Origin: a virus
IMG/VR virus record: IMGVR_UViG_3300022925_000008
Coordinates: 1 to 64,000 of that record
DNA length: 64,000 nt
Strand: one strand, 5' to 3'
Below the pieces are notes generated by a model, which was not told where the DNA came from, did not search any database, and worked only from the letters and a program-made list of their open reading frames with translations. Below are positions 1 through 64,000 of this stretch, piece after piece. The stretch's first letter is position 1, and each line of letters opens with the position of its first letter. The translations under genes and the position numbers were made by a program.

Positions 1-3000
1 AGTAGTCCCAACCAACAAGTTGCCGCTTGCATCAATGCGCATGGCTTCAGAGTCAGCCGTAGCAAAGGCTAAAACAGCATCAGATGCTATTGCGCTAACT
101 GCGCCATTTGCACCAGAATACAAAGAAAAAGCGTTACCTATTTCTAACTTCTGCGTATTGGCCGGGTTAGTTTGCGTGAGAAACGCCTTGTCAGCAGAGT
201 TGTGTATTGATAGCACTGTAGCAGGAGAATCCGTACCAATCCCGACGAAACCGCTTGAATCAATGCGCATGCGTTCTGAGCCATTTTGGTCGAAGACAAA
301 GCCTCTACTAGCACTGTTATGCTTAAACGTCAGTCCTGTATCATTTAAGAAAATATCTGCGGCATAGTTTGAAGTTAACTCCTCTGCTGAAAGTTGAACA
401 TAAGCATTGGTTTGGCCTGTCTTTTGCGCCCTAACCTTACCAACAGCATGAGCCGCAACGCTTGGCAAATTAGTCCCAATCCCGACGCGGCCGCCTCCTT
501 GCTGTAGTATTAAGTTGCCCCAAGTACTTCGTCCAGCGGTCAAAGACCTTAAAGAAGTATAAGTGGCTCCAGTAGTTGCGCCCATTGTAATGTCAAACGT
601 ACTTCCTGCTGTGTTTGTAACAAAATCATCGTTTGCAAAGGTAGCGTGTGGTAAGGAGGCACCTTGCACCCATAAAGAGGTTAAAGGAGAAGTCGTCCCA
701 ATCCCTAGCGACTCTGCCGAAGCATCCCAGAAGAACTTAGGCGTCGTGCCAGTGTCTTCGTAGAAGCTGATGTCGCCGTCGTGAGATATTCTAAAACGTT
801 CTTTTGCTCCGCTGTTGTACGTATTGATTGTGAAGTCAGCAACACCACCAGCGGCTTGAGCAGAAATAACGTCCAACGTAACTTCTTCTTTAGCACCGCC
901 TGCCGAAGCGTCAGCGCTATAAAAAGCTAAACGGCCCCAAGGCGCTGTTGTTGACCAATCACTAGCACTTGTAGAAGTTGCAATTGTTATCTTGCTTGGG
1001 GTTGGCGAAGCGCTTCCAGTTGCAGTATCCACAGTCAAACCGTCGCTGACCAGAGTACCCGTCACGTCAACGCCGGTAGCGGTGGTGGTCAGCTTTGGTG
1101 CGTCATCGTAGTAAATAACAACTTCTGCATCATTATTACAATAAATGTAATTCTCTCCAGTATTACTTTGTAAAAACAAGTCATTATACTGAATATATAA
1201 ATTTCCTGTCCCAGCCTCTGTTATATAACTATTAGAACCATCATGGTAAATTTGTAAGTCAGAGCCATCACCGAAGATGGCTTTGCTGTTGTCTGCAAAG
1301 TTAAGAGTTTCAGAACTAGCGTCCCATGTCATCTTCGCAGTCGTGCCATCCGAATCGTAGAAGCTGATGTCTCCTGTTGATGTGTCTACCTTAAATCGGT
1401 CTGTTCCAAATTCTGTTTCAACTAGAAATTGTGTATCGCCTTTTACAGTAACTCCTGCATCATTTGCGTTTAAGATAATGTTTTCTGCTGTAGAAGAAGC
1501 AATAACAAGATTGTCAAAAGAATCATCACCAATAGTATGACCATCACCAAAAGTCACAGTACCCGTTACGGCTGCGCCTGTGTCACTTGTTGCTATCCTA
1601 ACACTACCATCATAGTACATGTAAGAAACGCCACCATTGTTTCCAGCAAACATGAGCTTATCTTCAGCAGCGTTATAAACTCTAAAGTTATTACCTTTTA
1701 ATACTAAATTGCCAGTGCCTTGGTCGCTAACGTAACTATGGCTACCATCATGGTAAATCTGTAGGTCAGAGCCAGCACCGAACACAACTCTACCATTATC
1801 AGGTAAGTAGATGTCGTGACTAAAGATGGCTGAACCACTGTCTGACATATCCAAAGTGAGAGCGGTAAATATAGCACCATCATCTTTACCATTGAAGATA
1901 ATATCAGCATTATCTTGAGGAGAATATACGACTAGATTATCAGAAGTATTTGTAAATCTTCCAAATTCTATTGCAGCATCATATAAACGAATTAGACCAG
2001 TGTCGGCATTAAGATTAATATTACCGTCTACATCTAGGGTTAAGTTACCAGATGGAACATCAATTTCTTTGTTGGCACCTGCAATGAAGTCAAACTGAGT
2101 AGTGCCGGCATCTTTGATGGTTACATTACCGCCATCAGCATCTAGAGTAATGTTACCAGAAGCATCTACGAGATATTCACCTGTAACATTGGTGGTAAAG
2201 TTGTCACCAGATGTTTGTGTGAAGGTTGTACCTGATGTTTGTGTGAAGGTTGTACCTGATGTTTGTGCAATGGTAGTACCAGTTGTTAAAGCATAAGAAC
2301 CTGTACTTGCAGTTTGGACAATATTGGTTCCTGCAACATGTGTTAATGTTGTTCCAGCAGAATCAAGAATTGAACCAGATACATTGCGAGTAAGATTACC
2401 AGTCCAATTCTCTACGTTGGTAGCACCTAAGTCATATCGAACTCTAGTAGTAGCGCCATCATCAAAACGAATATTATTACCGTCAGCATCTAAAGTAATA
2501 TCACCAACAGCATCTATAGTATAATTGTTCGGAACAGTAATAGTATAATTAGCGTCATCAGCTAATGTGTGGGTTACGGTATCTCCACCTGCTCCATTCT
2601 TAAAGATGATATCATTACCATCAGCATCCAGGGTGATATCTCCCGAAACATCTACAAGATACTCTCCAGTGACATTAGTGGTAAAGTTGTCACCAGATGT
2701 TTGTGTAAAGGTTGTACCAGACGTTTGACTAATAGAACCTGTTATGGCAGTGTCAGATATATTTGTACCAGCAGTTCTATCAATAGTGGTTCCAGCGTCT
2801 TCATCAATAGACCCTGTGATGTTGACAACAGAGTTTCCTCCAGCGGTTAATGTATAGTTAGTACCTACAGTATGTGTAGTGGTTGTTCCGGAAACCGTTT
2901 GTATAGAAGTTCCAGCCGAATCAAAGATGGAGCCTCCAACGTTGGTAGTTAAACTACCGCCTATAGAAATATCAGTTGTGGCCCCAAGAGTATAAGTTAC

Positions 3001-3813
3001 TCTTATGTTCCCATCGTCTTTAAGTACAATATTGTCTCCAGCAGCATCTAATATAATGTCGCCCACTGTATCAACGGTATAGTTGGCGGGGGAAGTAATA
3101 GTGTAATCCCCATTGTCTGCTAATGTGTGTACAACTTCGTCCCCACCAGCACCATTCTTGAATCGAATGTCATTGCCGTCTGCGTCTAAAGTAATATCAC
3201 CAGAAACGTCTAATACTAAATCTCCTGTTCGAGATACAGTACCATCAGTGGCAAAATTATAATCTGTAACACCTGCGTCTTTGAAAGTAATATTACCCCC
3301 ATCCGCATCTAGGATGATATCACTAACAGTGTCTATAGTATAATTATTAGGAGATGCGATGATATAGTTACCATCGTTTGCAAGAGTGTGAGTTACAGTA
3401 TCTCCGCCTGCGCCGTTTTTGAATATTATATCGTTACCATCAGCGTCTAAAATGATATCGCCTAATGCATCAACTGTAAAATTTCCTCGTGGTGCATTTA
3501 GTTGTAATGCACCAGCAGCACTATCATAGATAAATTCCCCATGAACAGTATTTGTTTTACCGTTATGGAGAAACAAACTTCCACCGTCTATTCTGAGATA
3601 AAGATCGCTGTCTTGCTGATTAATTCTGTAATCAAGTTCAATTAAGACTCCTGCTATATCGCTATCTTTCTCAAAAGAAGTTCCTGGATTGATAAGTAAT
3701 GTTCTTTTATCACCAAGGTCGTCGCTTATTTGGTTGACTTTACGACGCATCTCATTGAGGTTATCAACAAGGGCGACAACTGTTGGTCTTGGGTATCCGT
3801 ACGGGTCTGCCAT
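1..3813 (-). CDS. Long tail fibre / receptor-binding protein (partial, >1271 aa, 3' end outside window)
   Basis: ATG at 3813 overlaps the upstream stop (TAATG). Spot-translated segments are in frame to position 1 and show fibre repeats DIILDADGNDIIFKNGAGG, FGxGSDLQIYHDGS, GDISFY and ERMRIDSSG/EAMRIDASGNLLVGTT. The ORF track misses it because there is no stop in the window. Confidence 0.9.
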   Translation of the reverse strand, partial: MADPYGYPRPTVVALVDNLNEMRRKVNQISDDLGDKRTLLINPGTSFEKDSDIAGVLIELDYRINQQDSDLYLRIDGGSLFLHNGKTNTVHGEFIYDSAAGALQLNAPRGNFTVDALGDIILDADGNDIIFKNGAGGDTVTHTLANDGNYIIASPNNYTIDTVSDIILDADGGNITFKDAGVTDYNFATDGTVSRTGDLVLDVSGDITLDADGNDIRFKNGAGGDEVVHTLADNGDYTITSPANYTVDTVGDIILDAAGDNIVLKDDGNIRVTYTLGATTDISIGGSLTTNVGGSIFDSAGTSIQTVSGTTTTHTVGTNYTLTAGGNSVVNITGSIDEDAGTTIDRTAGTNISDTAITGSISQTSGTTFTQTSGDNFTTNVTGEYLVDVSGDITLDADGNDIIFKNGAGGDTVTHTLADDANYTITVPNNYTIDAVGDITLDADGNNIRFDDGATTRVRYDLGATNVENWTGNLTRNVSGSILDSAGTTLTHVAGTNIVQTASTGSYALTTGTTIAQTSGTTFTQTSGTTFTQTSGDNFTTNVTGEYLVDASGNITLDADGGNVTIKDAGTTQFDFIAGANKEIDVPSGNLTLDVDGNINLNADTGLIRLYDAAIEFGRFTNTSDNLVVYSPQDNADIIFNGKDDGAIFTALTLDMSDSGSAIFSHDIYLPDNGRVVFGAGSDLQIYHDGSHSYVSDQGTGNLVLKGNNFRVYNAAEDKLMFAGNNGGVSYMYYDGSVRIATSDTGAAVTGTVTFGDGHTIGDDSFDNLVIASSTAENIILNANDAGVTVKGDTQFLVETEFGTDRFKVDTSTGDISFYDSDGTTAKMTWDASSETLNFADNSKAIFGDGSDLQIYHDGSNSYITEAGTGNLYIQYNDLFLQSNTGENYIYCNNDAEVVIYYDDAPKLTTTATGVDVTGTLVSDGLTVDTATGSASPTPSKITIATSTSASDWSTTAPWGRLAFYSADASAGGAKEEVTLDVISAQAAGGVADFTINTYNSGAKERFRISHDGDISFYEDTGTTPKFFWDASAESLGIGTTSPLTSLWVQGASLPHATFANDDFVTNTAGSTFDITMGATTGATYTSLRSLTAGRSTWGNLILQQGGGRVGIGTNLPSVAAHAVGKVRAQKTGQTNAYVQLSAEELTSNYAADIFLNDTGLTFKHNSASRGFVFDQNGSERMRIDSSGFVGIGTDSPATVLSIHNSADKAFLTQTNPANTQKLEIGNAFSLYSGANGAVSAIASDAVLAFATADSEAMRIDASGNLLVGTT
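2210..2281. repeat. 24-bp tandem repeat x3 (GATGTTTGTGTGAAGGTTGTACCT), coding GTTFTQTS units
   Basis: Two identical copies at 2210-2233 and 2234-2257, a degenerate third at 2258-2281, and a related copy near 2696-2720. Confidence 0.9.
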
Positions 3814-4037
3814 TATAGTTTCTCTAATATTTTAGTTAACATGACTTTAATATCAGAAACTTCGCTTTGAAGGTCATTAACTTGCTGCTCTAGCATTTGG
3901 TTTTTTGCCTTTGCTTCAAGTTTTTTCTTTTTCCTTTCGCGGGCTGCTTCTGCTTCACGTTTATTTATATTAATTATCGCGCCCGATTGAGCGTCTCTTG
4001 CCAATCCAGAATGGCCGTCCACCTTTAATAAATCCAT
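3813..4037 (-). CDS. Conserved T4-like small coiled-coil protein
   Basis: 74 aa, LKVDGHSGLARDAQSGAIIN start, C-terminal heptads; coupled to both neighbours by TAATG overlaps. Confidence 0.75.
   Translation of the reverse strand: MDLLKVDGHSGLARDAQSGAIININKREAEAARERKKKKLEAKAKNQMLEQQVNDLQSEVSDIKVMLTKILEKL
3962..3969 (-). promoter_or_regulatory. Possible T4 late promoter (TATAAATA) upstream of tail fibre
   Basis: Exact octamer about 150 nt upstream of the fibre ATG, inside the preceding ORF. Confidence 0.4.
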
Positions 4038-7000
4038 TAATCCACCATCGCTATTGCTCGTAAATCTCTAATCTTTGGCACTGCCGAAGAGTTGACAGAC
4101 CGGAAAACAATCTTCAATTGATATTCACTAAACGAGTCTAGAGTTCCATCATCACCACCTATGAGATATGTATATTCTCTGAATATAGATGGATTATCAT
4201 CAGAAGGTAATGTATTCTCAGGAGTATCCAATATCCAAGATTTATCAATAATATTTTCACCTTCTGCTGCAGTTCTATAGTAAAGGTCAAAGTTAGACCC
4301 ATTGGGTCGGTTGGCAGCAAGCAATACTTTGATACCAACTGCGTCTTCTGCAAGAGTCACAGGAACGGTAATGTGTTTTGCTAGATGAGTACCATTATAT
4401 GGATCTGTTTCTGGAATGTATTTAATTGGTACAATTTTACCATTAGCCGTGCTCGAGGCGTCTTGATCATCAATAATATTCTCGATCAACGTCAATGAAC
4501 AACGTTGTAGATCAAGCATCGGAGAAACAAAACCAGCACTACTAGTGAAATCTATTTTTACTGTTGCTGATCTACCACCATTCAGATTTCCTGGTAGGTT
4601 CTCATTATAACGATTCGCAACAACTTTAGGATAATCAAAAGAAGTATTTATTTTAGGAGTAATTCTAGAATAAACAGTTGCCTTATCATATGGAGATATA
4701 ATTGCTGGTTCTGGTCCTGCTACTGGTTTACCCGTGGTAAACTTATATGCCGCTGAGACCGAAGTATAGTTTGGTACAATTGTTTGTGCTTCGAGATTTG
4801 CAATATTGAAATGTACATTGCGGTCAGAATAAACATCATCTCCGCCCGTAACAGAAGTGACAGTAGCATTAGTATCAGCGTTGAAAGCATAACCTGCGCC
4901 ATCAACTTTGGTAACTGCTCTTCTGCCCATTATTGCAGAACCTAAAATTCCGCCATAACTGGTGCTTGAATCAAGTCCAGTAACATTGGCCATATCATTG
5001 ACCAACAACCCGCAGTCTTTATGCTCTACATAAATTTCAGGAGAACCTGCTGTCGTATAGATTGGATTTTCTTTTAATAATTTTGCTGGAACGTCTGCAT
5101 TATTCAGAATAGCAAATCCACTACGTTTAAACGATGCTCTATAAATTTTGTACATCATGTCTATTTGTTGACTTGGTTCCCATATTCTAGAGTTTTGTGA
5201 TTTGAAGAAAGATCCTAAAGAAGGCTGTTTGAGGATTCTAACATCACTCGACCCCAAAACAAATTTCTCCATTTCTGCCACGTAAACGTTATATTTTACT
5301 GTATTTGGAGCAATCACACAAATTGCATATCCAGTAAAGGGACTTAAGAAAACTGGTTCATCAAACTCGAAAATGGTTGGTAAACTATTAATCTGTGCCA
5401 TTGTTGGAGTAGCATAAGTTTCTGTCACAGCAGTAACTTGTGACGCTGCCAAAGTTTTACTTGTCATAGATTGAAATGCAGAAGGAGCTCCATTTACTTC
5501 TGGGCGAATCTCTACTCGAACAGGAATGTTCGGATCTTTAGTTGCAAAAAATAATGCAACCTTGGTCATATAAATTCCATATTGATTATCGACATAGAAA
5601 GTTTGTGCAACTGGATCAACGTTCAATCCTCGTTTGCCGCCTCTGCCGCCTGGTCGACCAGTCTTCTTTGTTGGATAAACACCATGATTTATTTGTTTTG
5701 ATGATATATTCCTAGGTTCTGTTCCATCAACAAGTAATCCGTTTCCGCCTGGGTTTACCGTCTCAACTTTTTCTGCAACATTAGGTTCAGGGTCAAATTG
5801 GGCTGCGGTTTGGACAGCTGGGGTGAGTGCAACTGAATATGCTGGATCAACAACAGGATTTCCGCTGATGGATGCATTAATTGAACTAATTAGGGCTGGT
5901 GCTTCTACTAAAACGACATCGGGTTCAACGCTGATAGTATCAGAGAGTGCCGCATTTTGTTCCGAAGTGTTTGTTGGTCCGGGATAATATGTACCCGTTG
6001 TCGTAGTACCTTCACCACCAGCACCACCCAAAGATCCAATAGTTACATAATTATATGGAACACTGTATCCATAAGGAAGCGTGAGGTTGGCAGATTCTAC
6101 TACAGTTCCACCAGAGGTATTTCCAACCCCACCTTCATTGGAAAGTACATCGATTAATGGTCCGTTTTCAACCTCTACTTGTGCTTCAATAATTGGGTCA
6201 TTTGCTGCTGGTTCAGCAGGTAAATCTGTATTATCCGCGTCAGTATTAGGTTCTGCAGAATCTTCATAAACAATAACTTCAATTATGATTGGGTCTTGTT
6301 CAACATATTTAATAACCTCAACCTCAATAATTTCCGGCGGCAAAGCAGCTGCCGGAACTTCTACTTCGATTTTTTCTACTACAACGACTTCAACACGTTC
6401 TTGTATGGTCGTATCAGATTCTGTTTCAACCAAAGTGTCTTCGGTATAATTTACAGTTGTTACTTCACCCAAAACCCTTGTTGACAAAACTTCTTTTTGC
6501 CTTGTTTGAAGCGTTCCTGCTGCTGTATATACGCTAGAAGCTTTACAAATTGCTGCAGCATCATTATTTTTATTTACATCTAATAATTTGAATTCTAAAG
6601 CACCGCAACGGAATCTCCAAACATCATCTTGTGGATTATAACCATTTGTTGTAAGCGCAGGGGGTCTAATATTAGGTATAAAGAATGATCCGATAACAGT
6701 ACCAGAAGCATCGGTAGTTAGTGCAGTTGAACCCTGTGGGTGTGAAACAGTTGTACGACTAGTATTTGCATTTCCGTTATCTTCGGGTCTGTCCGCCCAT
6801 TGAACATATGTAGATTCTTGTCGACACCAATTAGAAACATTATACCCATCGAAATAAGGAAATACGTTTGTATTTGGACGAAGTCCTTCTGCCATAAACC
6901 AAATTCTTCTCGACCTCATCCAAGGAATTAGAGCGGTCTGAACAATTCTATCGCCAATGACTTCTTGTATTGTCTCTGAAGAAACAATTCTACTTACAGT

Positions 7001-10000
7001 GTGTGCTGTAGTTGTTGTAGTAGTCGTGGTTGATGTATCTGTCACAGAAGATGTTGTTCCATCATCAACTGAAGTGGAATTTTTTACTACATTCTTAGAT
7101 GAACCAACAACCTCGGATGTTTGGTTGGTGATTGATCCAACTTCTAAGGTATTTGGATCAGACCCAGCCCAGTTCCATTCATGTTCGTTCCACAAATACG
7201 CTTGTACTTTGTCTATTCTCTGTCCGCCGTCTACAACTTTGTTAGCGGCATATTCAACATCTTTCCACTCGTCAGAAGCGGGAGATAGTTTCATCGTTCC
7301 ATTATAATTTGGTATTAAAAATGGATTTACTGGTTCTGCCCCTGAAGAAATATTAATGCTCTGCCATTCTAAATCTTCATATTGAAGATAAACATTATCA
7401 CCCTTTTTAACAACTCCCTTAGAGGCAGATACATCAAACACCAAACGAATATTGTCAGCATCATATATTGGACGAACTACTTTACTTGCCATATCAACAG
7501 ATGCTCTATAATCCGGCAACGATGTGGCAGAAAATACTTGATCAGCAAAGTTATCAGCAAAAAACCCAGACTTGGTTCTTAAATTACCATCAGCGTCAAG
7601 AACATTTAAATTTTTAGTGTCTAATTCTAATAAACTCAAAGAAGTTACTTCCTCGAGGCGATCAACTTTCTGCTCAATCTTACCAATATCTGCCATAGTA
7701 TATCGACGGGATTCAATGTGTGTCGATTTTATGTCAGATGGATTCAAAGTGTTGGCGTTCATTAAGACCTTATAGAGTTCTAATGCACCTTCTGGCGTTT
7801 TTCTATACTGTGGGTTAGTTGATGGAACGCCCTGCATATACATAAATTTGCCTTCTTGCGTAAACAACAATTTGTCAGCGCGGGGCAAATAATAAGATAC
7901 ATCTGCAGTTATATTTGTTGCTCTCTTAGGTACAAAGAAATTATCTGTACCATTAACTACATTACCAGACGCGTCAAGGTCAGGACGAAAATCCAAAACG
8001 TTGAACAACCTAGTGGTTGCGTCAGATCTTGGTTGATAGGTTGGAATGTTGTCATATGTAGAAAGCAAACCATCAGTAACGTTATCTAAATAAGACTCAA
8101 CAGAATAAAAATTACCACCTGGTTGGCGTGCATAATGATAGAATTTTGCATAAACTGGACCAGAATATGGGTATCTTTTGATTAATCTACTTTCTTCATA
8201 ATGGGTATCTTTTTGCCCACCATCTAATGTAAAATACTGAGAGATATTATCTCCTGCTGCACTATCTTTCACTTCAGCCAGTTGATATACGTCATGTTGC
8301 CCTAAAGAAACCGCAGTGTTCCCAGAAGTTGTGACAGATCCAGGCGTTTGACCCAAATATCCGATTGTGGGGTATTTATTTTTTTCAACAGCGTTGGCAA
8401 GAACCTTATATCCAGCCACTTCATAATTGATATTATTTTGTAATCCAGAAATATCTGCTTGAGTTGAATTTCCATTAAGAACTATCGAAACCGGCACCTG
8501 ACCAGAATCAGCACTAGCCACTATCCAATTAGAAGTGTCTGTGAAGTTAAATCCGTCTGAAGTTGTTATCGAACGAGTCGTACCCGTTCCAGTAATATTT
8601 TCTTCAAACTGGTAGGTATAAGTGATATCAGAAATTGCACTTGGTCTTGGCCTTGGAAGGCGGAATAATAAATCTTTGTTTCTTTCATCGCCTTTGACAA
8701 CTGCTCGCGCTGGGTTTCCTTCCAAGACTATATTATAATAATCTGTGGCCCCTAACCCAATGCTTCTGGCAGTACGGAATCCGCCAGTAAACTGCGATGG
8801 AGATTTTCCGATATACAGTCTAGTTGTATTACCAAAACCTCTTTCTATTGCCCTTATGGTGATAGTACCTATAATAGAACCACCAGCGCCAGTTCCATTA
8901 TAAACGTTTACTGGAGTATTTAATTCAGGAAGACCTCTATGCGTTGTATCATCAGTATTATCAACAACAATATATCTGTCATAGATCACAGGTATCTGTT
9001 CGTTCGTTACTAATTCTGCAGAAGTGGGTTTAGGAATTACCAACCTTGTTGGCGCTGGAGCAACTGCTCGGTGACCATTAATATATGCAATGCCCTTGGA
9101 AATATTTAGATAAAGTTTATCATTTACTGCAGAATCAACCTGTTCGAACTGAATCTTAAATGGTTCAACCATATAATTACCAGATTCTTCGAAAGTTCTT
9201 TTTGCTAGCACATCATTGATTTTGTTATATTGGTTTGATCCTGTGCCTGCTTGTGTAACAACGCCTTCGGTAATTCTCGCCAAGAAAACAAAGTTTTCTG
9301 TGGTTTTTACAGTTTCTTCTTTTGCTAATAGTAATCGAATCCTATATCTGTCTGCTCCAGGAGAAGTTAGGTTTGGTGTTCCTGATTGATTGTCAAATAG
9401 GTCAACAGTATCGCTGGAAGTGAAAATATCCTGAACAACTTTGAATCCGACGTTTCCAGTATAACCCGAAAAGTATTTTGACAAAATTAATGATTGCGGG
9501 TTGACATGTACGAAATGACCCAACACAAAAATATCACCCCCAGCCACTGATACTTTACAACCAGTGCCGAGCGGAGTAATACCAGAGGTGCTCGTGCTAG
9601 CAGATTCTATTAATAGATTACCAGCGGAACAAGTTAGAACTTCGCCTGGAGTAAACCTTACTGCTGTCCCTCCACTTGTTCCAGCAGAAGTGTCTGTATA
9701 AGCTACATAAATCGTTGGAACGTTCGTCGTATCATTACTTGCAGAACCCGCAAGAACATATTGAACAATTCTTCCAACAACACCAGAAGTTTGTCCTGTT
9801 ATTGTCGAACCCACGTGAGAAGGAGAAAGGTCACCGCCAGTGGCGTTCAGCCTAACATATTCATAACTATTATTTACACTGACCCCACCAGGATTAACGA
9901 TTGCTCCGTTTTTAAATAGATTATTACCCAGCCTTTGAATTTCGGCTTGGATAATAGATTGCATTTCATTCAGTTCTCTCGCTTGGAGAGCTCTTCCGCC

Positions 10001-10090
10001 GTTAAACAATACCTTATGGTATCCTTTACCTTCGGTCCAATCATCATTGTATGTTGTGGCAAATGTGTTTTGAGTAAATGTGTTAGGCAT
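4037..10090 (-). CDS. Large virion structural protein, DUF4815/VrlC-like
   Basis: 2017 aa; N-terminal YHKVLFNGGRALQARELNEMQS, RYTMADIGKIEQKVDRLEEVTSLSLLE and DPVAQTF motifs; baseplate context. Confidence 0.8.
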   Translation of the reverse strand: MPNTFTQNTFATTYNDDWTEGKGYHKVLFNGGRALQARELNEMQSIIQAEIQRLGNNLFKNGAIVNPGGVSVNNSYEYVRLNATGGDLSPSHVGSTITGQTSGVVGRIVQYVLAGSASNDTTNVPTIYVAYTDTSAGTSGGTAVRFTPGEVLTCSAGNLLIESASTSTSGITPLGTGCKVSVAGGDIFVLGHFVHVNPQSLILSKYFSGYTGNVGFKVVQDIFTSSDTVDLFDNQSGTPNLTSPGADRYRIRLLLAKEETVKTTENFVFLARITEGVVTQAGTGSNQYNKINDVLAKRTFEESGNYMVEPFKIQFEQVDSAVNDKLYLNISKGIAYINGHRAVAPAPTRLVIPKPTSAELVTNEQIPVIYDRYIVVDNTDDTTHRGLPELNTPVNVYNGTGAGGSIIGTITIRAIERGFGNTTRLYIGKSPSQFTGGFRTARSIGLGATDYYNIVLEGNPARAVVKGDERNKDLLFRLPRPRPSAISDITYTYQFEENITGTGTTRSITTSDGFNFTDTSNWIVASADSGQVPVSIVLNGNSTQADISGLQNNINYEVAGYKVLANAVEKNKYPTIGYLGQTPGSVTTSGNTAVSLGQHDVYQLAEVKDSAAGDNISQYFTLDGGQKDTHYEESRLIKRYPYSGPVYAKFYHYARQPGGNFYSVESYLDNVTDGLLSTYDNIPTYQPRSDATTRLFNVLDFRPDLDASGNVVNGTDNFFVPKRATNITADVSYYLPRADKLLFTQEGKFMYMQGVPSTNPQYRKTPEGALELYKVLMNANTLNPSDIKSTHIESRRYTMADIGKIEQKVDRLEEVTSLSLLELDTKNLNVLDADGNLRTKSGFFADNFADQVFSATSLPDYRASVDMASKVVRPIYDADNIRLVFDVSASKGVVKKGDNVYLQYEDLEWQSINISSGAEPVNPFLIPNYNGTMKLSPASDEWKDVEYAANKVVDGGQRIDKVQAYLWNEHEWNWAGSDPNTLEVGSITNQTSEVVGSSKNVVKNSTSVDDGTTSSVTDTSTTTTTTTTAHTVSRIVSSETIQEVIGDRIVQTALIPWMRSRRIWFMAEGLRPNTNVFPYFDGYNVSNWCRQESTYVQWADRPEDNGNANTSRTTVSHPQGSTALTTDASGTVIGSFFIPNIRPPALTTNGYNPQDDVWRFRCGALEFKLLDVNKNNDAAAICKASSVYTAAGTLQTRQKEVLSTRVLGEVTTVNYTEDTLVETESDTTIQERVEVVVVEKIEVEVPAAALPPEIIEVEVIKYVEQDPIIIEVIVYEDSAEPNTDADNTDLPAEPAANDPIIEAQVEVENGPLIDVLSNEGGVGNTSGGTVVESANLTLPYGYSVPYNYVTIGSLGGAGGEGTTTTGTYYPGPTNTSEQNAALSDTISVEPDVVLVEAPALISSINASISGNPVVDPAYSVALTPAVQTAAQFDPEPNVAEKVETVNPGGNGLLVDGTEPRNISSKQINHGVYPTKKTGRPGGRGGKRGLNVDPVAQTFYVDNQYGIYMTKVALFFATKDPNIPVRVEIRPEVNGAPSAFQSMTSKTLAASQVTAVTETYATPTMAQINSLPTIFEFDEPVFLSPFTGYAICVIAPNTVKYNVYVAEMEKFVLGSSDVRILKQPSLGSFFKSQNSRIWEPSQQIDMMYKIYRASFKRSGFAILNNADVPAKLLKENPIYTTAGSPEIYVEHKDCGLLVNDMANVTGLDSSTSYGGILGSAIMGRRAVTKVDGAGYAFNADTNATVTSVTGGDDVYSDRNVHFNIANLEAQTIVPNYTSVSAAYKFTTGKPVAGPEPAIISPYDKATVYSRITPKINTSFDYPKVVANRYNENLPGNLNGGRSATVKIDFTSSAGFVSPMLDLQRCSLTLIENIIDDQDASSTANGKIVPIKYIPETDPYNGTHLAKHITVPVTLAEDAVGIKVLLAANRPNGSNFDLYYRTAAEGENIIDKSWILDTPENTLPSDDNPSIFREYTYLIGGDDGTLDSFSEYQLKIVFRSVNSSAVPKIRDLRAIAMVD

Positions 10091-10101
10091 TATTCTGACC
10101 T

Positions 10102-11484
10102 TTAATATCTAATTACTATTTTCAAATCTTGCTGAGAAACGTTTTCTCTTGGGACTGCAGTTCGGTTATCTATGTAAATTAATTCGCCGCTAAATTTATC
10201 AATATCTGGGAAGATTTCCCTATTTGAAGAAAGCGTTGTTCCACTCGCACCACCCTCACTTGTGACAACCATATTTCCTGTAAACGGCGAATATCCCGTT
10301 GAGTCGTTTTGGTGATAAGTTAAATATCCTATACCAGCACTATCAAAGTATTTATCTACCACTGCTCGGGGCGTTGGAATGCCGGTGCCTGTTATAACAT
10401 CGTCAATGGCAAAACTACCTGTCAACCCAGACATTTTAAACCCATCCAGAAAAATTCCAGTATTGGCAGTATACGCGGAATCGCCGACATGATTATAAAT
10501 CAATGGGTTTTTCAGCAAAGCCATTTGTCTAAAATCTTGTCCACCTGCAATAATGGTTCCCGTTTCGTCGTTGATCAGACGAACATTGAACATATGTCTT
10601 GTGGCACGAAGGTCTATTGTGGGGTCTCCGCCCAGACCCAACGGCGGTCCAAGAATCGGTACACATTCACCAAGTCCATCAACAATTGCCTCAGCATAAT
10701 CGTAACCAGTTCCGAACAACCATCCACCAGAACCATTACTGTCAACTTCAACTGATATTAGATTACCAGCATTATCAATAGAAGCTCTTGCTTGCGCTTG
10801 AGTTCCATTTCCAACAACCGTAACCGTCGGGGGAGTAACATAAGAAGCAGAGCCATTATTTGTGACTTTATATCCAACTATTTGTTGGGGGGTTGCTGCA
10901 TCTTGAATGCTTTTCTGTTGAATTATTGTTGCTTCGTCTTCAGGGCCAGCAGAATCAACATATCGTACGGGCATAAATTTAGTTGTCACATATTTGTCAG
11001 TATCACCAACGCTGATGGTATACATGAATTTCCAGAAATATCCATCGGCAGTCTTAAATGGGTTTACTGATACACCAGTTGGTTCAACAATTGATGGTAT
11101 TATGTTACCCGCGCCATCGATGCCAGAACGCAAACACATATAAACTTGGTTCAACTGAGTAATAACATAATATTTTGTGTTGTCGGTAACATCAGTTACG
11201 GTATCATCGTAGGCTTGATAAATTGTGCCTGACTGCCAGTTATACCTCGGAATAACATAAGATAAATTGAATACTCGTTTGGCAGACTGCATGGAAAGTC
11301 TAGTCTGTCTACTATAAGAAATAGATTGCAAATTATCTTGAAGAGATACTCCAGGCGGAGTATCTGTGTTGTTCCATTGTTCTGACCTTCCGACACAAAT
11401 ATAGTAAGTGTCTCCAGAATCATACGTTTTTTTAAGATTTCCAGACAGTTGTCTTTTAAAATCGTCTGTTATAGTTGCAGTCAT
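10102..11484 (-). CDS. gp8: Baseplate wedge subunit gp8
   Basis: YYICVGRSEQW, PRYNWQSGTIY, TADGYFWKFMY and SGELIYIDNR motifs; baseplate synteny. Confidence 0.8.
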   Translation of the reverse strand: MTATITDDFKRQLSGNLKKTYDSGDTYYICVGRSEQWNNTDTPPGVSLQDNLQSISYSRQTRLSMQSAKRVFNLSYVIPRYNWQSGTIYQAYDDTVTDVTDNTKYYVITQLNQVYMCLRSGIDGAGNIIPSIVEPTGVSVNPFKTADGYFWKFMYTISVGDTDKYVTTKFMPVRYVDSAGPEDEATIIQQKSIQDAATPQQIVGYKVTNNGSASYVTPPTVTVVGNGTQAQARASIDNAGNLISVEVDSNGSGGWLFGTGYDYAEAIVDGLGECVPILGPPLGLGGDPTIDLRATRHMFNVRLINDETGTIIAGGQDFRQMALLKNPLIYNHVGDSAYTANTGIFLDGFKMSGLTGSFAIDDVITGTGIPTPRAVVDKYFDSAGIGYLTYHQNDSTGYSPFTGNMVVTSEGGASGTTLSSNREIFPDIDKFSGELIYIDNRTAVPRENVSQQDLKIVIRY

Positions 11485-11497
11485 GTTATCTAGCCTT

Positions 11498-12517
11498 TTA
11501 TCCTAATGTTACATCGCTTGTGTTTACAACATACCAATAAGTGCCATCCCATATAAGGTGAGCAGTTTTATTTGCCCCTAATTCGAACCAATTTCCTTGA
11601 GCAAAACTAGTGGGAGTAACCCGTAATGTATTTGAAGCAATTCTACTTGTTATGTATTTTACTTCTCCAATCACCGATCCGTCAGGAAGGTTTTGGAAGA
11701 CAGCTCCAACAGGGTCGGCGTCATCTTGAATTATATACGGCTCTGTTGCGCTATACGTAGAATTGTTTGATGTCTCCGCAACAGTCGCGTTTCCTTCGCC
11801 GAATGCAACTCGGAGAGACAATAAGGTTGCACCAGCCCCCTTACCTCTTAACCGAAGATCCACATCAGTGTCTGATCCGGTCGGGATCAAATCAATTGGG
11901 TTTCCGGTTAATGAATTAGAAATAGACAACGAATTGACAGGAATTAATCCTGAGGTGCGATCTTCCAAATTCAACATTGGAGCGCCACCGTAAGTCTTTA
12001 TGTCGCCTTCTATTCTTGGACTAATTAACTGATCAGAATCTAAAACCTTATTGCTAATTGTTTGTGGATGACTAGCAAAAACAAATTCATCGTCACTACC
12101 CAATAAAGGAAGGGTGATGTTTCTATTATCAATAAGTTCACTTGGTACGACAGAATACTGGTGCGTGTTTGTGGTATCGCCAAATTTTGGAGTAACCAAC
12201 ACAGGGGTTTCTAAAGTTTTGTTTTTTAAAGTCTGTGTCGCTGAATCAATAACAAAATCACCCGTATAATTAGGAACCTTTGCAAAGTTATTTTGAGTTG
12301 GCGAAATAACTGATATATTAGTTTTGAATGTCTGCGCCGGATTCGAAATATTTATGCTAGCACTATCAAAATCGATTAACTCAGACAAAGATAAATCCGA
12401 ACCAAACTTTCCATATAGTTCAGCGAAATTAGCGTTTAATTTAACACCAGCAGAACGAAGGGAATCTCCAGTTCCATCATTTGCCGTTGTTCCCGTGAAA
12501 ATAGTTTGTCTTGCCAT
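11498..12517 (-). CDS. Baseplate wedge / tail-fibre connector (gp9/gp10-type N-terminus)
   Basis: MARQTIFTGTTANDGTGDSLRSAGVKLNANFAELY N-terminus is typical of gp9/gp10-like proteins. Confidence 0.65.
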   Translation of the reverse strand: MARQTIFTGTTANDGTGDSLRSAGVKLNANFAELYGKFGSDLSLSELIDFDSASINISNPAQTFKTNISVISPTQNNFAKVPNYTGDFVIDSATQTLKNKTLETPVLVTPKFGDTTNTHQYSVVPSELIDNRNITLPLLGSDDEFVFASHPQTISNKVLDSDQLISPRIEGDIKTYGGAPMLNLEDRTSGLIPVNSLSISNSLTGNPIDLIPTGSDTDVDLRLRGKGAGATLLSLRVAFGEGNATVAETSNNSTYSATEPYIIQDDADPVGAVFQNLPDGSVIGEVKYITSRIASNTLRVTPTSFAQGNWFELGANKTAHLIWDGTYWYVVNTSDVTLG

Positions 12518-12542
12518 TTTGAAATCCAGTTTAATCTTTGGT

Positions 12543-12550
12543 TATTTATA
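12543..12550 (-). promoter_or_regulatory. T4 late promoter TATAAATA
   Basis: Exact consensus, intergenic, 26 nt upstream of ATG 12517. Confidence 0.85.
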
Positions 12551-12553
12551 AGG

Positions 12554-13678
12554 TTATTGCCTATCCATCGTCGTTAATCCACCACGGAACACATTAGTCG
12601 TTGGCGAAGAGTCCGCGGAGAAGTCAATGTCATGTCCAAGAACTTGATCAGAATCAGGAATGCCAACAAGTGCATCAACATCAAAGGTTGGGTATGATGG
12701 CACATACGCGGAAGCGTAATCAACGCCAGGAATACCCGCAGGTCTATATGTTGGTTTATCGCCATTAACAACAAAACCGCCAACTGTTCTAAGAAGCGAA
12801 GAATTGAACCTAGAGATATCTTGGATAGAAAGACTGCTATCAAATTGATCTTGATGGAACCTATCCAAATCAGTCTTAACTTCTCCTATCATTGTCCTAT
12901 CTGAGTCAAAAACGTTAAATCCTGCTTCCGCCTGATCTTCGCCTAATGTAGAAGATCCTGAAAATCCTGATAATGTTGGTACGATAGGATCTAGCGGACC
13001 AGCACTATCCATAAGGTCGTATCCATCGAACACTAGAGGTATAGCATTACCCAACGCATCGTTTCGAGCATAAGAACCAAACCCAAGCTCGCTGATAATC
13101 TGCAATTCTCCCCCAAGATAAAACCCTGCAGGATGAACAAAAAGTTTATATATTTCTTTCCATTCAGTGATTGGTATACCAACTTTGATTAGAATAGCAT
13201 AAGTTTGATATAGTTTATCGTCGGTTATAAATTTGAAACTATCAGGGCCAATCTTAGAATCATTTAGTTTGAAAATGTTTTCTTTCGTATAAACAACTTC
13301 TGGATCTTGTTGATAGAACGTTCGAAAAAATTGTTGAATAGAAAGTTTAGAACCCTTTGATTTGTATAACGAGCTCGATATTTTTGCAGCTGCTCTTTTA
13401 TCTTTGAAACCCTGAAAATAACTTTCCCCCAAAAGAAGTTCATCTTCCATAAATCCTAAAAGAACTTCGTCCGTCTCACTAATGTCTTTTGATTCGAATA
13501 GATGATCGACCAATTCTGCTGGTGAATCTGTTGATTCTAAAAATTCATAATAAGTTTCTAGAAAATTAATAAATTTGGGGTAGTCAATCGGAAAACTATC
13601 AGGAAGAATTTCCCGCACCCTTCTATCATAGAGAGATATTTCTCTTCGGTTTTTTTCTTTATATCCTCGGTGTGACAT
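12554..13678 (-). CDS. Baseplate wedge initiator (gp7-like, short form)
   Basis: FINFLETYYEFLE, YKSKGSKLSIQQFFRTFY and KLFVHPAGF motifs; follows gp6. Confidence 0.65.
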   Translation of the reverse strand: MSHRGYKEKNRREISLYDRRVREILPDSFPIDYPKFINFLETYYEFLESTDSPAELVDHLFESKDISETDEVLLGFMEDELLLGESYFQGFKDKRAAAKISSSLYKSKGSKLSIQQFFRTFYQQDPEVVYTKENIFKLNDSKIGPDSFKFITDDKLYQTYAILIKVGIPITEWKEIYKLFVHPAGFYLGGELQIISELGFGSYARNDALGNAIPLVFDGYDLMDSAGPLDPIVPTLSGFSGSSTLGEDQAEAGFNVFDSDRTMIGEVKTDLDRFHQDQFDSSLSIQDISRFNSSLLRTVGGFVVNGDKPTYRPAGIPGVDYASAYVPSYPTFDVDALVGIPDSDQVLGHDIDFSADSSPTTNVFRGGLTTMDRQ

Positions 13679-13680
13679 TA

Positions 13681-15558
13681 TTAATTACTTTCAACAATTA
13701 CTGGTCTAGTCAAAGAAAGTTCAGTATCATATTCTAATATACTATTTCTTACTGGTGATATTGCACTTTGGTTTGCGGGAAGAACAGATATCTTGATATA
13801 TGGTACGTTATTAGTGATATTTTGCGGAGCAAATCCAACTAGTCTTAGCGTCCCAGAAACAGCGTCATAAGTTCCGATATTAGAAAGAAAAGGCGAAGAG
13901 TTCGCTTGATCGATTATTTGAATAATATTGCTATTTAATTTGTTTCTCAAAAAACACGTTCTGTTGGCATAAGTGAATAATGAAGAAGTAATTATATACT
14001 CTTTATCGTCGGGCGCAGCAATAGCGACTGGAAACCTTATCAAATAATCCGTCGTAATCCCAAACCTGCTTGTAACTGTTTGACCGTCCGCAGAAACTAT
14101 TTGTGGAGTCAACCTTTGTTGCATTCTAATTTCAGATCTACTTGATAACACAGAAGGATCAACTTTATCGATTTCTGTTAAAAGATTTGACCTTCTAAAT
14201 GATTTGGAAAATTTGCCAATATTATTATCAAAGTAATCATCAACGGCTGATTGAACATTTGCTTTGATAGCGTTAGAACCAAGAGTTGTGAATTTTGGAT
14301 TATATTGGTAAAATACCCTTGCTTCAATGTAAGTAATTACTGGATCGACAAAGCGAAGGTTAAAAGAAACGATAGAAAGGTTATTTACATACTCTCTAAT
14401 TTGTATTTTCAATGCAGCAATTTCTGCAGGAGTCAATCCGTTAATGAAATTTATTGAAGTGAACACTGCTCCATATTCAGGAACATCAGCGTCTTCCCCA
14501 CCCCAAGACTGAATTTCTTCAATGTATTGATCAAAGTTTCGGAAAATCAACGTTGAATAATCTGACGCAGTTACCATTCTATTTTGAGTGGTATATTGAA
14601 ATGGTGCGTTTTTTCTAATAGATTCGTTTGTCTCTTTTTCCGATCCACCAATAGAACTAAAGATGGTGGTATTGTCTATAACTGCTTCAATTAGATCACC
14701 ATTAGTTTTTGTAACCTCAAGTTGTTCTGTTGAAGTGAAAACCTTTGCACCATTAGCAATACTGCCGCTACAAGAAATATATTCAACTTCAACTTTGTTC
14801 CCGGCCGAAGGAGTGATACCTAATGTATTTCCGTTACCAAAAGATAGTTCATAAAAACCGTTTGGGGTTTCTTTTAAAACATATATTTGTGAATCGGACG
14901 TAATTGCTGTTGCCAGTTCTAGGTTGGTATATATGGTATATTCTACTGCCGAAGCGTTCTCGAAAACTTTAATTATTGCTGTATTTAAATCTAAATTCTT
15001 ATCCGGAATAACATACAATTCTGTTTCGCTAACAGGTCCAACTATGAAGGTTTTTGTTTTTCTAGTGCCTTCATAAATTGGGATATTTGTTGGGGTTTGA
15101 GAAGAAGAGAGTTCGAACGTATAATTTCCGCCGCCGTCATTGGACGCTGTAATCTGATCTCGAGTTTGGAAAGTATATGTAATGTCATTTACCGAAGATG
15201 TAAATGTAAATCCTGGGTCAATAGTTATTTTTTGCGGTAGGTTGGTGCCAGTCAAAGTAGTCTTCATATTAACATATGCGATTGACGAACTTCTGGATCC
15301 AGGAACATAACCGATTGCTTCCGATAAAGAAACAAGAGAACTTCTCAATTGAGCAGTTCCTAAAAACGATTCATTTAAAGCATAGTTGGCAATCAAAGCA
15401 TTATAGTGAGTATTATACGCAAGAACGTCTAAAAGATTAGACAACCCAGAAGCCTCAAATTCATAATCGGTGAATTCTTCTTTTGCGGCAAAGAAAGTCT
15501 TAAGATTGTTTTTAATTGTATCAAAATCAAGCGCAGTTGATTTAATTGTTGTTGCCAT
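13681..15558 (-). CDS. gp6: Baseplate wedge subunit gp6
   Basis: LDFDTIKNNLK, FTDYEFEASGLSNLLDVLAYNTHYNA and QNRMVTASDY motifs. Confidence 0.92.
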   Translation of the reverse strand: MATTIKSTALDFDTIKNNLKTFFAAKEEFTDYEFEASGLSNLLDVLAYNTHYNALIANYALNESFLGTAQLRSSLVSLSEAIGYVPGSRSSSIAYVNMKTTLTGTNLPQKITIDPGFTFTSSVNDITYTFQTRDQITASNDGGGNYTFELSSSQTPTNIPIYEGTRKTKTFIVGPVSETELYVIPDKNLDLNTAIIKVFENASAVEYTIYTNLELATAITSDSQIYVLKETPNGFYELSFGNGNTLGITPSAGNKVEVEYISCSGSIANGAKVFTSTEQLEVTKTNGDLIEAVIDNTTIFSSIGGSEKETNESIRKNAPFQYTTQNRMVTASDYSTLIFRNFDQYIEEIQSWGGEDADVPEYGAVFTSINFINGLTPAEIAALKIQIREYVNNLSIVSFNLRFVDPVITYIEARVFYQYNPKFTTLGSNAIKANVQSAVDDYFDNNIGKFSKSFRRSNLLTEIDKVDPSVLSSRSEIRMQQRLTPQIVSADGQTVTSRFGITTDYLIRFPVAIAAPDDKEYIITSSLFTYANRTCFLRNKLNSNIIQIIDQANSSPFLSNIGTYDAVSGTLRLVGFAPQNITNNVPYIKISVLPANQSAISPVRNSILEYDTELSLTRPVIVESN

Positions 15559-15559
15559 T

Positions 15560-16003
15560 TTATCTTAACCTCGAAACTGTAGTTTCAAATGAAACTGTTT
15601 GTTCTGTGTTTCTAACCTGAAATTTTAATAGTATTGTAATCAAATTCATGTTTTCTTGAGATTTTACATCTATCTTTCTTATAATAGCTCTAGGTTCATA
15701 CGCTTCAATTGTGCTTTTTATTCTTTCGATCAATTCGCCTGCAGTATTATCATCCGCCAACTCGAAAAGATAACTTCGAAGGTCAACCCCAAAGTCTGGG
15801 TCAAAAGGTTTGTCAAATCTGTTGCTTATCAATATGTTCTTGACCGCTTGTTTCACAGCAGCAGTTTCGGTTTTTTTAAAAACATTTCCAACATTGTTAG
15901 CGGTAAATGACAAATCTAGATCTTTGTATACTGTCTTCCGAGAACTAGTAATACTTATTTTACTAATATCTGCGTCTTCTTGAGAAAATACTTTAGTTGC
16001 CAT
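15560..16003 (-). CDS. gp25: Baseplate wedge subunit gp25
   Basis: YKDLDLSF, AVKQAVKNILISNRFDKPFDPDFG and IEAYEPRA motifs. Confidence 0.9.
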   Translation of the reverse strand: MATKVFSQEDADISKISITSSRKTVYKDLDLSFTANNVGNVFKKTETAAVKQAVKNILISNRFDKPFDPDFGVDLRSYLFELADDNTAGELIERIKSTIEAYEPRAIIRKIDVKSQENMNLITILLKFQVRNTEQTVSFETTVSRLR

Positions 16004-16030
16004 TTTATTATCTTATTATAGAACTGGTTT

Positions 16031-16038
16031 TATTTATA
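16031..16038 (-). promoter_or_regulatory. T4 late promoter TATAAATA
   Basis: Exact consensus 28 nt upstream of gp25. Confidence 0.8.
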
Positions 16039-16618
16039 ATGCAGGTAAGACTTCTAGCAGCTCATTTTTTGATAAAAGTGCTCCATTATATGTTGTGCTC
16101 AAAGTTTTGTCGAAAGAAATGTTAAAAGTTTCGTTTGCAACAGGCATAATCAATATTATTTGACAAGAGAGTTTTCCTGATGGATCGAACGTATCATAAT
16201 CTAAAATCATTTCTTGATATGGTTGGTAATCTTTCCAGTATTCTGCAAGGTCAAACGACATCTCGAGGTCGATCTCTCCGTTTTTACCAATCAATTGGTA
16301 TACTATTGCTCGCCCAGTCTGCTTGTATTCATTAATTCCTGTTGGTACTTCATCAATTGCTGGTTTGTAAATACCCTCAGCAACAATTAACCGATTCTTA
16401 GCAAACTGTTTGTTGGAAATTGCGCTTTTCATCGCTTCGGCTTGTAGATATAATTGACGAGCAATAAGCGTTCTGTCCCCAGTAAGATTTTCAAACTGAA
16501 CCCGAGTTCCTGGCGCACCCAAGAATTTGGCAATAGTAATTCCTGGCGCAAGAGCGGTAGAAGAAGTAATTTCAGATCTAAAGTTCGGATTGTATACCGG
16601 ATCAACCAAATATATCAT
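16034..16618 (-). CDS. Baseplate-associated protein, possibly a degenerate Peptidase M15-like fold
   Basis: 194 aa after the gp5 C-terminal gene. Loose resemblance to the M15A pattern (EGIYKP...GRAIVY...AEYWKDYQPYQEMILDY) with no recognisable Zn ligands. Confidence 0.5.
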   Translation of the reverse strand: MIYLVDPVYNPNFRSEITSSTALAPGITIAKFLGAPGTRVQFENLTGDRTLIARQLYLQAEAMKSAISNKQFAKNRLIVAEGIYKPAIDEVPTGINEYKQTGRAIVYQLIGKNGEIDLEMSFDLAEYWKDYQPYQEMILDYDTFDPSGKLSCQIILIMPVANETFNISFDKTLSTTYNGALLSKNELLEVLPAL

Positions 16619-18069
16619 GACGGAGTAAACCTCTTGCTTCTGTTTTCTGATGGGTTATTGCCAAGCAACGTTCGTCCAAACCTCAAAGAAGGTTTCTTAC
16701 TGGACGCTCTTCCCAATGCTGGTGGTCTTTGATCTGCATAACTAGAAGACAATCTTCCCTCGCCAATCAATGCGCCAATAAATTTTTCATTATTAAAAAT
16801 AGATGGATCTCTTAACTTCGAACGTATCTCGTGAATGCTAGGTTCTCTTGTCATAAGGTTGTCGTAATCGTCTGACTTCAAGATTTCTAGTTTTAATTCA
16901 TCTCCTGGATCAACCTGAACATCTCGTATGCCATAATTACCTGAGGATAATATTGGAGTCATAATAGCGGTGGTTGGCATATCCGCTGTTCTTTGTATTT
17001 GTATGTATGGCATTTTCGTAGGATACGTTTTAGCATCCCTCTCCTTAGATGCCCCAGTAGCTGTTTCTACTTCAGCAGGGGCTGATTGTGCGAAAGAAGC
17101 TTCTCCCGCCTTATTGGCAAAATCGGATGTGATTGCTTCTGTCGCTTTACCGATAAAGGTTCCATAGTAAGTCGTACCTCCGATTCCAGCGCCCTCTGGA
17201 GGTCCAGAGTAAGTTTTGCCGTAATGGTCGATATAATGCCCACCGATTGTTCCTGTAACGCCCAAAACGCTTACAGTGTCTCCGTTAATGTTGGTGATTT
17301 GAGAAGAAGCAACCCATTCGTCAACCGCAGTAGTTACTAATTTTGTTCCTGCCGTAAATTCTACAGACTTCTCAACATAGTTTTTTTGATCACCTTTAAC
17401 AAATACATTGCGGTCAGACAACAGAGTTTCTGTATTGACGTCAATAACTTTAAGATTGCGCGAACCTTTGACGGTATGATTCTGATTCTCGTCAACAGTC
17501 TTGGTGTGATTGCGGTGTATTTTTTCTGTCTTATTGCCAGCAGTCGTAATATTAATATTGCCTTCTACTTCTAAGTTATAATCTCCTGCAATTTTAACAT
17601 TGACATTACCTTTGTATACTAGATCTGCTTGACCCTCAACAATAACAACGTCATCACCACCAGTGATTGATACTTTTTTATTCACAGACGAGAACAATAC
17701 GCTTCCGTCAGCGCGTAACTCAACTCCAGCGCCAGTTCGATGTTTTATTAGTATACGCTCTCCGCCTGGAGTATCATCAACATGTATGGCATGACCTGCT
17801 GGGGTTTCTTGCACTTGGTTGTGTGGATATAGAGAAGGTTTTTGATCAGAGAACTCGATTGAAATTCCATAGTCCCCGCCGCCAGAAAACAATTCTTCAA
17901 TTCTTTCCCCTCGAGCAGATTTATTAATAGAAGAACCGAAATAATATTCTCTATCTGGGTATTCACCGTTAGCGTCGGAAAATCCGTCTCTCGGTATTCC
18001 AATAGAATTTTCTCTACCTTCACCCAAGTCTAACGATCTTGAACTGAAATTGTCTCTATTGTTGGTCAT
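16615..18069 (-). CDS. gp5: gp5 C-terminal (beta-helix / needle) part of baseplate hub spike
   Basis: YPHNQVQETPAGHAIHVDDTPGGERILIKHRTG motif followed by beta-helix repeats (VKIAGDYNLEVEGNINITTAGNKTEK). Confidence 0.8.
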   Translation of the reverse strand: MTNNRDNFSSRSLDLGEGRENSIGIPRDGFSDANGEYPDREYYFGSSINKSARGERIEELFSGGGDYGISIEFSDQKPSLYPHNQVQETPAGHAIHVDDTPGGERILIKHRTGAGVELRADGSVLFSSVNKKVSITGGDDVVIVEGQADLVYKGNVNVKIAGDYNLEVEGNINITTAGNKTEKIHRNHTKTVDENQNHTVKGSRNLKVIDVNTETLLSDRNVFVKGDQKNYVEKSVEFTAGTKLVTTAVDEWVASSQITNINGDTVSVLGVTGTIGGHYIDHYGKTYSGPPEGAGIGGTTYYGTFIGKATEAITSDFANKAGEASFAQSAPAEVETATGASKERDAKTYPTKMPYIQIQRTADMPTTAIMTPILSSGNYGIRDVQVDPGDELKLEILKSDDYDNLMTREPSIHEIRSKLRDPSIFNNEKFIGALIGEGRLSSSYADQRPPALGRASSKKPSLRFGRTLLGNNPSENRSKRFTPS

Positions 18070-19823
18070 TATGTAATTCTCGTATTATTAATTTCAGAAG
18101 AAGTAAAAGGAGACTGACTGTATGTATTTGAGAATAAACTTTTCTTTCCAAACACATCATCAACATAATCTCTAACGTCAAATCCAGGGTCTTCTTCATT
18201 GATGTCTAAATCGTTATGTCCTAGTATCTGTCCTCCTGGATACGCTAGGTAGAAAGCTCTGCAGATTTCTTGGAAAGAAGACATTTGACTTCTTGTTAAA
18301 GATGACGATGACCTATATTCTATTGGATTTGGGGTTCCAGAAGCACAATTTAACCCGCCAACAAATACAACGCCAATGCTTCTAGAATTATGTCCATTTA
18401 TTTGGGCGTGTTCGCCTTCAACTCCAGGCGGTCTTCCACGCTGCACCGAACCATCTCTTCTAATAACATAATGATAACCAATGCCTCTATAACCCAATTT
18501 AATAAAATTTTCATTGATTTCTTCAGAACCGATGTTAGAGTTTGTGTATGTATCGCTCCAATGAAAAACCATTTCTGTGATTTCTCTGTTTATGTTTTTA
18601 AATTCAGCTTCTAATTCTTCGAAGGAGGATACAAATGAAAAAACAAATTCTTTCGCACCAACTCCATTATTCCACTTAGAATTATCTTGACCCACTCTGA
18701 ATGGGTCTGCAAAAACGCTGTTGCTGGTGTCAACAATTACTGATCCCGCTACTGTAGTATCCAAATCTAACAAAAACTTCTCAATTTCTTTTGTCGATTT
18801 GCCGGTGCTTTCTCTTAAAATCTTTGTTGCTTCAACTCTTTGATTTGGAGTTCCTTGTGCTAATTCGGCAATTCGGTTTTGATCACTTGGAGAAATATCA
18901 ATGCCAGAATTTCTAAATGTATTTGCAAGACTTTTCGGGTCAACTTTTTGAACCAAATCTTGTGCAAACCCCAAATCCGACTTAGGAAAAACGCGAGAAA
19001 TATCACTTTGAAATTGATTTGTTTTATTGACAACACCAGCTCGAGTGTTCGAATAATCTCTCACCGATTTAAATAGATCTTTTGGATTAGTCGCTCCGGA
19101 AACAAGGTTCAACGTTTTTGATAAGTTAGAAACTGTTCCGCCATTGTTCATCATACTAGCAACGTCTGCTATAGCATTTGCACCCTCGGCGGAAACAGAA
19201 TCGAGAGCTGAATCCGAAGCAGTCGAACCATCAGTAATTGCGGTAGAAACCATTTGATCAACAACTGCTTGCGTTCTAAAGGAAACAGCATTGACGGAAC
19301 TAGGATTAGAGAACGCTCCGATCTTTCCAGGTAACGATCCTAAAGATTTTGCAACACCTTTTGCGTTAGAGGCAGAAATCATATTCTGCAAAAATCCTGG
19401 CGCTGCACCAAGACCCGTCATCTTAGAAATTATAGTAGAGATATCAGTGGCAGGTCCAGTAGTTTTTGATATTGAATCTACAGAACCGCTGTCTGTGTAT
19501 TGAATAGTAACTGAAACTCCTGGTCTTGTCGTGAGCGCACTAGTGTTAGTGTTTAATGCATTATTTATCATTCCAGGGGCAGCGCCCGAAGTTACTAATC
19601 CTTCGGTTGGATCTAAATTGATTGCACCAAGAACATCTGTTTTAGAACTAAGAGATTTAATTCCGCCAACCGTGTCACTTGTCTTTGCTCCCACTGCTGT
19701 CTGTTTTACGTCAGTGAATACTTCTTTGGTTTGTTCTGCGGCAGTGTCAACATCCCCATAAGTTTTAATTACGTTCTGGGGTAGCTTAACTGTTTCTTTT
19801 AATTTGTCTTTTGATATTGCCAT
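18069..19823 (-). CDS. Baseplate-linked protein with C-terminal N-acetylmuramoyl-L-alanine amidase (Amidase_2)
   Basis: VFHWSD, GIGYHYVIRRDGSVQRGRP, NSRSIGVVFVGG and GHNDL..EEDPGFDV motifs; about 400 aa Ser/Ala/Thr-rich N-terminal region. Confidence 0.85.
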   Translation of the reverse strand: MAISKDKLKETVKLPQNVIKTYGDVDTAAEQTKEVFTDVKQTAVGAKTSDTVGGIKSLSSKTDVLGAINLDPTEGLVTSGAAPGMINNALNTNTSALTTRPGVSVTIQYTDSGSVDSISKTTGPATDISTIISKMTGLGAAPGFLQNMISASNAKGVAKSLGSLPGKIGAFSNPSSVNAVSFRTQAVVDQMVSTAITDGSTASDSALDSVSAEGANAIADVASMMNNGGTVSNLSKTLNLVSGATNPKDLFKSVRDYSNTRAGVVNKTNQFQSDISRVFPKSDLGFAQDLVQKVDPKSLANTFRNSGIDISPSDQNRIAELAQGTPNQRVEATKILRESTGKSTKEIEKFLLDLDTTVAGSVIVDTSNSVFADPFRVGQDNSKWNNGVGAKEFVFSFVSSFEELEAEFKNINREITEMVFHWSDTYTNSNIGSEEINENFIKLGYRGIGYHYVIRRDGSVQRGRPPGVEGEHAQINGHNSRSIGVVFVGGLNCASGTPNPIEYRSSSSLTRSQMSSFQEICRAFYLAYPGGQILGHNDLDINEEDPGFDVRDYVDDVFGKKSLFSNTYSQSPFTSSEINNTRIT

Positions 19824-28813: not shown

Positions 28814-29704
28814 TTAGTCTTCTTGCGCCAACTTAGCGAAATAAGACATTGTATCATCTTCGTTTTCATCAGAACTAGCAGAAGCGATCTCGGGGGCTGG
28901 TTTAACCTTCATAGGAGTAGGTTCCTCAGTTTTTGCGAGATCAGGATAATCAGAAGCAACAGATTGACCGAGTACTATATGCAGTCTTGCTTCTAGTTCA
29001 GCATAACTCTTATATCCCGCTGGGTCAGTAAACTCGTTCAGGTCATAAACCTTCCCATAGATTTCTTCCAACTTATCGTCGTCTTCTGATAATGCTTTGG
29101 GAGAACTGAATTCAGACTTATCATAGTTACGATAACCTTCGACGTTTCGGATCTTCAGTTTGAAAGACGCACCTTCCCAAAAGTCGAATGGGTTAATAGG
29201 ATCTTCATCCTGAAATTGTGGTTGCATAACATCCATAATCTTGTCAAAGATTTTCTTACCGAAGATAAACAGTTTTACCTGTCCTTCATTAGATGGGTTT
29301 GCTGCATCTTGCTCAACCAGAACATTTGCAACATAATGCAAACGACGCTTACGTTCGCGAGCAATTTCTTTATCGCGATCATCACCAGAGTTCCATAGTC
29401 TTGAGTTTGCCTCTGATACTGGATCGGATTGACTGATTGAAGTCAAAGACTTCTCAATGTACCATTGTCCGGTTGGACCTTTGAACCCGTGATCCCAGTA
29501 GCGAGCCCATGGGAGTTCATTACCCTCTGCTGCAGGAAGAAAACGAAGAACTGCATAACCATTGCCTGCTTTATCAACAGTAGGTTTCCAGATTCTATCG
29601 TCAACATAAGATTTTTTATCGGATGGTCCGCTATCACCAGCGGCAGCAGATACGAGTTTAGAGATAGCACTTGCGCGATTGCGCTTTAAATTTTCAAAAG
29701 ACAT
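28814..29704 (-). CDS. gp32: Single-stranded DNA-binding protein gp32
   Basis: DDRIWKPTVDKAGNGYAVLRFLPA, HGFKGPTGQWYIE, NPFDFWEGASFKLKI motifs and acidic tail ending YFAKLAQED. Confidence 0.96.
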   Translation of the reverse strand: MSFENLKRNRASAISKLVSAAAGDSGPSDKKSYVDDRIWKPTVDKAGNGYAVLRFLPAAEGNELPWARYWDHGFKGPTGQWYIEKSLTSISQSDPVSEANSRLWNSGDDRDKEIARERKRRLHYVANVLVEQDAANPSNEGQVKLFIFGKKIFDKIMDVMQPQFQDEDPINPFDFWEGASFKLKIRNVEGYRNYDKSEFSSPKALSEDDDKLEEIYGKVYDLNEFTDPAGYKSYAELEARLHIVLGQSVASDYPDLAKTEEPTPMKVKPAPEIASASSDENEDDTMSYFAKLAQED

Positions 29705-29772
29705 ATAGTATTTCCTTGTATTTACAATGTATGGTACTTAGTTTATCCACGTTATTCATAATATAGACATAT

Positions 29773-29801
29773 ATATTACTTCTTTTTTTTATAAAAAACA
29801 A
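29773..29801 (-). promoter_or_regulatory. sigma70-type promoter TTGTTT-17-TAATAT for gp32
   Basis: Exact 17-nt spacing, intergenic. Confidence 0.6.
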
Positions 29802-29805
29802 GCAA

Positions 29806-30039
29806 TCATTCAAACGTCAGGGCATTACCCTTCGGCATGAAATTCAGGTTTTGGGCTTCGACTTCAATCTTGCCCTTTATTGCGGGAGAAATATACTTCT
29901 TAATCTCCTCTATTTCGATATTATTTTTTTCACAAAGATGAACAACAGCATCCATATAAGAAATTCGTTTTTCCAATACAGTAGATTCGACCATTTTTGT
30001 GAATTTGTTTTTTGTCAACATCAATCCATCAAGATTCAT
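29806..30039 (-). CDS. gp33: Late-transcription co-activator gp33
   Basis: 77 aa from MNLDG; FTKMVE..ISYMDAVVHLCEKNNIE..KIEVEAQNLNFM pattern. Confidence 0.85.
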   Translation of the reverse strand: MNLDGLMLTKNKFTKMVESTVLEKRISYMDAVVHLCEKNNIEIEEIKKYISPAIKGKIEVEAQNLNFMPKGNALTFE

Positions 30040-30535
30040 CTTCTTCTTCCCTTCCATAAAAACCAACGTCGGTGTAAAAATGCCCTTTGGTTCTTTTAAT
30101 CTCACCATTACCCTCATAAGCATTTGCTATAACTTTCCAAACAACTTTATGTTCTCTATTCTCTCCATACCAAAAGTCACACCAAGTTCCAGTCGTTAAA
30201 TAACTTTGCATGTTTTTTATGTAAGTTTCTGCTATCTGATATTCTTGGCGCTGATTCTTATCTTTAGAATTTTTCCAGTATTTCATCCCGTTTATCTTTG
30301 CTTTCCAAATCTTAATCCATTCTTTTACCTTATCCGGATGTAAGTAATGGCCTTTATCTAGATTCCGGATATTTTCGGGAAGTGATAAGTTCTTTGCTGG
30401 ACCCCTCGCTTCTCTTGCCTTACGCAATCTCTCGGTCGCTGCAGCGCGTTGCTCTTCACTCATAGGTTTACGCTTGCGTTTAATTTTCGCCCTCTCTATC
30501 TCCCCAGAGGGTTCTTCCCATTTATTGCTCGACAT
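30029..30535 (-). CDS. Conserved T4-like hypothetical protein
   Basis: KRKRKPMSEEQRAAATERLRKAREAR motif. Start uncertain (30535 or 30550). Confidence 0.7.
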   Translation of the reverse strand: MSSNKWEEPSGEIERAKIKRKRKPMSEEQRAAATERLRKAREARGPAKNLSLPENIRNLDKGHYLHPDKVKEWIKIWKAKINGMKYWKNSKDKNQRQEYQIAETYIKNMQSYLTTGTWCDFWYGENREHKVVWKVIANAYEGNGEIKRTKGHFYTDVGFYGREEEDES

Positions 30536-31310
30536 TTCTGTTTTCCTCATTAATATCTACGATGACGTCTAACAGAGGGCTGCGGTTCGTTATGGATCTC
30601 AATGCTGCCATATCCTTCGGCAAACAGTGACCACCATACCCGAACTTGCCGTCTGGTCCAGGAACCTGAGTATGTGAACGTCCTATACGGGGATCAATGG
30701 TAATCGCATCGACCATCTGATCAAAACCCTCAAACCCAATATCATGAAAGATCTTGTACATTTCATTAAAAAAAGTAACCTTAGTAGCAAGAAAACAATT
30801 CTCAACGTACTTGGCGAACGAAGCCTGTTGTAACGAGCAGTATTTAACTCTTTCTAGTTTAGGTAATACCTTACCCAACAACTCGTCCCAAAATCGACAG
30901 TCATCGCCCCCATAAATCGCAAAGGTCTGATTAAGAAACTCTTCACACGGATCTCGATAAACGTTAGAACCACCAAGGAACTCAGGTGAGTATGTAAAAC
31001 TACCAGCACGTACTCCTGCTTCCCAATCTAACCAAACAGGGTCAACGGCTGATTTGATCAGATACTTTGTATTACCATACTTATTAAACACTTCTTCTAC
31101 GTGATCTGTATTGCAAGAGCCATCTTCGCGCATAGGAGTTGCTACACAAACGATAACAGCGTCAACCGGATCAATTTGTACATCGCGGTAATAATTGTAT
31201 CCTTTTGCGGGATCATCGATATACACATCAACTTGATTTGGATCATATCCTTGAAGCGCGTACTCAACAGCAACACCAACTGTTCCAAAACCTGCTATTA
31301 CTATCTTCAT
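30522..31310 (-). CDS. ugd: UDP-glucose/GDP-mannose dehydrogenase family protein (lacks C-terminal domain)
   Basis: GFGTVG Rossmann motif, VCVATP, SPEFL, KYVEN..ATKVTFFNE and catalytic GGHCLPKD. Confidence 0.85.
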   Translation of the reverse strand: MKIVIAGFGTVGVAVEYALQGYDPNQVDVYIDDPAKGYNYYRDVQIDPVDAVIVCVATPMREDGSCNTDHVEEVFNKYGNTKYLIKSAVDPVWLDWEAGVRAGSFTYSPEFLGGSNVYRDPCEEFLNQTFAIYGGDDCRFWDELLGKVLPKLERVKYCSLQQASFAKYVENCFLATKVTFFNEMYKIFHDIGFEGFDQMVDAITIDPRIGRSHTQVPGPDGKFGYGGHCLPKDMAALRSITNRSPLLDVIVDINEENRNVEQ

Positions 31311-31360
31311 ATAATTGGTCTCCTAAATATATAAACTATTCTACTACAAATGGAGTTGAC

Positions 31361-31627
31361 ATGTCAACCACCGATATTTTCGATTTCGGTTTTACTGCCG
31401 TAGACGAACAAGAATTAGATGCTGTTCAGCAAGCAGAACAAACGATTCAGGCAACGTCTGCAGAAGCAAGCTCAGCACAAGAGAGATTAGAAAAATTATT
31501 TAATGCTATCCAACCTCTGCTAACTAATCTAAAAAAGAACCCTGAAAAAGATTATATTTATTGGCCTAATCGATTGTCTAAAGTTGAACAGTTTGAAGAT
31601 TTGATTCAAGGAATATATTCTTCTTGA
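31361..31627 (+). CDS. Conserved T4-like hypothetical protein
   Basis: GGAG RBS, then MSTTDIFDFGFTAVDEQEL..LKKNPEKDYIYWPNR; a CTAAATA late-promoter variant lies at 31323. Confidence 0.75.
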   Translation: MSTTDIFDFGFTAVDEQELDAVQQAEQTIQATSAEASSAQERLEKLFNAIQPLLTNLKKNPEKDYIYWPNRLSKVEQFEDLIQGIYSS

Positions 31628-31929
31628 TAAAGAACATAGTTCTCAGCACAATCTTCTGCCCATTGCAATGAGTGCCCAGAACAGTCGATGGTTCTGACAA
31701 ACTTTGATTGTTCATATAGATCAACAAAGTAACCGTTTTCTGATTTCAACAAAACAGATTCTTTTTTGCCATCGCGCGACCAATGCCTAGATATCTCTTC
31801 TGCGATCTGTACATTTCTTTTATGTTCATATTTTTTCATATTTTTATTTCTAAAGATAAGATCCCATTGTTTGTCGAATTCAGATTGAGAGACTGATAAT
31901 GGTCTAGGTTTGCTTCCTTTGCCTGTCAT
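31606..31929 (-). CDS. Hypothetical phage protein
   Basis: GGAG RBS; KGSKPRPLSVSQSEFDKQWDLIF and HSLQWAEDCAENYVL motifs. Confidence 0.65.
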   Translation of the reverse strand: MTGKGSKPRPLSVSQSEFDKQWDLIFRNKNMKKYEHKRNVQIAEEISRHWSRDGKKESVLLKSENGYFVDLYEQSKFVRTIDCSGHSLQWAEDCAENYVLYQEEYIP

Positions 31930-31931
31930 AT

Positions 31932-32546
31932 TTACTCCAGTATTAATCCGTAATCTTGCCCTATAACACCCATTGTTTGATCCTTTTCTCTGGTGATAAA
32001 CTCATTCCACCATTGAGGGGTTTCTCTTTTTTTCCACTTTGCAATATCCTGTTTTGCAATCCAATAGTAGTTACGATAAGAAGCGATAGAGTTTTTTTCT
32101 ACGATACATTGGGGGTAATGTTGCATAGCAGGAATTGGTTGAGTGAATGGACCATCAAACATATCAGTAGGAGGAAATAAAAGATAATCAGACAGTTTTC
32201 TAATGGATTCATGCACTTTCCCATAGCGATAAGTATATTCATCACCCAACGCTATCCACATATCATATAGCCACTGATAATTCTTTATAGAATCTCGAAC
32301 CCAAATGGCAGATGGGTGGTTTATATGAGAAGCTTTATAGAGAACAGAATTCATTTCACCATTTTTTAGAAAGTACCGTTTAATAGATCTTCCATTTGCG
32401 GTTTTGCCCATCCACATAGTACCATCAATAACTCTATGCGCTGTAGAAAGTAACTGCGCGTATTCAATATTCATCTTGACAACATGTTTGTCACAATGCA
32501 TTTGCGCGCAAATAACAGGGTCTTTGTGCAAATAAAAGATATTCAA
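31932..32546 (-). CDS. denV: Pyrimidine-dimer DNA glycosylase (DenV / Pyr_excise family)
   Basis: MNIFYL..HCDKHVVKMNIEYAQLLSTAHR and HINHPSAIW motifs. Confidence 0.85.
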   Translation of the reverse strand: MNIFYLHKDPVICAQMHCDKHVVKMNIEYAQLLSTAHRVIDGTMWMGKTANGRSIKRYFLKNGEMNSVLYKASHINHPSAIWVRDSIKNYQWLYDMWIALGDEYTYRYGKVHESIRKLSDYLLFPPTDMFDGPFTQPIPAMQHYPQCIVEKNSIASYRNYYWIAKQDIAKWKKRETPQWWNEFITREKDQTMGVIGQDYGLILE

Positions 32547-33223
32547 CTTTGAATTTCCTCAACAGCTGCCGTTACATCTGGAAAGTGTGTTTCAAGGATT
32601 TCCCAAGCGGTCTTTGCTACGTCCATGTGTTCTTTCTGAGTACCATGGCCCATCCTAAGATCACAATAGTGGATCCACGAGCGAAGAGTGCCGGACATGT
32701 ACAACGTAGTCTCGGTCAATCCCTCGGGCAGTAATGCTCGAGCTTGCTCTTTTGCAATGCCAGTGTTTAGTGCCATTTCATAGTAATCTTTGGCGACTCT
32801 AGATACTTCGGCTTGCATCTCGCGGAAGACTTCTTGTGCTTTTTTCTGGCGTTCTGCATCATCATCTATTAGACTTAACTGACGATTAGTGGGATGTTGT
32901 TTGCGCGCCTCTCGGTTTGTTACAAACGATTCAGAAACCGCATATCGTTGACTAAATTCTTGAAACGAGAACGAACGATGTCGTAGAATCTGCCTAGAGA
33001 TATCACGCGTCGTAGTAATTTCCATTGTAACACTGACCATCTCAAACGGAGACCAGTGCCCCTCTTTGATCAGATAACTAAGGAGTTTTTTAGCAGTTTT
33101 GGTATTATTCTGATTGGCGGGATTACTTACACGCGCTGCGTACGCTATCAACTCAGCGGCATTTTTACATCCAGTAATTGCGCTAGGGGTTGTTATACCT
33201 ACTAAACTAACTTTTGTTGTCAT
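32543..33223 (-). CDS. thyX: Flavin-dependent thymidylate synthase
   Basis: HWSPFE, RQILRHRSFSFQEFSQRY and AKEQARALLP motifs; likely start MTTKV at 33223. Confidence 0.96.
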   Translation of the reverse strand: MTTKVSLVGITTPSAITGCKNAAELIAYAARVSNPANQNNTKTAKKLLSYLIKEGHWSPFEMVSVTMEITTTRDISRQILRHRSFSFQEFSQRYAVSESFVTNREARKQHPTNRQLSLIDDDAERQKKAQEVFREMQAEVSRVAKDYYEMALNTGIAKEQARALLPEGLTETTLYMSGTLRSWIHYCDLRMGHGTQKEHMDVAKTAWEILETHFPDVTAAVEEIQS

Positions 33224-33398
33224 ACTTTCCATCCTCATATTCGCCAGGAACACTATAGTATGCAATCACACGATGTAATGCATTTACTAAATTTGTATCT
33301 GGATATCGTGTATCTTCATTTATATCTAGATCTTCTTTAAGGTGTTCAATTACAAATTGATCAAGTGCTTCGCCTTTAATCATTTCTCTTAAACGCAT
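33207..33398 (-). CDS. Small hypothetical protein
   Basis: ORF directly downstream of a sigma70-type promoter; start uncertain. Confidence 0.5.
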   Translation of the reverse strand: MRLREMIKGEALDQFVIEHLKEDLDINEDTRYPDTNLVNALHRVIAYYSVPGEYEDGKYDNKS

Positions 33399-33404
33399 AA
33401 TATT

Positions 33405-33433
33405 ATTATACCTCAATTAAATATTTAAAACAA
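33405..33433 (-). promoter_or_regulatory. sigma70-type promoter TTGTTT-17-TATAAT
   Basis: Exact spacing; intergenic between the tRNAs and the thyX unit. Confidence 0.7.
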
Positions 33434-33435
33434 GT

Positions 33436-33519
33436 TGGTGGAGGGGGCTGGATTCGAACCAGCGTAGCTCTCGCGTCAGATTTACAGTCTGATGGTTTTA
33501 ACCACTCACCCACCCCTCC
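33436..33519 (-). tRNA. trnY: tRNA-Tyr (GTA), CCA encoded
   Basis: GGAGGGG/CCCCTCC acceptor stem, TCAGA-CTGTAAA-TCTGA anticodon arm, long variable arm, GGTTCGAATCC. Confidence 0.96.
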
Positions 33520-33523
33520 GAAT

Positions 33524-33599
33524 TGGCTCCCTGTCGTGGGCTCGAACCACGGACCCAATGATTAACAGTCATTTGCTCTACCAACTGAGCTAACAGGGA
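33524..33599 (-). tRNA. trnN: tRNA-Asn (GTT), CCA encoded
   Basis: TCCCTGT/ACAGGGA acceptor stem, AATGA-CTGTTAA-TCATT anticodon arm, GGTTCGAGCCC. Confidence 0.96.
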
Positions 33600-33615
33600 A
33601 TAGTGCGGCAAGTTA

Positions 33616-34293
33616 TTAAACAATAAACATCTTATCGTGTCCGACTTTGCAAGATGGATCAACCCAAATATCTATTCCGGCCATAATAGCGTCGCGACAG
33701 AAAGCAACGTCTTCAGAACACATTTCTGTGATATCATCAGAAATTTTAATTGCTTTAGGAGCGAACCATGGATATTCCATTTTTTCAAAGACACCTTTCT
33801 TGATCAAGACCCACCCAAAACCGATGTAGTCTGCCACAAAAGGCTCTTCTTTTTCTTTAATTTGATTAGAAGAAAGGAATTGGTAAGAACCGTGCTCTAG
33901 GAAGAATGATTCAGACATTACTTCTACAACGGGGGTCATTCTACTTCCATCTGTCATTGTAAAGGGTTGACAGTACCACCCAGAAGCAATATCTTTGTCC
34001 ATATCTACAAGTTTCTGAAAAGCATTATTATCAAAAACTTGATCTGAATCAATCCAAAGCATATAGTCATAATCCATACCACCAAAGGGTAATTGATTAC
34101 GTCCCCTCAACGTGGAAGCGCCAGCGACTTTACATCGAGCAAAATTCACCATAGGCGAGTAATGCTGAGATATCAGAGCTCTCCCTTTTTGAGATTGAAT
34201 GTAAGCGACCAATTCGACAATTGATGTAATAAATTTGCCAGAGTATGTTTTTCCTGGAAGACAAATTACAATTGTTTTGTCTTTAATAATCAT
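33616..34293 (-). CDS. GT-A fold glycosyltransferase-like protein
   Basis: VNFARCK, DYDYMLWIDSD (DxD), YIGFGWVLIKKGVFE and SEDVAFC motifs. Confidence 0.75.
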   Translation of the reverse strand: MIIKDKTIVICLPGKTYSGKFITSIVELVAYIQSQKGRALISQHYSPMVNFARCKVAGASTLRGRNQLPFGGMDYDYMLWIDSDQVFDNNAFQKLVDMDKDIASGWYCQPFTMTDGSRMTPVVEVMSESFFLEHGSYQFLSSNQIKEKEEPFVADYIGFGWVLIKKGVFEKMEYPWFAPKAIKISDDITEMCSEDVAFCRDAIMAGIDIWVDPSCKVGHDKMFIV

Positions 34294-34337
34294 ATTTTAT
34301 CTCACTTTAACAATGTGGTTAATTATATATTGAATCT

Positions 34338-34475
34338 TTATAAGGACAATGTCGCAATAATAACTATTGCCAAAACTAATGAAAATGTTGCAATACTATG
34401 CACAGTATTCATAAAATTATTTTCAAAATCAGAAGTTCTGGCGACCCACCCATTTCTGTTTTTTCTTCTTTCCAT
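34338..34475 (-). CDS. Small membrane protein (45 aa)
   Basis: AAGGA RBS, MERRKNRN.., C-terminal hydrophobic helix. Confidence 0.45.
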   Translation of the reverse strand: MERRKNRNGWVARTSDFENNFMNTVHSIATFSLVLAIVIIATLSL

Positions 34476-34486
34476 AAACGAAATCC

Positions 34487-34636
34487 TTAGATAAAATGAC
34501 TTAAAAAAATTGTTCCTAAAGCGATAGCAAAACAAAGAATAGACCCGACGATCGTTTCGATTTCAGACTCGTAATAGACGATTGGTTCTTTCTTGACAGG
34601 TTTTTTATACACACATCCGACTCCGTTACCGACCAT
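34487..34636 (-). CDS. Small membrane protein (49 aa)
   Basis: GAGGA RBS, MVGNGVGC.., C-terminal TM helix. Confidence 0.5.
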   Translation of the reverse strand: MVGNGVGCVYKKPVKKEPIVYYESEIETIVGSILCFAIALGTIFLSHFI

Positions 34637-34637
34637 A

Positions 34638-35012
34638 TTAGAATATCCTCCCAAAATCAATGTTAGACCAACCTTCACTATCACACATCCATGCAGTACC
34701 ACACTTCTCGTTGACAATGATATCACCCACAGAAACCGAATGCATTCGAGTGAATTTCTGGATGCAAGACCCTTCAGGACCATATCCATTACCAACATGA
34801 AACACATCTTCGAGGGTATCAACACCCGTCACACGAGCAACTGATGAGAAATGCTCTTCCATCCAAGGTTCATAGTTTTCTGAACCGCTGAACTTGACAT
34901 CACGTTGGATTGCGATCTCGGGAAAGTCACCGAAGTCGCCGCCCCAACCAACCTTATTCAAGTGGTCTGAAGCTTCGTTGCTGAGGTGAAACTGGTGGAT
35001 TAAGTAAGACAT
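34638..35012 (-). CDS. Early hypothetical protein (YodL-like motif)
   Basis: LEDVFHVGN..MHSVSVGDIIV motif; strong RBS and upstream promoter. Confidence 0.65.
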   Translation of the reverse strand: MSYLIHQFHLSNEASDHLNKVGWGGDFGDFPEIAIQRDVKFSGSENYEPWMEEHFSSVARVTGVDTLEDVFHVGNGYGPEGSCIQKFTRMHSVSVGDIIVNEKCGTAWMCDSEGWSNIDFGRIF

Positions 35013-35038
35013 ATTCTTTCCTTTTTGCTTATGTAATT

Positions 35039-35067
35039 ATTATACCGCGCTTTTTGCTAAAAAGAAA
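35039..35067 (-). promoter_or_regulatory. sigma70-type early promoter TTTCTT-17-TATAAT
   Basis: Perfect -10, 17-nt spacer, intergenic. Confidence 0.6.
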
Positions 35068-35090
35068 CCTATGCTAAGTTGTTGATATCA

Positions 35091-35777
35091 TTACATTTTT
35101 GACGTTTTGTAGAGTTCGATAGTGTTGAGGAGTTTTTCCGACCAGTTGTCTCTGTGCTCGACAAAGACCTGCGCGGGTTCATTATCCACAGCAATTATGG
35201 TAACGAGTTGGGTAATAGGAACTCCGGTTCTCTCTTCCCACATGATGGCATATGCGGCTTCTTGTTGGAAGTAATTCTCGATATATTTTCGCAGTTTGGG
35301 TTTTCTGCTCGTTTTGTAATCGATGATTGATATTTTCCCATCAAACTCAGCAACGCAATCAACACGACCAGCAACCCCAAGATGGTCGCTGTATAGGGGA
35401 AGTTCTTGACCATATACCTTTCCAATTCGTTCGTCTAATATATCCTTTACGGTAAGAAAATTACTCACAATGTTCGGCATATACCCAGAAAGATAATTGG
35501 GGTCGTTGTTTACATATTTTTCAATAAGTTCATGAACTGCGGTGCCCCGTGTTGCCGCCCGATAAGAAATTTTATTCGCTTCTTCCTCGCCAATTCTTTT
35601 CTTCCAGGCGTTGATCGAGTCTTCGGACAAAACGCTGAGAACAGTTGTAATTGAAGGATAGTTGTTTTCTGGCGTCACATAATAACGCTTGCCATCAATT
35701 TGTGTTACTGATAGATCTTCATACCCCAAATCAACTGTACTATGTTCAAACAAGTCCCTTTCTCTTTTTTGATTCAT
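35091..35777 (-). CDS. PD-(D/E)XK exonuclease (phage exonuclease / Cas4-like superfamily)
   Basis: YPSITTVLS, RGTAVHELIE, AGRVDC, IIDYKTS and YFQQEAAYA motifs. Confidence 0.88.
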   Translation of the reverse strand: MNQKRERDLFEHSTVDLGYEDLSVTQIDGKRYYVTPENNYPSITTVLSVLSEDSINAWKKRIGEEEANKISYRAATRGTAVHELIEKYVNNDPNYLSGYMPNIVSNFLTVKDILDERIGKVYGQELPLYSDHLGVAGRVDCVAEFDGKISIIDYKTSRKPKLRKYIENYFQQEAAYAIMWEERTGVPITQLVTIIAVDNEPAQVFVEHRDNWSEKLLNTIELYKTSKM

Positions 35778-36498
35778 ATTCTCTTCTTTGCTTTCGGTTT
35801 AATTTTTTTAAAATTTCTTCTTCTTTTTCAAGTTTTTTCTTTTCTTGGATAATCGTTTTCTTACTTTTATAAACAACGAACTCCATATTTTTCTGCTTGG
35901 GAATCTTAATGTCGTCATGATTATGATGAAAAACAAATTTTGTATTAGGGAATTCAGCAAACATGTTATGCCAAATGGGTCGCCAATTGCTAATCAATCT
36001 AAAGTTGTTAGTGTCTGTACGGTCACTGTACAAATACAAATCAGTGACTGATCTCATATTAAACTCAAACAAAGTGTCGAACCCATACATGTGAACTTCG
36101 GTCGCTTTGTGACGATTGCAGGCGTAGTGTACCGCCATGTGTCCGCAATTAAAATTAGTTGCTGCTTGGGGGCTTCCAGGTTCGCCACAGTAATCTGGAA
36201 CAATTAGATTAAATTCTTTTATCAGGGGGGCATATTTTAAATAGAAAGAAGATTGACTAGGGTCTTCCATCCAAATTTTCGGACGAGTGCCTAATACCCA
36301 CGGGTACATATCTAAGTTGACATGTCCTTCGCTAAGTGATTTCATCATCTTGAAATCTACCATACAGGTTGCATAAACTTCATCGCGAGGAATTGCGAAT
36401 GGAGGCATATTGCACAAAAGTTTCATGCCTGTACGTTTTTCGCTCATATAGTGAACTGACTGGTCGCCATTTCCAATTACATGGACTACTCTATTCAT
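35746..36498 (-). CDS. Hypothetical protein, possible glycosyltransferase-like Rossmann fold
   Basis: VHVIGNG and NCGHMAVHYA..VHMYGFD pattern, reminiscent of sialyltransferase/MptE-like folds; first gene of the glycan island. Confidence 0.5.
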   Translation of the reverse strand: MNRVVHVIGNGDQSVHYMSEKRTGMKLLCNMPPFAIPRDEVYATCMVDFKMMKSLSEGHVNLDMYPWVLGTRPKIWMEDPSQSSFYLKYAPLIKEFNLIVPDYCGEPGSPQAATNFNCGHMAVHYACNRHKATEVHMYGFDTLFEFNMRSVTDLYLYSDRTDTNNFRLISNWRPIWHNMFAEFPNTKFVFHHNHDDIKIPKQKNMEFVVYKSKKTIIQEKKKLEKEEEILKKLNRKQRREYESKKRKGLV

Positions 36499-37150
36499 TA
36501 TAAATTATCTTCCTTATTTTATCTTTTCCTTTCTGCCCCGTCCAATGCATTGCCAGTTTTTTACTACTATCCATTCCATCAAGAAGTTGTATTCTCATCC
36601 AATTGTATTTGTTAGGAAGGTCAGTAATGTGCTGCAATCTCATCAATGGACTTATACTTAGTATCTCATGAAGAACCTCTTGGTCGCCCACCTTGGGCGA
36701 TACACTACATTGCTCGACCCATTTCTTCAGCATGGGGGGTTTTCCTCTAAATGCAACTACACCAGAATTGTGCCACTTCTCGCCTCTTCTTTTAGACCAA
36801 GGTTTGTCTTCTACCATTGCGATTTTATTATCTTCGAGATGATCAAATACTCCACTCATATCACCAAGGATTTCTATGTCTGTGTCAACCCAGCAAGTTT
36901 CTTTTCCAGGAGATAGCATGAAGGTTTTGGGTTTAAGAAACCATCCATTTACTCTTTGCTTTGGAACATCGATTATATCGTCAAATCCGCTTATCTGATA
37001 CACCCATGTTTTAACTTCTTTACTAACACCAAAGTCTGCAAATATAATTGGTGTGTTGTTGTGTTTCTTATAGTTTTTGATAAACCACTCTAGCATCCAT
37101 TCGGTGTTAGAGTCACAACCTGTGATAAAACATCTATCGTAAGATTTCAT
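36491..37150 (-). CDS. Nucleotide-diphospho-sugar transferase (GT8/GT77-like)
   Basis: WFLKP, WVDTD (DxD), NSGVV, GDQEVL and MHWTG motifs. Confidence 0.75.
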   Translation of the reverse strand: MKSYDRCFITGCDSNTEWMLEWFIKNYKKHNNTPIIFADFGVSKEVKTWVYQISGFDDIIDVPKQRVNGWFLKPKTFMLSPGKETCWVDTDIEILGDMSGVFDHLEDNKIAMVEDKPWSKRRGEKWHNSGVVAFRGKPPMLKKWVEQCSVSPKVGDQEVLHEILSISPLMRLQHITDLPNKYNWMRIQLLDGMDSSKKLAMHWTGQKGKDKIRKIIYNE

Positions 37151-37781
37151 ATTTCTTTCCTCCCCGCCAATTGTGTTTGGCGAGGCAACCTTCCTCTTTC
37201 TGTATTGTAGTGAAACTATCTTTTGCTACAACCGGCCAAGGGTAGTATTCTTCAAGGAAAGGAAACCTATCGTTGTGTAAAAATATATCTGTTGGTCCGG
37301 CATCTATCTTCGCTTGTTGTATCAAGGCGAGAGCAGCACCAGGCTTTACGCGATATGCATGCGCACCAGGAAAGTATTGCTTAGAAACTAGATCAACAGG
37401 TCCAAGCCCTTCAGGATATTTAAACCTGCCATAACTGGGTTGCCCCAAAGAAATACACCCTTTGTGGTTAATGAATTCGGGAAGATGACTCACTGCCACA
37501 GCGTCATGCTCAAATATTTGCAATTCCTGTTTTTTAGAGACGCTAAGTTTCCAAAGAGTATAATGAGATAAGAACGCCGACATGCAAGACTCAAGGTAAG
37601 AATATTTCTCGAAAAAGTTCTCTATAGGCAAACCCTCCTCTTTAAACAACTCGTGTGGTTTGTCTTTGGGGGTTATGGCAGGAAACATAGTGGTGCCAAA
37701 TTCTTTGGTTGATCTAATACATCTTTCTGCCGAAGCAACGGAACGTGGATTGTCCATTATAGTTATAACAAATGATTTCAT
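37134..37781 (-). CDS. Glycosyltransferase family 25-like
   Basis: Start MKSFVITI; SAFLSHYTLW..IFEHDA and GAHAYRV motifs. Confidence 0.8.
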   Translation of the reverse strand: MKSFVITIMDNPRSVASAERCIRSTKEFGTTMFPAITPKDKPHELFKEEGLPIENFFEKYSYLESCMSAFLSHYTLWKLSVSKKQELQIFEHDAVAVSHLPEFINHKGCISLGQPSYGRFKYPEGLGPVDLVSKQYFPGAHAYRVKPGAALALIQQAKIDAGPTDIFLHNDRFPFLEEYYPWPVVAKDSFTTIQKEEGCLAKHNWRGGKKYEILR

Positions 37782-38470
37782 AGTGTCGTCGTCGATTTTA
37801 TTTTTTGTATAGCGGTGGCATATACACCCATACATCCAAGCATGTTAGGCATAAGTTGTTTGCACATAATCGCGTCGTTGGGCCATGCACCGTATTCTTT
37901 AACGAGTTTCAGTAATTTTTTTGCGCCCTTTGGGTTTATATAGTAAGCAGAATTTCCAGGTAAACCTTGTGGTAAGTTATGGTCGTCGATCCATGGCACA
38001 GGCACTACTTTTTTGCCATGAATAATATCATGATACAATGCCGATTTACGGGTAGCGCCTCGTGGATCATTTAAAGATACTATATTGTAACTCAAATTAT
38101 CAAAGAAAGCAAGGTCTAATTGTCTAATGAATATAGCATCATGCTCAAAGACCAAAAAAGGTTCTTCGTTTTCAGCGCATTTATTCCACAACATCCAATG
38201 TGATAGAAAACACGCCATTCGTTTCTTAGGGTCTTTGGTTTCATATGGCGTCTTTCGCATGCCGCTTTGAATATCCAGGATTTCTTTATCCCATGGGTAG
38301 TTCCATTTGATACCGCGATTAAAAAACCCAGAAGTGACATCTTTAGGTTCTGCTGCTTTGAATTTACTAATCGTAAACTGATTATTAAAATGATTAGAAC
38401 TGTCGATCAATCGGTCAGCGGCTGAAAACGAATCAACGTTTTTTGATAGTGTTATGACAAATGCTTTCAT
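37778..38470 (-). CDS. Glycosyltransferase family 25-like
   Basis: MKAFVITL, ACFLSHWMLWNKC..VFEHDA, GNSAYYINPKGAKKL and WPND motifs. Confidence 0.82.
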   Translation of the reverse strand: MKAFVITLSKNVDSFSAADRLIDSSNHFNNQFTISKFKAAEPKDVTSGFFNRGIKWNYPWDKEILDIQSGMRKTPYETKDPKKRMACFLSHWMLWNKCAENEEPFLVFEHDAIFIRQLDLAFFDNLSYNIVSLNDPRGATRKSALYHDIIHGKKVVPVPWIDDHNLPQGLPGNSAYYINPKGAKKLLKLVKEYGAWPNDAIMCKQLMPNMLGCMGVYATAIQKIKSTTTL

Positions 38471-39159
38471 TAATTACCATGAGAAGTATTTAGATTTACT
38501 TTATTATACCTTACTGGAGAAGGAAAAACAAACTCCATATGAACGTTTAAAGAATTGATATGGAAATCAGATTGTTCTAATCCCCATTTCTCGGAAGCAT
38601 GCAATAGTTTTCTAGCACCTTTAGGAGTGAGACAATATGCTGCGGTTCCAGGAGACATTGTTTGATTTTGATATAATGTGTTCTTGTAATACTTTAACGG
38701 GAAATCAGCGGGAAAGTCATGAACGCCTGGAAAAGGAATATGGCTATACTTGCATAAGTGGGGGTGGTTTGCCAGCACTGTGGGTGGTTTGAAACAATAT
38801 TCAAACGTAAGAAATAAGAACTCGTCAAACGGCGTTGGTTGGTAAGGGGCGATACAAACAGCATCGTGCTCTATAAATGCCATTGGTTGTTTTGCGTCTA
38901 TTACTGCTTCGCAAAATTTTAAATTGTTGAATAAACAACTCTTCTTGATTTTATACTTGTGGGGTTCGTTTTTACTAATCCCGTCAAGTCTTCCATTCTT
39001 TACGTTAGGGTAAGGGAAGTCTTCTTCGTTAAGGGTTTCTGGCGTAATCCCTGGATGCATCTTAACGTCCCATCCGTATTTTGTAAAAGAATCAAATGCT
39101 TTCTTTGCTTGTTTCTCTGAATCTTCTCTGCCCTCGATATAAACTATCTGTCCCTTCAT
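38470..39159 (-). CDS. Glycosyltransferase family 25-like
   Basis: SCLFNN..FIEHDA, GTAAYCLTPKGARKL and QSD motifs. Confidence 0.75.
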   Translation of the reverse strand: MKGQIVYIEGREDSEKQAKKAFDSFTKYGWDVKMHPGITPETLNEEDFPYPNVKNGRLDGISKNEPHKYKIKKSCLFNNLKFCEAVIDAKQPMAFIEHDAVCIAPYQPTPFDEFLFLTFEYCFKPPTVLANHPHLCKYSHIPFPGVHDFPADFPLKYYKNTLYQNQTMSPGTAAYCLTPKGARKLLHASEKWGLEQSDFHINSLNVHMEFVFPSPVRYNKVNLNTSHGN

Positions 39160-39902
39160 TTATTGCTGCCGTGCTCATTGTTTGCTCGCAACCCTTTGAA
39201 ATGACGACAGTGTTTGATCAGGGGAGATTCATTCCAAGCGTGTGTGGCATTTTTCGATAGTCGAGTATGTTTCACCCCATTTTTTGTCGATAAAGAAATC
39301 ATATAATCGTGCACATGACTATCGGTCCATCCAGATTCAATCTGCGTGATTTTGCCGTTATCATATAGATCCATTACAGTATCCCACCACTCATTATTAT
39401 ATGAATGTTCTTTGTCAAATATTACGAACCCAGTTTCAGCGTGCCTTGTTTTTCTATGAAGAAAAGAAGTATACGTGCCTTCGTTGATAAGGGATTTCAT
39501 CCATTCATTACTTGGCGCTGATTCAAAGAGAACATCAGCATCTACCCAAACCATATATCTGTTTTGTTGCGACCTAATAGCCTCGTTCATCGCATAAACT
39601 TTATAACAAAAGCGGTCAGCGTCCCAAAAGTAATAAAGGTTTTTGTTATACACGTCACTATTGCATTCGACATTGGGTGGTATTTTAGAATTTTTAATAG
39701 GCATGAACCATTCTTTAAATTTCTGAATTCTTTCTTCGGGTAATTTATAATATTTTACACGCTCTCTGTCTTCGGGAAGTTCCTGATCCAGATAAACTGA
39801 GATAGTGCAATTGCTGGGTAGGTATTTTTCGCAAGAAGTTACCATGTCATGCCCCCACTTATGCTTTTCGGCGAATGTTGTAACAATATTAAATTCTTGC
39901 AT
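39156..39902 (-). CDS. Putative GT-A glycosyltransferase
   Basis: RFCYKVYA, VWVDAD (DxD), ETGFVIF, WTDSHV and HFKG motifs. Confidence 0.65.
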   Translation of the reverse strand: MQEFNIVTTFAEKHKWGHDMVTSCEKYLPSNCTISVYLDQELPEDRERVKYYKLPEERIQKFKEWFMPIKNSKIPPNVECNSDVYNKNLYYFWDADRFCYKVYAMNEAIRSQQNRYMVWVDADVLFESAPSNEWMKSLINEGTYTSFLHRKTRHAETGFVIFDKEHSYNNEWWDTVMDLYDNGKITQIESGWTDSHVHDYMISLSTKNGVKHTRLSKNATHAWNESPLIKHCRHFKGLRANNEHGSNK

Positions 39903-40239
39903 GTCTTCTCTCTATGTCTTCTTCTACGCACAATTTTCCATACTGCACTTCGAGTATTGAACAGGGTTCGTCAAACGGATTGCAACCTTGGTGCCATGTA
40001 CCTTGGGGTATTACACAAGTTTCATACTCGCTGTAAACTCTTTCGGACTTGCTCTTTTCGTCTTCTAGATATAAAGTGAATTTACCTTTAAGGACAAACC
40101 AATGCTCGTTTCGTTTGAAATGACGTTGAAAAGATAACGCGCCTCCAGGTTCTAAGATTAATTCTTTGACTTTTACGCTAGGTTCTTTTTCAACAAGGAC
40201 ATGCCACCAACCCCAGTCTCTTTTATTTATTTCGTTCAA
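39889..40239 (-). CDS. Cupin, mannose-6-phosphate isomerase type II C-terminal domain
   Basis: RDWGWW, PGGALSFQRHFKRNEHWFV, WHQ and ILEVQYG..EEDIER motifs. Confidence 0.85.
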   Translation of the reverse strand: MNEINKRDWGWWHVLVEKEPSVKVKELILEPGGALSFQRHFKRNEHWFVLKGKFTLYLEDEKSKSERVYSEYETCVIPQGTWHQGCNPFDEPCSILEVQYGKLCVEEDIERRHARI

Positions 40240-41194
40240 TGTCAGCCTCTACCATCATAGCAACCAAACTACCGATTGGTGTTTTGGGTTCCCAACCCAA
40301 TACTCTTTTAGCCTTTGCTGGATTGCCCAGAAGAACATCCAATTCTGCCGGACGAACGAAAGCAGGGTCTTGATAAACATAATTGCTCCAGTCTTCAATA
40401 CCGATCTCCATAAACGCCAAGTCTAGAAAATCTTTAATAGTGTAGGTAGATCCGGTAGCGATCACAAAATCATCAGGTTCGTTATGCTGTAGCATCATCC
40501 ACATTGCTTCTACGTAATCGCCGCTAAACCCCCAATCACGTTTAGAATCTAGATTACCCAAAGAAACTTTGTCCTGAATCCCTAACGAAATTTTAGCAAC
40601 AGCGTCGGTTATTTTTCGAGTAACAAATTCGATTCCACGCACAGGACTTTCGTGATTGAACAGAATGCCATTGGCGGCAAACATACCATAACTCTCACGA
40701 TAGTTGACCACCATATTATGTGCAAATGTTTTTGCAACACCATAGGGCGACCGAGGAACAAAATTAGTGTTTTCGTCTTTGGGTTGAGATCCCCCACAAT
40801 TTCCATACATTTCAGAAGTGCTTGCTTGATAGATCTTAGTATGGGGAGAGAAATTCTTGACGGCCTCCAAAACATAAAGCACGCCCATAGCATTTACATT
40901 AGAAGTATATACTGGGGTGTCCCAACTCGACCCAACGAAACTCATAGCAGCAAGATTGTATAGTTCGTCGGGAAGGGTTTTCTTTATCACATTTTGGATA
41001 CTACACTGATCAGTCATATCAGCGTTAATAAATTCAACGCCTCTGACATTTAACCAATCTAAATTGGCGTAGGATTGATTTACTCGGCGGGAAGATAAAC
41101 CATATACTTTATACCCCTTTCCTAACAAAAGTTTAGCTAGGTAAGCGCCGTCTTGACCCATTATGCCTGTAATCAAAGCAGTTTTCATAATCAA
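40223..41194 (-). CDS. gmd: GDP-mannose 4,6-dehydratase
   Basis: ALITGIMGQDGAYLA, YNLAAMSFV, YQASTSEMYG, PRSPYGVAK, GILFNHESP and RDWG motifs. Confidence 0.97.
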   Translation of the reverse strand: MIMKTALITGIMGQDGAYLAKLLLGKGYKVYGLSSRRVNQSYANLDWLNVRGVEFINADMTDQCSIQNVIKKTLPDELYNLAAMSFVGSSWDTPVYTSNVNAMGVLYVLEAVKNFSPHTKIYQASTSEMYGNCGGSQPKDENTNFVPRSPYGVAKTFAHNMVVNYRESYGMFAANGILFNHESPVRGIEFVTRKITDAVAKISLGIQDKVSLGNLDSKRDWGFSGDYVEAMWMMLQHNEPDDFVIATGSTYTIKDFLDLAFMEIGIEDWSNYVYQDPAFVRPAELDVLLGNPAKAKRVLGWEPKTPIGSLVAMMVEADIERNK

Positions 41195-41559
41195 TTAGTC
41201 CTATGACTTTTATGTTCAGTTATTTCCGAGTCAGTCAATTTATCTATAATCTTTTTAACTCGTGCTCTTTCGTCGTTAAACATATAGACGCACCTTGCCA
41301 GTTGAACAAACTCCTCATCAAACAACCCGTCGATTTCTTTCGATCTTTTGCCCTCTTCAACATTCCAACAGGCCATGTTGATTGACTTCAATATGTACTT
41401 CAAGTCTTGACCAATCCGGTCAGGCAAATTGCATTTTTCTGCTATGTCTTTGAGTTTATCCAACTCTAAATTAGTGTCGAGTCCATGCTGTCTTTTTATC
41501 TCTAAAATGGTAATTTTATCTAACAACTCACCAACGCTGATTGGTACTTCAATCTTCAT
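41191..41559 (-). CDS. DUF6165-like protein
   Basis: VPISVGELLDKITILEIK, WNVEE, VYMFNDERARVK..I and EHKS motifs. Confidence 0.75.
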   Translation of the reverse strand: MKIEVPISVGELLDKITILEIKRQHGLDTNLELDKLKDIAEKCNLPDRIGQDLKYILKSINMACWNVEEGKRSKEIDGLFDEEFVQLARCVYMFNDERARVKKIIDKLTDSEITEHKSHRTN

Positions 41560-42323
41560 AATAAAAAATTCACCTTAGTTCCATTCTGTTGAGCCCATGT
41601 TACATGATTATGATTTCTATTAGTATATACTCTAATTTTATCGTAAGGTTTGTATAGATGAGCTAAATGGAAGAAACCTGAGTTGGCCCCTATATGGTAA
41701 TGAGCATGCTTCATACAGTAGGCAATGTGTTTGATAGAATTGGGCGAAAAGGGTTTCTTCTGCTCGATGTGAAGTTCTCCTCCGTTTATTGTGATAATTT
41801 TATATCCCATATCTCCATATATTTTTCTCACAGAGGCAACTTGACTTGGATTTATGGATCTAGATTGATCTTGTGAGTCCCACTGTTCTGTTACATACTT
41901 GTCGGGGAGATCCATATATTCAGAAAGATCCTCAACATCAAGCTCAGGTAAGGTTTTTATATATTGAGTAATCTCAAACGTAGCTACCGGCACCTTGTTA
42001 AAATAGTAATAGGTCTCTACGTCTGCATATCCTTTCTTGCGAAGATAGATTACCCATTCGTTTTCTAGCAGATCCCCTACTGGGTGGTTAATTAAATTAA
42101 TATGCCCTTTGGGAATTAACTCAAGAAGTTCTTTCCATGAGTTGTTTTTCTTATCATTCTGACCCCATTGTCTAGAACTAAGGTGCACATTAACTTCAGT
42201 GTTGTGATGCACAGAATATTGATACATGAGAAGAAGGGTGTGGATTCTATCCCCAAGTCCTGCTACAGTATAAGGTTGACCATTACCTCTTGATCTACAG
42301 TTAACAGCAATATTCTTTACCAT
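41556..42323 (-). CDS. Putative GT-B type glycosyltransferase (GT9/GT11-like)
   Basis: GLGDRI N-terminal motif and HIGANSGFFHLA C-terminal motif. Confidence 0.5.
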   Translation of the reverse strand: MVKNIAVNCRSRGNGQPYTVAGLGDRIHTLLLMYQYSVHHNTEVNVHLSSRQWGQNDKKNNSWKELLELIPKGHINLINHPVGDLLENEWVIYLRKKGYADVETYYYFNKVPVATFEITQYIKTLPELDVEDLSEYMDLPDKYVTEQWDSQDQSRSINPSQVASVRKIYGDMGYKIITINGGELHIEQKKPFSPNSIKHIAYCMKHAHYHIGANSGFFHLAHLYKPYDKIRVYTNRNHNHVTWAQQNGTKVNFLL

Positions 42324-43141
42324 CCAAACGCACCGAGGATAACATCTGGTTTATTACCTTTCGAGTTAGGTTTATCCAAAGAAGTTGGGAATACCAATTG
42401 CTCATCTGTGAACTCTACAAGATCATTTCTGACATAAGATACCTCTATAACCTCTGCCATTGTCTTACCTTTCACCCCAAACAAACCAACATAGTTGTTA
42501 GCATGAATATGATAAGGGGTGAAGTTGGCAGATAAATTCTTCAGCGCCTTTTCTATAAGTGAAAGACGATTAACATCAGAACAGTAATGAAGAAACCAAT
42601 GAAACTCTAAAATAATTTGTGAAAACTGACCTAAAGTATTTTGTGAGACATTAGCAAATGCTTGCCATTCAGCTCCTTCAATATCACATTGCAACAACAT
42701 ATCCTTTTCTTGGGTATGATTATTATCTTCAATAATAGTGGATATAGTTTTCAGAGGTCCCTCATTCTTAGGACCAATCCCTGTCTTATGAAAGATCAGA
42801 TTGGGGTGCTGTACAGGGGATCCTCTGACAGTATGATCATACATGTGGATGTCATATCCATAATCTTTTATTTGTTCTTCCCACTTAGCTGTTTTACCAA
42901 CCCCGAATGAATATGCAACATTACCTTTGGGTATCAGTTGCTCGAGCATAATGTATCCCCCGTCTCGTTCGCCTCCGACACGAATCATATCGAGGTCTTT
43001 CACTCTTTTAGGATTGAGGTTCTTTAAAACATCTGCTATTCGATTTTGATTGAGTTCGTAGTAGAGCTGCTCATGTGATTGAAGTTTGGAATATCCTGAC
43101 GGCCATCCTGGTTTTCCTGTCCACTCATATATTCCTTGCAT
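42317..43141 (-). CDS. SAM-dependent methyltransferase (FkbM / Methyltransf_22-like)
   Basis: RVGGERDGGY, YSFGVG, CDIEGAEW, QIILEFH and HIHANN motifs. Confidence 0.82.
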   Translation of the reverse strand: MQGIYEWTGKPGWPSGYSKLQSHEQLYYELNQNRIADVLKNLNPKRVKDLDMIRVGGERDGGYIMLEQLIPKGNVAYSFGVGKTAKWEEQIKDYGYDIHMYDHTVRGSPVQHPNLIFHKTGIGPKNEGPLKTISTIIEDNNHTQEKDMLLQCDIEGAEWQAFANVSQNTLGQFSQIILEFHWFLHYCSDVNRLSLIEKALKNLSANFTPYHIHANNYVGLFGVKGKTMAEVIEVSYVRNDLVEFTDEQLVFPTSLDKPNSKGNKPDVILGAFGW

Positions 43142-43934
43142 AGTCTACTCCTACTTGTTTTAATAATTGCTCTACGTTTTCTCCACCCAAAGGCAATTTG
43201 TCTTTCAGGAAAAAATGTATAAAATGAGCGTCAGTGATTTTGTTTTCATCCACAGCAGTATACAATGCATTGAATTTCCAGTCTAGGTGTTTCACATTCA
43301 TCTTTTCTTTTTTGATCCACCAATTGAGCAGGGTTTGATCGGTTGACCATTTCCAAGCACCAAGACCATCAACAAACCTTTGGAACTCATAACGCTTTAG
43401 GAATTGTTGCGGGGATTGACCTTTGAGGTATTTGGCAAAAGACTTATTCATAACCATTAACCCCATGTTGAAGAACTCTCCTCCAGAGGTGTTCCATTTC
43501 CAGTCAACGTCCGTCAAAGAGGAGTATTGCATTCTAGAGTAATTGGTAATTTTATCTTTGTACCATTTTTGAATGGGCGCGTCTCTTTCACAGACGGCTG
43601 CAAAATCATGATCACCAATCTCGTCAAACAAGTTTGGTGCAGAATCCTTTATAAAGATATCGGCGTCGACAATGGCTATCTGATCGTAGCGATCAAAATA
43701 TTTAAATGCGTTTTCTTTTTCATAGATAGGAAGATATCCGCCATATTTCATATATGACTCTTCAGATCTATTTGAAGTAAAAATGTCTGGTCTGATTCGA
43801 AGAATTGGTTTCTTTTGAACTATATGATCGATGTTGTATCTTTTGCAATATGTTGCAGCCGATTCAATACACTTATCGTATAGGTTAGACCTTTTGCCGC
43901 CCACGTAAACTTGGTAAATCAAACTCTGCATCAT
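43125..43934 (-). CDS. GT-A glycosyltransferase (GT8/GT34-like)
   Basis: IAIVDADI (DxD), FFNMGLMV, TDQTLLNWW and FIHFF motifs. Confidence 0.75.
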   Translation of the reverse strand: MMQSLIYQVYVGGKRSNLYDKCIESAATYCKRYNIDHIVQKKPILRIRPDIFTSNRSEESYMKYGGYLPIYEKENAFKYFDRYDQIAIVDADIFIKDSAPNLFDEIGDHDFAAVCERDAPIQKWYKDKITNYSRMQYSSLTDVDWKWNTSGGEFFNMGLMVMNKSFAKYLKGQSPQQFLKRYEFQRFVDGLGAWKWSTDQTLLNWWIKKEKMNVKHLDWKFNALYTAVDENKITDAHFIHFFLKDKLPLGGENVEQLLKQVGVDYARNI

Positions 43935-44052
43935 ACAACTCGCTTTGTCTCATATTTTCTTTAGGTTTAGGAGAACTAAACCTTTTCTCAGACTTATACT
44001 TATCGTTTCTTTTTTTCTTGTTTCTCACGTCAAACTTTGAATATTTGGCCAT
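43885..44052 (-). CDS. Small basic protein (55 aa)
   Basis: Manual ORF MAKYSKFDVRNKKKRNDKY..; ATG overlaps the BTLCP stop. Confidence 0.55.
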   Translation of the reverse strand: MAKYSKFDVRNKKKRNDKYKSEKRFSSPKPKENMRQSELYDAEFDLPSLRGRQKV

Positions 44053-44468
44053 CACTTCTTCCAAAACTTTCCTTGTGTTAATTTAATGACTACCGTAAAA
44101 GGGTTGTAATAATATTTAAAGGTCCAATCGTATTGTGCGTAATCTTTTTCATAGTCAATTCTATTAGACCATTTACGTTTCCAATTATCCACATACATTC
44201 CATCATGATAAAGAATGGCGTGACCACCACCATTCACTGTTACAAAACAAACCCTGAACTTTCTTGTCAGTAACATCCACAAAAACTTTAATCTACTTTG
44301 ACCAGCAAGCAACCAAGCAACAGTGAGTGCATAGTCTTCACAATCGCCTTGATCTTTATCAAGACTAACGTCTAACACGCGCCAATAATCTGCTACTTCA
44401 TATTGATCTTTGTCATACTCATACTCAAACAATGAGTTTACTTTTTCTACGGACTTGATCTTATCCAT
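44052..44468 (-). CDS. Transglutaminase-like cysteine proteinase (BTLCP / Peptidase C93, LapG-like)
   Basis: DYW..GDCEDYA..HAIL..VDN, a Cys-His-Asp triad pattern. Confidence 0.8.
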   Translation of the reverse strand: MDKIKSVEKVNSLFEYEYDKDQYEVADYWRVLDVSLDKDQGDCEDYALTVAWLLAGQSRLKFLWMLLTRKFRVCFVTVNGGGHAILYHDGMYVDNWKRKWSNRIDYEKDYAQYDWTFKYYYNPFTVVIKLTQGKFWKK

Positions 44469-44469
44469 G

Positions 44470-44613
44470 TTATTTGCCTTGCCCTCTATATTTTTTATAA
44501 TTTGCTTTCTTCTTCTTGTTCATAGAAGACGTGTTGAAGTGTCCTCTGCCAATAGAAGTTCCTTTGGGTTTGTGCTCAACTTTGGTATTACTAGACGATA
44601 ATGCCTTTGCCAT
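44470..44613 (-). CDS. Small basic conserved T4-like protein (47 aa)
   Basis: Manual ORF ending KGTSIGRGHFNTSSMNKKKKANYKKYRGQGK. Confidence 0.7.
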   Translation of the reverse strand: MAKALSSSNTKVEHKPKGTSIGRGHFNTSSMNKKKKANYKKYRGQGK

Positions 44614-45059
44614 CAGATACTCTCCAACCTAACCATTAGTCGTTCAGCGCGATTGGTCACCTGCTTGTGCCATCGCGAGTCGCGTCCCTCAACTGCGGCT
44701 TCTTTCCAGTCGCCTGCATCGAGTGCAGCGTTGAATTTCTTAAACTTAGACAAACGTGTTCTACCCATGTTGAACATCATGTTGACCACGATCTGTTGGA
44801 CCTCTTCGGGAAAGTTGTCAAACGTCCCTTCGCCGTATAAAGCGTGACACTCACTGATTGAGGTGTCAAGGTCTTTTTCAAAACATTCCCATACTCGTTC
44901 TTCGGAGATTGGTGTTCCGAATTCTTGACCCCATTCGGGATCTTCGTTGATGACAAGGTGCCCCACGCCAAAGGTGTGGTAACCGAGATGGTCTGCATAT
45001 ATTTCATACTTCACACCCTCGTCTACTTTTAGTGTTTCGAAAATTTCTTCACGATTCAT
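44613..45059 (-). CDS. Endolysin, T4-lysozyme-like (GH24)
   Basis: LKVDEG..YADHLGYHTFGVGHL (E-x8-D-x5-T), NMMFNMG and DSRWHKQVTNRA motifs. Confidence 0.92.
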   Translation of the reverse strand: MNREEIFETLKVDEGVKYEIYADHLGYHTFGVGHLVINEDPEWGQEFGTPISEERVWECFEKDLDTSISECHALYGEGTFDNFPEEVQQIVVNMMFNMGRTRLSKFKKFNAALDAGDWKEAAVEGRDSRWHKQVTNRAERLMVRLESI

Positions 45060-45249
45060 TTAATTTCTCCAATGTTGAGAGCAATTCATCGTATTTTGCG
45101 ATTTGCTCTAGTTCTTTTTCTAGCGTTTCCATAAAGTCACCATGTTCCGCCACCCCTACAGGATTATCGAGAAAAGTTTCCCAATTACAAATATGTTTTG
45201 CGCGCTGTCCCTGTAAATACATTTTCATTGCTTCTTTAATAAGAGTCAC
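45049..45249 (-). CDS. Conserved small hypothetical protein
   Basis: NPVGVAEHGDF motif; coupled to phoH and the lysozyme. Confidence 0.7.
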   Translation of the reverse strand: MTLIKEAMKMYLQGQRAKHICNWETFLDNPVGVAEHGDFMETLEKELEQIAKYDELLSTLEKLNES

Positions 45250-45968
45250 TTAATTCCCATCCATTCTTTTGTCATTATGTAGTCGCGAACAAAGTCGCTA
45301 CGGATGATGTCTTCCCACCCAAACTCAACATGCGTGAAACTCTTCATGTTGTCTAGAATACTTAAAAACTGGTTTACACCATTCTTATCTTTTTCTTGTT
45401 TAAAATCACTCTGATAGTAATCACCACAAAATACTATTTTGGTTGCTTGACCCACCCGTGTGATAACAGAATCCAACTCGTGAAAGTTTAGGTTCTGCAT
45501 CTCATCTACCAGAATGATACTGCTATCATATGTCACGCCTCTTATATATGAGGTTGATTCAAACGTGATATAATTGTTATGTACCAATTTGTCATATGCT
45601 TTCGGGTCGTTAAATAACTCAGTAGCAGCTGCACGATATGGTCCTGTGTATGCGTTGAGTTTCTCTTCAATAGTTCCTGGCAAGTAACCCATTTCTCGAG
45701 TAGGCACTACACTCCGAATGATGTGTAATGTATCAAACGGCGAGTTCTTATCCATGACCTCTTCTAGTGCAAGATACATAGCAAGAAATGTCTTACCAGT
45801 GCCGGCAGTACCCGTAAGTGCAAGATGATCGCCATCGCGCCAACCTTGCCACGCGTCTTCTTGGTGTGGAGTTATAGGTGCAATAGTCACCAATTGATCC
45901 AGGCGAATCTTCATGTCTGGAATAGTGGTTTTAATAGAAGGAATTTGTTGTGATTGTTTTTTCATCAA
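45246..45968 (-). CDS. phoH: PhoH-like ATPase
   Basis: GTAGTGKT Walker A, RSVVPTREMGYLPG, YIRGVT, VDEMQN and FCGDYYQSD motifs. Confidence 0.95.
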   Translation of the reverse strand: MMKKQSQQIPSIKTTIPDMKIRLDQLVTIAPITPHQEDAWQGWRDGDHLALTGTAGTGKTFLAMYLALEEVMDKNSPFDTLHIIRSVVPTREMGYLPGTIEEKLNAYTGPYRAAATELFNDPKAYDKLVHNNYITFESTSYIRGVTYDSSIILVDEMQNLNFHELDSVITRVGQATKIVFCGDYYQSDFKQEKDKNGVNQFLSILDNMKSFTHVEFGWEDIIRSDFVRDYIMTKEWMGIK

Positions 45969-46246
45969 TAAGTTTTTATTGTGTTGTCTACAAATCCATG
46001 CTTGCGCTTCTTTTCGGCGGACAATTGGCTGTTGCCACCAGAGCCTTTCTTAATTGTCTTGAGCAGATCTCTCCAATCTCCAGATGTTTTTGATAAAACG
46101 CCTCCAGACTGAGTAACAATTTCAGGGGTGCCAAGGTGGACTTGCACCCATTCACCTTGTGCAACTAGTTCTTCTTTTTTTGAAATAGAGAGGATCATTT
46201 CTTTAACCTCGCCAGTTTCTATATTTCTTAAATCGTATGTTGGCAT
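45965..46246 (-). CDS. FmdB-like conserved T4-type small protein
   Basis: MPTYDLRNIETGEVKE and GDWRDLLKTIKK motifs. Confidence 0.7.
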   Translation of the reverse strand: MPTYDLRNIETGEVKEMILSISKKEELVAQGEWVQVHLGTPEIVTQSGGVLSKTSGDWRDLLKTIKKGSGGNSQLSAEKKRKHGFVDNTIKTY

Positions 46247-46818
46247 TAACTTACCTTAAATTCAAATTGTGATTCGCCCAGCCGTCTAGGTTTCCATCCA
46301 GTATTTATTAAAGAATTAACTGCTTTTGTTACCCCCTCCTTTCCAATGCCGTGCACCCAAGAATAATCATCTCCGAAAATAGATCCGCCAAATTTCACTT
46401 TCTTTTTACAAAGAAGAAGATCTGCTTTACACCCTTCGTATCCGTGGTCACCGTCGACATATGCCCAATCAAAGTAGTTGTCGGGGAATTCGTTTAAAAA
46501 ATCTATAGAGAATTTACGGTGTATTTTTACGTTTGGTAAACTACCAAAACGGGCAACAACTTTATCATAAACTCTTTCGTAATAAGCGTCCCAATCTTTT
46601 CGCGATTTTGATCCAATCTTTTCAGCGTAACGATCGAGTAGTCGTTCAGTGAGAGGTTCCGGTGTTTGCCATGGATCAACCATATGAAACTCTTTAAGAT
46701 TACGATTGATAAATTTCGCAGAAGAATTTCCCTCCCAAATCCCAATTTCAACCCCGATAGAATTTGGCGGAATAAAAGGCAACACGTTAACAACCTGTGT
46801 ATTAGTACCATGCATCAT
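46246..46818 (-). CDS. Class I SAM-dependent methyltransferase (Methyltransf_24-like)
   Basis: VEIGIWEG, VDPW, FDWAYVDGDHGY and GGSIFGDDY motifs. Confidence 0.88.
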   Translation of the reverse strand: MMHGTNTQVVNVLPFIPPNSIGVEIGIWEGNSSAKFINRNLKEFHMVDPWQTPEPLTERLLDRYAEKIGSKSRKDWDAYYERVYDKVVARFGSLPNVKIHRKFSIDFLNEFPDNYFDWAYVDGDHGYEGCKADLLLCKKKVKFGGSIFGDDYSWVHGIGKEGVTKAVNSLINTGWKPRRLGESQFEFKVS

Positions 46819-46833
46819 AATGTATTTTCCTTT

Positions 46834-46856
46834 AAAAAAGTGCCCCGAAGGGCACT
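46834..46856 (-). terminator. Rho-independent terminator AGTGCCC-TTCG-GGGCAC + U6
   Basis: UUCG tetraloop hairpin with T tract. Confidence 0.88.
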
Positions 46857-46870
46857 CCGTTAGATGAGGA

Positions 46871-47029
46871 TCACCCCCTTGTGACTTGTTGTATCGCCGC
46901 GTCTAAGAATGCTTGTTTTCTTAGCATCTTATGGGCAGCTTCTCCCTTTCCTTTTTTATTTAACTTGTGAATATAATGTCCAAGTTCCCTAGAGTCTTTC
47001 TTTAAACGTTCTATTTGGTTTACTACCAT
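46871..47029 (-). CDS. Small basic helical protein (52 aa)
   Basis: AAGGAG RBS; MVVNQIERLKKDSRELGHYIHKL..VTRG. Confidence 0.7.
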   Translation of the reverse strand: MVVNQIERLKKDSRELGHYIHKLNKKGKGEAAHKMLRKQAFLDAAIQQVTRG

Positions 47030-47068
47030 AGGCAAGTCTCCTTGTTATCGATTTGGTTATTCACATAA

Positions 47069-47503
47069 TCATTCTGGGATTAAGTCTGGGTATGCCTCCT
47101 GTATTAATTTTTTGGTTAATCCTTTCACGGGGTTTTGTTTGTTGATCATAGACACTAGTAATTTAGCGTCTTCGGGATGCACGGTTTCAAGAATGTCAAG
47201 AAATTTCTTTTCACGCTTAAACGCTGGCATATTTTCTGAATCACGAACTCCTTTAACAAAATATTTAAGATTAACATTCTGTTTAAGAAAGGTAGATGGC
47301 GGGGTTCCAACTGAGCAAGGGGTGTATGGCGGTTCTCCACCAGGCAAGTTCCATTGAATCTTGTCGTCAAAAATACCCCTAAGTAGATCTTTTAAAGGCC
47401 ATGATTCGTGTTTCTTTAAAATATTAATCTTTTCTTTTCTAGATTTTACTTTAACGAAATCTTCGAATACTTCGAATACTTCTAATCTTTTGTTTGCTGT
47501 CAT
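47069..47503 (-). CDS. Conserved T4-like protein (DUF6433-like)
   Basis: LPGGEPPY and KREKKFLDILETVHPEDAKLL motifs. Confidence 0.75.
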   Translation of the reverse strand: MTANKRLEVFEVFEDFVKVKSRKEKINILKKHESWPLKDLLRGIFDDKIQWNLPGGEPPYTPCSVGTPPSTFLKQNVNLKYFVKGVRDSENMPAFKREKKFLDILETVHPEDAKLLVSMINKQNPVKGLTKKLIQEAYPDLIPE

Positions 47504-47567
47504 ATCAACTTACCTCATATATTATATATAAATCGCATATACTACATTCCCTAACGCTAGAAGCTTT

Positions 47568-47596
47568 ATTATACTTTTCTTTGTTGTGAATGTCAA
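47568..47596 (-). promoter_or_regulatory. Consensus sigma70 promoter TTGACA-17-TATAAT
   Basis: Perfect match to both hexamers with a 17-nt spacer. Confidence 0.9.
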
Positions 47597-48003
47597 GCCA
47601 AATGTTTGCTGTGAATTTTGCAACCTATAAACTCATTATAATAATCGTCTTTTAAAAGAACATCATTTTCGAACTGATGCTTTGCTTCGTAATAAGAGCA
47701 TTGCCCTTTGGTTCTACATAGATCAAGGATATATCGTTCGTATGCGTTTGCTCCGTTCTTCTCCACTTGTTCTTTTAGGAGAACACTAGAACCGTAATAG
47801 GACATCCAATCGCTCTCTACTCGGGTCTTTTTTCGTCTCTTTCGGGACTTGGTGACAGGAAGAATTTTGCTTCGCCAGAATAGTTTCTTGCCAATATATT
47901 TCATACCGGTTTCTTTTTCGTGAATACAATAAACAAACCCAGCGAGAGATTCTAATTCTTCCGCGCTGGGTTCAAAGGGTTTATTGTTGAAAATCCATGT
48001 CAT
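47593..48003 (-). CDS. GIY-YIG-like nuclease domain protein
   Basis: GFVYCI..KYIGKK, DWMSYYGSS and YYNEFI motifs. Confidence 0.75.
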   Translation of the reverse strand: MTWIFNNKPFEPSAEELESLAGFVYCIHEKETGMKYIGKKLFWRSKILPVTKSRKRRKKTRVESDWMSYYGSSVLLKEQVEKNGANAYERYILDLCRTKGQCSYYEAKHQFENDVLLKDDYYNEFIGCKIHSKHLA

Positions 48004-48029
48004 AGTATTTACTTATATATCTGGTTACT

Positions 48030-48182
48030 CTAACTTTCATTCTCCCTTTCTTTCCATTCACTATTCATATCATCACCGCACATTGGACAGAATATGGGAA
48101 GTTCGTCACAATCTCGCACTATTAATGACATGTCACAATCACAAGCAGGACATTCGCAGTCGTAAGAATACCAATCGCTCAT
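48030..48182 (-). CDS. Small Cys-rich zinc-ribbon / rubredoxin-like protein (50 aa)
   Basis: Manual ORF with CECPAC..FCPMCG; ATG overlaps the nrdJ stop. Confidence 0.7.
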   Translation of the reverse strand: MSDWYSYDCECPACDCDMSLIVRDCDELPIFCPMCGDDMNSEWKERENES

Positions 48183-50098
48183 ACGATTTCACAGTTACCA
48201 GCAGCACAAGCTAGTTCTTGACTGCCCACTGTGGTATCGCTCAATTCGTATTCGCTCAGTTCTGCCCAATTTACATTTTTTGGCATAAGACCTAATAACT
48301 CTTTATATCCTTTCTCATCAGTGTCTTGATACGGAGCTTGCTTGTACGTATGGTCGCTGAAAGGTAAAAACGACACGCCGCTCATAGAGTCGAAATTTTT
48401 ATATGTCCACGCACCTACTTCCATCCACTCGTGCTCTTTGACAGAGATCGTCACAGATGGTTTGTGCTCGCACCAGTGTTTCTGATAAACCAACCACATT
48501 TCTAACTGTTCGATAGCCGTCATGTCAGTACGGAACACAGCACCTTTGTCTACCTTTACCGGAAACGAGAACACAACGGTTTGCGCCGGATTCATCTGAT
48601 CGTCTTCGACAGGAAATCCTCTGTCAATCATAAACTGAGTCAGAGGATCTTTCTTGTCACCACGCACTGTGCGGATGTAGTAGGGGTTGTGACGAGCGTG
48701 AATACCAGAAGCAGCATCCACTAATTGAGACACAGTTCCCGAAGGTTTCACGCAGGTAATCGCTACAGACTGATTGATTCCTAATTTCTTAGAGAGTTCG
48801 GCATTAACCTTCACTGCCTCTTCTCTGAGCTCCTCTAGAAGCGTAGGAAGGTTGCCCAGTTTACCGTTGGTGTATTTGTTGTCCATAATCCCTGTCATGG
48901 AGACGCCGAGCAAACGTTCCTCTTCGCAATTCTTTTTCCATGTTTTTGGGATATACTTAAAGTTTACCAGTGACGACTGGAACGTGCCTAGAATAGTTGC
49001 GAGTCTTACTTTTTCAAGCAGGGACTCGCGGTTGTCGCTCGCGCGTACTACAACCTCAGAAAGATTACAGAACTCACGCGAGCGAAGAATGATCTCAGAA
49101 CAAGGGTTGGTGCCGAACTCATGGTCACCCACCTCTCTTCGACCAGACTTGACTGCTGCCATGTTGGCAGACTGACGATTAAAAATACCACGTTCCCCCG
49201 ATTTGGAATCGTAAAGTGCTTTCCACTCGTCCATAAAAATACCGATGTCAGGTTTCTCTGTATATGCAGCAGAGTTATTTGCTAGTGCTCTATGCCCGTA
49301 ATCATTCCACCACTGACCTGCTTTAGCGTGTCTCATTCGGTCATCAGAGAGGTTTGAGAGCGATATAAGAGCACTTCTGCGCACACCCCCTACCACTACT
49401 ATCTCTGCAATCTTACATACAATATCGTGACATTCAACGGATGTCAATTTTCGACCAGCAGCAGACTTGAATGTTTCAACACAGAACTCGAACAACGAGA
49501 CTAATGGTGCAGGACCTGACGCACGACCACCAAAGGTCTTCAACGGTGCACCTGCCTCACGAACTTTGCTCATGTCCCACGCAGGTACTTGCCCAGCATA
49601 CAGCAGACCCACAAGTTCTTTCATTGCTTTTGCCCAACCGAGTTTGCTGTCACCCACCACAATTGTAGTATCGGTATCATGAAACTCGTCAGCAACAACA
49701 GGCATCTGCGAGATATGCTGGCGTTCTACCGAGAATCCAACACCAGTACCGTTCATCAACACATAGAGGATCTCATCGAACGATGAAGGTTTGTCAACTG
49801 CAATGTATGAACAGTTATAACCCGCGATGTTCTCGCGCTTGAGTGCTTCGCCAGCAGTCATCAGACACCGCATAGAAGGCATGACCTTCTGAGTCAATAC
49901 TGCTTCTTCTAGTTCTGCTCGAAGTTTAGCAGGTAATTTATAGTCACAGGTTTCTTCAAGGTGTTCTGTGAAAAAATCAAAATATCTACCAATAGTTTCT
50001 TCCCAAGTTTCTCTTCGACCTTCTTCTGGTAACCATCGTGAGTATCGAGACAGGTGGATAAATTCTTGGTAACTGGTGGGTAGATAATTGCTGGGCAT
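48179..50098 (-). CDS. nrdJ: Class II (adenosylcobalamin-dependent) ribonucleotide reductase, monomeric type
   Basis: RYSRW..RRETW, MPSMR, YNCSY, GTNPCSEIILR..CNLSEV, TCVKPSGTVSQL, WCEHKPS and C-terminal CAAGNC; likely start MPSNY. Confidence 0.93.
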   Translation of the reverse strand: MPSNYLPTSYQEFIHLSRYSRWLPEEGRRETWEETIGRYFDFFTEHLEETCDYKLPAKLRAELEEAVLTQKVMPSMRCLMTAGEALKRENIAGYNCSYIAVDKPSSFDEILYVLMNGTGVGFSVERQHISQMPVVADEFHDTDTTIVVGDSKLGWAKAMKELVGLLYAGQVPAWDMSKVREAGAPLKTFGGRASGPAPLVSLFEFCVETFKSAAGRKLTSVECHDIVCKIAEIVVVGGVRRSALISLSNLSDDRMRHAKAGQWWNDYGHRALANNSAAYTEKPDIGIFMDEWKALYDSKSGERGIFNRQSANMAAVKSGRREVGDHEFGTNPCSEIILRSREFCNLSEVVVRASDNRESLLEKVRLATILGTFQSSLVNFKYIPKTWKKNCEEERLLGVSMTGIMDNKYTNGKLGNLPTLLEELREEAVKVNAELSKKLGINQSVAITCVKPSGTVSQLVDAASGIHARHNPYYIRTVRGDKKDPLTQFMIDRGFPVEDDQMNPAQTVVFSFPVKVDKGAVFRTDMTAIEQLEMWLVYQKHWCEHKPSVTISVKEHEWMEVGAWTYKNFDSMSGVSFLPFSDHTYKQAPYQDTDEKGYKELLGLMPKNVNWAELSEYELSDTTVGSQELACAAGNCEIV

Positions 50099-50146
50099 AT
50101 GGATGCGCTCCTCATTCGTCAAGGGGTTTTTAATTTCAGTGGAATT

Positions 50147-50175
50147 ATTATATAGTATTATTTAAATTTAGTCAA
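50147..50175 (-). promoter_or_regulatory. sigma70 promoter TTGACT-17-TATAAT for nrdJ
   Basis: Near-consensus with exact spacing. Confidence 0.85.
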
Positions 50176-50281
50176 CTTCTTGATCGCGCGCATTGGAAAC
50201 AAGTTCTTCTATCCTTTCAGATATTAGTTTCATTTTTTCGTTACCCGTCCAATGGAAATTAGTAAATAAATATTCTATCAT
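50168..50281 (-). CDS. Possible small protein (37 aa)
   Basis: Fills the gap after the o-spanin; no motif recognised. Confidence 0.3.
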   Translation of the reverse strand: MIEYLFTNFHWTGNEKMKLISERIEELVSNARDQEVD

Positions 50282-50288
50282 TTGTTGA

Positions 50289-50720
50289 TCAGTCATTATT
50301 TTTCACCCATTCTTCTGCTGTAGTCCCTTCAGACTCAGTAGTTGCTTCGCGATAGTAGATGATTAACTCTTTCTGTTGTCTGACATAACGTCGAACCTCT
50401 TGGAAGTTCTCTGCCATTTTCTCGTATCCATCAGGTGTGAGAGCAAACACGACAAACTGACCGTCGAGCATCTTTTCAATCTCTTTGACCTTTTCTTCGA
50501 TGTTCTCTTCGGTAATGACAAAGAAGTTTACATTGAGTAAATCAATCTCTTGAGGAAGAGGTGGTTGATAAATGCGTAGAGGTACTTTCTCAGTTACCGT
50601 TACTATCTGTGGTTCCGGTTGGATTATCTGTTCCTTCGGACCCCACTCCAGCCTTGGCATCAGGTTGCATCCCGTCAGCAGGAGGGGTATTATCAATATC
50701 CATAAGTTCTTTTGTATCAT
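50289..50720 (-). CDS. Putative o-spanin (outer-membrane lipoprotein)
   Basis: Lipoprotein signal with LTGC lipobox, Pro-rich linker; overlaps the i-spanin 3' end. Confidence 0.75.
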   Translation of the reverse strand: MIQKNLWILIIPLLLTGCNLMPRLEWGPKEQIIQPEPQIVTVTEKVPLRIYQPPLPQEIDLLNVNFFVITEENIEEKVKEIEKMLDGQFVVFALTPDGYEKMAENFQEVRRYVRQQKELIIYYREATTESEGTTAEEWVKNND

Positions 50721-51102
50721 CTTCTAACATCCTAAATACTTTTTCAGTTCCATTGTTAATCCGAGTCTCAATCATGCCTGGTTTAGCACGAGCAAGGCGG
50801 GTCAAGTTGTGGTCCTTAAAGACCTTCATATAATTTGATTTCTCTTTTGCCAACTCGTTATTTGCTAAGGTAAGCTTGTTCATTGCCTCACCTTGTTTCT
50901 TGGCATTTTCTTCTGCTGCTTTAAGCGATGCTTGCGCAGTATTGACAGCAAGTTCTAACTGAACTTGGTTCTCTTTGAGAGTTTTATTATTTGCTTCTAA
51001 TTGAGCAACAGAGGCTTGCAGACCCGATACAGTCACCTGATGATATGCAAACGCAGCACCACCTGCCGCAATTACTGCGAACAGCAAATATATTTTAAAC
51101 AT
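50590..51102 (-). CDS. Putative i-spanin
   Basis: Single N-terminal TM followed by a long coiled coil. Confidence 0.75.
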   Translation of the reverse strand: MFKIYLLFAVIAAGGAAFAYHQVTVSGLQASVAQLEANNKTLKENQVQLELAVNTAQASLKAAEENAKKQGEAMNKLTLANNELAKEKSNYMKVFKDHNLTRLARAKPGMIETRINNGTEKVFRMLEDDTKELMDIDNTPPADGMQPDAKAGVGSEGTDNPTGTTDSNGN

Positions 51103-51266
51103 TATTTCACCAGTTTTTTTCTTTTTCCGTTCACTTCTATATATCCTCGAGTCAAGACCGCATATTTTTTCTTTTTCTTGGGTCCCATGTCTTTAGTGTC
51201 TTGAGGAATACCAGCGTCAGCTGCTGTTGTCATTTCTTCATCAAACATCTGTTTAAAAGTTTTCAT
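51102..51266 (-). CDS. Small basic protein with CTS-like N-terminus (54 aa)
   Basis: Manual ORF MKTFKQMFDEEMTTAADAGIP..KKKKK; coupled to both neighbours. Confidence 0.7.
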   Translation of the reverse strand: MKTFKQMFDEEMTTAADAGIPQDTKDMGPKKKKKYAVLTRGYIEVNGKRKKLVK

Positions 51267-51616
51267 TTTGTATGTGGAGGATGGTCATACCATTTTGCAT
51301 GAGCGGCTTTCTTATATGCATCGTGATCACCGCCAAGATGTTTTTTAACAAACGCTTTATGAAAATCTTTTGGGTGGTTACCAACTCCCGAACCATTATC
51401 AACATTGTTCGCGTTATGGCTATGATCAAGAACTGCCTTTGCTACTTCAGAACCATGTTTAGATTTAATTTGATCGTGAATTTTTTTCGCCTTTCGCGCG
51501 TCTGCAGCGCTACCTTCAACCTCCGCCATTTGATGGTGAAACGCATGATTCGCTGCCATTTTTGCTAAAGATTCACTTATCTGTAAATCCTCAATTAGCT
51601 GATCAAAAGTTTTCAT
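51263..51616 (-). CDS. His-rich protein with CTS-like N-terminus (candidate internal head protein)
   Basis: MKTFDQLIE start, 14 His in 117 aa, late promoter upstream. Confidence 0.7.
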   Translation of the reverse strand: MKTFDQLIEDLQISESLAKMAANHAFHHQMAEVEGSAADARKAKKIHDQIKSKHGSEVAKAVLDHSHNANNVDNGSGVGNHPKDFHKAFVKKHLGGDHDAYKKAAHAKWYDHPPHTK

Positions 51617-51645
51617 TTGATATTTCCTGTTTTAGTTTAAAAAGA

Positions 51646-52233
51646 CTATTTATATATCTCGCCAATTGTAAAGTGAATTGTTTTTCCAGTATTTAAATGC
51701 TGACCTTCGTACACATTTATTCCGAAAAGTTCGCCTATCGGGTAACTATTCTCGGACACACGAAACTTATCTTTTGCCGCGACTCTCTCATCAAGAGAAT
51801 CTGACAGAAGTTTTTCGTTTTTGACTCTATAGATGCCAGGTGCGATCATTTGGTCTTGCATCACAAACCACTCAGATTGTTCTTGTAACAAATCTATCAT
51901 ATCAATGCCAGACTCTTTGAGAATTTTTTCTAAATTATTTTCGGTAACACCAAAATGTTCTTTAAGAAGAAACAAAGCAGAGACATAAGAAGCGAGTCTA
52001 GAACCACCGCCAGGAACCTTGGCGAGTAATTTCTTGATGTTGAACACTAGTCTATGGAAAGTAGTGAATGCCGACTTTTCATCAGCAGATTGAATATCCT
52101 TGGTCTTTATTCTCTTACCATTTTCATCAATGATACCTAACTTATATGCATCAGTATCTTCAAACTTTGTTACAAGTAGTTTTAAAAACCGGAAAGTATA
52201 AACCAGATCTCCTGCTCTCGAAAGTATACTCAT
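51646..52233 (-). CDS. Conserved T4-like hypothetical protein
   Basis: DLVYTFRFLKLL..DAYKLGIIDENGK..TFHRLVFNIKKLL motifs. Confidence 0.75.
   Translation of the reverse strand: MSILSRAGDLVYTFRFLKLLVTKFEDTDAYKLGIIDENGKRIKTKDIQSADEKSAFTTFHRLVFNIKKLLAKVPGGGSRLASYVSALFLLKEHFGVTENNLEKILKESGIDMIDLLQEQSEWFVMQDQMIAPGIYRVKNEKLLSDSLDERVAAKDKFRVSENSYPIGELFGINVYEGQHLNTGKTIHFTIGEIYK
51647..51654 (-). promoter_or_regulatory. T4 late promoter TATAAATA
   Basis: Exact consensus 31 nt upstream of ATG 51616. Confidence 0.82.
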
Positions 52234-52601
52234 TATATTTTCCTTAAAAATTCTATTACTTTTTGGTCCATCTCTATTCCAGTATATTTATCATTTGGCA
52301 CTATTTTAAGAAAAATCAAAAATGGTTTTACTACCGGCCAATGATGTTCTTCTAATCTGAATTCTAACATTTTTAGTCCCGCTTCTACTCCAAAAACATT
52401 AAAGATGACAACAAGGTGATTTAGTATCAACCTCTCTGCCAAGTTTCCTCCCGAAACATATCGATTAATTAAGCGTTTTATATACTTAAACTTTTTCAGG
52501 TCTTCATGAAACTCTTCGGCGTCTATACATGTTGGATTATAGTAATGCCTTGCCGCAAACAATGTAAATACATCTTCATTTAGTCTCTCGAATAACTTCA
52601 T
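52233..52601 (-). CDS. Conserved T4-like hypothetical protein
   Basis: AARHYYNP..EEFHEDLKKFKYIKRL..ERLILNHLVVIFNVFG motifs. Confidence 0.78.
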   Translation of the reverse strand: MKLFERLNEDVFTLFAARHYYNPTCIDAEEFHEDLKKFKYIKRLINRYVSGGNLAERLILNHLVVIFNVFGVEAGLKMLEFRLEEHHWPVVKPFLIFLKIVPNDKYTGIEMDQKVIEFLRKI

Positions 52602-52974
52602 GTTTCATCCTATAATTTTCAATTGCCGCTTTGATCGCATCTTCTGCAAGGACACTACAGTGGATTTTGACGGGTGGGAGGGCAAGTTCGTCTGCGATTT
52701 CGGAGTTGGTAATACTCCCAGCTTCATCAAGACTGCGACCCTTAACCCATTCGGTAAGGAGGGAGGAAGACGCGATAGCACTTCCGCATCCGTAGGTTTT
52801 AAACCTAGCATCTTCGATAATTCCATCATCATTCACCTTTATCTGTAATTGCATAACATCGCCACACGCAGGGGCACCGACCATGCCAGTACCCACATCA
52901 CTTGCTTCTTTATCTAGCTTACCGACATTACGAGGATTCTCGTAGTGGTCCATCACTTGTTCTGAATATGCCAT
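52576..52974 (-). CDS. iscU: Fe-S cluster scaffold protein IscU
   Basis: YSEQVMDHYENPRNVG, GAPACGDVM, FKTYGCGSAIASSS and LPPVKIHCS; all ligands present. Confidence 0.97.
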   Translation of the reverse strand: MAYSEQVMDHYENPRNVGKLDKEASDVGTGMVGAPACGDVMQLQIKVNDDGIIEDARFKTYGCGSAIASSSLLTEWVKGRSLDEAGSITNSEIADELALPPVKIHCSVLAEDAIKAAIENYRMKHEVIRETK

Positions 52975-53135
52975 TACCAGTTATGCACCACATTTGCCAT
53001 GATAAAAAAACAAGTCATAAAGTTAACACCAACAATTAATGTTCTCAATAGAGCAACATAATTGTCATAGGGTTCAGTCTTATCATCTGAAAATCCCCCG
53101 AGAGCATATTTCCAGATAGTCCAAAATTTAATCAT
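52974..53135 (-). CDS. Small membrane protein (53 aa)
   Basis: Manual ORF MIKFWTIWKYALGG..VALLRTLIVGVNFMTCFFIMANVVHNW. Confidence 0.7.
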   Translation of the reverse strand: MIKFWTIWKYALGGFSDDKTEPYDNYVALLRTLIVGVNFMTCFFIMANVVHNW

Positions 53136-53295
53136 CACTCTCCGTCTTTAACATTGTCCAAGCACCATAGGCTAGACCTACCCAAGACAACAACTCAGCA
53201 ATACCTCCAAATAGTATTACAGAACCACATACAGCAATGAGCATACCTCCGTCCCATGTTGTACGTTCCCCTAAAAGTTTTTTAACTAAAGACAT
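53128..53295 (-). CDS. Small two-TM membrane protein (55 aa)
   Basis: Manual ORF with ERTTWDG and two hydrophobic helices. Confidence 0.7.
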   Translation of the reverse strand: MSLVKKLLGERTTWDGGMLIAVCGSVILFGGIAELLSWVGLAYGAWTMLKTESDD

Positions 53296-54064
53296 TTTGA
53301 TCTCCCGTCCAATTTTCTAAATGTTTAATGTACTCGCCGATACTATGATCACTAAAACTATCAATCTTACCTTGCTTCAACCCCATCCAGATACCTCTTA
53401 GTTTATCTTTGACTTTTTGCCATTGAGTTAACTGTCTCACTTGACCGTAAGCATTGATATAACATGCTGTGCCGTGATGCTTGTATCCTAAAAATGCAGG
53501 CGGCACTGTAGTGACGATATCGTTATTATTTCTCCAACGATAATGTGTAACGGGTAAACTCTTGCAATATTTATTCCATCCCACTCGAGGTGATCCGTAT
53601 GTATACAATTCTTCTACTACAGTGTCTTCTAAAGTTTCGTCAAGAGTGCACCGAGCAGCAACAATAGTTGCCATAGCGGCACCCAGACTATGCCCAGTAA
53701 CCCAGACCTTGCGTTTACCCAAAACCTTTGGAGTTAAGTCTTCGCGAATCATTGGCCATAGTTCATCAACTTCGGATTTGAAACCTTTGTGTACTCGACT
53801 AACCGTTTCTGATATTACGGGTATTGCAGTTAGGTCTGCTTTAATATCATTCAGTTCTGTTGGCTCTGTTCCTCGACACGCGATTACCATATCATTTTTG
53901 TTTTGAAACCTATATGCTTGCGCTCCATCCCTGTTGTAAAATTCTACTTGAGTGAATCCTAAAACCTTAACAGCCTTTTTAGCTTCCTTTTCATCCAGAT
54001 AGGCAATGCTGCTGAGTTTTGCAAACAAAAGACTTTTATCTCTATGTGATAGTTCAGATATCAT
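53282..54064 (-). CDS. Lipase class 3 (alpha/beta hydrolase)
   Basis: ACRGTE, VHKGF, VTGHSLGAA (nucleophile), TYGSPRVG, NDIVTTVP and DHSI motifs. Confidence 0.92.
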   Translation of the reverse strand: MISELSHRDKSLLFAKLSSIAYLDEKEAKKAVKVLGFTQVEFYNRDGAQAYRFQNKNDMVIACRGTEPTELNDIKADLTAIPVISETVSRVHKGFKSEVDELWPMIREDLTPKVLGKRKVWVTGHSLGAAMATIVAARCTLDETLEDTVVEELYTYGSPRVGWNKYCKSLPVTHYRWRNNNDIVTTVPPAFLGYKHHGTACYINAYGQVRQLTQWQKVKDKLRGIWMGLKQGKIDSFSDHSIGEYIKHLENWTGDQNVFS

Positions 54065-54279
54065 TAGTGGGTCTCCATTTTTAAATTCGTGTTAGGTAAG
54101 GGGCAGTTAGAGTCTCCTTCTTCTCTGCCTCTGATTTGCATATCTACCCAATACAATTCTGCCACTATCTTATGATACCACATGCGATCATACTGATCGT
54201 GACATTTTGCTGCCTCATCTTTAAGGTCTTGCATTCGCATTTCAAGGTAGTCGTGTATCGTGGGTTTATTTCTTTGCAC
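54064..54279 (-). CDS. Hypothetical protein
   Basis: 71 aa, coupled to the lipase. Confidence 0.55.
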   Translation of the reverse strand: MQRNKPTIHDYLEMRMQDLKDEAAKCHDQYDRMWYHKIVAELYWVDMQIRGREEGDSNCPLPNTNLKMETH

Positions 54280-54562
54280 TTGTTTTCTTCTTTAATTCAA
54301 GATCAGCAATACGCGCTTCGAGTTCGTCTATCTTTTTAGTGACTTTAGGATATTTCTTTCGCCACGCTGTGGGATCATCTTGTAACCATTCCCACCCGAA
54401 TTTATCGACAAGTGAATCTAAGAAAAGATCGAATTTAGCATAACACCAAAGTGCCATGTGCGTGTCTTTGAACCATGCTAAGAAAGCAGCACCAAAAACA
54501 GACCCAGCGATAGCTGTGTATATCCACAGCGTATCGCCGAACATAGCAGTTAAAGTTTCCAT
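54266..54562 (-). CDS. Conserved phage membrane protein
   Basis: N-terminal TM; WRKKYPKVTKKIDELEARI motif. Confidence 0.7.
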   Translation of the reverse strand: METLTAMFGDTLWIYTAIAGSVFGAAFLAWFKDTHMALWCYAKFDLFLDSLVDKFGWEWLQDDPTAWRKKYPKVTKKIDELEARIADLELKKKTSAKK

Positions 54563-54589
54563 ATAATACCCCCAGATGAATTCTAAGAG

Positions 54590-54597
54590 TATTTATA
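54590..54597 (-). promoter_or_regulatory. T4 late promoter TATAAATA
   Basis: Exact consensus 28 nt upstream of ATG 54562. Confidence 0.85.
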
Positions 54598-54951
54598 TCA
54601 CCAGGTGTAACGAATTTCCGTTTCTAATTTAGATTTCAACTGAGAGGCGTTCTTACCTTCGAATTTACCTTTGATAGTGAGGTTTTTATCCCATTTAAAC
54701 TTGTAACCTGCTTCAAAACTATGACCATCCGTCATATGTCCACCTTCGACATAAACCTTACCGAAGTCAGTTTTCTTTTCGAAACCTATTCGTGTATGAT
54801 TCGTAGTATCACCACGATGCATTTGATCATTAAACTTAGTTTCAGATTTGAATTCAATGTATGGGCTTGCCTTAAGATCTAAGCTCAACATCATAAACAG
54901 ACTACCAATCAAAACTACGATAACGATTGTTTCTTTCCAGTTCTTTTTCAT
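54598..54951 (-). CDS. Small secreted beta-rich protein, probable outer-membrane protein
   Basis: Signal peptide, alternating amphipathic strands, C-terminal EIRYTW beta-signal. Confidence 0.65.
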   Translation of the reverse strand: MKKNWKETIVIVVLIGSLFMMLSLDLKASPYIEFKSETKFNDQMHRGDTTNHTRIGFEKKTDFGKVYVEGGHMTDGHSFEAGYKFKWDKNLTIKGKFEGKNASQLKSKLETEIRYTW

Positions 54952-55088
54952 ATTAAGTTCCTTTATAAAAGAATTATTTAGAATAAAGAAACCTAAATTG
55001 TGTTAAGGTCGGATTAATGTTTCGTTAAATTACCACTGCTATGATTATAACAACACAGTTCAACAAAGACCCGCACAGCATTCCTTTT

Positions 55089-55114
55089 AAAAAAAGGGGG
55101 ACCAAAGTCCCCCT
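55089..55114 (-). terminator. Rho-independent terminator AGGGGGAC-TTTG-GTCCCCCT + U tract
   Basis: 8-bp GC-rich stem followed by a T run. Confidence 0.88.
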
Positions 55115-55123
55115 CCCGCTGAG

Positions 55124-55231
55124 TCAGATTATTACAAAACCAAGTAATAGTCCTATGTTTAGTCCAATGCTACACATAAGCATGAACTGGGTCTTATATA
55201 AAACTTCGCGGGAAATAAATTCCCGTTCCAT
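55124..55231 (-). CDS. Small membrane peptide (35 aa)
   Basis: Strong GAGGAGG RBS; C-terminal TM. Confidence 0.6.
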   Translation of the reverse strand: MEREFISREVLYKTQFMLMCSIGLNIGLLLGFVII

Positions 55232-55444
55232 TTAATCCTCCTCATCTAACACGATTAAAGCGATATTTGATTTGTTCAAATGAACCTCAATACCACTCGG
55301 TTGGGTAAAAGGAATGAACTTTCTATCGTCGTTCATAACCCAAGGGATTACGTCCTTGGGTTTCAATGTGGCATAAACCTCATCGTCCCCACTTAACCTA
55401 CCACTAATCGTGCCTCCATTAACAAACGTTACTTTAACACGCAT
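55232..55444 (-). CDS. Small cytoplasmic beta protein (possible Sm-like fold)
   Basis: VKVTFVNGGTISGRL..MNDDRKFIPF..HLNKSNIALI pattern; GGGAG RBS. Confidence 0.6.
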   Translation of the reverse strand: MRVKVTFVNGGTISGRLSGDDEVYATLKPKDVIPWVMNDDRKFIPFTQPSGIEVHLNKSNIALIVLDEED

Positions 55445-55461
55445 GAGTCTGTACTCCCTAT

Positions 55462-55920
55462 CTAGTCAGCGAGAGGGTTGTTCAGCACATTTTGGATCTT
55501 ATCATTTAAGCGTTTTTCAACGGCAGTAATTTTAATCTCCGTGTCTGTCTGTAAACTTTCTCTACGATTGTCAAAACGTTCAGTCGCATTGTCAATCATA
55601 TCTCTGACTTTATCTTCCATATTCCGATTCTGGTCTTCGATTCGATCCACATTTTTCTCCATCCGATTGAAGTCATCTCTCAGATCGTTCTTAATGCTTC
55701 TTGAGTAATCTATCGCTTCATCTAGTTTTGTTTCGATGACATCGTTTCGTGCTGCTATAGCGTCTGTATCGATATTCTGGATTATCTCCTTCATATCCAT
55801 ATAGTCTTTATAGAACTCGAACGCACCCCAAGTTGCACCACCCAATGTGGACAATGCTGTGAGCAAGACCATCATCTTGCCACCCTTGAATGTCATTCCT
55901 CCAAATTCGACTTCTGCCAT
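55462..55920 (-). CDS. Membrane-anchored coiled-coil protein (cassette gene 6)
   Basis: N-terminal TM followed by about 110 aa of heptads; ends NNPLAD. Confidence 0.75.
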   Translation of the reverse strand: MAEVEFGGMTFKGGKMMVLLTALSTLGGATWGAFEFYKDYMDMKEIIQNIDTDAIAARNDVIETKLDEAIDYSRSIKNDLRDDFNRMEKNVDRIEDQNRNMEDKVRDMIDNATERFDNRRESLQTDTEIKITAVEKRLNDKIQNVLNNPLAD

Positions 55921-55923
55921 TTG

Positions 55924-56376
55924 TTACTCCTCATCGTCAGCAAACCGCAAATTGCGTAGCTGAGCGACCTCTGCTTGTAGTCTTTGTATCTCTAGTCTTC
56001 TTCTTTCTAGTTCCAGCTTATAGAGAGTGTTACAGTTCAGACGCTCTTTGGGTTTATCAAGCGGAATGGTTAATTTCGCATAAACCCCAACATCCTTGAC
56101 CAATCCATCAGAATCATATCCTGGCGGGTCTTCATAACCTCCTCCGTAGAGGCTGTTATATGGTCCGTTCTGGTTTATAATGCCGACAACGCCAAACTCA
56201 ACGGTGGTAGCACCACCGATAGCGTTCGCACATTCTAATTGACCAGCACGAATCCTGTCTTGTGCGTATGATCCAGACGTATTAGGTAATGCCAAGTTCA
56301 AAGAACTCGACTCCGCTAATGCTTGTTCACACGCAACTATCAATAACACCAATACTAATATTCTCATAAGTTTCAT
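55924..56376 (-). CDS. Secreted protein with beta-hairpin and coiled-coil tail (cassette gene 5)
   Basis: Signal peptide (ALA|ES), two mature Cys, TVEFGVVG and VGVYAKLTIPL strands; ATGA overlap with the upstream gene. Confidence 0.75.
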   Translation of the reverse strand: MKLMRILVLVLLIVACEQALAESSSLNLALPNTSGSYAQDRIRAGQLECANAIGGATTVEFGVVGIINQNGPYNSLYGGGYEDPPGYDSDGLVKDVGVYAKLTIPLDKPKERLNCNTLYKLELERRRLEIQRLQAEVAQLRNLRFADDEE

Positions 56377-56753
56377 TTCACTTTCGAGCAAATCCTCGAA
56401 TTCAATATTGATTTCGTAGATCCGTCTTGAAGAGTGAGAGACTTAGTGCAAATATAAGTTACTCTATCTCTGTTACTCTTCTGAATATAGACATCAAATC
56501 TCTTTGTATCAAGATACTCTACATTAATTACATTCCCGCCCGTAACAATGAATGGAATTTTATTCCAATCGTTGTCATAGACGCCTACTCTATAAAAACG
56601 AATATCCTCACGTTTATTGAAGAGTTTCATACTTGCTTTTACTACACCATCCGTATAAGCGGTTTCCAACTTAGGATATGTGGGAGTAAAATCGTGGGCA
56701 AGCGAGGCTTGCCCACTTAGTAATGTAACCAACAATAACATGATCTGTTTCAT
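56373..56753 (-). CDS. Secreted Ig-like protein, putative pilus-chaperone-like (cassette gene 4)
   Basis: Signal peptide (SLA|HD), MKLFNKREDIRFYRVGV strand pattern, ICT..ICS Cys pair. Confidence 0.65.
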   Translation of the reverse strand: MKQIMLLLVTLLSGQASLAHDFTPTYPKLETAYTDGVVKASMKLFNKREDIRFYRVGVYDNDWNKIPFIVTGGNVINVEYLDTKRFDVYIQKSNRDRVTYICTKSLTLQDGSTKSILNSRICSKVK

Positions 56754-56764
56754 ATGATTTTCCC

Positions 56765-57268
56765 TTAAATAGCGATACACTCGGCAGTTACTACTGCTTG
56801 GTATTGACCTCCAGGAAATGCCTTTCCGTATCCATAGTCTGCTTCTGATTCTACTTTAAACCACGTAGATCCAGCAATAGACAAGTCTACTTCAGTAACG
56901 TTATCATACTCTACTTTACTCGTATCATAGGCAGACATCCCAGCGTCTGATACTTGATCAACTGATGTAGCACCAGTCCAAGTTACAGTGTCGCTAAGAG
57001 CAGGAGACTCGGTAAAGGAAGTAGGGTGAGAAATCTTTGCCATATAATAATCAGCTTGGATTACATCAAACCGTACAACCGGATGCACACCGCCTGATGC
57101 CGTTGCCGTAGACAACGATTCAGGGGTTGAGTTACCGTAAACTCCAGCAGTGTCTTGCGTTACGATACACTTAGATTCCACAGTACCACTAATGGGAATC
57201 TCTTCCGCAAACGCACTAGCACAAAAGGTCAACAATACCGCCAATGATGAAAGTGTTTTATTGAACAT
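56765..57268 (-). CDS. Secreted pilin/fimbrial-subunit-like protein (cassette gene 3)
   Basis: Signal peptide (AFA|EE), IPISGTVESKC first strand and FPGGQYQAVVTAEC last strand. Confidence 0.65.
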   Translation of the reverse strand: MFNKTLSSLAVLLTFCASAFAEEIPISGTVESKCIVTQDTAGVYGNSTPESLSTATASGGVHPVVRFDVIQADYYMAKISHPTSFTESPALSDTVTWTGATSVDQVSDAGMSAYDTSKVEYDNVTEVDLSIAGSTWFKVESEADYGYGKAFPGGQYQAVVTAECIAI

Positions 57269-57293
57269 TATTATGTTCTCCCTTTTTGTTTGT

Positions 57294-58184
57294 TTACTTT
57301 CCATACTGTAGTCGGACCATCTCTGCGTGTCGGAGTTCCGACGCGAAAGACTGTCTCAATCCTCGTGTGTTCTTCGGCAATTCCTTTCCGGTGGGTAAAG
57401 ACCCGCCAGCAAGTTCGCCGCCGAACAGTTGAGTCTGGTAAGATATTGGCAGTGCCTTTAATGCCATTATCTGCGAATGAATAAGTTCTTGCTCTTGAGA
57501 CATCGTGTTTTCAATCACCATGCCCAGTAATTGTTCCAATCTTTCATCTACTTCTTCTAATGCTTCTTTTGCCTTTGCTCTCGCCTTTTCCTTTTCGTCT
57601 TCATCTTGTGCTTTCATATTTGCTTTACGATCTAATTCATTCTGCACTAAATCGTCTTCAAGTGGATCATAAACGTCCACTTCATTTAACTCTATCACAA
57701 ACGGATCTTGATAGCCTGGACACTGAGGGTTTGACTGAGGATCAAAACAAGGGTCAAACTTATAAGAATAGAATACTTCGGGGTCCTTTACTGTCCCGAA
57801 ACCTTCCACTTCTATAGATCCTCTACCCCAATACGATATGTCTAAAAAATCTACAGGAACTGCCTTACTGATAGAATTCCCAGGTATACCAGACCAATCG
57901 TCGGATGATCTAAAAATATATCCAGCACCACGTGCGTTCTCATTCTGCACGTGTACGATCATAGGATCTTCTGCATTCTTCTCAGTCGTATAACGATACA
58001 CAACGCCACTGACTTGTAGTCCTGCCTGTTGAGGCAGCACATTAGTCATCACCCAATTCAAACCGAACTGAGCAGCGTTGTTGGTTGTACCGAATTTAGT
58101 GCTTGTGTCAAATTCTTCAGATAAGGAGTAGCAAGAGTAACCCAGCAACACCAGCACCGCCAAGCAGTGTTTTAGTACCTTCAT
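57294..58184 (-). CDS. Secreted multi-domain protein (cassette gene 2)
   Basis: Signal peptide, beta-rich N-domain, CFDPQSNPQC, acidic coiled coil, HAEMVRLQY tail. Confidence 0.72.
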   Translation of the reverse strand: MKVLKHCLAVLVLLGYSCYSLSEEFDTSTKFGTTNNAAQFGLNWVMTNVLPQQAGLQVSGVVYRYTTEKNAEDPMIVHVQNENARGAGYIFRSSDDWSGIPGNSISKAVPVDFLDISYWGRGSIEVEGFGTVKDPEVFYSYKFDPCFDPQSNPQCPGYQDPFVIELNEVDVYDPLEDDLVQNELDRKANMKAQDEDEKEKARAKAKEALEEVDERLEQLLGMVIENTMSQEQELIHSQIMALKALPISYQTQLFGGELAGGSLPTGKELPKNTRGLRQSFASELRHAEMVRLQYGK

Positions 58185-58680
58185 TCATCCCTTCCTTTTC
58201 TTTAACTCCTGGTTGAGACTCTTCATCGGTAACCCATGCTGCTTTTGCTTGATCACCAATAAGTCCATCATATGGACATGGTGTTCCTGCCATCATCATC
58301 GCGTCAAAGACTCGTTTGTCTTGACACATAGTAGAAACTGCCGCAACCTTCATACCCATATCATACAAGGTTTTGGACAGTTTGAGTCGTTCGCAGTTCT
58401 CATCGGTAACTTGCGTTCCCGTTGAGATACCTAGAATTTGTGTTTGTATTGCTCCTGCCACACCAAACGTACACAAGTCTGAATTAGACGTGTTGATAGT
58501 CGGCGTGATAGCAGATGCTGGGGGAGACTTCAACGTTGTAGTTGAGGTCGAGTTTGTATTCACATTACTGTCTGTGATAGATTCAGTTCTTATTGTGTCA
58601 TCAGGCAGAGTCGCTTCTTCACCATATGTCACACTCGCACAGAAAGCCATAACAAAGAATAGTAAGTATCGCATCACCAT
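58117..58680 (-). CDS. Secreted Cys-rich protein with C-terminal membrane anchor (cassette gene 1)
   Basis: Signal peptide, Thr/Ser linker, four mature Cys, C-terminal GGAGVAGLLLLLI. Confidence 0.75.
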   Translation of the reverse strand: MVMRYLLFFVMAFCASVTYGEEATLPDDTIRTESITDSNVNTNSTSTTTLKSPPASAITPTINTSNSDLCTFGVAGAIQTQILGISTGTQVTDENCERLKLSKTLYDMGMKVAAVSTMCQDKRVFDAMMMAGTPCPYDGLIGDQAKAAWVTDEESQPGVKEKEGMNEGTKTLLGGAGVAGLLLLLLI

Positions 58681-58702
58681 ATCCTAGTTATAATATCAGT
58701 GT

Positions 58703-58710
58703 TATTTATA
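58703..58710 (-). promoter_or_regulatory. T4 late promoter TATAAATA driving the secreted-protein cassette
   Basis: Exact consensus 23 nt upstream of ATG 58680. Confidence 0.85.
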
Positions 58711-58735
58711 AGAATTAGAGTCTAAATAGAAAACT

Positions 58736-58951
58736 TTAGGATCGACTGTCCCAATAAGATTTGCTTATTTCGCCTCGATTGGCGTCGGGGGCATCTCCCA
58801 CTCTTCGAACACGAGTGTAAACCGCGTTGGGACCACGAGTACGAACCCCAGCTGTTTGCTTCTCCCAAAGAGCAGTTTGTTTGCCACCAGGATCAGGAGG
58901 ATTATTGTCATATTCCCAAGTGGGATTATTTGGAATAGGTAACCAAGCCAT
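58736..58951 (-). CDS. Small hypothetical protein
   Basis: 71 aa; TAATG-coupled to the upstream gene. Confidence 0.6.
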   Translation of the reverse strand: MAWLPIPNNPTWEYDNNPPDPGGKQTALWEKQTAGVRTRGPNAVYTRVRRVGDAPDANRGEISKSYWDSRS

Positions 58952-60522
58952 TAGTCTTCAACCCATGTTAATGCTAAAGCCACTCTACTAATTGCCTGAG
59001 ATGAGAATACCACCGCAGAAATATTGTGATTGGGGGGAACTGCTATTCTAAGATCCGTTAGATCTACGCTACTGTTACCTCCTCCTGGAACATCTACAAC
59101 ATAAACAGGAAGATTATTACCTAATGTTACCGAACCAGTAGTAGTTGAATAATAAACAGAAGAGAATTCATCAGATTGTGTGGTGTACTCAAGATCAGGT
59201 AATGCATCAAAATCATAAAAGAGAATAACTGTTACTGGCGCTGATGAAGTTGTAGTAAATGAAGCATTAATGTTCTTGAGCAGAACTTCTCGAGTGTTGA
59301 TTTTTCCACCATATACCAGACGATTGTGAACAGTCAGTGCATGATGATAAGTATTATTTGATAAATTACCAGCAGGGTTATAAGAAATATTGGCTGCGAC
59401 AGGAAGTTTTGTATTTTGTATCAATCCTTCAATCCCACCCATCATTGACGCACCTTCAACAACAACGTTGGTTCCGCTACCGCCTAGACTAGCAGCAACG
59501 TATCCGATTTTCAAAGAAGGATTATCAATATGTACATCAATATTTTGATTAGAGTAATGAATATGATGAAAGAAAATCATATCACCGTTTATGGGATTCT
59601 CAATAGCAAATCTCAACTCACCCGCGCCTAACCAACGAAAATTAATTTGAAAGATGTTCAATTTAGTGGGATCAATAACGACAGTGGAAGCACCATTCCC
59701 ATCCAACGTATCAATATTGAAACTCTGTTGAGGAATCCAAGTGTCAGTATGAGCAACGCCTGCTTGCGGATTTGTTACAGTAGCAGTTACGCCTGTTGCG
59801 CCCGTGTCTGTAAAATTAAATGCACCTGCTTTAGGACCAACTGCAGTTGCCAAAAAACAAACTTTAGTACCAGAGTACTCTACAATCCAATTAGAATTTC
59901 CAGCAAAAGCATCAGCGATTTTACGTGCCACAGTAGCAATAGTATCCGCAGCTGTAATTGCTACAACAGTGTCTACACCATCTAATGTAATTGTAATGTT
60001 TCCTGTTCCAATGGCTGCAGCAGTGATAGTGAAATTGGAGATGTATGCTTTACCACCGTTCTGTAAAAGAACTCCGAACTGCTCTCCATCGTATCCTACT
60101 TGTAATGCTTGTTCTTGCGCGAAGAATCCCGCACGTTGAGTATATCCAGCAACGCCAGGAGAGAACTTGGCAGTGAATCGTGAGACAGCGCCTTGGCCAG
60201 GACGATAACGAACAGCACGAGCAGAACGAATAACACCGTACCCACCAATAGATGTTCCTGTAGAACATTGCATTAACGTATTAGTGGTTGTGGCAGCACC
60301 ACCTGTAGCAGTAAATGTTTCAAACTGCCTTGGATCTAATCCGTACAATCCATCTAGTTGTAATACAGGAGTGATGGGAATAGCAATTGCTTCCCCAAAC
60401 GCAGAATTAGACGTAGCACCAGGAGTGATAATATTTCCATATTGATCTGCCTGCATCTGGACTTCATATAAGGCATTGTTGTTCCTTAATAAAGTCTGTT
60501 TATTTACGTCTAATTGTGCCAT
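58951..60522 (-). CDS. Putative virion structural / fibre-like beta-rich protein
   Basis: YRPGQG..RFTA, DTLDGNG..IDPTKLNIFQINFRWLGAG motifs; Thr/Gly/Ala-rich insert. Confidence 0.6.
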   Translation of the reverse strand: MAQLDVNKQTLLRNNNALYEVQMQADQYGNIITPGATSNSAFGEAIAIPITPVLQLDGLYGLDPRQFETFTATGGAATTTNTLMQCSTGTSIGGYGVIRSARAVRYRPGQGAVSRFTAKFSPGVAGYTQRAGFFAQEQALQVGYDGEQFGVLLQNGGKAYISNFTITAAAIGTGNITITLDGVDTVVAITAADTIATVARKIADAFAGNSNWIVEYSGTKVCFLATAVGPKAGAFNFTDTGATGVTATVTNPQAGVAHTDTWIPQQSFNIDTLDGNGASTVVIDPTKLNIFQINFRWLGAGELRFAIENPINGDMIFFHHIHYSNQNIDVHIDNPSLKIGYVAASLGGSGTNVVVEGASMMGGIEGLIQNTKLPVAANISYNPAGNLSNNTYHHALTVHNRLVYGGKINTREVLLKNINASFTTTSSAPVTVILFYDFDALPDLEYTTQSDEFSSVYYSTTTGSVTLGNNLPVYVVDVPGGGNSSVDLTDLRIAVPPNHNISAVVFSSQAISRVALALTWVED

Positions 60523-60863
60523 TAATCTTTCTTCCTACTCCCGACAGCGTCCGCTGCAAAGAAGGCAGAGACAAGTACGGCGATTGATGCAAAATATGTT
60601 GGAGCAATGTCAGCAATTAATTTTGCTGCTTGGTCCAACCCAAACATATCAGTAAGGAAAATTCCAAACGGATATAACAATAACCCGACCAACGAGAACC
60701 ACGCCATCTTACGAATGGCATCGCGTTGTGCGTCTTGATCTTCAAGCTCTTTTCTTTTAAACTCAAGGTTCATATGTGCTTCCAACTCTTCCATAGAGAT
60801 GTGTCCATCTCCATTAGTGTCGGCAGCTTCTAACGCTTCATCAACTGTTTTCTTTGTCGCCAT
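60522..60863 (-). CDS. EF-hand-containing two-TM membrane protein (holin candidate)
   Basis: Start MATKK; canonical loop DTNGDGHISMEE, then two hydrophobic helices and a basic C-terminus. Confidence 0.7.
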   Translation of the reverse strand: MATKKTVDEALEAADTNGDGHISMEELEAHMNLEFKRKELEDQDAQRDAIRKMAWFSLVGLLLYPFGIFLTDMFGLDQAAKLIADIAPTYFASIAVLVSAFFAADAVGSRKKD

Positions 60864-60954
60864 CTTCTTGCTCTCCTTCCGTTTCATCTGTATAATGATT
60901 TTTCCAATCATGATGAAGGGGAGCGACCTTAGTAACGGGTGCTTCAAATAACAT
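60841..60954 (-). CDS. Possible small acidic peptide (37 aa)
   Basis: Fills the intergenic gap; no motif recognised. Confidence 0.3.
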   Translation of the reverse strand: MLFEAPVTKVAPLHHDWKNHYTDETEGEQEDGDKENS

Positions 60955-60974
60955 TGTTAATTCGTTTTCTTTAC

Positions 60975-62057
60975 TCATTTTGTTGGTTTCGTTACCTGAC
61001 CTTTAACTGGATCAATGATTTTGGTATCGCCTTTGCTAGAAGTAGTAACTGATGCTTGTTTCTTGACAGCACGCCCAGCTTTGACAACATCATCATGACC
61101 TTCTTCGTCATCAGCAGCAACTTCTGGACTGTCCATATCGGCGTCTTTGGCCATATCCTTAGCACCTTTACCTTTAAGTTTGTCCTTCATTTCTTCATCA
61201 GAAGCAGAAGAGGGTACATGCTTATCTTTAGGAGCAGCTGCTTCCCACATTTTTGCAAGTGCCGCTTTGGTGCCTTGAACAAAGTTTGCATATTTTGCTA
61301 CAACCTCTTCTTCAAACTCAGCAACTGTGCCTTCTTGAACGGACTCTACTCTTTTAGTTTTGCGTTCCCACTCACTATGGGGTTTTCCAGATTGTTCGCC
61401 AGACTTTTTAAGAACCCATCCTGGACCCTTGGGTCTTTGACCATTTGGAAGTTTGCTGCGTTGTGTTTCTAACTTTTCTTCAAGTTCGTCTTCTTCGTTT
61501 GCTTTCTTCAGTGCTTTCTGTACACGAGGATTGTCGCTCATGCCTTTCTTAGACTTTTCAATCTTCTTGACAGCACCAGTCATGTCACCACCCATACGCT
61601 TGGCAGTTTTGATAGCAGATGACACGCCTTCAAGTTGTTCGGCAGGAACATTAAACTCTACACCGTGAGCAAACAGTACATCAACACCTTCGTCGGACTC
61701 AGCAATGATCTCGCCGTGCCCATGTTCTGTGTGTCGAACCGAAACGCTTTCTTTAGTACTTTGCTTTTCTTCGCCCTTGTACTTAGAACATTCTTCGTCG
61801 TGATTCTCAGTGGACCCGCCACATTCAGAACATTTTTTCATGCCCTTGGAATCCATTTTAATATCATCTTCATCTTCTTCTTTCATCGCTTTCTTAATTT
61901 CTTTGCGGCGATTATGAAGATACTCATCTGACTTATCAACGTCTCCGTCGTTGTCAATGTCTGCATCTGCTTTACCGACAGGATCTAATTTCTTTTTCTC
62001 ATTCACCACTACTTCCTGCCAAGCAGTGGTGATTTTGTCTACGATTTTCTTATCCAT
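60975..62057 (-). CDS. Highly charged modular late protein (candidate prohead core / internal protein)
   Basis: KKLDPVGKADADIDNDGDVDKSDEYLHNRRK module; modules separated by xxE sites. Confidence 0.65.
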   Translation of the reverse strand: MDKKIVDKITTAWQEVVVNEKKKLDPVGKADADIDNDGDVDKSDEYLHNRRKEIKKAMKEEDEDDIKMDSKGMKKCSECGGSTENHDEECSKYKGEEKQSTKESVSVRHTEHGHGEIIAESDEGVDVLFAHGVEFNVPAEQLEGVSSAIKTAKRMGGDMTGAVKKIEKSKKGMSDNPRVQKALKKANEEDELEEKLETQRSKLPNGQRPKGPGWVLKKSGEQSGKPHSEWERKTKRVESVQEGTVAEFEEEVVAKYANFVQGTKAALAKMWEAAAPKDKHVPSSASDEEMKDKLKGKGAKDMAKDADMDSPEVAADDEEGHDDVVKAGRAVKKQASVTTSSKGDTKIIDPVKGQVTKPTK

Positions 62058-62069
62058 TGTTCCTGTCCT

Positions 62070-62345
62070 TTATAACATTTCTTGAAAATGTGTTATCAAT
62101 GCTGTAATAATGCCAGCACCAATTACCCACATTATTTTTGTCATTACATTCATGCGTTCTCGCATGGATACGACTTCGGTCTCTATCGTGTCCATTTTCT
62201 GAGACATACGATTGAGACGTTCATGAGACTCAGAGCGCCTTATTTCTAAGTCAGCAATCTTTTCCTCTACTCTTGCCATACCTACAATTACGTCTGCAAG
62301 TTTGTCGAGTTTTTCTTCGATTCTTTTTAATCTGTCTTCGGTCAT
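62070..62345 (-). CDS. Coiled-coil protein with C-terminal TM (XhlA-like)
   Basis: RLKRIEEKLDKL heptads; terminal TM MWVIGAGIITALI. Confidence 0.7.
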   Translation of the reverse strand: MTEDRLKRIEEKLDKLADVIVGMARVEEKIADLEIRRSESHERLNRMSQKMDTIETEVVSMRERMNVMTKIMWVIGAGIITALITHFQEML

Positions 62346-62371
62346 TTATACCCATCCTACCAATTAATAGA

Positions 62372-62638
62372 CTACCAAGCCTTACAACTCCAGTATCTTG
62401 GTGTGGTTTTATCCTTAGCAGTGTCACATTTGTGGCGTGCTCTAAAAGATTTTCGACGAGCAGGAATATTTTTCTTGATCGTCATGTTTTTATCACCAAA
62501 ATTAACCTTTTGTGCTTTACCGTCACCATCAGGATCTACGAAGACCTTAGACTTTTTCACATCTCCTCTCATCGGTTTATTGAGAGGAACTTTCTTCCCT
62601 TGATAGGTTGCTTCATCGAAATTCTTAAACCTAATCAT
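62372..62638 (-). CDS. Small basic protein with CTS-like N-terminus
   Basis: MIRFKNFDE start; KVNFGD..RRKSFRARHKC..RYWSCKAW module. Confidence 0.78.
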   Translation of the reverse strand: MIRFKNFDEATYQGKKVPLNKPMRGDVKKSKVFVDPDGDGKAQKVNFGDKNMTIKKNIPARRKSFRARHKCDTAKDKTTPRYWSCKAW

Positions 62639-63870
62639 TTGTACGTCTTTCTAAAATGATTGGCAGCAGCAGTCACACCTTCATGTCCTTTATCTCGGAT
62701 CAAATCCATAACTGCCTTTTTCTTATCTAACGGTAATCTTTTATGTAAATCAACAGCGTGTTGCAAATCTTTATGTGCCATCTCTTTAGACTTACCATTA
62801 ATCTTAACTTTAACTTTTCTGCCGCCAAGACTAGGATGACTGGCATCTGCTGCTTTCGCTAACGTTTTATGAACGTCATCGTGCTTATCGTTCTTGTTAA
62901 TCTCAAAACTTAATGGCTTGGCGCTCTTTTGCTGATCTGCAGTCCAATCTCCTTCAGAAGATTTAGTACCTTTTGCAGGACCACGACGAGCACCACGCTT
63001 TGCTTGATTTGCTGCTTTACGTTTTGCAATTTCTGCTCGTTGCTTATCGGTCAATTCAGATATAAAGGTAGTAAAGGTTTTAAGATTAACAGATTCTTCA
63101 TTAGCATTCTTCATCATGTTTCTCAAACGAGCAAGTTTGTCTAACTCAGAAGGTTTGATTTTTGCTTTCTTTTCCTTATCTCTAATACGATCTAATGATT
63201 TGCCATATTCTTTTGATGATTCTTCTTTCTTAACTGGTTGCTGTTTTGCTTTTTGCCTTTGTAATTGTTTCAACCGAGCAAGTTTCTTATCCGTTTCATA
63301 TTCATGAGACAATTCTTTGTATTTGGCATCTCTTCTGCTTGGGGTGCTTTGAGCACTACCGGCCGTTGAATATGCTTTAAATGGAGATCTATGACCACCG
63401 CCGCCGGATCTCCATCCTTCACTAACATTCTTGCCTCTACCGTGTTTAACGAGATACTTGCCGGATGGATCTTTATGAACAACGCCATTATGCGTCTTGG
63501 CGTGACTATATGCAGTGTCTTTGTCGAACGTTCCCGCGTTACGATAGTCGCGGCCCTTTTCGCCTTTGGCGCCAATGTATCCTTCTTTCTGTGCAGGCAA
63601 ACCTTTATGCTTGGTTGCCGCGAAGTCTTTAACGTCTTTCTTGCTCATAGATGCTGCTGCCTTTTTTGCTTCCGGTGAAGCATTGTCTATTTCACCCTTT
63701 TGTAAACCACGGACAATACCAAAGAATTTTTGCTGTGCTTTTGATACAGATTTTTCGTCTATCTTAACAATCTTTCGATCGACAGATACCATGCGCACTC
63801 TTCTTCTACCCTTATCGTCAGTATAGACTTCGGGTTTTCTGTCTGCAGATTTAACGTTTTCTTTCTTCAT
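62635..63870 (-). CDS. Basic modular late protein with DUF3008-like module (candidate internal polyprotein)
   Basis: SKAQQKFFG..SMSKKDVKDFAATKHKGLP module; internal LKTFTTFISE. Confidence 0.7.
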   Translation of the reverse strand: MKKENVKSADRKPEVYTDDKGRRRVRMVSVDRKIVKIDEKSVSKAQQKFFGIVRGLQKGEIDNASPEAKKAAASMSKKDVKDFAATKHKGLPAQKEGYIGAKGEKGRDYRNAGTFDKDTAYSHAKTHNGVVHKDPSGKYLVKHGRGKNVSEGWRSGGGGHRSPFKAYSTAGSAQSTPSRRDAKYKELSHEYETDKKLARLKQLQRQKAKQQPVKKEESSKEYGKSLDRIRDKEKKAKIKPSELDKLARLRNMMKNANEESVNLKTFTTFISELTDKQRAEIAKRKAANQAKRGARRGPAKGTKSSEGDWTADQQKSAKPLSFEINKNDKHDDVHKTLAKAADASHPSLGGRKVKVKINGKSKEMAHKDLQHAVDLHKRLPLDKKKAVMDLIRDKGHEGVTAAANHFRKTYK

Positions 63871-63876
63871 AGACTT

Positions 63877-63884
63877 TATTTATA
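63877..63884 (-). promoter_or_regulatory. T4 late promoter TATAAATA
   Basis: Exact consensus just upstream of ATG 63870 (very short leader). Confidence 0.7.

Positions 63885-64000: not shown

Follow-up and report, generated by a model that had tools for sequence, protein, structure and literature searches.

The eight-gene cassette described here, from an uncultured marine T4-like phage (IMG/VR record IMGVR_UViG_3300022925_000008, of which positions 1-64,000 make up the window, the 64,000-nucleotide stretch of DNA that was analyzed), may encode a lysis-associated envelope module that spans the periplasm, to which a chaperone/subunit-like set has been added, rather than a canonical pilus. We hold this reading tentatively, with a little less than even confidence. 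Since cultured SAR11 phages have the oldest genes of the cassette within their lysis cassettes, action on the envelope at lysis is more likely than the building of a pilus. A lysis role alone does not explain the added PapD-like/Ig-like pair.

The genes (g1 to g8, Table 1) are tightly coupled on the minus strand, with intergenic gaps, in order from g1, of -68, 25, 11, -4, 3, 17, and 0 nt. The 68-nt overlap of the start of g2 with the end of g1 is conserved among homologues, and g5 overlaps g4 through ATGA. For g3, g4, and g5, the longest open reading frames are not the right calls; the true starts are internal ATGs (57268, 56753, and 56376). As the preliminary description of this DNA had it, the eight genes form a unit bounded by the T4-type late promoter motif TATAAATA and a strong terminator (a stem followed by U7, with a fold energy of -19.4 kcal/mol), and its view of a late-promoter operon encoding exported proteins is also supported. 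The motif occurs nine times in the window (4.8 copies expected), and 7 of the 8 copies on the minus strand are positioned 1-30 nt before an ATG. Among distinct homologous loci, 35 of 68 keep it no more than 160 nt upstream of g1. Upstream of the cassette is encoded a 523-aa virion structural protein (phrog_1645).

Table 1. Features of the cassette, with positions in the window.
Feature	Length	Position	Strand	Description
Late promoter motif TATAAATA		58703..58710	-	T4-type; 22 nt 5' of the g1 ATG
g1	187 aa	58117..58680	-	signal peptide, Thr/Ser-rich linker, four-Cys domain, C-terminal membrane anchor; older-trio member
g2	296 aa	57294..58184	-	signal peptide, conserved beta-rich domain with one Cys pair, acidic coiled linker, helical C-terminal region
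g3	167 aa	56765..57268	-	signal peptide and Ig-like beta-sandwich; pilin/adhesin-like subunit
g4	126 aa	56373..56753	-	signal peptide and single PapD/MSP-like beta-sandwich
g5	150 aa	55924..56376	-	signal peptide, small beta-rich part with one Cys pair, C-terminal amphipathic helix
g6	152 aa	55462..55920	-	N-terminal transmembrane segment, periplasmic coiled coil, conserved C-terminal NPLAD motif; older-trio member
g7	70 aa	55232..55444	-	small soluble protein; closer relatives only, 23/86 loci
g8	35 aa	55124..55231	-	single-transmembrane peptide; closer relatives only, 11/86 loci
Intrinsic terminator		55090..55117	-	11-bp GC-rich stem (55097-55117), then U7 down to 55090

The N-termini of g1 through g5 are Sec signal peptides of the n/h/c type with AxA-type sites, and they are retained in all homologues. 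The mature chains contain 4, 2, 2, 2, and 2 cysteines, each of which occupies an invariant alignment column (C70, C96, C119, and C135 in g1; C146 and C155 in g2; C34 and C164 in g3; C102 and C122 in g4; C49 and C115 in g5), and the hydrophobic anchor at the C-terminus of g1 is conserved among homologues. The five consecutive signal peptides, the even cysteine counts, and the anchored, Cys-rich first protein, all noted previously from this one sequence, thus hold across the homologues. Cysteines within the signal peptides of g1, g2, g3, and g5 vary among homologues, the cleavage sites are of the signal-peptidase-I type, and no cassette protein has a conserved lipobox. The four-Cys domain of g1, a protein with a match to phrog_20531 in PHROGs, is extremely conserved: alignment columns average 63% identity, and about 50 of them are invariant. 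In g6, the hydrophobic segment comprises residues 16-34, and the remainder matches coiled-coil families only.

The genes g1 to g6 were colinear in all 20 of the loci first compared and then in essentially all of about 86 related loci, amid varying flanks, with g3 next to g4 in every case. The gene g2 was found in at least 569 IMG/VR contigs (more than 460 of its homologues are unnamed), in no GenBank phage, and, across 185,579 species genomes, in just six contigs, all from MAGs. The exported-protein operon is very common in aquatic viruses and is virus-specific. The synteny search called for earlier shows g1 to g6 kept as a block. The family of g3 is closed, with 113 representatives, g5 gave neither a family lead nor a lead in the ESM Atlas, and no sequence family matches any cassette gene.

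Cultured Pelagibacter and Roseobacter phages that lack g3-g5 carry homologues of g1 and g6 on either side of a g2-like gene, within lysis cassettes, an arrangement that the preliminary description had not foreseen. Here g1, g6, and the g2-like gene form an older trio, to which g3-g5 would have been added later. The g1 HMM matches HTVC115P, HTVC023P, Mosig, HTVC202P, EXVC032P, CRP-207, CRP-810, RSP15, and MW202481, and the g6 HMM matches HTVC115P gp49 (1e-35), CRP-810 gp51 (9.5e-9), MW202481 (3.9e-9), and CRP-207 gp73 (2.3e-6). In HTVC115P, gp54 (g1, 3e-53) and gp49 flank gp53. The trio genes in the other cultured or complete phages are gp45/46/48 in HTVC023P, 202/201/200 in Mosig, gp24-26 in HTVC202P, and 001/003/004 in EXVC032P, and CRP-207, CRP-810, and MW202481 also carry the trio without g3-g5. 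The g6 analogues (108-193 aa) have in common an N-terminal transmembrane segment and a coiled coil, and all end in NPL, within the last 2-8 residues. The beta domain at the g2 position is replaced between phage groups, and homology of g2 to the podophage middle gene is not established (hhalign E 0.02, probability 2%).

The analogues of g1, g2, and g6 stand in that order in all 44 HTVC023P-type IMG/VR loci that reach the g6 analogue, and in 26 of the 44 an endolysin adjoins the trio, mostly directly after the g6 analogue. The adjacent enzyme is M15 in 21 loci and GH24 in the other 5, so that one neighborhood, and in several loci the very slot after the g6 analogue, is shared by two enzyme families. 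In HTVC023P itself, gp49, directly after the g6 analogue, is a Peptidase_M15_3 (1.3e-14). In two phages, the trio has a 3-TM holin next to it: Mosig, where Mosig_203 (GTA_holin_3TM, 25.8 bits, above the cut-off) is directly upstream of the g1 homologue, and MW202481, where a homologue of Mosig_203 (1e-22) has the trio on one side and a GH24 lysozyme (3e-34) on the other. Nine T4-like loci carry a GH24 endolysin in the same orientation as g1 and no more than 410 bp upstream of it, four of them at a distance of 4-24 bp. Adjacency in relatives is no more than evidence from context, and several of the adjacent loci may share one ancestral arrangement. HTVC115P gp50, inside the trio region, is homologous to the 47-aa basic protein that follows the endolysin of the phage studied here. 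The g6 analogue of HTVC202P and that of EXVC032P are each the last gene before that of the large terminase, the position that the i-spanin gene 18.5 occupies in T7. In the window, the endolysin (44613-45059) is about 10 kb from the cassette, and no holin was recognized beside the cassette. Since the trio is found in lysis cassettes of phages without g3-g5, a role in the envelope or in lysis is favored over an adhesive surface fiber.

According to the model, the late-transcribed products would be sent by Sec into the host envelope, and the cassette would be built of two layers. The first is the older trio: g1, whose Cys-rich periplasmic domain is here presumably attached to the inner membrane by a tail anchor; g2, in which an acidic spacer and a helical tail follow a secreted beta domain; and g6, a predicted inner-membrane anchor with a periplasmic coiled coil and the C-terminal NPL motif. 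Together they most likely form a periplasm-spanning complex that performs or times the final, envelope-opening step of lysis, a role that would be spanin-like but without a lipoprotein. In T4-like marine myoviruses, a second layer, g3-g4-g5, would have entered between g2 and g6. In it, g4, a one-domain PapD/MSP-like sandwich, probably holds a partner (perhaps g3, the Ig-like subunit) by beta-strand complementation, and the set, with g5 as a small disulfide-bonded beta/helix protein, is probably the periplasmic or outer-membrane-proximal part of the trio's device.

Spanins (lambda Rz/Rz1, T7 gp18.5/18.7, T1 gp11) offer the nearest comparison for the trio's position, as in relatives it is next to a holin or endolysin or just before the large terminase gene. 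Like an i-spanin, g6 and its analogues combine an N-terminal transmembrane segment with a periplasmic coiled coil, and g1, with a signal peptide plus a C-terminal transmembrane segment, resembles a u-spanin. However, the cassette lacks both an outer-membrane lipoprotein and an Rz1-type gene embedded in or overlapping another, it comprises three to six proteins rather than one or two, and it matches no known spanin family (g6 and eight analogues gave none in Pfam, PHROGs, or NCBIfam). Since no lipobox is conserved, nothing in the cassette corresponds to the outer-membrane half of a canonical spanin. It is conceivable, if somewhat unlikely, that g1, g2, and g6 represent an unrecognized, lipoprotein-free class of machinery for outer-envelope disruption or lysis control and that T4-like phages added to it a minimal, usher-independent PapD-like chaperone/subunit pair. 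If so, the machinery of the trio would serve the most abundant marine phages (those of SAR11 and roseobacters and uncultured T4-like phages), which lack annotated spanins, and the pair would be the first strand-complementation module of the chaperone-usher type outside pilus assembly and inside a virus.

Of the added genes, g3 and g4 had previously been described as encoding a pilin-like subunit and a chaperone-like Ig protein. The AF2 model of g4 (pLDDT 88.1; a mature chain of about 106 aa that begins with a nearly invariant His and ends in SRICSKVK) matches, from residue 1, domain 1 of nine chaperone-usher chaperone families, both by VIA (FimC Z 10.2 over 98 aa with rmsd 2.6, SafB 9.9, YadV 9.6, CfaA 9.5, PapD 9.2, FaeE 9.0, CsuC 8.7) and by Foldseek (DraB, FaeE, Caf1M, PapD, FimC, and SafB, E 1.5e-4 to 1e-3). 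Among named ESM Atlas clusters, PapD_N comes closest to g4 (score 0.83). However, MSP domains (Foldseek E 1.5e-4; VIA Z 8.2-9.4) and other Ig-like domains (CsxA Z 10.1) tie with the chaperones. MSP/VAP domains, of the PapD-like superfamily, take up a partner peptide as an extra beta strand, as pilus chaperones do, but they are eukaryotic and cytosolic, whereas g4 is a secreted, disulfide-bonded phage protein. Unlike the chaperones, g4 is a single domain, no two-domain relative was found (the sole longer one is a 266-aa singleton), and none of 65 members has a Pfam match, to PapD_N or otherwise. As for g3, its model (pLDDT 89.7) upholds the Ig-like sandwich, with a disulfide predicted to link the first and last strands, but less so the pilin: the best VIA matches are IgG-like domains of MSCRAMM adhesins (Z 7-7.8, within the noise range), and the pilins that top the Foldseek matches (CfaB, the PapG pilin domain, FimG, and FimF) are weak (E 2e-3, TM about 0.4).

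At the level of the system, the proposed likeness to the chaperone-usher pathway (PapD/FimC/Caf1M/CfaA/CsuC) is partial. Shared with that pathway are the s-type Ig fold that g4 has in common with domain 1, the alignment beginning at the mature N-terminus (Z 8.7-10.2), the position of g4 directly after a secreted Ig-like subunit with a Cys pair and an N-terminal extension, and the Sec export of all parts with no ATP needed. Not shared is the usher (PF00577, about 800 aa), for which a six-frame search of the 131-kb record (about 73% complete) gave nothing at E <= 0.1, although the remainder of the phage genome may encode one; the largest cassette protein has 296 aa. PF00345 (PapD_N) is also absent from that record, the cassette proteins have no sequence match to the PapD_N, PapD_C, Fimbrial, or SCPU families, and four further cassette proteins, of membrane or coiled-coil type, have no counterpart in fimbrial operons. 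One might still imagine, with the preliminary description, a fiber or periplasmic polymer built without an usher, in which g4 would be a minimal PapD-like chaperone for g3 and g3 would polymerize by strand exchange. The product would stay in the periplasm or be freed at lysis, and it would clump cells together, divert other phages as a decoy, or decorate virions. The matches of g4 to chaperones and to the PapD_N cluster argue for such a polymer, as do the pilin matches of g3, the constant adjacency of the two genes, and the 12-residue N-terminal extension of g3, with its alternating hydrophobics and invariant G28 and V30. We nonetheless consider it unlikely: no gene for an usher or for another large beta-barrel is present, the second domain, by which chaperones form the cleft for the subunit, is missing from g4, Pfam and hhalign link neither protein to PapD_N or Fimbrial families, g3 is nearer to MSCRAMM domains by VIA (all Z < 8), other Ig-like domains match g4 equally well, and in cultured phages the oldest part of the cassette does without g3-g5.

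Perhaps, instead, the exported complex guards the envelope by blocking superinfection or DNA entry, by masking or destroying a receptor (the loss of which would keep progeny from being wasted on debris), or by sensing superinfection and delaying lysis, in parallel with T4 Imm and Sp, T5 Llp, and T4 RI. All six exported proteins face the periplasm, the degree of conservation of the g1 domain is what would be expected if it bound a host or phage target that is itself conserved, the beta domain at the g2 position is exchanged between phage groups, as receptor-specific parts are, and proteins controlling lysis timing also sit in lysis cassettes. Exclusion functions, however, usually belong to single small proteins made early, in contrast to six co-conserved late genes, and no similarity to Imm, Sp, RI, or Llp was found in Pfam or PHROGs, making a guard quite unlikely. 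It is highly improbable that the hydrophobic N-termini are propeptides that target the proteins to the capsid or virion for packaging. The cassette does lie among late structural genes (such as that of the 523-aa protein upstream), and several predicted cleavage sites are followed by Glu, but the classical signal-peptide layout is kept across homologues, each mature chain has an invariant even number of cysteines, g1 and g6 have true membrane anchors, and in other phages the trio adjoins holins and endolysins.

A phage-borne secreted fiber system does have a precedent, favorable to an usher-less polymer of g3, in the curli modules of pelagiphages (PMC9599517). These curli/type VIII modules (CsgG, CsgF, CsgA/B) have been proposed to act in aggregation or in lysis timing (PMC9599517, PMC7029224, PMC9004378). 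Their proteins are unrelated to those of the cassette, none of which matches a Csg family in Pfam, NCBIfam, or PHROGs, and curli has an outer-membrane pore, whereas none is recognizable in the cassette. Both, however, are multi-gene, Sec-dependent envelope modules of marine myo- and podophages that have moved between phage families.

The window covers the opening 64 kb of an IMG/VR virus record of 131,197 bp (estimated completeness about 73%), and the record belongs to a T4-like myovirus with genes for baseplate wedge, hub-lysozyme and RNR. The preliminary description took one stretch of its minus strand to be an operon of secreted proteins, and as an account of the layout it was accurate, since the promoter motif, terminator, gene spacing, signal peptides, cysteine columns and membrane anchors are all present (see table). 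The eight coupled genes, g1 to g8, are separated by -68, 25, 11, -4, 3, 17 and 0 nt. Classical signal peptides open g1 through g5, and their mature products contain 4, 2, 2, 2 and 2 cysteines, every one of which occupies an invariant alignment column. The product of g1 ends in a hydrophobic anchor, that of g6 has an N-terminal transmembrane segment followed by a coiled coil, and that of g8 is a transmembrane peptide of 35 aa. The promoter motif, TATAAATA, occurs nine times in the window (4.8 expected); seven of the eight minus-strand copies lie 1-30 nt before an ATG, and the copy upstream of g1 is retained in 35 of 68 distinct loci.

The genes are also conserved as a block. At 20 and then at 80 IMG/VR loci, g1 to g6 proved colinear wherever the contig was long enough, and over 86 loci g2 is present in 86, g1 in 85, g3 in 83, g4 in 79, g5 in 78 and g6 in 73. 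The last two genes, g7 (23 of 86) and g8 (11 of 86), are limited to close relatives, and the flanks vary from locus to locus. Unnamed homologues of g2 number more than 460, and at least 569 IMG/VR contigs encode the gene; it was found on only six MAG contigs in 185,579 species genomes, and in 50,697 GenBank phage records not at all. A further 93 confirmed stretches come from HTVC023P-type pelagiphages, counting only the g1 homologue. The six genes g1 to g6 are a genuine cassette, mobile and virus-specific, and rank among the commoner gene blocks of aquatic phages that still lack an explanation.

Features of the cassette region, of related loci (L numbers) and of the trio in cultured phages
Feature	Location	Strand	Description
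EF-hand protein	60522-60947	minus	141 aa; calcium-binding motif (PF13202, 6.6e-7)
TATAAATA	58703-58710	minus	22 nt ahead of g1 start
g1/g2 overlap	58117-58184		68 nt; end of g1 (membrane anchor) and start of g2 (signal peptide); kept in most relatives
Terminator	55090-55117	minus	11-bp GC stem + U7, -19.4 kcal/mol; closes operon
Phage_OMP protein	54598-54951	minus	just past terminator; small cyanophage-type outer-membrane beta-barrel protein (PF24653, 1.1e-7)
TATAAATA	54590-54597		belongs to the 98-aa protein
98-aa protein	54266-54562	minus	N-terminal transmembrane segment, C-terminal coiled coil
Class-3 lipase	53282-54064	minus	PF01764, 6.7e-20; about 1 kb downstream of cassette
Small basic protein	44470-44613	minus	47 aa in source phage
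Small basic protein	L107:2698-2835	minus	
Extra gene between g5 and g6	L053:3652-4128		
Extra gene between g5 and g6	L106:4898-5365		
CRP-810 gp51	L111:7219-7641		labelled 'lysozyme'
CRP-207 gp73	L115:3292-3873		labelled 'lysozyme'
Trio	HTVC115P gp54, gp53, gp49		HMM
Trio	HTVC023P gp45, gp46, gp48		HMM
Trio	Pelagimyophage Mosig 202, 201, 200		HMM
Trio	HTVC202P gp24-26		HMM
Trio	EXVC032P 001, 003, 004		HMM
Trio	Roseobacter phages CRP-207, CRP-810		HMM
Trio	freshwater podovirus MW202481		HMM

At the DNA level, the operon matches GenBank phages only in the Cys-rich domain of g1, in Pelagibacter podophages. Cultured phages were also searched with HMMs made from the g1 and g6 alignments, and the homologues found flank a gene with the layout of g2: a signal peptide, a beta-rich domain, a long acidic spacer and a helical tail. 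These three genes are called here the trio; g3, g4 and g5 are absent from the cultured phages that carry it. Because an hhalign comparison of g2 with the C-terminal parts of the podophage middle genes reached an E value of only 0.02, at which homology is not demonstrable, the middle gene is called a g2 analogue by position and layout. In HTVC115P, gp53 overlaps gp54, mirroring the overlap of g1 and g2. Every g6 analogue has NPL within its last 2-8 residues. This includes CRP-810 gp51 and CRP-207 gp73, transmembrane and coiled-coil proteins without a lysozyme domain; since they are g6 analogues, their GenBank labels were rejected as evidence, and the annotation looks wrong. The predicted complex of g1 (50-165), g2 (25-296) and g6 (38-152) scored 0.00, which speaks neither for nor against an association.

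The company kept by the trio is that of a lysis cassette. In HTVC023P the gene directly after the g6 analogue, gp49, encodes a Peptidase_M15_3 endolysin. Of 68 distinct HTVC023P-type loci from IMG/VR, 44 extend as far as the g6 analogue; every one of these has the HTVC023P-type versions of the trio in the same order (g1'-g2'-g6'), and in 26 of the 44 an endolysin adjoins them, mostly straight after the g6 analogue. Of these endolysins, 21 belong to M15 and 5 to GH24; two enzyme families thus share the neighbourhood and, in several loci, one slot. In Mosig, the protein encoded directly before the g1 homologue, Mosig_203, scores above the Pfam threshold for GTA_holin_3TM, and MW202481 has a homologue of it (1e-22) placed between the trio and a GH24 lysozyme. 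Nine loci of the T4-like cassette family carry a GH24 endolysin, 65-76% identical to that of the source phage, in the same orientation as g1 and no more than 410 bp upstream of it; in four of the nine the distance is 4-24 bp. In the window, 10 kb separate the endolysin from the cassette, next to which no holin is evident; the lysis genes are therefore dispersed here, as they similarly are in T4.

After the GH24 endolysin of the source phage comes a very basic protein of 47 aa, ending KKYRGQGK and homologous to HTVC115P gp50 (blastp 1e-8), which lies inside the trio region of that phage. Comparable small basic proteins are encoded after the endolysin or the g6 analogue in other phages (HTVC023P gp50, CRP-810 gp50 and gp49, CRP-207 gp71). 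Possibly the 47-aa protein is a cationic, disruptin-like lysis peptide.

Pfam, NCBIfam and PHROGs gave no match for g1 to g8 except that of g1 to phrog_20531, a family of unknown function. Pfam found nothing in any member of the g3 and g4 alignments. PDB sequences searched with profiles from the g1 to g5 alignments gave no match, nor did the ESM Atlas give a usable one for g5. The AF2 model of g4 (pLDDT 88.1) is a seven-strand sandwich, for which Foldseek found 31 matches at E <= 1e-3, nearly all of them MSP/VAP domains and chaperones of chaperone-usher systems (DraB, FaeE, Caf1M, PapD, FimC, SafB). The structure comparison VIA gave Z scores of 10.2 for FimC, 9.9 for SafB, 9.6 for YadV, 9.5 for CfaA, 9.2 for PapD, 9.0 for FaeE and 8.7 for CsuC, each chaperone alignment beginning at residue 1 of chaperone domain 1, and the unrelated Ig-like domain CsxA equals them (10.1). 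The closest named cluster in the ESM Atlas is PapD_N (0.83, a lead only). The g4 protein is a single domain, its sole longer relative being a 266-aa singleton, and hhalign against FimC was not significant.

The AF2 model of g3 (pLDDT 89.7) is an Ig-like sandwich in which a disulfide ties the first and last strands. Its best Foldseek matches are CfaB, the pilin domain of PapG, FimG and FimF (E >= 2e-3, TM about 0.4); VIA favours MSCRAMM N3 domains at Z 7-7.8, within the noise band. Searched against BFVD, the model had no match at E <= 1e-3, and hhalign with FimA was not significant. Run against 1.84 billion representatives, the g3 profile drew out 113 entries, most of them fragments; they form a closed family, and the search did not extend to any pilin family. 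The most distant full-length relatives have no Pfam match and are located on contigs of 5 kb or less; viral and metagenome scans for distant relatives found nothing. The chaperone-like character proposed for g4 is borne out at the level of fold, and the case for g3 as a pilin is weak.

What, then, might the cassette do? It is concluded to have two layers, the trio and an inserted g3-g4-g5. Both this structure and the setting among lysis genes are borne out by the cultured phages and by 44 plus 86 metagenomic loci. The trio looks as a periplasm-spanning, lysis-associated complex would be expected to look: its inner-membrane part is an i-spanin-like coiled coil with a conserved C-terminal docking motif, its secreted protein presents a beta domain that can be replaced, set on a long spacer, and its third element is a disulfide-bonded domain of very high conservation. 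The layer inserted between g2 and g6 brings a PapD/MSP-like sandwich beside an Ig-like subunit, and by analogy the two would bind by strand complementation. Unlike canonical spanins, the cassette proteins have no conserved lipobox and the g6 analogues match no PHROGs spanin family; the trio is not a canonical spanin. It is quite possible, if somewhat short of probable, that the cassette acts in, or controls, the envelope-opening step of lysis.

The preliminary description had favoured a pilus-like fibre. Phage curli modules of pelagiphages are the nearest described precedent (PMC9599517, PMC7029224, PMC9004378), and g3 does have an Ig-like fold; neither an usher nor a PapD_N match was found anywhere in the record, and the cassette lacks two defining features of the chaperone-usher pathway. 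A fibre or polymer is considered unlikely. The same exported proteins might serve in exclusion, receptor masking or lysis-inhibition sensing, which seems less likely still, and very little weight is given to virion targeting. The literature searched contains no description of the cassette or of the trio, nor of how phages get through the outer envelope of SAR11 and other streamlined marine bacteria. With the block tied to lysis cassettes and its core carried by cultured phage-host pairs (HTVC023P, HTVC115P, Mosig, CRP-207), what was an orphan operon of metagenomes becomes a question about phage lysis that can be tested. The analysis also places a PapD/MSP-like domain within a virus, in an usher-less setting.

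Six salt-marsh metatranscriptome runs contain 59-79% of the words of the stretch. In contigs of four runs (X8, X10, X12 and X13), word depth is 35-208 over g3-g8 (55006-57343) against 0-18 on g1, g2 and the flanks, a measure that cannot rank genes and may include DNA carry-over. Beyond 55086 several contigs continue into the start of another downstream gene; because the sequence there is unlike that of the window, a relative is at least in part their source, an abundant one that shares g3-g8 at 95% identity or more. For these reasons differential expression across the operon was not inferred, and no promoter motif was found upstream of g3. All that the RNA data show is the presence of near-identical cassette sequence in the libraries. 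The covered region is also given as 55006-57420, one contig stopping at 57419 in adapter sequence.

An extra gene lies between g5 and g6 in about 20 related loci (among them L053, L106 and their relatives); its product is in some a phrog_32327 protein of 158 aa and in the others one of 155 aa that weakly matches BTLCP peptidases, and the g2-g6 interval thus acts as an insertion hot spot. Outside the cassette, the EF-hand protein belongs to the commonest nearby family (32 loci), and in 9 of 86 loci Phage_OMP adjoins the cassette on one side or the other. The 98-aa protein is 96% identical in L028 and L029, and its layout resembles that of a holin, antiholin or i-spanin. The class-3 lipase turns up again next to the cassette at L024, L025 and L028-L030, five related loci; a phage enzyme of this kind, encoded close to genes that act on the envelope, could have the outer membrane as its target.
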